Shown here piece by piece: positions 1 through 64,000 of a DNA stretch of 64,000 nt. This stretch comes from Octopus vulgaris (Eukaryota). The stretch spans positions 29,140,001 to 29,204,000 of the forward strand of contig OX597834.1 in the NCBI GenBank assembly GCA_951406725.2, written 5' to 3'. Position 1 is the stretch's first letter. Each line of letters opens with the position of its first letter. The notes below the pieces were generated by a model that worked only from the letters and a program-made list of their open reading frames with translations, was not told where the DNA came from and did not search any database. Both the position numbers and the translations under genes were made by a program.

Positions 1-297
1 CCCCGGGACTTATTCTATCGGTCTCTTTTGCTGAACCGCTAAGTGACGGGGACATAAACACACCAGCAATCGGTTGTCAAGCAATGCTAGGGGGACAAAC
101 ACAGACACACACACATATATATATACATATATACGAGAGGCTTCTTTCAGTTTCTGTCTACCAAATCCACTCACAAGGCATTGGTTGGCCCAGGGCTATA
201 ACAGAAGGCACTTGCCCAAGATGCCATGCAGTGGGACTGAACCCGGAACCATGTGGCTGGTTAGCAAGCTACTTACCACACAGCCACTCCTGCACCT
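1..297 (-). mobile_element. SINE family A (tRNA-like head, CORE-like segment, internal TA/TG tract), cut by window edge
   Basis: Minus strand begins AGGTGCAGGAGTGGCTGTGTGGTAAG (A-box-like) ... GGTTCAGTCCC (B-box-like) ... TCTTGGGCAAGTG; near-identical copies at 40665, 46450 and 57083. Confidence 0.85.
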
Positions 298-602
298 ATA
301 TTTATAAATGCATAATATAACTTTCAATTTAATTTATTTCACTCTTTCAATACCCATCATCCTATTCTTCCAATCCCATTACTAATTAGCAATTATTTAT
401 TTTGTAATTCCAACCCATCACAGCTCGTGAGCTGAAACTAGTTCAGTTCAAATCCAAGGTAAGGTTTTTTCCAATCCATTCTATCTTTCTATTAATTTAA
501 ACATCTACCCATTGCCAGATATTTAAGTTTCTTAAAAATTAACCAATTGAATAACAGCTCTGTGAATATTTTGCAGCTTATATAATTAAGTATATACATA
601 CA

Positions 603-1180
603 CATATGGAATGTCCTAGTGGAAACCTCAATAAAATTTAAGCACACAAGTCCTGATATAATAATTTGGGATAGAGAAGAGAAACTGTGTGCAGTTGTGG
701 AAATCAGCTGCCTAGTGGATGTTAACATAAAGCTAAAGATCAGTGAAAAAGCGAACACCTATGCTGAACTATTGAGAAATCTGCAGTTACTCTATCCTGA
801 TTACAAGTTCAAGTTTATACCTGTAATTATTGGGGCACTGGGATATATAACGCACTGCCTAAGTACCAATTTTGAGAAACTAGTGGCTTCTCAAAGCTGA
901 TTTGAAGATTATGGATCCAAGCTATCACTGGAACTGCAAAAATCTGTAAAACTTTCCAGAAGTTTATCATTTAAGTATATATGAGCATGTCTAAGATATG
1001 CAAGTATATGCATGAGAAGATGTACATAAAACATACAAATCTGCAAAATCTGCACGCCTATATACATACATACAAAAATATCCTATTTATGTTGAAATTC
1101 CAATGAAGGAGCCTTGGATCTAGGTTAGAAACCGGTTCTTTCATTATTGGCAAGAAATCTTGAAATAAAACTGAATAAGA
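603..1180 (+). mobile_element. 3' end of a restriction-like-endonuclease (R4/Dong-type) non-LTR retrotransposon with 3' UTR
   Basis: ORF 619-900 reads PDIIIWDREEKLCAVVEISC...KISEK...Y..L...FIPVIIGALG, the PD..E..K RLE signature; then a 3' UTR ending AAATAAAACTGAATAA. Confidence 0.8.
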
Positions 1181-1256
1181 GATACATATATGTGTATATG
1201 TGTGTATATGTATGTGTATGTATATGTATGTATATACATGCATGTGTGTGTGTGTA

Positions 1257-1287
<31 letters not shown>

Positions 1288-1789
1288 ATGTGTGTGTGTG
1301 TAAATTTGTACATGTAAACTAACAAAAACTACATTCACCAGTTTTGCTGCTAAAACCTTTTCCCAAAAGAAGCTAAAATAAATGAAGTCCGAATTGAGAT
1401 AAAATGTTGTTAGTTCTTCATTTTACTTGTGGAGTCTGAGAGTGTAAGGATGACTGCAGTAGAAACTAGAGGAATGGTAAGGTGGTGGAGGATGGTACAG
1501 GAATGGTAAGGAGGAAAGTGAGAAGGAGAGTGCTGGTAGCACTGTGGTGGTAGTGGCAGTGGTGGTGATCTTAGTTGTGACAATGATGGTGACCAACATC
1601 ATCATCATCATCATCCTCATGATGTTAGTAGTAGTAGTGATGATCATGGTGGTGATGGTGACGAGGAAGGAGAGGTGAGAGGAAGGATGAGCCAGAAGAA
1701 AGAAAGAAAGAAAGAATGGAAGAAAGAAAAAGGTAATGAGGGGAAAGAGAATTTAAAGAGGAAGTTGGTCAATGGAAACAGTCAGAGAA

Positions 1790-2366
1790 AGAGACACTAG
1801 AGAGAAAGAGAGAGGGGGAGAGAAAGAGTGAGAGCGAAAGAGTGTGTAGAGACAGAGAGAGAGAGAGAAAGAGTGTGTGAGAGAGAGTGAGAGATAGAGA
1901 GCAAGAGAGAATAAAAGAGAGTGAGAGAGAGTGAAAGAGAGATGGTAAGAGAGTGAGGGAAAGAGAGAGAGAGAGTGAAAGAGAGATGGTAAGAGAGTGA
2001 GGGAAAGACAGTGAGTGAAAGAGAGAGAGAAAGAGTGATAGAGACAGAGAGAGAGAGAGAGTGGAAGAGTGTGTGAGAGAGAGTGAGAGATAGAGAGCAA
2101 GAGAGAATAAAAGAGAGTGAGAGAGTGAAAGAGAGATGGTAAGAGAGTGAGGGAAAGAGAGAGAGAGAGTGAAAGAGAGATGGTAAGAAAGTGAGGGAAA
2201 GAGAGAGAGAGAAAGTGTGAGAGAGACAGAGAGAGAGAGTGAGGGAAAGAGAGAGAGAAAGAGTGAGAGAGACAGAGAGAGAGTGAGGGAAAGAGGGAGA
2301 GAGAGAGACAGGGAGAGAGAGAGTGAGGGAAAGAGAGTGAGTGAAAGAGAGAGGGAGAGAGAGAGA
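1790..2366. repeat. GA-rich low-complexity repeat with internal duplications
   Basis: Nearly pure purine on +; recurring units such as GAGTGAAAGAGAGATGGTAAGAGAGTGAGGGAAAGA. Confidence 0.9.
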
Positions 2367-3644
2367 GTAGTGGCTTGCAACATAGAGTTATTCCTGTTCC
2401 TTGGAAATCTGTTCCTCTACCACTGCTGCTGCCACCACCTCCATCCCATCCCCCCCCCGCACCATATAAACACAACCACCATCACCACCACCAACAAGAC
2501 TATCAACAACAGCCCCTCCCACATCATCCCACCACCACCACCACCACCACCACTATTATTCCCTTCGTTTTTAGCCCTCTATGCCCATCCACCTCCCTCC
2601 CTACATATATCTATCCACCCATCTACCCTACTTACCTACCTATCAACCTACCCCCCACCCACAGATCCCTGCACCTATTTTTCCTGGATTCCACATCTAA
2701 GTTTGACAGCTAAATGGGATGAAAATGTCGACATGATCTATGATTGGTTGTGTTGGCTGCGAGAGTGTGACACCCCTGATTACCAACACCTGCACCACAC
2801 CCCCACCTCCTACTTCATTTCATCCCTTTCTTACCCCTAGACTGTGTCCACACCCTGAAGCACCACCGATCATTGCCACACCCCTCCTGCCAGCCCACCA
2901 CCACCACCACCACCACCACAATTGTTTTACTACACTTGTCACGCTGCATCTCCTCCTCCTCCTCCTCTTCCTCCTTCTCCTCCTCCTCCTCCACCACTAC
3001 CACCACCACTACCACCATCGGGGGGGGCATTAACACTTTTTTTGTCTTTTGTTTTTTCTTTGGTTTTTCTTGCCTGTGTCTCCGCCTGTATGTCTTGAAG
3101 GTTTCTTCAAGATTCTTCAATCATGATCACTCATCACTCATCTTTCTATCACTCACTCATCTCGACTTCACATAATCCATCACCACTCACCACCTCCACT
3201 TTCGAAATTTACCCCACCCTCTTTCAGCCAAAGAGGGAGTTGCTGTGGTGGTCACTCTTCCAGCTAGAAATATCAGCTAAATCTCCTTCAAACAACAACC
3301 TTCTGTCTTAAGCAAAGAAGACTCACCATTCATCATTCATCATCATTTAATGTCCACTTTTCTAGGCTTGCATGGGTAGGACAGAGTTTACTGAGGCAGA
3401 TTTTCATCAGCTGGTTGCCCTTCCTGTTGCCAACCCTTAACTGGAGCAAAGGTCCTTCCCAAACCATTGGCTCTCTGAAGGCCAGTTTCCTGGATTCTGT
3501 GGTGCTGCATATCTTTTCACCCCTGGTCAGGAAACCAGTCCGTTGTAGGATTTACTCATTTCTGTTGGTTGAGTGTAGTGGAGCAATGTGAAATGATTTT
3601 GATCAGCAACACAACACATCGTCCAATCCATAGATTGGACGATG

Positions 3645-3936
3645 TTGTTGATGTTGAAATTCCAATGAAGGAGCCTTAACCCTTTCGTTACCAACCCGGC
3701 TGAAACCGGCTCTGGCTCTGAGTACAAATGTCTTGTTTTCATAAGTTTTGAATTAAAATCTTCCACCAAACCTTAGGCACAATTCATGTTCCTAACACTA
3801 GCTTAATGATAACGAAGTTATTTTACTAAATTCATTGTTATATTTAAAGTAATTGAAAGAAACACAGAGCATCTCAAAATAATTACAGTAACGAAAGGGT
3901 TAAATGTAGGTTAGAAACTGGCTCTTTCTCTATTGG
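3645..3936 (+). mobile_element. Second fragment of the R4/Dong-like 3' UTR, interrupted by a TTAA MITE
   Basis: GTTGAAATTCCAATGAAGGAGCCTT...TAGGTTAGAAACTGGCTCTTTC matches about 1091-1142 once the MITE is removed. Confidence 0.7.
3680..3899. mobile_element. piggyBac-like MITE
   Basis: TIR CCCTTTCGTTAC / GTAACGAAAGGG with TTAA at 3676-3679 and 3900-3903; second copy at 32465-32685. Confidence 0.9.
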
Positions 3937-4769
3937 TGGTGGTGATGATGATGATGATGATGATGATGATCCTTTCTATTATAAGTACAAGACCTGAAAT
4001 TTTGTGGCTAATTTGTTACGTTGACCCCAGTATTTAACTGGTACTTATTTCATCAACCCTGAAAGATTGAAAGGCAAAGTTGACCTCTGCAGAATTTGAA
4101 GGCAGAGCGTAAAGAGCCAGAAATAATGCTAGAATGCATTTTGAGTGGTGGGTTAACGATTCTGCCAGCTCATCATCATCATCATCATCATCATCATCAA
4201 CAACAACATCAACAGCAACATTAATAATGATATAATAAAAACAACAAAAACATCTGAATGAAAATGGAAAGCATTTTGAAAGGAATTTTGAGGCATCAAT
4301 GCATCCAATTAAGGGTTAGTATCATAGAAAATAGCAAATTAACCCTTTAAATACATCTGTCAGTCAAGGGACGAAACATTACAATTAGGATTTCCTGTTG
4401 GAAGACATTGCATGGCATCTCTGAGAGCAGATACCATGGCTGAAGAAAGATGGTGGAAGCTGCATATCAGGGACTGTTATATTATACATTCTGTACGATG
4501 AGATGGCAGACTAATTAGCAGTCTTACTGGCATTTCATTGGTCTTTACGTTCTGAGTTCAAATTCCAATGAAGTTGACTTTGCTTTTTATTATTCTGAGG
4601 TCAAAAAAGTAAGTACCAGTTGTGCACTGGGGTCCATGTAATTGACTGTCAAAATTTGACAAAACGCCAGCAGTTTTATATTATAATTTCTGTACTGTAT
4701 AGAGATGCTGTATGGTGCACTGTATACTGGTGCAATGTGTATAGCTGTTGTATTGTACATACTCTTTAC

Positions 4770-4970
4770 CAGTGGTTTTCCACCAGGGTTCCGCCAGTAC
4801 AGTCCAGGGGTTCCGCAAGAAGTTACAAAACTGCTAAAATCAGCAGTAATTTTTAATTCTCCCGTGCAGATATTTGTGCATAAGACTATTAAATTATTGC
4901 ACAGGGGTTCCTCAAGCCAGTGGAATGTTTCCTTGGGGTTCCGCTCCAGCAAAAAAGCTGAAAAGCACTG
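4770..4970. mobile_element. hAT-like MITE
   Basis: Ends CAGTGGTTTTC / GAAAAGCACTG; 8-bp TSD CTCTTTAC (4762-4769) / CTCTATAC (4971-4978); internal GGGTTCC repeats. Confidence 0.8.
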
Positions 4971-5929
4971 CTCTATACTGTATGCTACACACAGTAGACT
5001 GTATGTTGCTGTTATACAGCTTATTTGGTGCCCAGTCCATTCCAGATTATGGAATATCTGTAATCAAAGACGTTCCAACCATGACCATACCATCCTCAGT
5101 TTTCAACTATTGTACATCAACGACATTATCCCAAATGTTCTTTGCTGTTTTCTTTCTTCAGTTGTTGTTGCTGAAACAGCAGGATGTAATATGTGGGTAA
5201 TTTGACTGCTGTTTCTAGGTATTTAAATGACCACGTACATGCTTTTTGATTTATCACTTTTTCACTAAATTTCAGTTCTGTGTAAAAATTATATTTTAGC
5301 AAGACTCCAATGTTCACAATAGACTACTGCAGAGTGAGGAAAAAATTTATGGTAAATGAGTTAAAAATAAAGCTAAAGCTGAAGTGAACTACAGACTGTG
5401 TGTGTGTTGAATGACAATATGACCCTTCCCAAATAAACACTAACATTTTCGGAACTTGGTTTCACATAAAAATGTTTGCAAAATAAATTTTTTAAATGAA
5501 ATACTTTGGAAGTGGTATTGCAAAACTTAGTATCTTCTCTTGGATAATTCTTTTATGCCATAAATAATAAAGACAGATATGAGGAAACTGAAAAATTTAA
5601 TAAAAAAAAAATATATAAGAAATCTATCAAGATTCCATTGCTGTATGTCAAGACAATTCACTTAATTTTTCCTGTCAAAATTCCTCAAATTTCCATAGCA
5701 ACTAAAAACAATGAAGGGACCTTATCGATATGTTATAAGAATAAAACAAACTTTTTTTAAAATATGAAAAACATTATAGGAAGAATTTTTTTGAAAAATG
5801 AAATATATAAGAGTAGAAATTAAATTTAAAAATAATAAAAGCACAGGAAATTTAAAGAATAAAATTTCAATGTGATATAATAACAACAATAATGATGATA
5901 ATATTTCCAGTGAAATTACTGTCTTAAGC

Positions 5930-5979
<50 letters not shown>

Positions 5980-6436
5980 AAATTTATAGAATAGCTCAAG
6001 ATAATAAGATATAAAGTGCATTGCATACCCGGCAATACACGCAGGACTTCTTTCACATGAGAAATACAATCGATACAAAAATATGTTGATACATCAAAAA
6101 TTTTTTTTTTAAAAAAGAATTATGTTAAAAAAAATTTAAGAACCAAATGAAAATTTGGATAAAAAAAAATTTGCATAAAAAAATAAAGTATAGTACAAAA
6201 TATTATCTTAGGACATAAGAGAAATTAATATAATAAAGTTTGGTGTAACGTATACAAAGATTTTTTTGTTGTAAACTGTAAGAATGAAGAAGTTTTTAAA
6301 CATGTTAAGTGCAGTGAAAGAAAAATATCTGAGATGAGAAAATAAGATATTATATAAAATACTATTATATATATGCATGTACATCTGCAGCTATATATAT
6401 ATATATAGGATATATATATATATATATATATATAGG

Positions 6437-6467
<31 letters not shown>

Positions 6468-6780
6468 TTGATAGATAGAAGGACACTTACATATATACGT
6501 ACATATGTATACATAAAGCTATATATACTTATATATATATATATTATATACATGTATGTATACAATATATACAAGACTATTACCTATTATGTAACAGTAT
6601 AAAAAGAAAAGAGTGTATATAGTAAAATACATACAGAGAATTTTGCTACATGTTCAAAAAGAATGAAAACTTAAAACCTAAGAATGGAGTAGAGACAATT
6701 TGAAATAAAATACAAAATAAATTAAAGAAGCTGATATTCATCACTATCATCATCACCATCTTTGTCATCATTATCCCAAT

Positions 6781-6992
6781 ACCCCGCTGGCTAAGCGAGC
6801 AGGCCAAGAGAAGAAAGAGTGGGAGAAAGAGTGGTGAAAGAGTACAGCAGGGATCACCACCCCCTGCCGGAGCCTCGTGGAGCTTTTAGGTGTTTTTGCT
6901 CAATAAACACTCGCAACGCCTGGTCTGGGAATCAAAACCACGATCCTACGACCGCGAGTCCGCTGCCCTAACCACTGGGCCATTGTGCCTCC
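6781..6992 (-). mobile_element. SINE family C (tRNA-derived), 3'-truncated
   Basis: Minus strand GTGGAGGCACAATGGCCCAGTGGTTAGGG ... TTTGATTCCC; matches copies at 15630 and 16244. Confidence 0.85.
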
Positions 6993-7059
6993 ACACAAAG
7001 TATACAGGAGTGTTAAAATTAGAAAGGCGATGGGATGGGTTGTATAACAGGCACAGCAA

Positions 7060-7339
7060 TATGCTGTGCTTGAGAAGACCTGTTGAGTCAAGTGAAATCG
7101 TAGTTGTGGCTGATGCCAGTACCACCTGACTGGCCCTGCCGTGACGGTGGAATGTAAAAAGGCACCCACTGCACTCTCAGAGTGGTTGGTGTTAGGAAGG
7201 GCATCCAACTGTAGAAACCTTGCCAGATCAAACTGAAGTCTGGTGCAGCCTCCAAGCTTGCCAGTTCTCAATCAAACTCTGCAACCCATGCCAGCATGGA
7301 AAGTGGATGTTAAACGATGACAATGATGATGATGATGAA

Positions 7340-7379
<40 letters not shown>

Positions 7380-7380
7380 T
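7060..7380 (+). mobile_element. Retroposon family E (ends in a (GAT)n tail)
   Basis: GGTTGGTGTTAGGAAGGGCATCCA...AACCCATGCCAGCATGGAAAGTGGATGTTAAACGATGA then (GAT)n; more than a dozen copies in the window. Confidence 0.8.
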
Positions 7381-7887
7381 GTTAAAATTATAAATTGTTA
7401 AGGTACAAGGCCAGGAATTTGGAGTGGGGGCAAACACTTGTCAACCTAATGCTGGAAGAAGAATCTTTAGTCGGTCCATCTATACTGATTGTATGGAGGT
7501 ATGGTTGGATTAAGACCCTTTCAACAGCATTTTGTCCAACTGTTTGGGATGAGTAGTGAGTAAGAATGCAGGGCATGTCTCAAACGAGTGTGGATGAGCA
7601 TATGCGCATAGACACATGTATGTGGGTGTGCATGCGTGCATGTGTATGCATGAAAATGCATGCATACACATTCACCATGAGCATATTTACACCTTTACTT
7701 TTTATTCTTATTGCTTATTTTTTACACATTTTTCTGTATTTTTGCCTTTAGCTCTGTTTTATCATGTGCATGTGCATATATAGACGTGTGTATGAACCTC
7801 TTTTGTGTGCATGTGTGTGTGTGGGTATGTATATATTTTTTGGCAAATGTGTGTTTGAAGTGAGGGTGGATGAGTATATACATATAT

Positions 7888-8118
7888 ATTTCTTTACTAT
7901 CCACAAGAGGCTAAACATAGAGGGGACAAACAAGGACAGACAAAGGGATTAAGTCGATTACATCGACCCCAGTGAAAAACTGGTACTTAATTTATCGACC
8001 CCGAAAGGATGAAAGGCAAAGTCGACCTCGGCGAAATTTGAACCCAGAACGTAACGGCAGACGAAATACGGTTAGGCATTTCGCCCGGCGTGCAAACGTT
8101 TCTGCCAGCTTGCCGCCT
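7888..8118 (-). mobile_element. SINE family B (~230 bp)
   Basis: Minus strand AGGCGGCAAGCTGGCAGAAACG ... GGTTCAAATT ... GCCTTTCATCCTTTCGGGGTCGATAAATTAAGTACCAG; many near-identical copies. Confidence 0.88.
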
Positions 8119-8312
8119 TATGAGTATATACATATAGGTACATGTATGAGGGTGTGCAGGCATGCATATATATGTATGGACATGCGCGCTTACGCGATTA
8201 CTATAAACATTTTTACTCCCTTACCTTTACTCCCTCCCCTTACTTAGCAGTCATTCTAATAGCTCTTTTGTCTTAATAATGGTCATTTTCATAGCATTTT
8301 TTTTGATGGCCC

Positions 8313-8373
8313 GATAACTGAAGAGATGCTGGCATGGGTTTCTGCCCTGACATCCGAAACTTGGAGTTTTGTC
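8313..8373 (+). ncRNA. Type-I hammerhead ribozyme-like motif (intact core)
   Basis: GATAA-CTGAAGA-GATG...CATC-C-GAA-ACT-TGG-AGT-T-TTGTC: stem I GATAA/TTGTC, core CUGAAGA and GAAA, stem III ACT/AGT, site GUU. Confidence 0.55.
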
Positions 8374-8395
8374 ATGGCTACCAAATAATTGTCAC

Positions 8396-8439
<44 letters not shown>

Positions 8440-8443
8440 CCTA

Positions 8444-8496
<53 letters not shown>

Positions 8497-9202
8497 GGAG
8501 AGATAGATAGATAGATAGATAGATATATGTATATGTTTACATAAGTATGGGAATATACACACACACACATACATAAGCATATAAATGCATAAACATGTAT
8601 GCACGTGTAAATACAATGGTATATTATTAGATATTATATATACATTTGTGAATAGATGATGATGATATATTTGCATATATAATATATACATACATATGTA
8701 CATTTACGCCACAACAATACATGCATTCACACACACACATGTACAAGATATGTGTTGTAACTTTTGAAAAGCTGAGAAATGTCAGGGCAATAACATTCTT
8801 TGATGTTTGAATGTTTAACCTTCATCAGAATCTCTTACAATGTCTTGTAATGAAAACAATACCAAAATTTTGAACCAGTGACATGAGTGTAGCGGCAAAA
8901 ATAATGGCCGTATGAGGTGGAGCTTTGTTAAGCATTCTACTAATACCTTGCTAATATATGTACACATCCATACACATATCCATACTTATATGTGTGTTTG
9001 CATATATTAGTATGTATGTGCATGTGTGAGTGTATCAATATTTGAGTGTATATATATATGTGTGCTTGTATGTATGTTTCTTTCTATCTATCCATCTATC
9101 TATTTGTCTGTCAGCATACACATAGATATGTATATAAACATATATATATATATATATATATAAGAAAAATAATATGAAAATCTTGAAAGTACATTAGATT
9201 TT

Positions 9203-9248
<46 letters not shown>

Positions 9249-9315
9249 CTGTTTTTTTAATAAAAGGAATTTTATTTTTTTATGGTATACAGTAAATAAT
9301 TTTTCCATATATATG

Positions 9316-9366
<51 letters not shown>

Positions 9367-9862
9367 AAATAAACATGCAAAAATATTTTTGCATCATAGA
9401 AATGTTTTCATAAACTGAAAATATTAGTATGTGCCTATACAAGGTGAATTTTGCACACAACATAAAAAAATGGGAAAAAAAAGTAGTTTTTATAAAAAAA
9501 AAAAATTGCTGAATAAATTTTAGTCCATGTTACAGGCAAAAGAGGTTTTACTGTAATTGGAAGATTATGTTTTACCACACAAAATTTGTAAGAATTTTTC
9601 TTAGGTTTTCTGTTCTTGGTACCCAATGATTAGGTCAGACATGTTGGGCAACTTATGTTCCCATGACCATTCCCAAATTGTGAAGTAGTTTTCTAAAACG
9701 AACTGAAGGCTAAATACACACACACACATCTGTGTGCTTTTGTGTGTGTTTGTGTCGATAGATAGATTGATAGATGGTCAGCTAATACCCTACTAATTAT
9801 ACATATACTGATACATATATGTGTGTATGTAAAAGTGTGTTTGCTTTTATCTTGGTTTGACA

Positions 9863-9896
<34 letters not shown>

Positions 9897-10199
9897 GTTG
9901 AATCATGTAATAACTATGAATATCACACAACATATGAATGTATATTTCTAAATCAGCACCAGCATGGTCATGTGCTAAAGAAGTTTGCTTTTGCACCCCT
10001 GTCACATTGGGTTTCTTCAGCAGGTTTCTTCTACAAAAGCTCTAGGCCAACGAATGCTTGGTAAACTCCTATATATACAGGAGGAGGAGGAGGAAAAAGG
10101 AAGTAGAAATTTCTTCTTCCTTTTCCTTCCTCCTCTTCCTCCTGCATCTGTTTTCGTCTTCTTTTTCTTCTCTTCCTCCTCTTTTATTTCTTTATTACC

Positions 10200-10410
10200 A
10201 GTTCTTCAGCACTTGGCAGTGTGTCTGGGTCCTCTATGATGGTTAGGTGTCCGTGATGTCTAGCATGTCTGAGATGCTGTTTTCCATGGCATAGAGTTTG
10301 GAATAATGTTCCACCCATCTCTCCAGCTGCTCTCTTTTGCTGTTGATGACATCCGTGGGTCTGGATTTGAGTGGCGCTATCTTGCTCTGGTGTGGGCTGA
10401 TGGCTTTCTT
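10200..10410 (-). mobile_element. RTE-type LINE fragment (region N-terminal to RT)
   Basis: Reads KKAISP...APLKS...EQLERWVEHYSKLY, typical of the RTE-clade linker. Confidence 0.65.
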
Positions 10411-10765
10411 GATACAGCAGAATGGGCTGACACTGCAGAGTGCCAAAAACCCCTACTTTGCCATTAAGATACAGGACCAGATAGTGCAGCAGCTTAGATT
10501 TCAAGGGCCCACGCCATTTCAATATCTTCCCCAAAAGCCTGAAAGACCTACATGGGGTGTGTGTAGGTGTCTTCAAAATAAAGGTGGATCTCCTCCTGTC
10601 AAGACTTCTAGTTGAACCTACTTCACTGCAAGAAATGCAGATGAGAGTAGCAACATCAAACTCCTTCATTCACCAAATGCCACATATCAGAGGTTTCAAG
10701 AAGTGAAAATATAACAAAGTTAACAGTGGTGCCCCAGCATGGCCACAACTCTCAAGCTGAAACTA
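10410..10765 (+). mobile_element. CR1/Jockey-group LINE 3' end with tail
   Basis: Decayed frame ...FKGPRHFNIFPKSLKDLHGV..VFKIKVDLLLS..EPTS..MRVATSNS is homologous to 51802-52257; tail GGTGCCCCAGCATGGCCACAAC...CTGAAACTAG. Confidence 0.75.
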
Positions 10766-10779
10766 GTAATATATATATT

Positions 10780-10933
10780 GGTTGGCGTTAGGAAGGGCAT
10801 CCAGCCGCAGAAACACTGCCAGATCTGACTGGGCCTGATGAAGCCTTCCGGCTTCACAGACCCCAGTTGAACCGTCCAACCCATGCTAGCATGGAAAACA
10901 GACGCTAAATGATGATGATGATGATGATGATGA
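10780..10933 (+). mobile_element. Family E 3' part
   Basis: GGTTGGCGTTAGGAAGGGCATCCAGCC... followed by (GAT)n. Confidence 0.8.
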
Positions 10934-11034
10934 TATATATATATTTTAATCAATATACAAAAATGAAAAGAAAATGGAGATTTACGAATGACATATTTTA
11001 GTTTAACTTATTGTATTATTATTATTATTATTAT

Positions 11035-11166
11035 TATTGAGTGAGAGAGCAGTTCATGCCATCAAAGTGACACTGGGGTAAAATATACAAAATATACAAA
11101 GCCCAATATACCCATCATGACTACCCATCTGATAAGGGTACACCAGGCACATGTATCACAACCATA
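11035..11166 (-). mobile_element. LINE 3' UTR fragment embedded in (TAA)n
   Basis: Matches about 63585-63710; flanked by (TTA)n on both sides. Confidence 0.65.
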
Positions 11167-11176
11167 TTATTATTAC

Positions 11177-11224
<48 letters not shown>

Positions 11225-11419
11225 CATTATTATATAATATAAATACAAATATTATAATCCTACAAATTGTTTTGAAATTATAAAAATTCATGCTTATGTG
11301 TAAGAATCTCATCAGGGAAATATCAGACAAAAATTACATATGAGGATTGTTAGATCCTAGAACACACTAATCAAAGACTATGGTATCATATCAATAGATG
11401 CATTTCAGATGATTTTACC

Positions 11420-12071
11420 AATTTTGTTGATGACGATAATGATGATGATGACTGATGATAATGATGATGGCAATGATGATGATGACGATGGCTATGATGA
11501 CAACAGTTATGATGATGGTTATGATGATGTGAGTTATGACTTTGTTGTTGATGATGATGATGATGATGGTGATGATGAAAATGACAATGGTGATGGCGGT
11601 GACAATGATGATGATGATGATAAAATCAGTGAATTTTGCTTCAGTGTTGGTGGTGCTTCAGTGACTAATGGTTGTGGTAGTGGTGGTGGTGGTGGTGGTG
11701 GTGACTGTAGCAGTGGTGGTAGCAGTTTATCGATTGGAGATGTAATGAAAGTAGTGATGGTAGCAGTGGTAGTGGTGGTTGTAATGGTACTGGTGATGTG
11801 GTTGTCATTTGCATTTGCTGGTAGTTGCGGTGTTGGTAGTGTTGATGGTGAGGGTGGCAACGGTGATGTTGTTGTTGTTGCTGGTAGCAGTGGTGGTGGT
11901 GGTGGTGGTGGTGGTGGTACATTTTGGTATTTGTGGTTCCACGATTCTAGCTGGTGCTTAATCTTTCCCTCATTTATCAAATTCAGAATACTAAAAAAGA
12001 AAACATTTACTTTACATCATCATCATCATCATCACCATCACCACCAACACCACCATCACCATCACCATCAC

Positions 12072-12140
<69 letters not shown>

Positions 12141-12179
12141 CACCACCACCACCACCATCACCATCACCATCACCATCAC

Positions 12180-12212
<33 letters not shown>

Positions 12213-12265
12213 AACATAAGGATGGATGAAACAACAATATTAATGATGATGATGATGATGATGAG
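11420..12265. repeat. (GAT)n/(GGT)n/(CAT)n trinucleotide low-complexity block
   Basis: Direct inspection; produces the spurious poly-D/G/H ORF 11409-12389. Confidence 0.9.
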
Positions 12266-12357
12266 AATAATAATTCTTTCTACTATAAGCACATGCAAGA
12301 AATTTTTGAGAGGCACCAGTCAATTACACACACATATGCATGAAGGTATATATATCC

Positions 12358-12418
<61 letters not shown>

Positions 12419-12439
12419 CAGAAGAGAACCAACAACCAG

Positions 12440-13365
12440 AACCAACTGGGCCTATCAGATGAACAAAAGGACTAATTTTATGACACTCTTTTGCAGGCTA
12501 CATCAAAGACAAGTGACAGGGACCTGATCTTCATAGCTAATAATTTTAATGGGCATGTTGGACAGCACCCAGGTGTCTACCAGGGGCTGCATGGTGGCCA
12601 TGGAATTGGCTCTTGAAACAAGGAGGGAACAAGGCTGCTGGAGTTCTGTTATGCGAATGACCTAATGATATGCAACACCAACTTCAGTAAACTGGCCAGT
12701 TACCTGATAAAATCCAATGACCAAGCTAGTCAGGTCGACTATGTTCTCACCAGAAAGTTGGGGTCATGGTTGCTCTTGAATACAAAGTCCTTCCCTGGTG
12801 AAGAGTGTACCCCTCAGCATAAGTTACACATTAGTGACTTCAGACTGCAGGCACGAATGATTCCAAGACGCAAGTCAGTTTGGAAAAGAAAAATCTGGAA
12901 GCTTAAGGATCCTTTGAATAGTCAGAGGTTTAGGGACCTCCTAACCAAAGCATTTGATGAGTAGAAGGAGACTTGCAATATAGAGGATAACTGGTAGTTC
13001 CTATGAGATGACTTACTGAGGGCCACTGACCAAATTTGTGGGTGGTGCCAGGTCCCAACCAGACATAGAGTGACGTAGTGGTGGAACATTATAGTTGACA
13101 GGGCCATCAAAGCAAAGAAATATGCTTGAAAGGACTGGAAGGGTGGTGATAGCAAAGGATAGATGAGAGGTTGGTGAGAGCTGTACAAGCCATATACAGG
13201 GATGCTGTCAGGGTTGGCAATGAGTATAGTAATGAATTTAGGTTACAAGTAAGGATTCACCAAGGATCAGTTCTCAGTCCCCTCTTATGCATCATATTCC
13301 TCCAAGCAATAACAGGAATTTAAGATGGGCTGCTTCTGGGAGCTCCTCTGTGCTGATGACCTTGT
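12440..13365 (+). mobile_element. Decayed RTE-clade LINE (end of AP endonuclease, linker and part of RT), internally deleted
   Basis: Frames read FYDTL...NFNGHVG...EGTRLLEFC..NDLMICNTNF...QVDYVL...QHKL, then WLVRAVQAIYRDA..HQGSVLSPLL; several stops; same family as 62614-63550. Confidence 0.88.
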
Positions 13366-13619
13366 ATATCACTCTGTGTAAAAAACCAGTTTCACTGGAA
13401 CCCAACCACGGATTTACAAAATAGTATTGTGATGAACCATAACCTCAGGTCCTGCCAGAATAATACCTGGAGTTCTTCACTAATCGAAACAATATTGTTA
13501 ACCTGGTGTGCTAACAGAGAGCTTATGGAGTATTTTGCCTGGATTGATAATCCCTCACTATTAGCTAGATGTATACATACATATATGTGTGTGTGTGTGT
13601 GTGTATGTTTGTGTGTGTA

Positions 13620-13651
<32 letters not shown>

Positions 13652-13691
13652 AAGAATAATATGTGTGTGCGTGTGTATGCGTGTATGTAAG

Positions 13692-13729
<38 letters not shown>

Positions 13730-14569
13730 TATGTATATATATATATAAAGAATATTAGGGGTTTAGTTCACTGATGATATGTGTGTGTGTGCATATATGT
13801 ATGCATGTATATACACACTCACGCACACATAGAGAGCAACCACATGCACAGTACAGCAATGACTGCTGCATCTCCGCTATCACAAAACTACAACAACAAC
13901 AACAACAATGTGAACACGCAAATGGTGGATGTGGTGGTAGGGATGAGGGTGAGCGAGGGGAAGCCCTATCTACCCCATTATGTTACTAGAATTGATTCAT
14001 GGCAGTGATTAGTGTCATATCTGTGTAGAAATGATCACAGCAACCCCAGACCCCTCTCCTGACTTTCTTCCCCACCACCATCGCACACACACACACACAC
14101 ACGTTGCTAATAACCAGTGACCTCTGACCCCGCTCTTCTTTTCTCATCTTCCTTCCTCCTTTCACTCACTCCTACTCTCTCTCTCTCTCTCTCTCACCCT
14201 CCCTCCTGTCTCCTCCTACCACACACAGTTTCCTTCTGTTTCTCAGCCACAACATGATATGGGGTGACTCCTTCTTACCCCTACTCCCATCTACCCGTTC
14301 AATGTCCCCAAAGTTTTGGTTTATAATGAAGCCGATGGCGGTGGTGATGGTGGTGGTGGTGCTGATTGAAATGATGGTAATAATGGTGATGGTAATAATA
14401 TTGGTGATGCCAGTGGTGGTGATAGTGGTGGTGGTGTTAGTGATGGTGGTGGTGGTGGTGGTTGGGGTAGGATGGGTTGGTTATCTGAATTTTGATGATG
14501 ATGATTATAACATCCTTGCTATCAAGGATCAACCTGAATCAGGTAGTCTCATAAATACCTTTGGTACAG

Positions 14570-14735
<166 letters not shown>

Positions 14736-14974
14736 TCAGTGAGCTGGTAGAATTGTTAGCAATTGTTGGCATATTGGACAAAATGCTTCACAGCATTTGT
14801 TCCTGCTTTTCACATTTGGAGTTCAAATCCAGCTGAGGAGGACCTTGCTATCCTTCCTTTCAGGGTCAATAAATTAAATGCTAGCTAAATGCTGGGATTG
14901 ATGTAGACTATGAGCCCTCTTCCCCAAAATTTGAAGTCGTGTAGAAAGGATTATTATTATTATCATTATTATTA

Positions 14975-15100
14975 TTTTTCCTTCTTTCTTCAAATTTTCT
15001 TCCGTTTCTCGCCGAGTGCTTTCCGTACACCTAGGGCAGAGAAGCTCATTGTATGCATTCCCAGATTACAGATGCAAATTCACAGGTAAAATATGTATTT
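14975..15100 (-). mobile_element. Short LINE 3' terminus between (TAA)n tracts
   Basis: Minus strand ...CCCTAGGTGTACGGAAAGCACTCGGCGAGAAACGG...AAATAATAAT; resembles a TAA-targeting non-LTR 3' end. Confidence 0.45.
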
Positions 15101-15139
15101 AAAAAATTAATAAATAAATAAATTCATGAATGGATGTTG

Positions 15140-15245
<106 letters not shown>

Positions 15246-15629
15246 CGGTATTTGTGATGAATTTAGTTGAATCGTTAGAACATTGATGAAATTTAGTTCT
15301 GATTTTTTTCCGTCCTGCAGATCAAATCTCACCAATTCAACTTTGATGTTTCAGCCTTCTTTGGTTCCATAAATCAAAGAACTCTCAACTAAGATTAATT
15401 TGATATTTCTACAATTGTGTGTGTGTGTTAGTGGAAGTATGTGGCTTAGTGGTTAGGGTGTGGACTCATGATTGTAAGAATATGGTTTCAATTCCTGGTC
15501 TGGGTGATGCATTGTGTGTTCTTGAGCAAAACACTTCATTTATGTCGCTCTAGTTCCTTAAGCTGGTGGACATAAGTATTCCTGCAATGGGCTGGGGTTC
15601 ATTCTTGAGAAGAATATCACCATGATCAC

Positions 15630-15928
15630 CGTGACAGACCAGGCTATCAGATGTTGCTAGACATCGCTGGTCACAATGCACTCCGCATTGTTTTAGCCTT
15701 CAAATGATGCCACTCCGCCGGCTAAGCAAGCAGGCCAACAGAAGAAAGAGTGAGAGAAAGTTGTAGCTAAAGAGTACAGCGGGGATCGCCACCACCCCCT
15801 GCCGGAGCATCGTGGAGCTTTAGGTGTATTCGCTCAATAAACACTCACAACTCCCGGTCTGGGAATTGAAACCGCAATCCTACTACCGTGAGTCCGGTGC
15901 CCTAACCACTGGGCCATTGCGCCTCCAC
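15630..15928 (-). mobile_element. SINE family C, full length
   Basis: Reverse complement of 16244-16530. Confidence 0.88.
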
Positions 15929-16243
15929 GAGAAGAATATATACACCAGAAAATCCAGGAAACCAGTCCAATGAGTGGGTCTGTATGTCTCAAGAAAGAAA
16001 TTTTAGCTTTTCTCATTTTTTGTCCAAGTCTCAATGAAATCAAATTTGCACTTCTTCCTTCCAGATCTTTAAAATATTATGAGCGTTAATTACTGGGATC
16101 AATTCAATATTCCTACACTGGGATTGGAATGCTGGTAACAACATATTTCTCTGAACTCATTTTTATCAAAGTATTTTCTCTACTCTATTTGAAAAGGAGA
16201 ATATTACCCAAAATATTATATATACTTCCTATATATTATATAC

Positions 16244-16530
16244 GTGGAGGCGCAATGGCCCAGTGGTTAGGGCAGCGGTCTCGCAGTCAGAGGATCGTGA
16301 TTTTGATTCCCAGACCGGGCGTTGTGTGTGTTTATTGAGCGAAAACACCTAAAAGCTCCACGAGGCTCCGGCAGGGGGTGGTGATCCCTGCTGTACTCTT
16401 TCACCACTCTTTCTTCTGTTGGCCTGCTCGCTTAGCCAGCGGGGTGACGTCATTCAAATGCTAAAACAATGCGAACGCATTGTGACCAGCGATGTGTAAC
16501 AACATCTGATGGTCTGGTCGGTCACGTGGA
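16244..16530 (+). mobile_element. SINE family C, full length
   Basis: GTGGAGGCGCAATGGCCCAGTGGTTAGGG ... TTTTGATTCCC ... GGTCGGTCACGTG followed by an A-run. Confidence 0.88.
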
Positions 16531-17229
16531 AAAAAAAAAAAGTGATATTATATACACTTCCTATGGTTATATACACTATAATTATATATACTTCCTATAC
16601 AAGGTAAAACAACTTATATTCATTTTGTTCTAATTTATTGCAATCACCTTACACACTCTTTCTAAATTTGCACCTACATTGTGTGAGTGACTTTTGCTAA
16701 AATTTATTTCAGCTACGTTTTGAGTTCAATTCTCGTTGATGTTAACTTTGCTTTTATCTAATTAATGGGGTTGGTCTACTTTACCCAGTTATTGTGGTTG
16801 ATTGAATATTCCTACATTCTGAGATCAATTCATTTTTGGTGTCAACTTTTCTTTTCATCCTTTCAAGAGTTGATAAAGTGAAGTACCAGTCATATACTGG
16901 GGGATAACTAAGTATTTCTATGACCTCGGTTTGAACTGTCTTGAGCTCCCCTTTACTTTTCACTGTTGATAAAAATATCTGTTATATACTGGTGTCAATT
17001 TGACTAATTAGGATTCTCTCACAAGCATTCACCCTCCTCTACCACTCCTATAACAGTCTTTCATTCTTGGGGCAGGCTGATCTCATGCCTTTACCAACCA
17101 GCCCCCACTGCCCAGTAATCTTCTACCTCAATGCACCTTGGATTAATCTAATCCCTTTTCCAGTTACAAACCACAGCTTGAGATGATTGGTAGTAGCTAT
17201 CTGGATGCTGGTGATTTGGTACAACTGAT

Positions 17230-17550
17230 TGGACTGGTATGGTGCAGTGTTGCATGGGCGGTGCTGTGTGCTGTGGTGTAGTGTTTTATTTTTCGATGCA
17301 GTGTGATGCAGTGTAGTATAGTTTAGTGTAATGTGCTGCAGTGTGGTATGCTGCACTGTACTGTGTTATGGTACAGTGTAGTGCAGAATGGTAAAGTATG
17401 ATATAGTGCAGTGTAGTGCGATGTGGTATATATATTAGTGTTATGTGGTGCAGAATATAAAGTGCAGCACTGTGTGGTGTTATGAGGTGTTGTGAGGAAT
17501 TGCCTGGTGCGTTAAGGTCATGTAGTGTCGTGCAGTGTTGTGTTGTGGTG
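17230..17550. repeat. Degenerate 5-bp tandem repeat (TGCAG/TGTGG/TGTAG)
   Basis: Visible 5-nt periodicity. Confidence 0.7.
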
Positions 17551-17779
17551 TTATAAGCTATGGTAGGGTGGGGTGGGATGTTTGGTGTACAAACAAGTCA
17601 AAGAAAAACGAGTAAAAGCAACATTAACAATGTCGACAACAAAAGGTGTGGTGGGCATGTGCCATTCTAAAAGGCCAACAACAACAAAAGTAATAACCAG
17701 TAAATTATTCATAGATTCATTAGAGCCACTTGTGACATAAACCAATGAAGTCCTAAATATTTGTTCAATTGTGGTTGTT

Positions 17780-18175
17780 GGTGGTGGTGGTGGTGGGGGG
17801 GGGTGAGGTGGTGGTGGTGGGGTGAGATGGTGGCGGTTGGGGTGAGACGGTGGTGGGGGTGAGATGGTGGTGGGGATGAGATAGTGGTGGGGGTGAGATG
17901 GTGGTGGGGGTGAGATGGTGGTGTGGGGTGAGATGGTGGCGGTGGGGTGAGATGGTGGCGGTGGGGTGAGACGGTGGGGGTGAGATGGTGGTGGGGATGA
18001 GATGGTGGTGGGGATGAGATGGTGGCAGTGGGGGTGAGACGGTGGTGGGGATGAGATGGTGGTGGGGGTGAGATGGTGGTGGGGGTGAGATGGTGGTGTG
18101 GGTGAGATGGTGGTGGTGGTGGGGTGAGATGGTGGTGGCAGGAGTGAGATAGTGGTGGAGGTGAGAGATGGTGGT
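17780..18175. repeat. G-rich 15-18 bp minisatellite (GGTGAGATGGTGGTGG)
   Basis: More than 20 tandem units. Confidence 0.92.
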
Positions 18176-18845
18176 CGTGGTGGTAGTTTTAGTAGTCTTG
18201 TTGATGTTGTTGCAGTAGGTGGTGGTTATAACAATGGTGATCTTGTGAGGTTAGTGGCAATAGCAAAAGTCGGTTTGATTTAGTGTGATGGTGATGGTGG
18301 TGATGGTGGTGGTGAAGGAGGTATTGTTAGTGATGGGATGATTGTAGTACAGTTGTTGTCGGTCGTGGTGGTTGTGATCATACTCATGCTAGTGGTGACA
18401 GTATTGGTGGTAGTAGTGGTGATAGTTGTGGTTAGATATGGTGATAGTAGTATTAGTGATGATGATTGCTAGCAGCAATGATATTGGTGTTGTTGGTGGT
18501 GGTGGTTTAAATACTATTAAAACACTGCACCAAAACTACTAACCCTGCCCTCACTCATCTCTACTTCAGGCCTCCCCAGACACATCTAAACAGCCGCTCT
18601 ATAAACATTCTTCTTGATCAGCTAGAAATAGCAGCCAAATTACCCTATATCACATGTTACTGCCTTGAAAACAGAACACATATTGCATAATCTATTCCTT
18701 GACATATTCTACCTGAAATAAAACTGGAAGGTTATGGCTGAATACCTTAGTCTATGAATTTCTCAACTTAAAGCTGACCTGTGGCAATAATTACAACAAC
18801 ATTATCAACACCACCTCCACCACCACGACAACCACCACCAACACC

Positions 18846-19078
18846 TATTTCTTTATTACTCACAAGGGGCTAAACATAGAGGGGACAAACCAGGACAGGC
18901 ATAGGTATTAAGTCGATTACATCGACCCCCAGCAAGTAACTGGTACTTAATTTATTGACCCCGAAAGGATAAAAGGCAAAGTCGACCTCGGCAGAATTTG
19001 AACTCACAACGTAATGGCAGGTGAAATACCGCTAAGCATTTTGCCTGGTGTGCTAACGTTTCTGCCAGCTCACCGCCT
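18846..19078 (-). mobile_element. SINE family B
   Basis: Matches 7888-8118. Confidence 0.85.
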
Positions 19079-19974
19079 AACCACCACCAACACCACTATC
19101 ATCATCATCATTGTCGTCATCATATTAATGTCCAATTTCTCATGCTTCCATGGGTCAAACAAAATTCATACTGTGCCATTCCTTTCAAAATTCTGTTAAA
19201 GCATGTCTGTCCATCATGAAATATTAGCTTGGAAACAGATGAGGGTTAGTGACAGGAAGGGCATCTGGTTGCAGAAAATCTGCCTCTGTAAACTTGGTCT
19301 GACCCATGTGAACAAGGAAAAAACTGGACATTAAAACGATGAAGATGATGATGACAGTGAAGATAATACGTATATATTTTTATATAGATCTGTGTGTGTA
19401 TGCTTGTGTTTATCTATGTATATGTATTATATGTATATTTATGCACATACACACACACATATATATATATGTGTGTGTGCAAGATTTCACAGCTCTAGTA
19501 TCACTCCTTCATAGTCAGCCTATGAACTTTCCAGCCCACCGCATACATTTAGTCCCTTTGTGTGTGAGTGTGTGTATGTGTGTGTGTGTGTGTCTGTGTG
19601 CACATTTATGCTTGCCTGAATGTGTGAGTGTGTGTTCATGTCAATTTGCTTTGTTGTTTTGTGATTGTTGTAAACAAATATCACTGCCATGCAAGCAATG
19701 TTGTTCATTTTCAATCTTCCATGAAAACATGTCTGGCTGTCATGCTGGTCATGTTTGAAACATTAGAGGAACATATTACCTTGTTGGAAAACAGATGAGA
19801 GTTGAAAATAGGAAGAGTAGACTATACCCTACTAAAGAGGTTGAATAAGTCTGGAACATGTTCAACAATATCCCCATGGCTACCAAAGATTAGGCCTAAT
19901 GACCTCCATTTCTTGTATATCTTCCTGATGAGGTGAATGGGGTGTCAGAGAGGGGTAGCACATTTGATGGGGGG

Positions 19975-20395
19975 AGCATGTACTCTTAGGGGTGGCCCAT
20001 CTGCTTTGGTCCCCACCTGGAACCCAACTCTCACCTGTGGCCCCAAGTAGCTGTTTGCATGCAGCAGCAGCTACACCCAGTGAACTACACTGAGTGATGA
20101 GTTACACCAGGTGAAGGTAGTCAACAGGTAATGTAACTTTTGGTGAGTTAGCGCTCGCTCATGCATACATGTGTATCCTGGCTCCAGCAGAGTCTGCAGA
20201 AAAAATCTTCATGGTTCAACAGATGGGAAGGTGGTTGCAGCAATGGGCTGTGGAGTGGAGAGGGGGTCATTCACTGCATCCAACTCCATCCTCAGTCATC
20301 TTGATTTTTTCTTGCCACTGGATTGAAGATGAGAGAATGAGGTTGATGATGTGTAATTCTTCATCACTTTAAACTAAATCACCACACAAGTCATC
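19975..20395 (+). mobile_element. Probable RTE-clade LINE 5' UTR relic
   Basis: GGTCCCCACCTGG..CTCTCACCTGTGGC..TAGCTG...ACCAGGTGAAGGTAG...GGTGAGTTAG...CACTTTAAA recalls RTE 5' regions (recognition only). Confidence 0.45.
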
Positions 20396-20404
20396 AGCAA
20401 TCTG

Positions 20405-20727
20405 TGAAGGCGCGTGGCTTAGTGGTTAGGGCATTCGGCTGACGATTGTAAGGTCGTGAGTTCGATTCCCGGCGATGCGTTGTGTCCTTGAGCAAGATAC
20501 TTTATTTCACGTTGCCCCAGTCCACTCAGCTGGCAAAAATGAGTTGTACCTGTATTTCAAAGGGCCGGCCTTGTCACACTCTGTGTCACGCTGAATCTCC
20601 CTGAGAACTACGTTAAGGGTACTCGTGTCTGTGGATTGCTCAGTCACTTGCATGTTAATTCCACGAGCAAGCTGTTCTGTTGATCGTATCAGCTGGGACC
20701 CTCATCGTCGTAACTGACGGAGTGCTC
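20405..20727 (+). mobile_element. SINE family D (tRNA head and CORE-like domain)
   Basis: GAAGGCGCGTGGCTTAGTGGTTAGGG (A box), GAGTTCGATTCCC (B box), TGTGTCCTTGAGCAAGATACTTT; older relatives near 15432, 27500-27795(-), 33580-33780(-) and 42745. Confidence 0.85.
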
Positions 20728-22189
20728 CTTATATATATCAGCAATCTCAAAGATGATTAAATGATCATCATCACTCAAATGGACAAACATGCATCAAAAT
20801 GAAAGAAACTGGTTTCTCTCATTTGCTACCCTTTGAAAACACAATTTCCTTAATGTTAACAATATATTTTCTCTCATTAAGATTTTAATTTTAGTTAACT
20901 AAAAATTATTTTCAGTTCTTCACCTTAAGTGTAAAGTCCAATTTTATTTTGTTTTGTTTTTATAATTTTAATTAGGCATCATTTATCTAGGAATACATTC
21001 TTCCGAATAAGTACCTCTTTAAGAAAGACATATTTATTCAAACTCCTAGAAACCTAATTGGCAACATGATGAAGATAGTAAACCTAATTTTCTGCTAATA
21101 AATTTAAATATTTTTTAGATTCGTTTAAATTAATTTTAATGGATTTCTGGAATTCCATTGCATATTTATTGCTTTTTTAAACCTGTTTCTTGGAACTGCT
21201 GTTATTTTAAATAATGAATTTTTTCCCAGATATCAGAGCTTTCTGTATCATATTTAATTAGTGATACAATTTAATTATGTGGAGAATTATATCAATCACT
21301 GTATTCATTTTATATCTTTTAATCACTTTTGCCCCCTCGATTTTGATATGTTCCTGCAATGGTTCTTTCAGCAATGGCCCTTTCCATGACCCTCTGTGTT
21401 ATGATGATGCCACTGAAGACATTGGCATGCAAGGAAATGGTCTACTATGATTTGCAGAAATCATAATTCAAGAACAACATGTGGAGCGAATGATATGATA
21501 GCAGGATACCAAAAGAGCAACGTCTGCTGGGTCAGACATGTCACAAGGTTCACAAACAACAAAGAGACCAGTACAGTTTTAAGTGGGGTGTAAGAAGCTC
21601 TGTATAGAGGTAGTACCTTTGATGTTTGGCAGATGCACCTTGGTTTGTTGTTCCCAAGGATCAGTTGAACATACTTTTAAGCATTAGTCTAAATAGTATT
21701 TGTGTTCATTGATTAGTCGTTAATAATAAACATGAGAGTGGTACTTTATTTCTCCAGCTTCAAAGTTGTAAAATGCCCAAAGTTAACTTTGGCAGGAATT
21801 GAATTCGGAGCATAGAGAATCAGAAAAGATATTGCAGAGGCATTTTCTCTAAAGCTCTACTGATTCAGTCAGAAATAATAACCACAAACATACTGTTATT
21901 GTCATCAAGGCCTTAATCACAAGCAATCACCATCATCATCACCACAATCATCAACATTGACATCACAGTCAACATCATCATCCTCATAAGCATTCTATAT
22001 TATCATGTATACTTAATTTCTTATATACCGAATGAATAATGTGGATCTCTGCTGTGTAACATAGATCTACAATGTTATTTAACACACACAACCACACACA
22101 CACACACACAACCACATACACATACACATTATAAGTAGTATATAATAAGGGATATCTAGTTTATTATAGCTTATCATTAATACGTAATA

Positions 22190-22222
<33 letters not shown>

Positions 22223-22334
22223 CATAATTATGTTTCAATAAATGTTATATATATCATACTAAATATTGCTTGGCAATAATAACATAATATTACATAGATT
22301 GTAATGTATATGTATGTATATGTATATATGTGTT

Positions 22335-22468
<134 letters not shown>

Positions 22469-22839
22469 ATGAATTATATCTATAATTCTTCGAATGGTGT
22501 GTGGTGATGGGGGTTGGTGTTATCTCTTTAATCTTGTTTATTGTTTAAAGTTTTGTATTAACTTAATCCGCTAACTTGAAACAGCCGTATATATATATCT
22601 TAGAGGTTTACAATAAATAGCTTACATTCTATAATAATATGTATTAGTTTTGTGAATAGCTAAACTGTAAACAATATAGCTATACATGCATATATGTAGA
22701 CGTGTGTGTGTGTGCGTGCACACTTACATATATACGAATATAAATTTACATGTATGTATGCATGTGTGTAGATATCGATATGCATGCATGTATGTATGTA
22801 TGTATGTATATGCACAGTACAATATTTCTACATATATAT

Positions 22840-22869
22840 ATCATCATCATGGCCATGGTTATGGTCATG

Positions 22870-22900
<31 letters not shown>

Positions 22901-23000
22901 TCATCATCATCACCATCGTCGTCGTCATCATCGTCATCATCGTCATCATCGTCATCATCGTCATCATCATCATTATCATCATCATCATCATCAACATCAA

Positions 23001-23037
<37 letters not shown>

Positions 23038-23123
23038 GTCATCATCATCATCATTGTCATCATTGTCATCATCGTCATCATCGTCATCATCGTCATCATC
23101 GTCATCATCGTCATCATCATCAT
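22840..23123. repeat. (CAT/CGT)n microsatellite forming the tail of a minus-strand family E copy (about 23123-23290)
   Basis: Direct inspection. Confidence 0.9.
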
Positions 23124-23607
23124 CTAACATACTTTTTTCCATGCAGGCATGGGGTGAACAGTTTGAAATGAACTGACAAGCCAAGGAGCTCCCCCCAGGT
23201 TCTATGTTTGTTTTCACATGGTTTCTCCAGCTGGATGCCCTTCTTAATGCCAACCACTTTCCAAAGTGGACTGGGAGCTTTTTATATCACATCAACACCG
23301 ATGAGGTTGCTAAGTGCCCTCAGGATAAAACCCTGCTCAGCTGAGCTGGATTTAGACAGGAGGAATAAGAAACTGTGATGGAGGGAGAGAAGCAAGTGTC
23401 TTGCTGAAGGGGTGAGTATATGGCTTGTCCACCTGGAAAGTGGGGGAGAGAAAGAGAGAGAAAGGAAGAGAAGTGAGATCCTCATACAATGTGAACACGA
23501 GAGAGAACAGGATAGAAGAGCAGAAAAAGTGGATGTGTAAGTAAATGCCATGAGTGAAAATAGTGTGAGATATGATTAGAGACAGGAAAGGAGTTGGATG
23601 TAAAGGG

Positions 23608-23736
23608 TATCAGTTCAGTGTAGGGGAAAGTGAAAGTAATAAGGTAACATAGAGAAGACTGATTGAAGAAAGGATATCAGTTGAGTGTAGGGGAAAGTGA
23701 AAGTAATAAGGTAAAATATAGAAGACTGATTGAAGA
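23608..23736. repeat. ~66-bp direct tandem duplication
   Basis: TATCAGTT(C/G)AGTGTAGGGGAAAGTGAAAGTAATAAGGTAA...AGAAGACTGATTGAAGA occurs twice. Confidence 0.85.
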
Positions 23737-23921
23737 GTGGGCGTCAAAAGATGAGTTAATGGGGAAGGCTTCACAGAACCTCAATTCTACTGAGATGGAG
23801 GGGTCTTCTCAAGCTCAACATCTCAGTCTTCCACTTTCTCCTCTATGAAACTCAGCATATAATTACATATATATATAGACAGACAGACAGAAATATAGAA
23901 AGATAGATAGATAGATAGACT

Positions 23922-24001
<80 letters not shown>

Positions 24002-24027
24002 TATAGACTGATAGATAGATAGATAGA

Positions 24028-24071
<44 letters not shown>

Positions 24072-24162
24072 TAGATAGATAGATTGATAGATAGGGAGGT
24101 AGATAGATAGATAGACTGATGGATAGCAGAAGTTCCATCCCACTGCTTGGATGTCTGTTACA

Positions 24163-24202
<40 letters not shown>

Positions 24203-26315
24203 CCCTTCTCTTGAATTCAGTTGGTGATTGTAACTGAGCATCATTTGCAGTCATCCACATCTGGGCATGTAGAAATTTTACCTTACTTGGAAACGGTTGA
24301 AAGGTTGGCAACACGAAGAGCATCCATCTATATAAAATCTGCTTCAACGAATTCCATCCGGCCCATGCAAACTTAGAAAGTGGATGTTAAATGATGATGA
24401 TGATGATAATAATGGTGATGATAATGATTGACCCCACCCCTCCCCGTAATTTTTAATTTTAAGTCTCATACGTCAGACCATTAAATTACAAGGATGTAAA
24501 CAAACCAACACTGGCTGTCAAGTACTGAGGGAGACATACACAAACTCAATGACATAAACATATGCGTGCACACACACACACACATACACACACCCTTCAT
24601 TTTACCACATTTGACCCTTTTCTTGTTCTTTCCTATCCTAAAACTTGCGTGGCAAACTCCCTAATGCCAATGGCACAAAGAAAAAAAAGAAAACAAAGTA
24701 CAGACGGTCAAGTGGTTGGCATTTGCTTGGTCACCCAGCCATAGAAACCCTACCAAGGGCTGACTTGCAGCACAATGCAGCCCTGCAGCACACAGGATCC
24801 AGTCAAACCATCCAAACCTAACTGTCACGGGGAATAGATGACAAGGATGATGATGATGATGATGATGATATCTATGACAGGCTTCCGCACAGTCTTCACT
24901 CACCAGTTTTACTCACAAAGCATTGGTCAAGCCAAGGCTGTTGTAGAAGATACTTGCTGAAGGTGACATGCAGTGTGATTGAACTCAAAACCAAGCGGTT
25001 GCAAAGTGAGCTTCTTAACCACTCAGCCATAAAATTTAATCACATTTTACTCATCAGAAGTATCGTTCTACACCATGTATTGAGTACTTTATCCTTGTAC
25101 TTGTATACAGCAATATATACACTCTCATTCCCTATACACACACACACACATATACATACATATATATATATATATATATATGTATTTAAATATGTATATA
25201 TATTTATATATATATATATATAAATTCACATTATTGCATGCACACCACACACACATACACAGATAATCACACATAGATGGCAGGGTGGTAGTGACGATGG
25301 TGGTGGTGGTGGTGGTGGTGGTGGTAGTGAAGGTGATAGTGGTAGTGATGTGGCAGTAGGAGAGGTTGATGGAAGAGGTGATGGTGGCTGATGTAGTATG
25401 TTGTTGTTGTTGTTGTTGCTGTGGTGGTGGTGGTGCTAGTGTTGATGGCAGTATTGTTATGTTTGTTTGTTGCGATGGTAGTAGTGTCGGATGTGGTGGT
25501 AATGGCTGGTGCAATATTGGTAGTGGTTTAGTTGGTGGTGGCAGTAGTTGCATCAGGAGTGATGATGATGGTAGTGGTTGTAGTGGTGGTGGTAGTGGTC
25601 ATCATAGCACTGGTGTTGGTAGTCATCGTAGCACTGGTGGTGGTGGTGGTCATCGTAGCACTGGTGGTTGAGGTAGCGGCGGGGGATGTTGGTGCCAAGG
25701 TGAAACACAAACGTCTAATAGAACCATTTGTAATCCCAACAATACCATTATCATCACTCACTCTCTGCCGCCAATCTTCAACAATGACAATAATGTTTGC
25801 AAGGATTTTGGTCCCAGTGGAATTGTGGGTAATTTTGAACTCAATCACAGAAACAGTAATTAACTCATGTCTCCAGTGGTTGCACAGTCATACACAGACG
25901 TACATATATATATATACCCACACATATACACACTCACACATCTGCATCTGTGTAAACAACATATATGTGTGTGTGTGCATGTGTATACGTACCACAGACT
26001 CTTTTTGACTCTCTTTCTCTAGTTCTCTTTATTTGTCTGCCCCCTTCCTCTCCCTGTTCTTCCTACACACATTGACATATATATTTGTTTGTCAATACAT
26101 TGTGTATGCACACACACACACACACACAGACACACACATACACACACATACATGCATACAATACATATGTATATATAATCTTAAATTAAAAACCACAAAC
26201 CTTGAATTAAAGATTATCTTAACTCTTTTGGCTGATCGAGTGCATTTTTACTTGTTGAAGTATTACTACATAATATATACATATATATATATATATATAT
26301 AATATATATATATAA

Positions 26316-26540
26316 AGGCGGCGAGCTGGCAGAACCGTTAGCACGCCGGACGAAATGCGTAGCCGTATTCCGTCTGTCGTTACGTTCTGAGTTCAAATTC
26401 TGCCGAGGTCGACTTTGCCTTTCATCCTTTCGGGGTCAATAAATTAAGTACCAGTTACGCACTGGGGGTCAATGTAATCGACTTAATCCCTTTGTCTGTC
26501 CTTGTTTGTCCCCTCTGTGTTTAGCCCCTTGTGGGTAGTG
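26316..26540 (+). mobile_element. SINE family B
   Basis: AGGCGGCGAGCTGGCAGAA...GAGTTCAAATTC...GCCCCTTGTGGGTAGT. Confidence 0.88.
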
Positions 26541-26541
26541 T

Positions 26542-26621
<80 letters not shown>

Positions 26622-26649
26622 TACTTTATTGAAAAGCAGCAGAAATATC

Positions 26650-26699
26650 ACAAAACTGTTACTCAGAGTTTAACGTTCCCGTTCGTTGGACAGTTTTGT
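26650..26699 (-). ncRNA. Minimal hammerhead-like motif with degenerate core
   Basis: Minus strand ACAAAACTGT-CCAACGA-ACG-GGAA-CGT-TAA-ACTC-T-GAGT-A-ACAGTTTTGT: perfect 10-bp stem I, GNRA-capped stem II, near-palindromic stem III. Confidence 0.6.
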
Positions 26700-27159
26700 T
26701 TAAAATGGAACAGATATAAGGTTATAAGCAAACATACAATTAGTATAATGGATACACATTTAAAAATGGTATTGTTTCATATTGGTCCTTTCAACTAACG
26801 GTCTTAAGCATGCAATGAACAAAATTCAGTATAAAATCATTATATAAAATTGAAGTAAAACCTAAATCAAAAAAGCTTATAAAAGGACAGAGTCTAAATA
26901 CTTAGGGTAAATAATTATATGTAAAATACAAATCAATTAATACATTAAAAGTTCATCATACTAGTATCAAAGGTGCACTCTTACAGTGTGCATCTTGGAG
27001 GTGCACTCTTACATTGTGTGTCTGGAAAACTCCCAATGTGTTAAAGCATCCATGGGCAATCTGCGGCCTGCAGCCCTCAACGAGTTACTAGGCTACTAAT
27101 TTCATACTGAGACAAATAAAATTTCATGCATACGTGTTTTATCATGCAGCCCTCTCCCA

Positions 27160-27462
27160 CTTGGAAATGGTACGATGCATGTAGGCATCTGGTGAGTGAA
27201 CTGAGCCGTGATGTCCTTCTCCAAACTGGCGGAAATGCGCGGGTGGGCAGCTGAAGACCTGCGTTACGACGATCAAGGAGGACCTCTCCGTGCTCTCAGG
27301 ACCACAGGTGGTCGGCCTGTGCCAATGGAACCGTGACTGGTTCACTATCTCCAGTGAACTGGTGCAGGACTGTCATGCGTGGGCTGCCATGGTTTGAGAT
27401 GCCTCGAGGGTGGTAGAAGAAACCGACTCAACCTACCCAGGGTGAATGTCGTCACAAGTACA
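27160..27462 (+). mobile_element. RTE-type LINE 3' end
   Basis: Frame reads GGQLKTCVTTIKEDL..LSGPQVVGL..WNRDW...ELVQD.HAWAAMV; ends ...CACAAGTACA. Older related relic at about 60660-60900 (-). Confidence 0.65.
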
Positions 27463-27799
27463 GTTGAGGAAAAGATGCCCATTCCTGTGTTAAAGTATTT
27501 CTTTGTCTTACATATATGTGATGGACTCTCCCGTTGAAGACAATGTATGAATGTTCAGCTTTTGCCAAATGGCCTGCACATATGATTTGTTTATAGTGAT
27601 CAAATGTTCGTACCACACATTAACTCAGTCTCGGAACAGGTGCACTGTGTACTACATGTCAGGTGTCCAAGTGATTGCAGAGCAATGTGAGATTAAGGGT
27701 TTTGCTCAAGAACACAGCGTACCACCCAGTCTAAGAATTGAAATCGTTATCTTGCAATCATGAGTGCAACACTCTAACCACTAAGCCATGTACCCTACA

Positions 27800-28177
27800 T
27801 TCTTTTATTTTTCTCAGTCATTTGACTGTAGCCATACTGGAGCACCACTTTTAGTTGAACAATTCAACCCCAGGACTTATTCTTTGTAAGCATAGTACTT
27901 ATTCTGATGGTCCCTTTTGCTGAACTGCTAAGTTACAGGGACATAAACACCTACATCAGTTGTCAAGAGATGGTGGGGGAACAAACACAGGCACACAAAC
28001 ACATATACACACGCACATATACATGATGGGCTTCTTTCAGTTTCTGTCTGCCAAATCCACTCACAAGGCTTTGGTCAACCCCAGGCTATATTAGAAGACA
28101 CTTGCACAAGGTGCCACACAATGGGACTGAACCTGGAATCAAGCAGTTGGAAAGCAAGCTTCTTACTACACAGCCAC
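27800..28177 (-). mobile_element. SINE family A (diverged)
   Basis: Collinear with 46450-46846. Confidence 0.8.
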
Positions 28178-28198
28178 TTGTATATATATATATATATA

Positions 28199-28390
28199 GG
28201 GAGAGTTTATGAAAAAAACAAAAGACGAAGACAGGTGGTGTACAAAACAAACAGATGTATTAGTATAATGCTCAGGAAAAGAAAAAATATTTTATGTTTC
28301 GAGCCTATGCTCTTCTACAGAAAGGGATACACAAAAAAACAAGGAGAGAAAAAAAATGTGTGTAGTGACTAACGATCTATCATGGCGACT
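28199..28390 (-). mobile_element. ~190-bp (TA)n-embedded element with hammerhead-like motif (family H)
   Basis: Reverse complement of 34609-34800; flanked by (TA)n on both sides. Confidence 0.75.
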
Positions 28391-28563
28391 ATATATATAT
28401 ATATATATATATATAGATAGATATATGTCTATATATATATATATATTGTTATATTTCGGAATGGTATATTGCCAGTTTAGCCAATAAAAACACATGCACT
28501 ATATATTTGGTGTTATTTTGCTTCAGTGTTATTTATTTTTTACATTAATCTTAATATTTAAAC

Positions 28564-29007
<444 letters not shown>

Positions 29008-29010
29008 TAA

Positions 29011-29188
<178 letters not shown>

Positions 29189-29381
29189 GCATATATGTAT
29201 GTATATATATGTATATAATTTATATACACATGTATATATACGTGTGTATTTTGAAATACAAAATCACATATATACTTAAAAAATTCACTTTTACTGATAG
29301 TGTTCCAGTTATATTATTGACTTAATTTCATCATGTTAAAATTTATTGAAAATAAATCTTCTCGATACTTAAGAATACAAT

Positions 29382-29459
<78 letters not shown>

Positions 29460-29934
29460 CACACATATCTACAGAAGTACATACATCCATATAGATATAA
29501 ATATATATTTATATATGTTTGTGTACACACATGTCTATACATATATATACGTACATATACGTGAGGGGCTTCTGTTGATCCACCTGTCATGTTAATGTGT
29601 ATAAAACGTTGAGACATGAACCGTTCTCGTTTTAACCTAACACCTTGAAATATAAGGAATTGATATCTCTCGGTGAAACTGTAGATGCTGAGGGTGATGA
29701 TGATGATGATGATGATGGTGATGCTGTCAGTGTTGTTGTTACTGTTGTTGGTGGTGATGCTGATGATATTGGTGATGCTGGCATTGAGAATGATGTTGAT
29801 GGCAATGATGATGGACAACAGTGACGAGGATGAAGATGACAATGACGGTGATAGTAGTGGTAGTGGTGGTGATGACGTTGACAATGACGATGATGATGAT
29901 GATGATGGTAGAGGTGGCAGTGGCTGTGACAGCA

Positions 29935-30250
29935 GCAGTGGTGATGGGCACAGTGGTGGTAGTGGCAGTGGTGGTAATGGCAGTGGTGGTAATGGTAGTG
30001 GCAGTGGTGGTAGTGGCAGTGGTGGTAGTGGCAGTGGTGGTAGTGGCAGTGGTGGTAGTGGCAGTGGTGGTAGTGGCAGTGGTGCTAGTGGCAGTGGTGA
30101 TGGACACAGTGGTGGTAGTGGCAGTGGTGATGGACACAGTGGTGTTAGTGGCAGTGGTGCTTGTGGCAGTGGTGATGGACACAGTGGTGGTAGTGGCAGT
30201 GGTGGTAGTGGCAGTGGTGGCAGTGGCAGTGGCAGTGACAGTGGTGGCTG
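29935..30250. repeat. 15-bp minisatellite (AGTGGCAGTGGTGGT) with 30-bp variants
   Basis: Direct tandem units; source of the spurious GSGGS ORF. Confidence 0.9.
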
Positions 30251-30319
30251 AAGTGGTGTTGGTGTTGGTGTGGTAAAGACATTGACATTACTGCTGCTGC
30301 TGCTGATGACGATGATGGT

Positions 30320-30367
<48 letters not shown>

Positions 30368-30876
30368 GACTACATTGACAACAACAAGAACACAGCCTGC
30401 AATGTCTATTATTATCACTTGGTGTTTGTTGTGTTGTTTTTGTAATTTGTATTACAATGCAGCCGTTGATAGGAGTTTGATTTCCATTCAATATTTCTTA
30501 ATAGATATTTATTCTTTGATAAGTGAGCTCCTTCCTTTTTTTTGTTTTTACTACTTTAATTGTTGTTGTCTTTTCTAAAAAGTTGATATAATTTTATATT
30601 GTTTATATATATATATTTATTTATTTATATTTATGTGTGTGTATATACACATATATATACATACATGTATCTATTTACCTATATATGTCTATCAACCTAG
30701 ACACACAGATATATATTTATATGTATGTATATACATATATATGTATATATTTCTATATGCGTACATACTTTTAAGTATATACTCATTCCACCTAGTTTAT
30801 CCTATTAAATTTGTGAGGAATTTTCCCATTTGATTTTTTTTTTGTTTTTGTTATTACATTTTTTTTTTATTGACAG

Positions 30877-30914
30877 AAAATCTTGGAAGTTGATGCAACC
30901 TTGTGACATGTCAG
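30877..30914 (+). other. Candidate 38-nt spliced exon of an unidentified host gene
   Basis: Long T tract then TTGACAG| acceptor and CAG|GTAATT donor; one open frame (KSWKLMQPCDMS). Confidence 0.35.
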
Positions 30915-30978
30915 GTAATTCTACAGAGTATGGATGGGAGATTGTGATTTCTGTAATAAAGATGATGGCATCGTGTTG

Positions 30979-31026
<48 letters not shown>

Positions 31027-31599
31027 TATGATGACGAAATAATGGTGATGATGATGATGATGATGGCAATAAGATCCACGATAGTGACAATGATGATCAC
31101 AATGTAATGATGGTGATGATGATGGTGATGGGAATGATGTTTAGGATTATGATAATAATAATGATGATGATGACAATGATGATGGTGCTAATGATGCTGT
31201 TGATGATGATGACGATGTTTCCAATGACGAAAGCAATAACAACAATACAGGATGTTTCTGTTCTCAAATCCAAATTTTACTGGTTGCTGGGATTGGTGTA
31301 ATCATTTTAAACCAAAGCCAGGAAGCACTGATACAGGATAGGAAGATAACTAAATGCTGTGCAACACCATCTTTCGAACCCCTTTAATGCCAATTTTGAT
31401 AAATAAAATAGCACCAAGCATTAATTACTCTCTCCTCATCCTTGTGGGCCTTGTAGCTGATATTCTGTTGCACCACACATTCATCAAATGTTTAATCAAT
31501 AAGTTACAGTTTAGGATATGCAGATGATCTCTAAAAAGAATGAAATGGTGCTATACAGGATTATTAACAACAAAAAATGTTAAGAACTACATATACTCA

Positions 31600-31866
31600 T
31601 GCCATTGGCACGTAAAAAGCACCATCCAATTGTGGCCATTGCCAGCCTCACCTGGCTCCCGTGCCGGTGGCACTTAAAAAGCACCATCCGATCATGGCCG
31701 TTTGCCAGCCTCATCTGGCACCTGTGCCGGTGGCGTTAGGAAGGGCATCCAGCCGTAGAAACATTGCCAGATCAGACTGGCCCTGGTGCAGCCTTCTGGC
31801 TTCCCAGACCCCAGTTGAACCGTCCAACCCATGCTAGCATGGAAAGCGGACGTTAAATGATGATGA
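31600..31866 (+). mobile_element. Family E with internal ~60-bp tandem units
   Basis: Repeated GGCACGTAAAAAGCACCATCC..TGGCC..GCCAGCCTC units, then the conserved tail. Confidence 0.8.
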
Positions 31867-32464
31867 TATTATGTAAACAAAATTAAAAATGTGGTCCCTG
31901 TACACCCTTTTCTTTAATTTCAAATATGTAATTATGCTTCATTTTATAGCAAAATGGTTATCTTCTTTGTAATAGCTGCAAATGTTTGGGGAACCACATG
32001 TATGTTAAAAAAATACATTGTCCAGTTCTGCACCACAGAGAGACACATTTAAAGCAAAAATCAATGCCTTTACAGATATACAGAAGCCATAAAAACCTAT
32101 GCAAGAAGGTTAGCAGTTTTGGGAATGCACAGTCAATTATACAGGGACAGGGTGTCCATAAAATATCTTTACAATTTCAAAAATTCTGACAAATATAAAA
32201 AAATAGTGACAACTTAGCTGAGTCTATTAGAAAATAAATAAGGTTTTACAAGAAATGCCAGAACACTTCCCCATGGATTCCTTTGGTTGTATACAATACA
32301 TCTACTAGACAATACAAATGCAGAAGCTGCAAAGATATGAACACCCAGTATTAAGGCTTCCAGTATATCACTGGTACATTTCTTTATAAATCAATAACAA
32401 AATCATATATACCAGGAAAATACTGTGACATATCTTTGTATGTTCTTTTATATGTCATGTTTAA

Positions 32465-32685
32465 CCCTTTCGTTACTGTATTTATTTTGAGATGCTCTGT
32501 GTTTCTTCCGATTATTTTAAATATAACAAAGAATTTAGTAAATTAACATCGTTATCATTGAGCTAGTGTTAGGAACATAAATTGTGACTAAGGTTTGGTG
32601 GAAGATTTGAATTCAAAACGTATGAAAACAAGACATTTATACTAAAGAGCCAGAGCAGGTTTCAGCCGGGTTGGTAACGAAAGGG
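32465..32685. mobile_element. piggyBac-like MITE (opposite orientation to the 3680 copy)
   Basis: TTAA-CCCTTTCGTTAC ... GTAACGAAAGGG-TTAA. Confidence 0.9.
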
Positions 32686-33299
32686 TTAAATGGGTAGCAG
32701 GCAACCAATCTTGGAAGATAGTGAAGTACAAGAAGAAATAAGAGAATTATGGCACAGATGTCTCTGAATATTGTGATGGGATGATGATAGTGATGTCTCT
32801 GTCATCACCATCAGTGATGATGAATGATAGCGAGGAAGGTGGGATGAAGAAGGATGATGACAATAATGGTAAATAAAACAGATTCGAAAAACGAATTTTT
32901 GATTTTTCATGTTTGCCTTAGCTTGAAGATAATAATATTGTCTCTTTCTCACTCCCTTTCTCTCTTCCTCTCTCTGTCTCTCTCTTTCCCTTTTGTACAT
33001 ATGTTGTTTTCTCTATGTAAGCACGTGTGTACATGTATTAGTTAAAGCTGCCTATCTATCCCTCAATAGACAGACAGACAGACAAATAGATATAAGCTTA
33101 TACCTTTATATGCGCACACATCCAAATGCACACTCATTAAAAAACAGATCACACCCAAATATACACACACACACATGTGTCTATACATATACATATATAT
33201 CTGTAAAATTGTGACAATTGTCACATATTATTTTACAGATAAATTTCCTCTATTTACATAATATCGAGGTCTCTTTCTTTTGTTATCTTACCGTTTTTA

Positions 33300-33366
<67 letters not shown>

Positions 33367-33414
33367 ATGTATATATATATATATATATATATCTATATCT
33401 ATATATCTATATCT

Positions 33415-33464
<50 letters not shown>

Positions 33465-33832
33465 ATGTATATATGCTCAGAAAAGTCTTTTTCAAATGAG
33501 GTAGTGAGTTTCTAATTCCGAAACCCACCACCTCATACACACACACACATTTGTTTATAGGGGTCAAATGTTTGTGTACACATAAGCTCATTCCCTCTAT
33601 CAAATCAACATTACCTGTACAGGTGTACTGTGTACCACATATCAGGTGAAGAAATGAATGTAGAGCAATGTGAAATGAGGTGCTTTGCTTAAGAGCACAA
33701 TGCAATGCCCAGTCTGAGAAGTGAACCCATGATCTCACAATCGTGAGTGCAACACCCTAACCACTAGCCATGTGCCTTCGTGCATATATATATATATGTG
33801 TGTGTGTGTATGTGTGTGTGTGTGTATATATG

Positions 33833-33887
<55 letters not shown>

Positions 33888-34608
33888 CATATTGTATGTA
33901 TATATACATAAATAGATAGATAGATATACATACATGCATACATATATATACATACACACACACACTTATATATATATGTATATATGTGCATATATATATA
34001 TATATATATATAGTCTTACGACTATTTTTAGTAGTTGATCTTTATCTCAATAATCTTTTCTAACTGATTAACTAATCCAGCCCACACTAAGTGTTTCTAT
34101 AATCTGCTTGGAAAAATAAGAGGGAGATAGAGGGAGAGGGAATGAAAGAGAGGCAGTGACATAGAGACACACAGAAAGAGAGGGGGAGGAAGAGAAAAAA
34201 AGTAAAATAGAAGGAGTGAGAGAGTGATAGATACATTTCAAACTATATTTTGGTCACACTGCTATCATGTATCAACCGTTTGGTCAGTCACAGAAGAAAT
34301 ACTCAGAGTTGCAATTCAAGAGCCTTCAGTTTTTAATATATGAGTATATTAATTCAATGTGTGTGGGTGTGCATGCGTGAGTGTGTGCATGCGTAAGTGT
34401 GTGTGTGTACATGTGTGTGTGTGCGCATGTAAGCATGACTGTGCGGTAAGAAGCTTGTTTCCCAACCACAAGGTTCTGAGCTCAGTTCCAATGTGTGGCA
34501 CCTTGGACAAGTTCTCCCACTATAACCCTGGGCTGACCAAAGCCTTGTGAGTGGATTTGGGAGACAGAAACTGAAAGAAGTCCATCATATATATATATAT
34601 ATATATAT

Positions 34609-34800
34609 AGTCGCCATGATAGATCGTTAGCCACTACACACATTTTTTTTCTCTCCTTATTTTTTCTGTGTCCCTTTCTGTAGAAGAGCGTAGGCTCGAA
34701 ACATAAAAGACTTTTTCTAATCCTGAGTGTTATACTAATAGATCTGTTTGTTTTTGTACACCACCTGTCTTTGTCTTTTGTTTTTTTCGTAATCTCTCCC
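34609..34800 (+). mobile_element. Family H element inserted in the internal TA tract of a SINE A copy
   Basis: SINE A left half at about 34435-34588 and right-half remnant at about 34845-34905 flank it; contains CTTT-CTGTAGAA-GAGC-GTAG-GCTC-GAAA-CATA-AAAG. Confidence 0.75.
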
Positions 34801-35059
34801 TATATATATATATACACACACACATACAAATGCATGTGTATGTGTGCATGTTTGTCTCCCCACTACCACCACCACCACTTGACAACCAGTGCTGGTGGTT
34901 TTATATCCTGGTTATAAATATAAACAACTTAACATTAAGCTGAAATGTTACTCAATATATTTTAGGTGAGTATATTTATTACATTTTATTTAATAACCCA
35001 AAACTTTGAAATTACTGTCAACCTTTATGCATACATCCATACATGTATATAATATATCA

Positions 35060-35399
35060 AATGGAAATTGCAGTTGTGATACTCGTGCTGGTGGCACATA
35101 AAAAGCTCCATCTGAATGTGGCCGATGACAGCACCACCTTGACTGGCTTCCGTGCCAGTGGCAAATAAAAAGCACCAACCAATCGTGGCCGTTGCCAGCC
35201 ACCCCTGGCCCCTGTGCCTGTGGCACATAAAAAGGACCCACTACACTCACAGAGTGGTTGGCATTAGGAAGGACATCCACCTGCAGAAACACTGCCAGAT
35301 CAGACTGGAGCCTGGTGCAACTGCCAGGCTTCCCAGACCCTGGTCGAACCATCCAACCCATGCTAGCATGGAAAAACGGACGTTAAACGATGATAATGA

Positions 35400-35403
<4 letters not shown>
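35060..35403 (+). mobile_element. Family E
   Basis: Tandem units followed by the conserved tail. Confidence 0.8.
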
Positions 35404-35442
<39 letters not shown>

Positions 35443-35855
35443 GATATGTATGTATGTATATATGAATACAGATATAAACACTCACACACACACCCATACA
35501 TATATAAATATATGAGTGCATTTATACGCACATGTTTATACACACATAAGTGTATATATACATGTGTATACAGTGTAACTTAAAATTTAAATAGTATCAC
35601 AAATGAACAGCAATTAGATCTCTATGTTTTGTCATGCGTCTCAAAGGATTCCATGTGAAGGACTCATAGAACAGTCCATGTCTTTCTTTGTTAGGGTCCC
35701 TGTTGCCAATATCCCAGAGTACATATACAAATAAAACAAAAGAGGAGGGTTTGTTTATAAATAATCATTTAGTTACATCATCTTACATACATTTCCTTAA
35801 CAAAGAAAGGTTCTTTGCCTCATAGCGTAAATTATATAATCAAATTTCTTTGTGA

Positions 35856-35982
35856 AATCCTCAGAGACATGTAACATTCATTCATATTTATTACTGGATT
35901 AGTGACCGTTTTGCCATCATTGGTAAGCAGTTGTTACTGATTCAGTAATCTTAGCAATGGAGGTTACATGTCTTTGATGATT
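35856..35982 (+). ncRNA. Long G-U-rich hairpin; candidate miRNA/hpRNA precursor or ADAR substrate
   Basis: 17-bp helix 35890-35906/35933-35949 plus basal 14-bp helix CAGAGACATGTAAC/GTTACATGTCTTTG and an apical helix; non-WC pairs inside helices are G-U on +. Confidence 0.5.
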
Positions 35983-36375
35983 AGATAATGTAATTTGATT
36001 ACAAAATTTAATCATGCAGCTAATGATCATTCTGTGTTCATGTATCATCCATATGATGGTGTAATTAAGCATTTTAAAAACAATTCCTCCTGTTGTAATT
36101 TGCTTTCTACACACATGCATTCATATACGACACACACATACACACACACGATGGATTTCTTTCAGTTTCCCTCTACCAAACTCATTCACAAGACTTTGGT
36201 CAGCTCAAGACTAGAGTAGAGGATATTTGCTCAAGTGGTATAACTGACCCTAAAATTATGTAGGGAAAACAAACTTCTTAATCACACAACCATACCTGCT
36301 ACCTATATTTACATTTATCTATGTGGATCTCTCTCTCTCTGTCTCTCTCCCTGTATATATATATACCCTGAAATT

Positions 36376-36951
36376 ACTAAAAGCTGTCGCTGATTAGCTC
36401 CATGAGGCCATCGCCTTAAGATAGCTATTTGACACACAAACTGTGTCCATTATAACCTTCGAACAAGGAAGGTCAGCCGCTTCACACTGCCAGTCAGACA
36501 GCTACAGACGCGTTTCAGGGTATTTGTCCTTTGTCAATGTAGCGTAGTCGACCCAGCAGGTGTCGCCACTGATCGTCTCTGTTCGAAGGTTTTATTTACC
36601 TAGTTTCAGTGGAATACATCCACTTGTTTTCAATAATAGAAATATTAAAAATATTGACAAAGGACAAATACCCTGAAACGCATCTGTAGCTGTCTGACTA
36701 TCAGTGTGAAGCGGCTGACCTCCCTTGTTCGAAGGTTATAATGGACACAGTTTGTGTGTCAAATAGCTATCTTAAGGCGATGGCCTCATGGAGCTAACCA
36801 GCGACAGCTTTTAGTCTTATATCTATAAGATTGCCATATTAATATGGTGATAACAATTAATTTCCAGTAACGCTGCCGTAATCTCTTTTAGAGAGACTTA
36901 GTAATTTTAATATTTCTATTATTGAAAACAAGTGGATGTATTCCACTGAAA
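36376..36951. mobile_element. Penelope-like inverted pseudo-LTR structure with two hammerhead-like motifs
   Basis: 163-bp inverted repeat 36376-36538/36653-36815 and 47-bp inverted repeat 36604-36650/36905-36951; TA-flanked; hammerhead-like motifs at 36501-36543(-) and 36653-36690(+). Confidence 0.7.
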
Positions 36952-37004
36952 TATATATATATATATATATATAGTGACTTACTAATGTGTATACAGAAAA
37001 TTAA

Positions 37005-37435
37005 TGTTGAGTATGATCGTTACCAGCGTTGCCTTACTGGCACTTGTGCCTGTGCTAGCAGGGTGCCAAGAGCACCATCTGAGCATGATCGTTGCCAGAG
37101 CAGCCAACTGGCTTCCGTACCTGTGGCACGTAAAAGGGCACCATTCGAGCGTGACTGTTACCAACGTCGCTTCACTGGCACATGTAAAAAGATTCAAGCG
37201 AGGTCATTACCAGTACTGCCTGACTGGCCCCCATGCCAGTGGCACGTAAAAAGCACCCACTACACTCTCGGAGTGGTTGGCGCTAGGAAGGGCATCCAGC
37301 TGTAGAAACTCTGCCAGATCGAGATTGGAGCCTGGTGCAGCCATCTGGTTCGCCAGCCCTCAGTCAAAATCGTCCAACCCATGCTGGCAAGGAAAGCGGA
37401 TGTTAAACGATAATGATGATGATGATGATGATGAC
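37005..37435 (+). mobile_element. Family E, long copy with four internal units
   Basis: Repeated GAGCATGATCGTT(A/G)CCAG..CTGGC units followed by the tail. Confidence 0.8.
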
Positions 37436-37757
37436 AGTAGCTTGCAATGTGCTACCAAAAAGGAAAACTATAATTGTCACTAAATATGACCAGGGTGTTA
37501 AGAACACCTACATTGCTAGAAATAAGAGCTAAAATGCTCAAATGTTGTTGTCAAAGCACACACACTCTTACCCTTTCCTTTATTATGAAATATCTCTTTG
37601 TCATGATTGTCATTAATGTTGTTGTTGTTGTTGTATATATTTGTTGTACGGATTTTTGTTTGCTTTTCTTGATTTTCTTTTCAAATTATTGTCATCATTG
37701 ATGTCATTGGTGCTTTTGTTGATTTAAATATATATATTTTGTGATATTATGTATATA

Positions 37758-37827
<70 letters not shown>

Positions 37828-37923
37828 AATATATATGTGTGTATATGTGTATACATGTATATCTATATATATATATATTTATACACACACATATATACAC
37901 AGATATATATGTATATGTGTGTG

Positions 37924-37982
<59 letters not shown>

Positions 37983-38464
37983 ACACACACACGGATATAT
38001 GATAGTCAACAAGGAAAATTTAGAAAATAAATAATCTTATTTTTAAGATGAGATTTTTTGGGAAAAAAACCCCCAATAATGCAAAATGTAAAAAAATATA
38101 TAACAAGACAACAACAAGAACAAATAATAGAAACAAGCAAAATTGAAATAAAAAACATATAAGTTAAAACAAAAGGAAAATTTTATCATCTCTCACCATC
38201 AGAGGGGAAGTAGAGGGGAGAAAATTATACGACACATGGAAATTTCATCATCATCATCATCATCATCTCATCATCATCATTGTTGTTGCTATTGTTCTTG
38301 TAATTCTCTATTATTGTTAATTTGTGGAAAGATTTAACTAGAGCATATACAGATGTATACATGTGTGTATGTATGAGTGTGTGTATGTATTTGTATATCT
38401 ATATATCTATCTATCTATCTCTCTATTTATCTATCTATATATATATATACATCTACATATATAT

Positions 38465-38513
<49 letters not shown>

Positions 38514-38520
38514 TATATAT

Positions 38521-38558
<38 letters not shown>

Positions 38559-38622
38559 CATGCATATATACACACACTCACACATATATACATATATATA
38601 AATGTGCATATATTTGTTTGTA

Positions 38623-38664
<42 letters not shown>

Positions 38665-38754
38665 GACATACATATATATACTTGTAGATATACCTATATA
38701 TGTATGAATTTATAGACATATGTGTGTCTGCATATGTGGGTGTATGTGCATGTG

Positions 38755-38836
<82 letters not shown>

Positions 38837-39394
38837 TACATACATATATGTAACTATATATATATGTATGCATCTGTGAGTGTGTGAGTGAATGTATGCA
38901 AGTGAATGAGTCTGTGTGTTTGCGTGTGTGTATATTTATATAAGCTTCTTATATTTGAGACAGAAAATTAGCAAATTGCTTTTAATATAAACAACAAACA
39001 ATACAAAATATAGAAAGAAGGAAAGAAAGAGAAAAGAAAAAAAACGCAGGAAAGGAGGAACAAATAGGAAGGGGGAATGGTGTGAGGGGGGAAGCAGAGA
39101 GAGATAGAGAAGTGTGTATGTGTGTGTGATGGAAAAAGAGGTAGATAGGTAGAGAGTGTAGAGGCCAAACAATGATTATATTCTACAGCAAAACACTAGT
39201 GGTGGTGCAACCACTTCTACAATGCAGTGTAATAACACTGTATTCAATGCTTACACTACCACTATGTCTACCACCTATACTACATACACCAACATTATGG
39301 ATGTTATTAGGACTACTTTTATGATGATGTGTTGTAACACTACCACTAACACCACCGCTACAACAACTAATACAATAACTATTACAATTAGTAG

Positions 39395-40080
39395 TTTTGC
39401 GCAGGTAAGAAAGTCCTGGGTAGCCCAATCGTCAGGTTTCCTCTCTCAACCTTGCTGACGTAGTCCAGTGGAGTGCAGTGCATTACGTTTGGCACCAGCT
39501 TGGTTGCAGGAGCTGCAGGAAGAGTGTCGAGTCGAACACCAGACCGCCTTCGGGGCTCCACTCCGGATTTCTTTGAAGGTTGTCTCCTTTCCGTAACCCT
39601 GGAGAGGGGCTCATACTGAGTACTGTCAGCCGGAGCCAGCTAAAAAAAAAAAAAAAAAAAAAAAAAAGCGCAACTCCATTGTCTCCCGAGACAGAAAGGA
39701 TGCCAATACAATACAATACAATTAGTAGACACTATGTGTAGCATGGGCCATCAGAGATTCTGGGTTGTTGTCCGACATGCTGGAAGACCACTGGGAGCGA
39801 GGCACCCTTTAGCTTTTGTAAAAGCATGTCACTAGAACTCACTTCAATTGCAGGCTACGTCTGCTCCGGTAAGCGGTGGTGACTTGGTCATCGAATGGTC
39901 TGCAATGGTTGGCAGTCGACGGCAAGATCAGCTGCTATGCATCACACTAACCCAAAGTGTGTATGCATGTGACCGGGAACCACATGTAAACTTGTATTCC
40001 CACCAAAACTCTAAACATGAACATGTTGGTCGGAATCGGCTCAACCCACGTCGAGTGAATGCTGTTGCAAGTACTCCCTG
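39395..40080 (-). mobile_element. Probable RTE-clade LINE 5' region (GC-richer island)
   Basis: Minus strand AAATCCGGAGTGGAGCCCCGAAGGCGG...CCAAGCTGGTGCCAAACG...GAGAGAGGAAACCTGACG recalls RTE 5' UTRs (recognition only). Confidence 0.45.
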
Positions 40081-40149
40081 TTGTGTAAAGCCTGCTATGA
40101 CATGTACTAACACCAAACACACACCACTATATTCACTACCACCAATACC

Positions 40150-40380
40150 TATTTCTTTATTACCCACAAGAGGCTAAACACAGAGGGGACAAACAAGGAC
40201 AGACATAGGTATTAAGTCGATTACATCGACCCCTGTGCATAACTGGTACTTAATTTATCGACCCCGAAAGGATGAAAGGCAAAGTCGACCTCGGCGGAAT
40301 TTGAACTCACAACGTAACGCAGATGAAATACCGCTAAGCATTTCGCCCGGCGTGCTAACGTTTCTGCCAGCTCACCGCCT
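40150..40380 (-). mobile_element. SINE family B
   Basis: Near-identical to 61085-61316. Confidence 0.88.
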
Positions 40381-40664
40381 ATACCACTATACTGATGACA
40401 ACAGCACCAACCGCCACCACCACAATCATCACCACTGCCACCACTACTATCACAGCTATTATTATTGATCATTTACAAAGTATAAAGTGCAAGAAAATAA
40501 TAATGATAATAATAATAATAATCTTTTCTTTTTACAGCACAAGGCTTGGAATGTTGGAAGGAAGGAGATTAAGTCAATTACATTGACCCCAGTGCTTGAT
40601 GGGTACTTATTTCACCAACCCCGAAAGATGAAAGGCAAAGTTAACCTTGAGGAAATTTGGAAGC

Positions 40665-41050
40665 AGGACATAGTGGCTGTGTGGTAAGTAGCTTGCTAAC
40701 CAGCCACATGGTTCCAGGTTCAGTCCCACTGTGTGGCATCTTGGGCAAGTGTCTTCTGCTATAGCCCCGGGCCGACCAATGCCTTGTGAGTGGATTTGGT
40801 AGACGAAAACTGAAAGAAGCCTGTCGTATATATGTATATATATACAAGTGTGTGTGTCTGTGTTTGTCCCCCTAGCATTGCTTGACAACCGATGCTGGTG
40901 TGTTTACATCCCTGTCACTTAGTGGTTCGGCAAAAGAGACCGATAGAATAAGTACTGGGCTTACAAAGAATAAGTCCCGGGATCGATTTGCTCGACTAAA
41001 GGCGGTGCTCCAGCATGGCCGCAGTCAAATGACTGAAACAAGTAAAAAAG
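40665..41050 (+). mobile_element. SINE family A, full length
   Basis: tRNA-like head, CORE-like TCTTGGGCAAGTG, internal TA/TG tract, tail GGCGGTGCTCCAGCATGGCCGCAGTCAAATGACTGAAACAAG. Confidence 0.88.
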
Positions 41051-41092
41051 AAAAAAATATGGACAAATAAAATGCCACTAAAATTTTCTTTT

Positions 41093-41965
41093 CTGATGCA
41101 TTTGTAGGCTTAATAAAAGTAGAATAGAGTAAAGAACGAAAAAAGTGTTTTTATTTTCAAAAAGTACATAAAATGCCATTTTGTTTCAATTGGTACCGTT
41201 TGTGATGTCTTGTTTCAATTTGTTTTCAGATGCCAACAACAATTGGACATGGTACTTCACTGCAGAAACATTTATCAAGAGCAACAAATCTGTAACTGCA
41301 ACACAAAGAGTGCTCTGTGTGCACTTCAGGCACGGTAGACATGAGATCCTGTACCTGCTTAAAATTCTGCAGCTTTAGAATTTGGCATTTGGCATTTGGG
41401 ATCTGTACTTCTTCAAAGAAGACAATGTTACAGTGACTGTGAACTCTAATCGATATTGTGTGATGCTAGAGACTTTTCTGAAACCTAAATGGAATGAACT
41501 TGACGATAGGGACAATGTTTGGTTCCAGCAGAATGGAACAACAGCCCACACTTCTTGACATTTGACGGGGATTTTGAGGGAGATATTCCTCGGTTGTTTT
41601 ATCTCATTGGCTTGCCTGATCACCTGTTTTGAACCCGTGTGATATTTTTCTGTGGGGATACCTGAAATCAAAGGTATACACTCATCACTCTCAATCTATT
41701 GAACAATTAAAAGATACCATTCATCAAGAAATTGTTGCCATTCCACATGAAATGACCCGTCAAGTTATGGACAACTTTCATGAACGCTTTCGACAGTGCA
41801 GACAGCAACAGCATCGACATGACTGATTTAATCTTTAAAACCAAATGAAACAAAATGGTATTATATGTACATTTTCAAAATGAAGACGCATTTTTCAGTT
41901 TTTGCTCTATTTTGCTTTTATTAAACCTGCAAATACGTCAGATCATTTTGCTGCTGCGCCCTGTA
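41093..41965 (+). mobile_element. Decayed Tc1/mariner-superfamily DNA transposon with long TIRs
   Basis: Frames read KSVTATQR..HF, VTVNSNRYCVMLETFL, VWFQQNGTTAHTS, LNPCDIFLWGYLKSKVY; about 100-bp inverted repeats at 41093-41195 and 41840-41942; terminus CCCTG|TA. Confidence 0.88.
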
Positions 41966-42221
41966 TATTTCTTTACTACCCACAAGGGGCTAAACACCGA
42001 GGGGACAAACAAGGACAGACAAACAGATTAAGTCGATTACATCGAACCCAGTGTGTAACTGGTACTTAATTTATCGACCCCGAAAGGATGAAAGGCAAAG
42101 TTTACTTAATCATTGACATTTGAATTGTTATGTTAATGTTAATACTAAATATGGCTATGCATTTTCTAGATGGTGTAATTTAATTGTTCATTTTGAATAC
42201 ACACAAGGACATATATATATT

Positions 42222-42252
<31 letters not shown>

Positions 42253-43274
42253 GTTATATACAGTATACATATATAGATATATATATAAATATGTATATAT
42301 GTATGTACGTATGGATGCATGTATGCATGAATATAATTACACATCTATTTAAATAACTGATTAACAGAAAAACTTTTAAATCTTTGAGAGGGGAGGGTGG
42401 TGTGGTGGTGTGGTGTGTTCAAAGAACTAATCACTGTCACAAAGATATTTCGATTTCCAAGACTGAAGAATTTAAGAATTTATGTAAGAAAATAAATCTT
42501 CTTCAATGACTAACATATGAATGTCTGCAGAAAGTGATTAACTGTGAAAGAAGGAATTAGAGAGGGTGATTATTAGCTCCCAAATATCTCTTATTCTGCT
42601 TCTTTTGACTGTGTAGTTAAGAAATTCACTTCACTGTCCCATAGTTCTGGATTCAATCCCATTGCACAGTTACATAGGAAAGTGTCAGCCATGAGTCCAA
42701 GGACTCATAAGATTTACCTGGTCTCCATGATGTGTAAGTGTGATAGCATGTGGCCTAGTAGTTGGGACTCGTGATCCTAAGGCTGTGATTTCGATTCTTG
42801 GATTGGTAGACATGTTGTGTTCTTGAGCAAAATATTTTATTTCACATTGCTCAAGTCTACTCAGCTGGCAAAAATGAGCAATCCTGTGACAGACTGGCAC
42901 CCTGTCCCATGGCGAGGGTGAATATATGTGCCACAAAACCTGGGAAACTGGCCCTATGAATAAACATGACTGCAGGAAGTATCCCATGTTGTATAGGCTG
43001 ACTAAGACTACAACACAAGGACACATACCTTCACTTGGAAAAGGGTATTCTACCAGAAATTTTGACCGCTTTGCTCCCAGTCCACCCCCTCTCCCACCAC
43101 TTCTGATTAAGTCATCCACGCATTAACAGCAAGTAGCAACTGTTTCTAATAGAGCCTTCTGAGAATTGTAATTTATTTAGGCATCAGTAAGCAAATGTGT
43201 ACCAACAAGGAGAACTATAACCGTCACTGAATATGGCTGAGCATTATAAACACCTACATTGTATGTATGTATAT

Positions 43275-43402
<128 letters not shown>

Positions 43403-43488
43403 ATGCATATATATGCATTTATAAACATGCATAAATATACACACACATATATATATGTATATAAGTGAATATATGTATGTATATATAC

Positions 43489-43521
<33 letters not shown>

Positions 43522-43607
43522 TACAATGTACAAATATATATATTTCATGCAAATGCAAACAGATGCTCAAATATATGAATGCACACGTGTATATACACAC
43601 AAATACT

Positions 43608-43648
<41 letters not shown>

Positions 43649-44186
43649 TACACACACATGTGCATAAATGCGCAGGGTTTATCTTTTTTGAAATAAATAC
43701 GTCTATGATACATTTGAACTAAAATTTCAACAAAATACATTAGCATTATGTAAATCATTTGAAACTTTTTAGAAGATTAATGAGGTTACATACTGAACAA
43801 GAAAATTAGGAGAGGCAGAGGGAGGGGGGGAAGAAAGAAAGATGATTGCTGTTGGTGTTGTTGTCTGTGTTGTTGTTGTTGTTGTTGTTGCTGATATTGT
43901 CATTGTAAATAGTTTTATGTAATGGAGATGGATTGAAGAGAAGAGAGCGATAAACAACTTTGAGATTTAGTTGTGATGTTGGTTATACTTAAACCTAATC
44001 TAGTGCAATGATGTAGTGATGTATATCTTGTTTCCTTGCTTCTCTTCCTCTCTGGACTAACTCTTTCCTTATCTCTAATCATTTGTTACACTATTTTCAT
44101 TCTAGTACACTTATCCACACATACATCTTTTTTGTTCTTCTCTCTCTTCTATTCATTCTCTCTATCTCTCTCTTTTGAGATATGCA

Positions 44187-44418
44187 AGGTGGCGAGCTGG
44201 CAGAAACGTTAGCACGCTGGACGAAATGCTTAGCCGTATTTTGTCTGCCGTTACGTTCTGAGTTCAAATTCCGCCGAGGTTGACTTTACCTTTCATCCTT
44301 TCAGGGTCGATTAAATAAGTACCAGTTACGCACTGGGGTCGATATAATCGACTTAATCCGTTTGTCTGTCCTTGTTTGTCCTCTCTGTGTTTAGCCCCTT
44401 GTGGGTAGTAAAGAAATA
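44187..44418 (+). mobile_element. SINE family B
   Basis: Matches 26316-26540. Confidence 0.88.
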
Positions 44419-45471
44419 GATATGCAAGCCACAGATTCAGTTCTGCAAGATACCTACTCCTGTCCCTCAATTTTAGTTCCTTATCCCTCAGTGCTATACC
44501 CCACTCTGTCGAGAGGTCTTGTCTTGCAAGTATTCAACCTGTGTTGATGCTATGAAAAAAAGCAGCCAATCCACTCTAAGGTTGGTTTTAGGAAGGCCAT
44601 CAAGCAGCAGAAGCCAAAGTAGGCAATAAAGCTTGACACAGCTCTTTTGCTTGTCCATGTCAAACCATCCAACCCAACCAGCATAGAAAGAGGGGGAAGA
44701 GGTTAAATAATTATAATGATGATAGGATATGGATGTGTGGTTAAAAATTTGCTTCCCAACCACATGTTTCTGGATTCCGTCCAACTGCATGGTACCTTGG
44801 ACAAGTTTCTTCTACCATGGTGACAGTGAAGATCAGGAGTGATATGTTGTATTCTTAAGTACTATAAGTTAGCCTACCATAACTTTTTATCAAAGGGTAT
44901 CAGTTTAAATTTTCATCATTTCAATACATGAAAATGTGTAGGACATTCAGCTTAAGGATTTGGGGTTAGCAGCAGTTATTTGGGGTCACAGACTAGACCT
45001 GCCAAATTTGGTGTGTGCCTTCTATGCTGGAAAATAAGGTATATTGTATGATGGACAAAGAAACTGCAAGAGACAAGACTGAGAAGAGACACTCTTTCTA
45101 CTTTTGCCAAATCATCATCAACTTCAGTAAGTTGCACTTGGCAACAACAACAAAAACAAAAGCAACAACAACATAAACAATAACAACAGCAATTATCATA
45201 ACAAAAATGATAAAATTGGTGTTCCATATTAATTCAGTCAGTCAGTCAGACATGGCAAGAATGGAATGGCGACAACGAAGGAGTCCCAACTCTTGTATAA
45301 AGTAGATTAAAGATTTATTTATTTTAATAAATGGAAACTAACATTTTTTTTGTAAAGAGATTTGGAATTTCATTTTTTGTTTAAAATAAATAAAAAAAAA
45401 GATTGAATAAATAAATCAATAAAATTTGAAATAAGTTGTCTTTTGTTAATGAATAACATTGTGGTGTAAAT

Positions 45472-45586
<115 letters not shown>

Positions 45587-45648
45587 ATGATGATGATGAT
45601 GATATATATATATATATCATATATATATATATGAATATATATATATAT

Positions 45649-45718
<70 letters not shown>

Positions 45719-46449
45719 CACGCATACATATACACATAATATATATACACATATATACATACATGTGCACACGCACACACATCTATACAAATGTGTGTGT
45801 GTGTGTGTGTATATATATTAAATATGTTACACATCATTACTTATTAACAAAAGAAAACATACATATACAAAATATGCTTTACATATGCATATAGGTAGAT
45901 GTATAATACCTGTGTATATATATATGTGATGTGTGTGCATTTATATATACGTATATATATGTGTGTGTGTATGTAATTGTATTTTTACGCACACATTCAA
46001 AATTTTTGTCACTTATGGAATTGTTTTATTTCTCAAATTTTATTTTATTTTTCAATTTAAAAAAATACAAAATGAAATTCCAAACTCTTTAATAAAAAGT
46101 TGGTTTTTCTTTCTAAGAAGTCTTTATTTAAAATTAATCTTTAATCCACTTTATAAAGAAATATATATTTACGATTTAAGTTAAACAACAAACTTTATGC
46201 ACGCACATGAGGCACTGTGATGAGCTGGAATTGCAAAGAGACATCACGAGATACCATCATATGGTACAGAGGCAGAATTAGCAGTTTAGACAGAAATTAG
46301 TAAGCTGTGGCATCAATGGGTAAAAGACATTTTGGCACGGCTGCTTTGGCGCTCATCATTTGGCATTGATGATTCAACGCTGACTTAGGTTCCCTACTTC
46401 ATTGTTTCCCCACTATCTATCTGCCTATCTGTCTCTTTTTCTCTTTTTT

Positions 46450-46643
46450 TCTCTTTTACTTGTTTCAGTCATTTGACTACGGCCATGCTGGAGCACCGCC
46501 TTTAGTTGAGCAAATCGACCCTGGGACTTATTTTTTGTAAGCCCAGTACTTATTCTATCGGTCTCTTTTGCCGAACCACTAAGTGACGGGGACGTAAACA
46601 CACCAGCATCGATTGTCAAGCAATGCTAGGGGGACAAACACAG

Positions 46644-46674
<31 letters not shown>

Positions 46675-46846
46675 CATATATACGAGAGGCTTCTTTCAGT
46701 TTCCGTCTACCAAATCCACTCACAAGGCATTGGTCGGCCCGGAGCTATAGCAGAAGACACTTGCCCAAGATGCCACGCAGTGGGACTGAACCCGGAACCA
46801 TGTGGTTGGTAAGCAGGCTACTTACCACACAGCCACTCCTGCGCCT
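46450..46846 (-). mobile_element. SINE family A, full length
   Basis: Reverse complement of 40665-41050. Confidence 0.88.
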
Positions 46847-46873
46847 ATATCTATCTATGTCTATCTATTTATA

Positions 46874-47039
46874 TTTTACAATTAGGGTTCAGCAAAGATT
46901 TGCTTTACCACATACCGAAGTTTAGAAATAGCAGCCAGAGAACCTTAGCTATTTCCTCTACTTTAAGGTTCTCTGGCTGCTATTTCTAAACTTCAGTATG
47001 TGGTAAAGCAAATCTTTGCTGGACACCTAATTATAAAAT
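46874..47039. repeat. Near-perfect ~75-bp-arm inverted repeat (foldback)
   Basis: CAGCAAAGATTTGCTTTACCACATACCGAAGTTTAGAAATAGCAGCCAGAGAACCTTA, 16-nt spacer, then the reverse complement with one mismatch in this core. Confidence 0.9.
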
Positions 47040-47356
47040 TTTACTTAAGTTTACCACGAAATGGTCCCTTTTCATGCCGAATTCTACTTGGTGAAATTAT
47101 TGATTACTAGTTAATTAATTAATTTTACCCTTTGTTATTATTGTCTATCTATTTATATGTATGTGTATGTGTGTATGTATATGCATGTGTGTAGGTTGGT
47201 AGAAACGTATGTATGTGTGTGTGTGTATGTATATGTGTGTAGGTAGGTAGAAATGTATGTATGTATGTATGTCTATAGGTAGGTATATGATACTACATAT
47301 ATATATATATAATGATAAATCTCAGAGCGAGTTATGAACAGTAGCGGTAACACATC

Positions 47357-47517
47357 GTGACACATATTTGCCATTTGAATATGGCTCACCCATAAGGGTG
47401 AGAGGACACAGGTAGTGTGTCTATAGCCAGCTGGAGGAGATATCTTCCTGGGGCTACAAACTACAGTAGCATCCACCCTTATGGGTGAGCCATATTCAAA
47501 TGGCAAATATGCGTCAC
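47357..47517. mobile_element. MITE-like element with 44-bp TIRs
   Basis: GTGACACATATTTGCCATTTGAATATGGCTCACCCATAAGGGTG / CACCCTTATGGGTGAGCCATATTCAAATGGCAAATATGCGTCAC (one mismatch); right end abuts (TA)n. Confidence 0.75.
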
Positions 47518-47795
47518 TATATATATATATGTATATATATATATGTATACCATTGATGAACGTAACCTTTCATTCCTTCAGAGGTTTAATAAAATAGAAT
47601 TGATATCAGTAATATACTGAGGTCTATAGAAGAAGTGAAACCCACAATGTTGCCTTTAAAATTTTGCCATCATGGGAAAAATCAGTTATTATTAGTTCTA
47701 ATGAAAACATGTTTAGCCACCACTACAATTACAACCATCACCAAAACTGTAAAACCTCTTTATTTTTGTTCCCCACCACCACCACCACTACCACC

Positions 47796-47857
<62 letters not shown>

Positions 47858-48189
47858 CATCATCATCAGCAGAACCACCACAGCAAATGACAACAGCTAC
47901 AGCAACAACCATCATCACCACCACCACAAATGTAACAACAATAACAACAACAACAATGCTAATGGTTATTCAAGTACGTTTCTGTGATTTCATTGGTCTG
48001 AACAATATGGAAAGAGAAAGAAAGATAGATAGGCAGAGAAACAGACAGACAGACAGATAGAAAAAGGGATAGATAGATAGATAGATAGATAGGATAAGAT
48101 ATATACACACACATATATAGAGGGAGAAAGAGAGAGAGAAATAAAGATAGAGAGACACAGACATACACACAGATAGAAAGCTACACGGA

Positions 48190-48196
48190 TAGATAG

Positions 48197-48293
<97 letters not shown>

Positions 48294-48318
48294 GAGATAG
48301 ACAGATAGATAGATAGAG

Positions 48319-48409
<91 letters not shown>

Positions 48410-48413
48410 GAAT

Positions 48414-48470
<57 letters not shown>
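48190..48470. repeat. (GATA)n microsatellite
   Basis: Direct inspection. Confidence 0.95.
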
Positions 48471-48770
48471 ACAGTAGACAGATAAAGAGAGAGAAGGGGA
48501 GGAAACTGGGGCGGTAAAGGAGAGAGAGATGTGACAGTTCTAAGCCATTTAATTAGTGGTTTTGTTGACTCCATCACATCAGTAATTATGGCAGACAACA
48601 TGATGAATCTTTCACATGGACAAATTCATTATCTTCACTAGCTTACCTCTCTCTCTCTCTCTCTCTCGTTGTATGACTTGTGGAAGACTGCCTGGTTGTG
48701 TGATTGGCTGTTTCTCCTGGGCTATACTTGGTTTTTGGCTTGCAGGTTTGCTGGTTTGATGACTGGTTAA

Positions 48771-49001
<231 letters not shown>

Positions 49002-49042
49002 AACGCAGAGGATATCTTATTAAATCATTGAGATTTCATAAA

Positions 49043-49080
49043 CTGTTACTCAGAGTTTCAGTAAACTGATCATCAGACGG
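49043..49080 (-). ncRNA. Minimal hammerhead-like motif with canonical core
   Basis: Minus strand CCGT-CTGATGA-TCAGTTTACT-GAA-ACTC-T-GAGT-A-ACAG; canonical CUGAUGA, GAAA and GUA; weak stems I and II. Confidence 0.55.
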
Positions 49081-49221
49081 CCATGAATACTTGGAGTAAT
49101 ATTGTCTGGTGATAATTGCATGGAACTCTGAGAAACTGTTTGCGAAGTCTTTCCAGCTTCAATGAATTACTATTTTGCTCAACCATTGGTATCTGAGTAG
49201 CTTTTATATATATATAACAAA

Positions 49222-49445
49222 GCCGTTGCCAGCCTCGCCTGGCACCTGTGCCGGTGGCACGTAAAAAACACCCACTACACTCTCGGAGTGGTTGGCATTA
49301 GGAAGGGCATCCAGCTGTAGAAACATTGCCAGATCAGACTGGGCCTGGTGCAGCCTTCTGGCTTCCCAGACCTCAGTTGAACCGTCCAACCCATGCAAGC
49401 ATGGAAAGCAGACGCTAAACGATGATGATGATGATGATGATGATG
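49222..49445 (+). mobile_element. Family E
   Basis: Conserved tail followed by (GAT)n. Confidence 0.82.
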
Positions 49446-49496
49446 TATGTATGTATGTATCTATCTGTGTGTATGTCTGTCTACCTTTCTACCTAC

Positions 49497-49548
<52 letters not shown>

Positions 49549-49556
49549 ATATCTAT

Positions 49557-49610
<54 letters not shown>

Positions 49611-50034
49611 CTGTGTGTCTGTCCGTCTCACAGACAGAATGTGGCCGATGCCAGTATTGCGTAACAAGAACCCATGCTGGTGGCATGTAGAAAAGCACCT
49701 TACGTTAGATATCGAGGAGGCAACAAGAAACGACCAAAACCTTTGACAATATGCTGTGCTCGAGAAGAAGACACATCAAGCCAAGTGAAATTGTAGTCAT
49801 AGCAGATACTGGTGTCATGGCAAAAAACATCCATTACATCATTGTTTAAAGTCCATTTTCCATGCTGGCATGGATTGGACAGTTTGATTGAGGTCTGGAG
49901 AGCCAGCGGTTGCACCAGGCTCCAATCTGATCAGGCAATGTTTCTACAGCTGGATGCCCTTCCAAATACCAACCACTCTGAAAGTGTAGTGGGTGGTTTT
50001 TACGTGCCACCGACATGTGAGCCAGTCAGGCAGC

Positions 50035-50080
<46 letters not shown>

Positions 50081-50239
50081 TTATATATAATGATATATGT
50101 GCCTGTATGAATCTATGTGTATGTATATGTTTGTATATATGTGTGGGTCAGCAGAAGTGTGTGTTTATATAAAGATATGAAAGTAAATCCATACAATTGT
50201 TTCATATCCATACACACATACATAGATATATATATCTGC

Positions 50240-50271
<32 letters not shown>

Positions 50272-50883
50272 GATATATATATATATATGACATATGTATA
50301 TATGTATGTATGTATGTATACATATATGTATAGATAATATATATATATTCATGCTTGTGTGTACATGTATGGGATATCCTTCGCTAATTAAGCTCCTATT
50401 AATAATTGCCTTCTCTTTCTCTGTGAGTCCCTGCACCAACCAACAATCACTAAAACACACAAATAAATATAGAAAGCAAACTACAACAATGCAAATAAAA
50501 AAACATGAAAACCCGGACTAGTTTGAAAGGCAGCAGTGAGGCTAGAGTTAGAGTTGAATAACAACAACAGCAAAAATATGTGGACATTATCCGACATCTG
50601 TCTATCTCACTCCCAGTGTGTCTGTCTGTGTGTCCAAGTCAGACAGTCCTCACTGAACCATGCAATGCAAGCTAACTGTCTCTATGTTAAAGGAAGTCCA
50701 TTTTCTGCGATAGAAACCCAAGGTGTCAGTGTTGTTTCGTAAAGGTCAACTCTTTTACTGGTTTCTGAGTCTCGACAGGAAAGCTTTGATTTGACCGGAA
50801 TTTGGTCGTGTGTTAAGCCAAGGCATTTTTCCTTTTTTTGATTTATTTCTTGGTATTTTTCTGTCTTTGAGAATGCTGCATGC

Positions 50884-50914
<31 letters not shown>

Positions 50915-51039
50915 ATGTGTGTGTCTGATACATGTCTGTTCTGTGGGTGTATGTGTGTCCATTCCATGTTTAACCATAGGAAAATGCCAGTTTAATGTAA
51001 ACACTATGGCAATGCGCGTGTGTGTGTGTGTGTGTGTGT

Positions 51040-51195
51040 GTTTTTTTTTTCTCTCTGTGTATCTTTCTGTTGAAGAGCGTAGGCTCGAAATGTTAAAGAC
51101 TTGTTTTATTTATATTTCCTGAGCGCCATACTAATACAATTGTTCGTTTGTTTTCCACCTGCCTTCGTCTTTTGTCTATTTTCATAAAGCTTCCC
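51040..51195 (+). mobile_element. Family H element (partial)
   Basis: TCTTT-CTGTTGAA-GAGC-GTAG-GCTC-GAAA-TGTT-AAAGA and downstream similarity to 34700-34800. Confidence 0.7.
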
Positions 51196-51199
51196 GTTA

Positions 51200-51232
<33 letters not shown>

Positions 51233-51364
51233 TAAACGTGTATCCAGATATATCTTTATATACACATGTATGTACAGATAGATATGCATACACATATACA
51301 TATACGTAGAAAATAGATACGTAAAAATATAGTATAAAGTAATATATAAATATATAGGTATATA

Positions 51365-51400
<36 letters not shown>

Positions 51401-51780
51401 AAGCATATAAATAAGTAATATATAATGTAAAAATAAAAGTTCATCGTTTAGAAAATCTTTTAAAAATTACTTTCCAAATAGGGGAAACCTATAGTTAAAA
51501 ACCAGTGTCCAAGCAAAAAAGAAGAAACCATATTTACATTTAAAAAAAAAATATATTTCTTAATCGCTTAAGTATTAACATTAACCGTGATGAACTGTAT
51601 TCACACATTTTCTCGCACTTTCTTATATGCTTGTACAGATGAGTTTTGTTTCATCTTCCGTGATATCATAAAAGTATATTCTATGATTAAATGTTCAAGA
51701 TATGAAATGTTATGTGGATGACCTTACATTTGTTTGTTCTGTAACCTTAGTTTGATATATATAATATATATCTATATATA

Positions 51781-52365
51781 TTTTTTTTGTCTAGTTTCAG
51801 CTCAGAGCTGCGGCCATGCTGATGCACCGCCGTTTTGTGCTACACTGTTATTACGACGACCTTGTCTAATATGTGGCACTTGGTGAAGAATGGAGTTTGA
51901 TACAGCTACTCTCATTTGCACCTCTTGCCGTGAGGTAGGTTCATCTGGGACTCTTGACAGGAAGATGTCCAGCTTTGATTTAAAAACCGCTACATCTACT
52001 TTGTGCAAGTTCCCCAGACTCTTTGGGAGAATATTAAAAAGCTGTGGGCCCTTGAAACCCAGGCTGTTGCAGAAGCTGGTCCTGAAGCGTGATGGCATTG
52101 CTGGGATCTTTGGCACTATGCAGTGTCGTCCCGTTCTAGCATTGGTGTAGCTTACAATGCCAAAATTTGGCACAATTCCTTCCAGGATCTTCCAGACATA
52201 TATCACTGCATACCTCTCCCATCTTCTCTCCAGCAAGTAGAGTCTTAGCTGTTTCAACCTTTCTCAGTAGCTGAGCTGTTGCAAAGAGACGTTCTTCTAT
52301 GTGAATCTTCTCTGGATTGCTTCAAGGTCCGCTGTTAATTTTACTATGGGTGACCATAGCTGTGA
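51781..52365 (-). mobile_element. CR1/Jockey-group LINE ORF2 C-terminus, 3' tail and A-run
   Basis: WSP...LEAIQRRFT...LSY.ERLKQLRLYLLERRWER...LFNILPKSL...FKSKLDIFLSRVPDEP, with in-frame stops upstream. Confidence 0.88.
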
Positions 52366-52370
52366 GTAAT

Positions 52371-52543
52371 CCATGATAGATGACTAGCTACTACACACAT
52401 TTTTTTTCTCTCCTTGTTTCTTTCTGTAGAAGAGCATAGGCTCAAAACATTAAAGACTTTTTCAATTCCCGAGCGTTATACTTAATACATCTGTTTGTTT
52501 TCTACACCACCTGTCTTTGTCTTTTGTTTTTTGTAAATTCTCC
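52371..52543 (+). mobile_element. Family H element
   Basis: Collinear with 34614-34800; ends at a TA tract. Confidence 0.75.
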
Positions 52544-53223
52544 CTATGTATATATATATATATATATAGTAGACACTTGGTTTTCGGGACTGAAAATGTA
52601 CCTGAGTCTTAAATGAATTGTAGTTTAAATTTTTTATAATAAATTTATTAAGATACCATATCATTTGTTTTAAGACTCTGATGCATTTTCAACACCCAAA
52701 ACCAGCTCATCTGTTTCTTGTATGGAAATAAACCTATTTTCACCATTTCTCCATATACATACATACATACATGCATACATACATATTCTGTTTGCAAAAT
52801 AGATTCTTGGAATTATACACCACACCTGGGGTGGTTGTGGTTGGTCTTGATAGGATGTAAGAAGAATTCTTGGGTATTTAAACCAAGAACAGCAATGTCA
52901 GGCATTGAGAATTGGTAAATTGGTCCCAAATAATTAGTCCATTATTAGAAGAGTTTCTGTGAGATAGCTTTGACTTGTCACGGATGTAGAAACTCATCCA
53001 TTACTTAAGGACAACTTCAATGATGGAATGCCTCTCCAGTTTACTGCAGCCTCCTTCTCTCCTCTTCTCCCTCTTGCACTCTTACTTTCTCACTCTTGCT
53101 CTGATTCTTTCTCTCTCTCCTCTCCTCTATCATCACACACAGATGCGTACCCACATGTGCATACATAAATAAACACATACATGCACATGCACACACACAG
53201 ACATCTGTATATACATACACAAT

Positions 53224-53278
<55 letters not shown>

Positions 53279-53676
53279 CACATATGCATGCACACACACA
53301 TATACATACATATATCAATATATATACAAACATATATATGCACACACACAGATTATTTCTCAACATGCACACTGACACATACACAAACACGCTCACACTC
53401 ACACACACACAGACAATTCATACTTCCTCTAAGACACACACAGATACATTTACCGATGTCATGTTTTACTTTGGCGCCAGGTCTATAGGTTAATAAAACA
53501 GTGATGATTTGGTGAGATTCTTCATCAAATTCTTCCAATTCAATCCAGGATTGGAAATGTCAGACAATCCATGATGACAAATTGAAGAATATTCCATAGC
53601 TACAAGAAATTACCAAAATCTTTATCGCAGAGTCTCACTAGAACTCTGGCAGCTCTTGAGATTTATATTTTTGTTT

Positions 53677-54014
53677 GTATGTATGTATGTATGTATGTAT
53701 TTATGTATGTATTTATGTATGTATATATGTATGTATGTATGTATGTGTGTGTATGTATGTATGTATGTATGTATGTGTGTGTGTGTGTATGTATGTATAA
53801 TGTATGTATGTATGTATGTATGTATGTATGTATGTGTGTGTGTGTGTATGTATGTGTGTATGTGTGTGTGTATGTATGTATGTATGCATGTATGTAGGCA
53901 TGTATGTATGTGTGTGTATGTATGTATGTGTGTATGTATGTATGTGTGTGTGTATGTGTGTATGTGTGTATGTGTGTGTGTATGTATGTATGTATGTATG
54001 TATGTATGTATGTA

Positions 54015-54047
<33 letters not shown>

Positions 54048-54186
54048 ATGTATGTATGTATGTATGTGTGTGTGTGTATGTATGTATGTATGTATGTATG
54101 TATGTGTGTGTGTATGTATGTATGTATGTGTGTGTGTATGTGTGTATGTGTGTATGTGTGTATGTGTGTGTGTATGTATGTATGTA

Positions 54187-54223
<37 letters not shown>

Positions 54224-54253
54224 ATGTATGTGTGTGTGTGTATGTATGTATGT
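53677..54253. repeat. Compound (TATG)n/(TG)n microsatellite
   Basis: Direct inspection. Confidence 0.95.
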
Positions 54254-54539
54254 AATGTATCTTTGATATGTACATGTATATGTTTGTATATACATTTGTC
54301 TGCTTTCATGTATGTATGTGTATATATATATGCATTTGAGTATATATATAGTCTTAGCCCCAGGTTATCATTTAACAATAAGACTTATTGTCAAATATGT
54401 TCCACTCATGACCATCCCATCTTATAAAAAGACATGGCATGTCTAAGACTACAGTATCCAATGTTCTTCCATGATGTTGTTTAGCCCAGGTCATTGCTAA
54501 ACCATTAGGTGTTTGATCAGAAGTAGTCTGGCTATGGCT

Positions 54540-54620
54540 ATCAATACCAATCAATACCAATCAATGCCAATACCAATCAATACCAATCAATACCAATCAA
54601 TACCAATCAGTAACAATCAG
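54540..54620. repeat. 10-bp tandem repeat (TACCAATCAA)n
   Basis: About 7 units. Confidence 0.85.
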
Positions 54621-54659
54621 TCAGTCAGTCTGCCTGCCTGTCTGTCTTGATATATATAT

Positions 54660-55053
54660 CAAGACCTGTTGAGAAGACCTTTTGAGTCAAGTAAAAGCAA
54701 AATCATAGTTGTGGCCAGTGACCCCTGGCTGGCCCCTGTGCCAGTGGCATGTAAAATGCACAATCCAAACGTGGTTGATTCCAGTGCCCCCTGAATGGCT
54801 CTTGTGCTGGTGGCAAGCAAAAAGCACCCTCTGAGCATAACCGATCCCAGTGCCCCCTGACTGGCTTCCATGCTGGTGGCACATGGAATGCACCCACAAC
54901 ACTCTCAGGTTGGCATTAGGAAGGGCATCCAGCAATAGAAACACAGTCAGATCTGATTGGAGTTCGGTGCAGCAGCTGGCTTCCCAGACCTCAGTCAAAC
55001 TGTCCAACCCATGCCAGCATGGAAAGCGGATGTTAAACGATGATGATGATGAT
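54660..55053 (+). mobile_element. Family E
   Basis: Tandem units followed by the tail. Confidence 0.8.
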
Positions 55054-55056
55054 GTG

Positions 55057-55090
<34 letters not shown>

Positions 55091-55179
55091 TATAGATAGA
55101 TCGATAAAGATATACTATACATACATATCTATACATATATATCACCATCATCATAATATATATATATATATATATGTGT

Positions 55180-55405
55180 GTGTGTATGTGTTTGTGTGTC
55201 TGTGTTTGTCCCTCTAGCATTGCTTGACAACCGATGCTGGTGTGTTTACGTCCCCGTCACTTAGCGGTTCGGCAAAATAGACTGATAGAATAAGTACTGG
55301 GCTTACAAAGAATAAGTCCTGGGGTCGATTTGCTCGACTAAAGACGGTGCTCCAGCATGGCTGCAGTCAAATGACTGAAACAAGTAAAAGAGTAAAAGAG
55401 TAAAG
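55180..55405 (+). mobile_element. SINE family A, 3' half only
   Basis: Matches about 40850-41050. Confidence 0.85.
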
Positions 55406-55489
55406 AGAGTATATATATACACACACACACACATAGATAGATAGATAAAGATATACTATACATACATATCTATACATATATATCACCAT

Positions 55490-55530
<41 letters not shown>

Positions 55531-56261
55531 TATATATGTGGGTGTGAGGGTGTGTTGTGCATGTTTGTTAGTCTGTGTGTACTTAAGTGTACGTTGCGCA
55601 CATGTGAGTGTGTGTGTGTCTGTCTCTGTGTGTCTGTCTGTCTGTCTGTCTGCATCACATATTTGTATTTTGTGCATACAAAACCCACAGACACCCCGAC
55701 ACAATTGTAAGAAGTGAAAGGGTAGAAATCCCAAGAAAATTATAAACCCCCATTGCCACCAGCAGCACAACAACAACAGCAACAACAACAACAACAACAA
55801 CAACAACACTGAAGGAAACTAAAAACAAAAGGACAGAAATGTACGACATAATTAGAATAAAAGGTAAAAGAGAAAAGAAACAACAAGAAGGAAATAGTTG
55901 AGGTGGTGGTGGTGGTGGTGGTGGTGGTGGTGGCGGTCCAAGGTAAATTATACGAGAGAGAATGGGGTGGAGGGAATGAACTCTGCAGGTAAGAGATGAA
56001 TGGGTAGAAGGGTGTATGAACTGGTGGGGAGGGGTGTAGCAGTGTTAGAATCAGTGGTGGTGATGGGAGTAGTAACAGTGATGGTGGTGGTGGTGGTGGT
56101 GGTGGTGATGGAGTAGGGAGGGGTCCAGTTTGTACATAACAAAGTTGTGATGACATGTTGTCTAATTGCCCGTTATTCAGTCTTCAATTAATCAGCCATC
56201 ATTATATCATACTCATTGTGTCATCAGCTTTCTGGTAGTAGTGGTAGTGGTGGCGATAGTG

Positions 56262-56620
56262 GAGGTGGTTATGTGGTGGGATGGTGGTGGTGGTGGTGGT
56301 GTTAGTGGTTATGTGGCGGGATGGTGGTGGTGGTGGTGTTAGTGGTTATGTGGTAGGATGGTGGTGGTGGTGGTTAGTGTTAGTGGTTATGTGGTGGGAT
56401 GGTGGTGGTGGTGGTGTTAGTGGTTATGTGGTGGGATAGTGGTGGTGGTGGTGGTGTTAGTGGTTATGTGGTGGGATGGTGGTGGTGGTGGTGGTGTTAG
56501 TGGTTATGTGGTGGGATAGTGGTGGTGGTGGTGGTGTTAGTGGTTATGTGGTGGGATAGTGGTGGTGGTGGTGTTAGTGGTTATGTGGTGGGATGGTGGT
56601 GGTGGTGGTGGTGGTGGTGT
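56262..56620. repeat. ~33-42 bp G-rich minisatellite (GTTAGTGGTTATGTGGTGGGAT(GGT)n)
   Basis: About 9 tandem units. Confidence 0.92.
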
Positions 56621-57082
56621 TGGTTGTGGTGATGGTGGTTGTCATTGGAGGGAATCTTTTGCTTCGTTTGTATATCAAGCATCTTCATGCAGCACTGTCA
56701 TCACCACCAGTTTATCCATCATCATCATCATCATCTTCATCATCACCATCATCAACATCATCCTAATCCTGATCGTGATCATCATCACTTCACGGCAAAT
56801 ACATGAAGTCATCATTTGAGACCCAGAATATCTTCTGCTGGGTATTGAACTCAACACTACAAGCAACCAAAGGAACACTCATCGGTTTCACAGCACAACT
56901 GTTGCTAGAAATAACAGCTAAATTTCCTCCTGAACACCCACCCCCAACCAAAAATCATACCCTACCATTTTAAGTGAGCAAGAGGGATACAGTAAATAAT
57001 AAAGTCCAGCATGTACCACTGAAAAGGTAGGATGGCTATGGTTGGAATGCTCCTTGTTTTGTCATTGCCCAACAGTTACTCT

Positions 57083-57303
57083 TTTCTCTTTTACTTGTTT
57101 CAGTCATTTGACTGCGGCCATGCTGGAGCATCGCCTGTAGTCGAGCAAATCGACCCCGGGACTTATTCTTTGTAAGCCCAGTACTTATTCTATCGGTCTC
57201 TTTTGCTGAACCGCTAGGTGGTGGGGACGTAAATACACCTGCATCGGTTGTCAAGCAATGCTAGGGGGACAAACACAGACACACAAACATATACACACAC
57301 ACT

Positions 57304-57335
<32 letters not shown>

Positions 57336-57501
57336 TACGACAGGCTTCTTTCAATTTCCTTCTACCAAATCCACTCACAAGGCTTTGGTCGGCCCGGGGC
57401 TATAGCAGAAGACACTTGCCCAAGATGCCACGCAGTGGGACTGAACCTGGAACCATGCGGTTGGTTAGCAAGCTACTTACCACACAGCCACTCCTGCGCC
57501 T
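57083..57501 (-). mobile_element. SINE family A, full length
   Basis: Collinear with 46450-46846. Confidence 0.88.
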
Positions 57502-57716
57502 GAATGAGTTGTGAATGAGAGTCATACAAGCGATATAATTCATTTACAATTTTTTGTGAAGACATGTCCAGTTTTGGAGAAATATTAATTTGCTTTGAAA
57601 CAGATGATGGTTGGTGAGAGGAAGGGCATCAGGCCACAGAAAATCTGCCCCGACAAAGTCCATCCGACTCAGGTAAGCAAGAACAAGACAATGAAGATGA
57701 TGATGTTAAGTGCTAA

Positions 57717-58230
57717 TCTATATATATAAAACTGTAGTTGTGTGAGTGTCTGTCTCCTACGATTTAGATTCCTAACTCCTCCCACATTTTGCGGTGCAGT
57801 TTAACCAAAAGCGGGTATCTTATAGTCGTGATTCATATCGAGCCCGTCTGGGTATTAGCGCGCGTCTACGATGAGTCTACGATTTTAAAAATAATTTACC
57901 ATCATTTTTTATTCCATTTTAAATGCATAATTTTTCGTGTGTCGATGGCGGCGGAGTTGGCGTCCATGGTCACACCTGCACCTGTTTGCTTCTCCCCCTT
58001 CTTCCCTCCCTCGTGAAGCTGTGGGGAAGGGAGTGTAAGGAAATCAACATCGTAAAGCGTTGTCAAGGAGACCAGCGTTCTTTTAGAACAACGACTTCAT
58101 GGCTTGAAGACACCAAAACAGAAATGGCTAAGAAAGCCCGAATTGGCATCTATAAGGGAAGTAACTCTCTAAAAATGCTTATATAGTTATTTCCCTTACA
58201 AACCCGAGCAACGCCGGGCGATACTGCTAG
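57717..58230 (+). mobile_element. Non-autonomous Helitron, copy 1
   Basis: A|TC 5' end (TCTATATATATAAAA), subterminal GC hairpin CCCGAGCAACGCCGGG, and CTAG 3' end. Confidence 0.85.
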
Positions 58231-58530
58231 TCTTTATATATAAAAGTGAAGTTGTGTGTCTGTCTCCTACGATTTAGATTCCTAACTACTCCCACATTTT
58301 GCGGTGCAGTTTAACCAAAAGCGGGTATCTTATAGTCGTGATTCATATCGAGCCCTTCTGAGTATTAGTGTGCGTCTACGATGAGTCTACGATTTTTAAA
58401 AAAAATTACCATAATTTTTTCCCATTTTTAATGCATTTTTTTCGCTATTATATAAGGGAAGTAACTCTCTAAAAATGCTTATATAGTTATTTCCCTTACA
58501 AACCCGAGCAACGCCGGGCGATACTGCTAC
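58231..58530 (+). mobile_element. Non-autonomous Helitron, copy 2 (tandem, shorter)
   Basis: Starts TC immediately after the CTAG of copy 1; identical 3' ~80 bp; ends CTAC|T. Confidence 0.82.
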
Positions 58531-58637
58531 TATATTATACACAGGAAACTAAAAGATTCTGTTAAAGGTTTCAGCCACAGGGTATGGCCATACTAGGGCA
58601 GTGCCAAATTATTTAGTTATGCTAGTTATGCCTGTAG

Positions 58638-58915
58638 TCATCATCATCATCATCGTCATTTAACGTCCGCTTTCCATGCTAGCATGGGTTGGACGGTTTG
58701 ACTGTGGGCTGGTGAACCAGATGGCTACACCAGGCTCCAATCTTGATCTGGCAGAGTTTCTACAGCTGGATGCCCTTCCTAACGCCAACCACTCCGAGAG
58801 TGTAGTGGGTGCTTTTATGTGCCACCAGCACGGGGGCCAGTCAGGCGGTACTGGCAACGACCTCACTCGAATCTTTTACACATGCCAACGGCACAGGTGC
58901 CAATAAGGCAATGCT
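58638..58915 (-). mobile_element. Family E
   Basis: Reverse complement of the conserved tail with (CAT)n. Confidence 0.82.
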
Positions 58916-60152
58916 GAATCCATATCTTAATGATAAATTCTGGTCAAAAAAGGTAAGGGAGACAATTAAATTCAAATTAATCAAATAAAGTTAATGAAAC
59001 AAGATGCAGTGAAGTGGAGGGAGAGAGAGTAAGCTAGAGTTTTAGTTAAATACAGAGAGATCTTCATTTAAAATTGAGTTAATTGTTAGCATAAGAATGA
59101 TTTTTTAATCATGATCAGTGTAATTTCTAATTAATTAAAATTACTTGGTTTCAATACATTAACTATATCAACAGTCACAGGAAGAGGATGGTGATGATGG
59201 CGATAATGGTGGATGTGAAGGTGGTGATGGTGCTGGTGATAGGGACAGTAGTGGTGTTGGTAGTGAGGATGATGGTGGTGTTGTTGATGATGAAGATGAT
59301 GGTTATGACGATGGTGCTGGTGGTGGTGGTGGTGGTGATGGGGTGATTGTGATGGTGATGGCAATGTTAGTGATTACAGAATCATAAAGAAGAAAAAAGA
59401 TGGAGGAGGAGGAGGAGGAGGAGGAGGAAGAGAATGGGAAGAAGAAGAAGAAGAAGAAGAAGAAGAAGAACAACAACAACAACACAATGACGATGACAAA
59501 ATGAAACAAAAGAGTGTAGTCATTTCAAAAATGAAAAGAATAAGAAGAATACAGTTTGAAGAAAATGTTGTTTCATAACTCTGCCTTTCTGCATGCTTAC
59601 AGCAGCAGTTTTATAAAAGAAATGCTATGCTGTGCCCTTGTTAAGCCTATTCTTCTAACAGTAATGGCTCCATAGGTAGCTTTTATGCAAAGAGCTCCAG
59701 AGAGCAAAACGGTGAGGGTAGAAAATATGGGAAAAAATGAAATTATTTTGAAAGAGAATTGAATGAAATGTTTAAATAATAATAATAATTAAATAATTCA
59801 ATGGAAATTTTCTTTGAAAAATTCATAGGAGACACAGATAAATTAATGTATACAAAATGAGAATAATCAAAAGCCAGACATGTGGATGTGTGTATATATA
59901 TAAAGAGAGAGAAACACAAATATGCTTACACACAGACATAGAAACATGTATTTACACACTTCAGAATAAGTTCATCCGGTAGCAATATATATATATATCT
60001 TCTGGTACTTTGCAGGTTTCCTGAAAGTAAGTCATTAATACCACATAGACAAGCATATAGAAAAGCATTTATGTATATACACACCTACACATACCCAAAT
60101 ACACACATACATACATTGTGTGTGTGCATATACATAGATACATACACACATT

Positions 60153-60198
<46 letters not shown>

Positions 60199-60299
60199 CT
60201 GTCTATACAAAAAATATGTGTGTATACACACACATACATATATACATTCATAATGACAAACCATAAGCCTCATGAGAGCATGTCACTTTGCTAAATTAA

Positions 60300-60483
60300 T
60301 TTACAATTGTTTCATCTGAATTTGATTTCATCAATCTTATCATATTATGCAATAATACATGACTATTGGCTATTATTGATTATATGTGTCATTTCCATGG
60401 TACTTGAAGAGTAATCTATAGTTGCATGTATTATTCCATGAGGTAAAATTGATGGCATTGCATTCAGATGAAACAATTGTAAA
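60300..60483 (+). other. Long interrupted hairpin / inverted repeat
   Basis: Perfect 22-bp outer helix 60300-60321/60462-60483, CATCAAT/ATTGATG, and 11-bp AATAATACATG/CATGTATTATT, all nested. Confidence 0.7.
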
Positions 60484-61084
60484 CTGGTGGAATAAAAACC
60501 TTGTCATTCCATTCTTCGTGTGTGTCATTTTTGTAAGACAATCAAAAAGTGGAAGAAAGAGCAAATAACAAGACTTGTTTAAACTGGATAGACATCAACT
60601 TGCCAGAAAGTGACACACGCACTTAGTTTCATGCCCTTCCATGGATTTTCAGACATTTGCTTCACAGAACATGCAGTCTCCAGATTACTATCTTATCTGA
60701 TAGCCAATACCTGTGGATGAGCCTAAACAAGGTCAACTCCAGGGTTAATACTTCATATTGGTCAGCCACATGCCACACGGTCCTGGGGCAGGAGGTAGTT
60801 CCCATCTTGTAGAGATGAGGAGAGACTGGATCACTCCGTTGAAAAGTTGCCTGGGACAACCTGAGAAAATATTGACAAAAGGTGGATGCAGCGATGCACT
60901 AGAAGGGTGCATGACCCCTAACCCAGATCTGACCTGAACATGAAAACATCTCAGTCCATGGGAAAATATTACTTTGCTTGGAAACAGGCTAGCGTTTATG
61001 ACAGGAAAGGCATCCAGCCATAAGATATGTCTCAACAAATTCTGTCTGATCTATGCAACCATGTATGCATGTATACACATATAT

Positions 61085-61316
61085 ATTTCTTTACTACCCA
61101 CAAGGGGCTAAACACAGAGGGGACAAACAAGGACAGACAAAGGGATTAAGTCGACTACATCGACCCCAGTGTGTAACTGGTACTTAATTTATCGACCCCG
61201 AAAGGATGAAAGGCAAAGTCGACCTCGGCGGAATTTGAACTCGGAACGTAACGACAGACGAAATACGGCTACGAATTTCGCCCGGCGTGCTAACGTTTCT
61301 ACCAGCTCGCCACCTT
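61085..61316 (-). mobile_element. SINE family B
   Basis: Matches the other copies. Confidence 0.88.
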
Positions 61317-61630
61317 GTATACACATATATGTGTCTACGTATCCTCACAGAATCCATTCAGAGATGAAAGAAAATACAGAAGCGCTTTAAAAACAACAAA
61401 AAAAAAAGACAAGTTCCAAGTAAAATCAACAGAAACTAAACGCGAGGGAGACGATGTTAAGAGAAAATAACAAAAGACAAAGTCAATAATTGGCGAGGAA
61501 GGAAATAATTAGCTGATGAAATGAAGCTTAAATTGTGCAGCAGACCATGATATAGGGTATGTATAGGATACGTGATATGTGTATATAAATATATATAAAT
61601 GTTTATAGATATGTATATGTATTGATACAG

Positions 61631-61712
<82 letters not shown>

Positions 61713-61761
61713 AGATAGATAGATATGTATATTTATATGTGTATATCTAGCTAGCTATTTA

Positions 61762-61822
<61 letters not shown>

Positions 61823-62069
61823 ACGTGTGAATTAACAGCTCTTTAGTGTTTATTGCGTTCTGACATTGTTCTATTGAAGTTGACAAGCCCTGACAGCTCA
61901 CCTGTGCTCTTCAATAACTGGTTGGTGACATTTATTGAACACTAAATATTGGCTTACAAACCCCAACACTGACACACACACGCACACACACATTCATATA
62001 TATGTGTGTGTGTGTGCATGTGTGTGCATGTGGCCAACTTTGTCTTCCATCCTTTTAGAGTTGATAGCC

Positions 62070-62350
62070 TCGGGCCGTTGCCAGCCTCGTCTGGCCCGCG
62101 TGCCAGTGGCACATAAAAAGCACCATCCAATCATGGCCGTTTTGCCAGCCTTGTCTGGCACCTGTGCAGGTGGCACGTAAAAAGCACCCACTACACTCAC
62201 GGCGTGGTTGGCGTTAGGAAGGGCATCCAGCCGTAGAAACACTGCTCGATCAGACTGGGCCTGGCACAGCCTTCTGGCTTCCCAGACCCCGATTGAACCG
62301 TCCAACCCATGCTAGCATGGAAAACGGACGTTAAACGATGATGATGATGA
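62070..62350 (+). mobile_element. Family E
   Basis: Tandem units, tail and (GAT)n. Confidence 0.82.
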
Positions 62351-62613
62351 AATTTGAGTATCAGTCAAATAGTAGGGCTGGTGTTATTGACCAGACCTTC
62401 TCTATGCAACAGTGAACCTGGTACCAAAATCTGAATCTCTTATTAACTTTACATTTTGAGTTGCTTTTCTGTTGGGCTGAACTTAGCTTCATCATCATCA
62501 TCATTATCATCACTATCACAATCATTATCTTCATCATTCTAGCAGCTACACTTTCAGCACACCCTCCCCTGCTACTGACTTGGTCATCTAGGTAATGGAA
62601 GCTATCAACTACT

Positions 62614-63550
62614 TCAAGTTTTTCTCCCTGGAAACTTCTCCTCTAGTTCTGATAGTGACTCAGCAATTAGAGCAAGGTCGTCAGCAGAGAGGAGCTCCCA
62701 GGGGTATCCTGTCTTGAATTCCTCTGTTATTGCCTGAAGGACTATGATAAATAGGAGGGAGCTGAGGACTGAACCTTGGCGGACCCCTGCCTCTACCCAG
62801 AATTCTTCACTGTACTCGTTGCCAACCCTCACCTTACTGACAGCATCCCTGTATGTGGCTTGCACAGTTCTCACTAACCATTCACCTATCCCTAGTTTCC
62901 TCATTGACCACAAGATAAGTGATCGGGGGACCCTGTCAAAGTCTTTCTCCATATCAACAAAAGCCAGGTACAGAGGTTTATCTTTGGCTAGGTATTTCTC
63001 CTGCAGCTGTCTTATCAGAAATATAGCATCAGTGATGCTTTTTCCTGGCACGAACCCAAACTGCATCTCATCTAAACTGATTCTCTCCCTAATTAGTTGG
63101 GCTATGACCCTCTCCATGACCTTCATTATCTGATCCAACAACTTGATACCTCTGTAATTATTTGTATCTAAAGTGTCACCTTTATCTTTGTTGCAGTTGA
63201 CTATGGTGCTGCTACACCAGTCATTGGGTATGACACCTTCATGTATCACCTGGTTAACTATACAGGTGACTAGGCTATAGCTAACACCACCAGATATTTT
63301 GAGCATCTCTGCAGTGATTCCTGATGGGCCAAGGGCTTTCCCTGTCTTCATATTCTTAATTGCTTTATCTACCAAGGTACTGTCAATTCGGATAGCTGGT
63401 CCCTCTGTTGGGTTGACATTCGGCAGACTCTCTTTCTCTCATTCATTCTGTTTATTGAGCAACCTTTCATAGTGGTGTCTCCAAACCTCTCTCTTTGCAG
63501 CCTCGTTTAGTGCAAGTGAACCATCATCCATGCGGACAAATTTCTCTCGT
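62614..63550 (-). mobile_element. RTE-clade LINE reverse transcriptase fragment
   Basis: KAIKNMKTGKALGPSGITAEMLK...NYRGIKLL...QFGFVPGKSITDAIF...AFVDMEKDFDRV...GVRQGSVLS..LF...LLSADDL (YADD decayed to SADD); truncated at both ends. Confidence 0.95.
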
Positions 63551-63579
63551 ACGCCATCACGATTCTATGATGATGATGT

Positions 63580-64000
63580 TTATTATTATTGAGTGAGAGA
63601 GTAATGCATGCCATTAAGTGACCCTGAAGTACAAATACTTGAAGCCCAATATACCCAACATGACTACCCATCTGATAAGGGTATACCAGGCATATGTATC
63701 ACAACCATATGTGCACGACATGGTGATCTCATATCAAGATAAACAGGGCATGACTTTACAGGTTGGGCCCAGTTAGAATTTTCTTAGGTTGAGTAGCCCA
63801 TCCCACTCAAAAGGTCCCTGAATAAGGGTTGTTTAAGGATGTTGAACGAAACACCCATGTTTCCTGAGATGAATTATTCAAACCCCAAAGAATTTCTCTC
63901 AACACATGGCTATGATGCTCCCCCACTACTTCTGCTTGTGATCAGCAATGCACATAACGTCAACCACTAAAGGACATGCTCAACTAGTTAAGGTCAAACA
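63580..64000 (-). mobile_element. LINE 3' UTR ending in (TAA)n, runs off the window
   Basis: Minus strand ends ...CTCTCTCACTCAATAATAATAA; second fragment at 11035-11166. Confidence 0.6.

Follow-up and report, generated by a model that had tools for sequence, protein, structure and literature searches.

How did a pair of opposed hammerhead motifs come to lie in a double-inverted structure at 36376-36951 of the window (the 64-kb stretch of octopus DNA analysed here), and does their shared core, UUGACAA, mark them as decayed? An earlier note had read the locus as a Penelope-like pseudo-LTR with a pair of minimal hammerheads, whose core was either a family-wide variant or the trace of an inactivated master copy. 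Our analysis instead makes it probable that two incomplete copies of a non-coding, 364-nt hammerhead unit entered the locus together, head to head, as a single insertion. The unit would be a non-LTR retrozyme for which a Penelope-like element is the likely mobiliser in trans. In the literature drawn on here, both the origin of head-to-head Penelope insertions and the enzyme that moves animal retrozymes are open questions. Among the thousands of copies, the one in the window is probably dead, but both questions become approachable in vitro through its family: the template is short and non-coding, its two start sites are mapped, and an intact candidate enzyme is encoded in the same genome.

Structure of the insertion

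The insertion lies between a (TA)6 tract on its left (36354-36365) and an (AT)11 tract on its right (36951-36972), and this (TA)n sequence on both sides makes any target-site duplication unreadable. As described earlier, two inverted repeats are interleaved between the tracts: a long one of 163 bp (36376-36538 and 36653-36815, 5 mismatches), with a chance expectation within the window of E 7e-75, and a short one of 50 bp (36604-36653 and 36902-36951, 1 mismatch), whose previously reported 47-bp core likewise has 1 mismatch. This interleaving results from the 5'-to-5' joining of two circularly permuted partial copies, or rotations, of a single unit. With unit position 1 set at the first base after the predicted cut, the left arm (36376-36653, minus strand) maps to 278 nt of the 364-nt unit (unit 218>364>131) and the right arm (36653-36951, plus strand) to 299 nt (unit 333>364>267), and their 5' ends meet at 36653 with a 1-nt overlap. 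The two arms diverge from the family majority by 1.4% and 2.7%, respectively. They differ from each other at 6 of 213 common positions, including the polymorphic unit position 16, and share a private change in stem II. No further copies of the unit were found within the 64-kb window.

Both family 3'-end sites, S1 (unit 168-179; 36852-36863, plus strand) and S2 (unit 235-239, ...CTATTAT; 36919-36923, plus strand), are passed through and left unused in the present copy. Its actual ends, at unit 131 and 267, are atypical, and it is the sole inverted insertion of 18 with neither end at S1 or S2. The left junction (36363-36380) is complex: an 11-nt sense hammerhead snippet (unit 348-358) at 36363-36373 overlaps a 10-nt antisense match to unit 216-225 at 36371-36380, the latter read by eye, and both snippets may represent short template jumps. 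The same short inverted stem II/GAAA snippet occurs at the junctions of two independent insertions, at window 36363-36373 and at L017:1450-1466. On either side of the insertion lies an unrelated short interspersed repeat (window 37250-37420 and 36100-36300), with 10 and 6 other matches in the window, respectively.

Hammerheads of the window copy

The minus strand at 36501-36543 carries a complete type I hammerhead, which reads letter for letter as the earlier note gave it. Stem I (36543-36538 with 36506-36501) is followed by the core UUGACAA (36537-36531), stem II (36530-36517) and GAAACGCGUC (36516-36507), and the predicted cut falls at a GUC site between 36507 and 36506. The 3-bp stem II reported for this motif is present but private to the window copy, where a G>A change at 36527 has shortened the 4-bp stem of the family. 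The plus-strand motif (36653-36690) does break off within stem I: it starts at 36653 and lacks the 5' strand of that stem except its last base. It carries the same private stem II change, and GAAACGCATC (G>A in stem III) disrupts its stem III palindrome. Searched as an exact 26-mer, the stem II change has 2 matches genome-wide, namely the two arms of the window copy.

Being on opposite strands, the two motifs are unable to form a tandem dimer in one transcript and pair together instead; folding predicts a transcript with a 163-bp hairpin that engulfs the ribozyme. With each arm shorter than one unit, opposed hammerheads and this predicted hairpin, monomer release would not be possible from the window copy. 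We consider the insertion to be probably a dead copy, given the lack of a full unit, the private stem II change in both arms and the hairpin predicted to mask the ribozyme. A comparison with hammerhead models, proposed in the earlier note, was negative in that none of 123 Rfam matches at E up to 10 across 34000-39000 belonged to a hammerhead family. Matches to MIR399 and MIR447 over the locus were rejected, as their scores are below gathering and reflect the long hairpin.

A dispersed family of 364-nt units

A DNA search of the 2.8-Gb genome returned 51 matches of 97-100% identity from the best 40 scored of 2777 candidates, and in several loci the match repeats with a period of 364 nt as tandem copies. 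The unit has a GC content of 41% and a longest stop-free frame of 56 codons. The exact 26-mer of the family core has 142 matches genome-wide (control, 0), and two looser U3-A8 descriptors gave 754 (control, 48) and 1617 matches (control, 33). Loci fetched from these looser searches belong mostly to older and sister subfamilies that are 79-92% alike, with a few from another family, and sister arrays extend to 5.5 units (L200) and about 7.6 units (L225). The unit family is thus young and dispersed, with sister subfamilies in thousands, although the sampled copies are mostly best matches or exact-core matches and so biased towards young, intact ones. A literature search by title (hammerhead, retrozyme, Penelope, octopus), with subscription papers and supplements outside its scope, found no description of the 364-nt family. 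In four presumed RNA runs, available as contigs only, the family is present, mostly as a sister variant; 2 contigs span the unit boundary, where a circle and a tandem are indistinguishable and RNA ends do not show.

The family hammerhead is of type I with a palindromic stem III, in agreement with the earlier reading. With 6 bp in helix I and 4 bp in helix II (AGGG/CCCU, loop CAAAUA), it lacks the dimensions of the minimal motif that had been claimed. Canonical metazoan hammerheads have a 6-bp helix I, a 4-bp helix II and a short palindromic helix III; the minimal form, found in pseudo-LTRs, has a helix I of 4-5 bp, a helix II of 7-8 bp and an absent or minimal helix III (PMC4209133). The circular fold of the unit is predicted at -117.9 kcal/mol (z -6.9), a value as low as which none of 100 shuffles reached. 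For covariation, 19 units were hand-picked out of 45 candidates to span the subfamilies. In this alignment 97% of cells are paired, and 9 of 33 pairs show changes in both partners, with 5 of these 9 pairs in the hammerhead; the control keeps no phylogeny, so these counts reflect few events. All three stems covary among copies, an outcome by which the earlier note had proposed to judge its reading: both-side changes affect 2 of 6 pairs in stem I, 2 of 4 in stem II and the centre of stem III (GC/AU/UA), where the palindrome is CGCG, CAUG or CUAG across subfamilies. Three hairpins outside the ribozyme are likewise maintained by both-side changes.

A LINE (endonuclease, RT and zf-RVT, with a zinc-knuckle ORF1) lies within unit 305-317 at L225:1090-6448 and L226:1453-6825, with a 13-bp duplication, and the tail of the same LINE adjoins unit position 305 in L058 (L058:1471) and at L226:834. 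Its target in the unit is fixed, about 29 nt upstream of the hammerhead core.

A compensatory U3-A8 core

To what extent the core of the window copy departs from its relatives can be read from 30 loci of the DNA search. U3 is present in 39 of the 40 arms covering position 3 and A8 in 40 of the 41 covering position 8; neither C3 nor G8 occurs among the arms of these loci. The core change is therefore older than the inversion and family-wide, as the earlier note had considered, and the family consensus reads TTGACAA rather than CTGACGA. More broadly, 80 of 91 distinct family motifs are U3-A8, 10 of the loci behind the remainder having been fetched deliberately as single-site variants. Depending on the subfamily, position 7 is occupied by C, U or A, a variation that positions 3 and 8 do not display. 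All core positions of a type I hammerhead are present in the family: a Watson-Crick combination at 3-8, U4 G5 A6, A9, G12 A13 A14, A15.1-U16.1 and H17.

U3-A8 is invariant in the 19-unit alignment, and the pairing of positions 3 and 8 is therefore taken from the literature. C3 and G8 pair, and U3-A8 is a natural covariation in ribozymes reported to be active (PMC3088659), with about 1,300 such motifs in Schistosoma Penelope elements (PMC4209133). UUGACAA is thus no mark of inactivation, since U3-A8 replaces the C3-G8 pair as a published compensatory variant. An inactivated master copy is unlikely on the same grounds (the 3-8 pair is kept, position 7 is free and the stems covary), and CpG decay or inactivation as the origin of UUGACAA is ruled out by its family-wide occurrence. 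UUGACAA is the family-wide core; this variant is already published, and neither the class nor the core is new.

A C3-G8 subfamily of the unit was considered and rejected: of 10 matches with G8, half fall in an unrelated family and the other 5 are older-subfamily variants that read U3-G8. A search with L075 as query likewise established no C3-G8 family of the unit. L075:1479-1553 holds a single C3-G8 hammerhead with a CUAG palindrome that resembles the oldest subfamily and is possibly a distant relative of ancestral type. Loci L061-L090 hold other families of hammerheads, in which the core is the standard C3-G8 one and the loop is NAAAUA (455 matches; control, 3). Their stem III is CCCGGG or CTGCAG, one occurs as a trimer with a period of 249 on C3, and by blastn they are unrelated to the 364-nt unit. 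A further U3-A8 family (L116, L126) has a UAGG/CCUU stem II; close to its apparent 3' end lies a GCCA...TGGC hairpin that resembles the one preceding S1 in the 364-nt unit.

Ends and junctions of the copies

We surveyed 49 distinct insertions, comprising 67 arms, from loci L001-L060. Eighteen are head-to-head, 31 have their sequence on one strand and none is tail-to-tail; together with the (TA)n targets, this supports the Penelope-type head-to-head footprint recognised earlier. The 3' ends are concentrated at two sites, with 59 of 67 arms ending at S1 (27) or S2 (32), as do 23 of 27 arms in the 20 insertions found by pattern alone, and sister loci have the same end sites. Fifty of the 67 arms then continue into a TA tract (at least 7 of 10 dinucleotides TA or AT). 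The choice of end is not plain microhomology, since the most TA-like stretch of the unit (130-146) receives only 3 ends. The 5' ends are scattered over the unit; near the predicted cut site there are no 3' ends and one 5' end (unit 359).

In the inverted insertions, S1 on one arm is paired with S2 on the other in 14 of 18 cases, or 14 of 15 when both ends sit at a site (p 4e-4). At a 55:45 polymorphism, 10 of 11 inverted insertions have the same base in both arms, the window copy being the exception. Junction overlaps measure 0-7 nt in 16 of the 18 head-to-head insertions, and in 17 of them a distance of 47-170 nt on the unit separates the 5' ends of the paired arms. More than one unit is covered by 28 of the 67 arms, and 5 of the 67 span two cut sites. 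Four arms (L004, L023, L025, L027) are very nearly one unit long (361-368 nt), as if copying had stopped at its own start.

A candidate Penelope helper

A GIY-YIG search of the genome recovered many intact 781-codon frames with RT and GIY-YIG domains, the RT scoring just under the Pfam cut-off. These frames carry a CxxxxCxxC linker, which marks the Neptune or Nematis clade (PMC8557442). The corresponding Penelope element has a 504-bp pseudo-LTR unlike the 364-nt unit, and blastn (word size 7) detected no homology of the unit to the element or its pseudo-LTR. Its copies run into (TA)n at one of two points, ...TACAAAT or, about 40 nt beyond, ...C(C/T)TATTAT (24 and 7 of 34 motifs scored, the other 3 being internal or partial), and both inverted copies seen have one end site per arm. 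Its hammerhead combines the core UUGAUAA with GAAACAUG, a feature found in the older retrozyme subfamily too, and in a search for this hammerhead 99 of the 100 matches listed, out of 1223, were U3-A8. Upstream of the RT frame, and overlapping it in a different phase, one copy (L189:1768-5468) has a 479-codon frame without a Pfam match.

The same end pattern and a U3-A8 core in an intact Penelope element make this family the likely mobiliser of the unit. The partnership is accordingly drawn from footprint and core; against the identity of this particular helper, the end motif that it has in common with the unit is a short, AT-rich one, and the genome contains other GIY-YIG families.

Proposed mechanism and alternative explanations

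We propose that tandem copies would be transcribed and that the U3-A8 hammerhead would cut after GUC, probably as a dimer through its palindromic stem III, yielding monomers that may be circularised. A Penelope protein could nick both strands of a (TA)n tract and use two internal sites on a single RNA to begin cDNA synthesis; both cDNAs would halt at random points and then join by microhomology. Where an arm exceeds one unit, a multimeric linear template would explain it no less well than a circle. We suggest tentatively, at slightly less than even odds, that a Penelope RT dimer on one retrozyme RNA circle primes both (TA)n strands from two fixed sites 60 nt apart, as recorded by the window locus, and that the helper's ribozyme is the ancestor or the partner of that of the retrozyme. 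The window locus would record such one-template priming directly, since the private base in its two arms occurs at no other place in the genome. Descent or pairing is suggested by the rare U3-A8 core common to both ribozymes, to which the older subfamily adds the CAUG palindrome. Another Penelope protein has been described in vitro as starting at two internal sites and extending both strands, with a dimer predicted for it (PMC11167929).

The 364 nt could alternatively be a solo or truncated pseudo-LTR, the 3' end of a longer autonomous Penelope element, as a head-to-head layout, an optional tail and a (TA)n target are all characteristic of Penelope elements (PMC8557442, PMC3846280) and U3-A8 is known from Schistosoma Penelope elements (PMC4209133). 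We regard this as highly improbable, and with it the pseudo-LTR assignment of the earlier note: the unit is a stand-alone tandem repeat without an ORF, its arms circle round and repeat it (up to 5.5 units in the sister array L200) instead of entering unique sequence, and the Penelope family examined has a different pseudo-LTR to which the unit shows no blastn homology. The linked GIY-YIG/RT frames that the note had proposed to look for are absent beside the unit, none of the 49 insertions running on into one (continuation of arms checked; loci up to L098). It also appears quite improbable that the inversion arose by fold-back self-priming on one cDNA or an antisense template, as proposed in PMC3846280, or by later recombination, in place of two primed cDNAs. 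Copying from arm to arm or gene conversion would equally be expected to leave the private base in both window arms, and one older-subfamily locus (L120) has a near-palindromic junction; but the spacing of the 5' ends in 17 of 18 insertions leaves no palindrome, each window arm contains sequence absent from the other, and fold-back would not be expected to alternate S1 with S2.

Rather unlikely, too, is the possibility that the hammerhead is a non-catalytic relic or a protein-binding structure and that the RNA moves as an uncut multimer. The insertion ends disregard the cut site, hammerhead mutants left insertion unaffected in vitro (PMC11167929), and 8 of 9 Xenopus retrozyme dimers were uncleaved (bioRxiv 10.64898/2026.07.22.740005). 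Against a non-catalytic role, subfamilies that are 79-99% alike retain every catalytic position despite changes at position 7 and in the stems, and activity is reported for U3-A8 ribozymes (PMC3088659). A retrozyme with a putatively active hammerhead is our preferred reading of the family.

Comparison with known systems

Judged by its sequence features, the unit family is a non-LTR retrozyme with a Penelope footprint, and not a Penelope element or a minimal-hammerhead pseudo-LTR. It shares with the metazoan non-LTR retrozymes described by Cervera and de la Pena (2020, PMC7229834) a non-coding monomer of 150-450 bp (350-390 bp in mussel repeats), a GC content under 50%, one canonical type I hammerhead per unit and a highly self-paired predicted circle. 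Tandem copies with two hammerheads on one strand, also typical of those retrozymes, occur in the family and not in the window copy. Penelope elements were proposed as retrozyme mobilisers in the same work. The octopus family differs from the retrozymes described there in its U3-A8 core, its fixed internal 3' ends at (TA)n and its mostly dispersed, sub-dimeric insertions, 18 of 49 of them head-to-head. Expression and circles have been demonstrated for those retrozymes and are predicted for the octopus family.

The Penelope footprint of the family comprises the head-to-head inverted copy, the optional tail and the microsatellite target; the RT and GIY-YIG ORF between pseudo-LTRs that distinguishes autonomous Penelope elements is absent from the unit and the insertions examined. 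The Cercyon Penelope hammerheads of Schistosoma mansoni have the same compensatory U3-A8 pair, and motif pairs 100-700 bp apart on opposite strands are described in that source (PMC4209133). Cercyon carries the variant in minimal pseudo-LTR motifs, whereas the octopus variant sits in a canonical-sized motif of a non-autonomous unit. Neptune/Nematis-type elements (PMC8557442, PMC3846280) and the PAc in vitro system (PMC11167929) resemble the octopus copies in their inverted 5'-truncated copy, one-arm optional tail, two internal start sites and AT-rich or (TA)n target. Unlike them, the octopus unit lacks an ORF and is a short repeating template, with sites about 60 nt apart as opposed to 30-40. 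Vertebrate non-LTR retrozymes likewise co-occur with Penelope elements, and a non-autonomous partnership has been proposed for them (bioRxiv 10.64898/2026.07.22.740005). In Xenopus, 24 of 57 retrozyme families match transposable elements, mostly pseudo-LTRs, whereas the octopus unit has no such homology but matches its candidate helper in ends and core.
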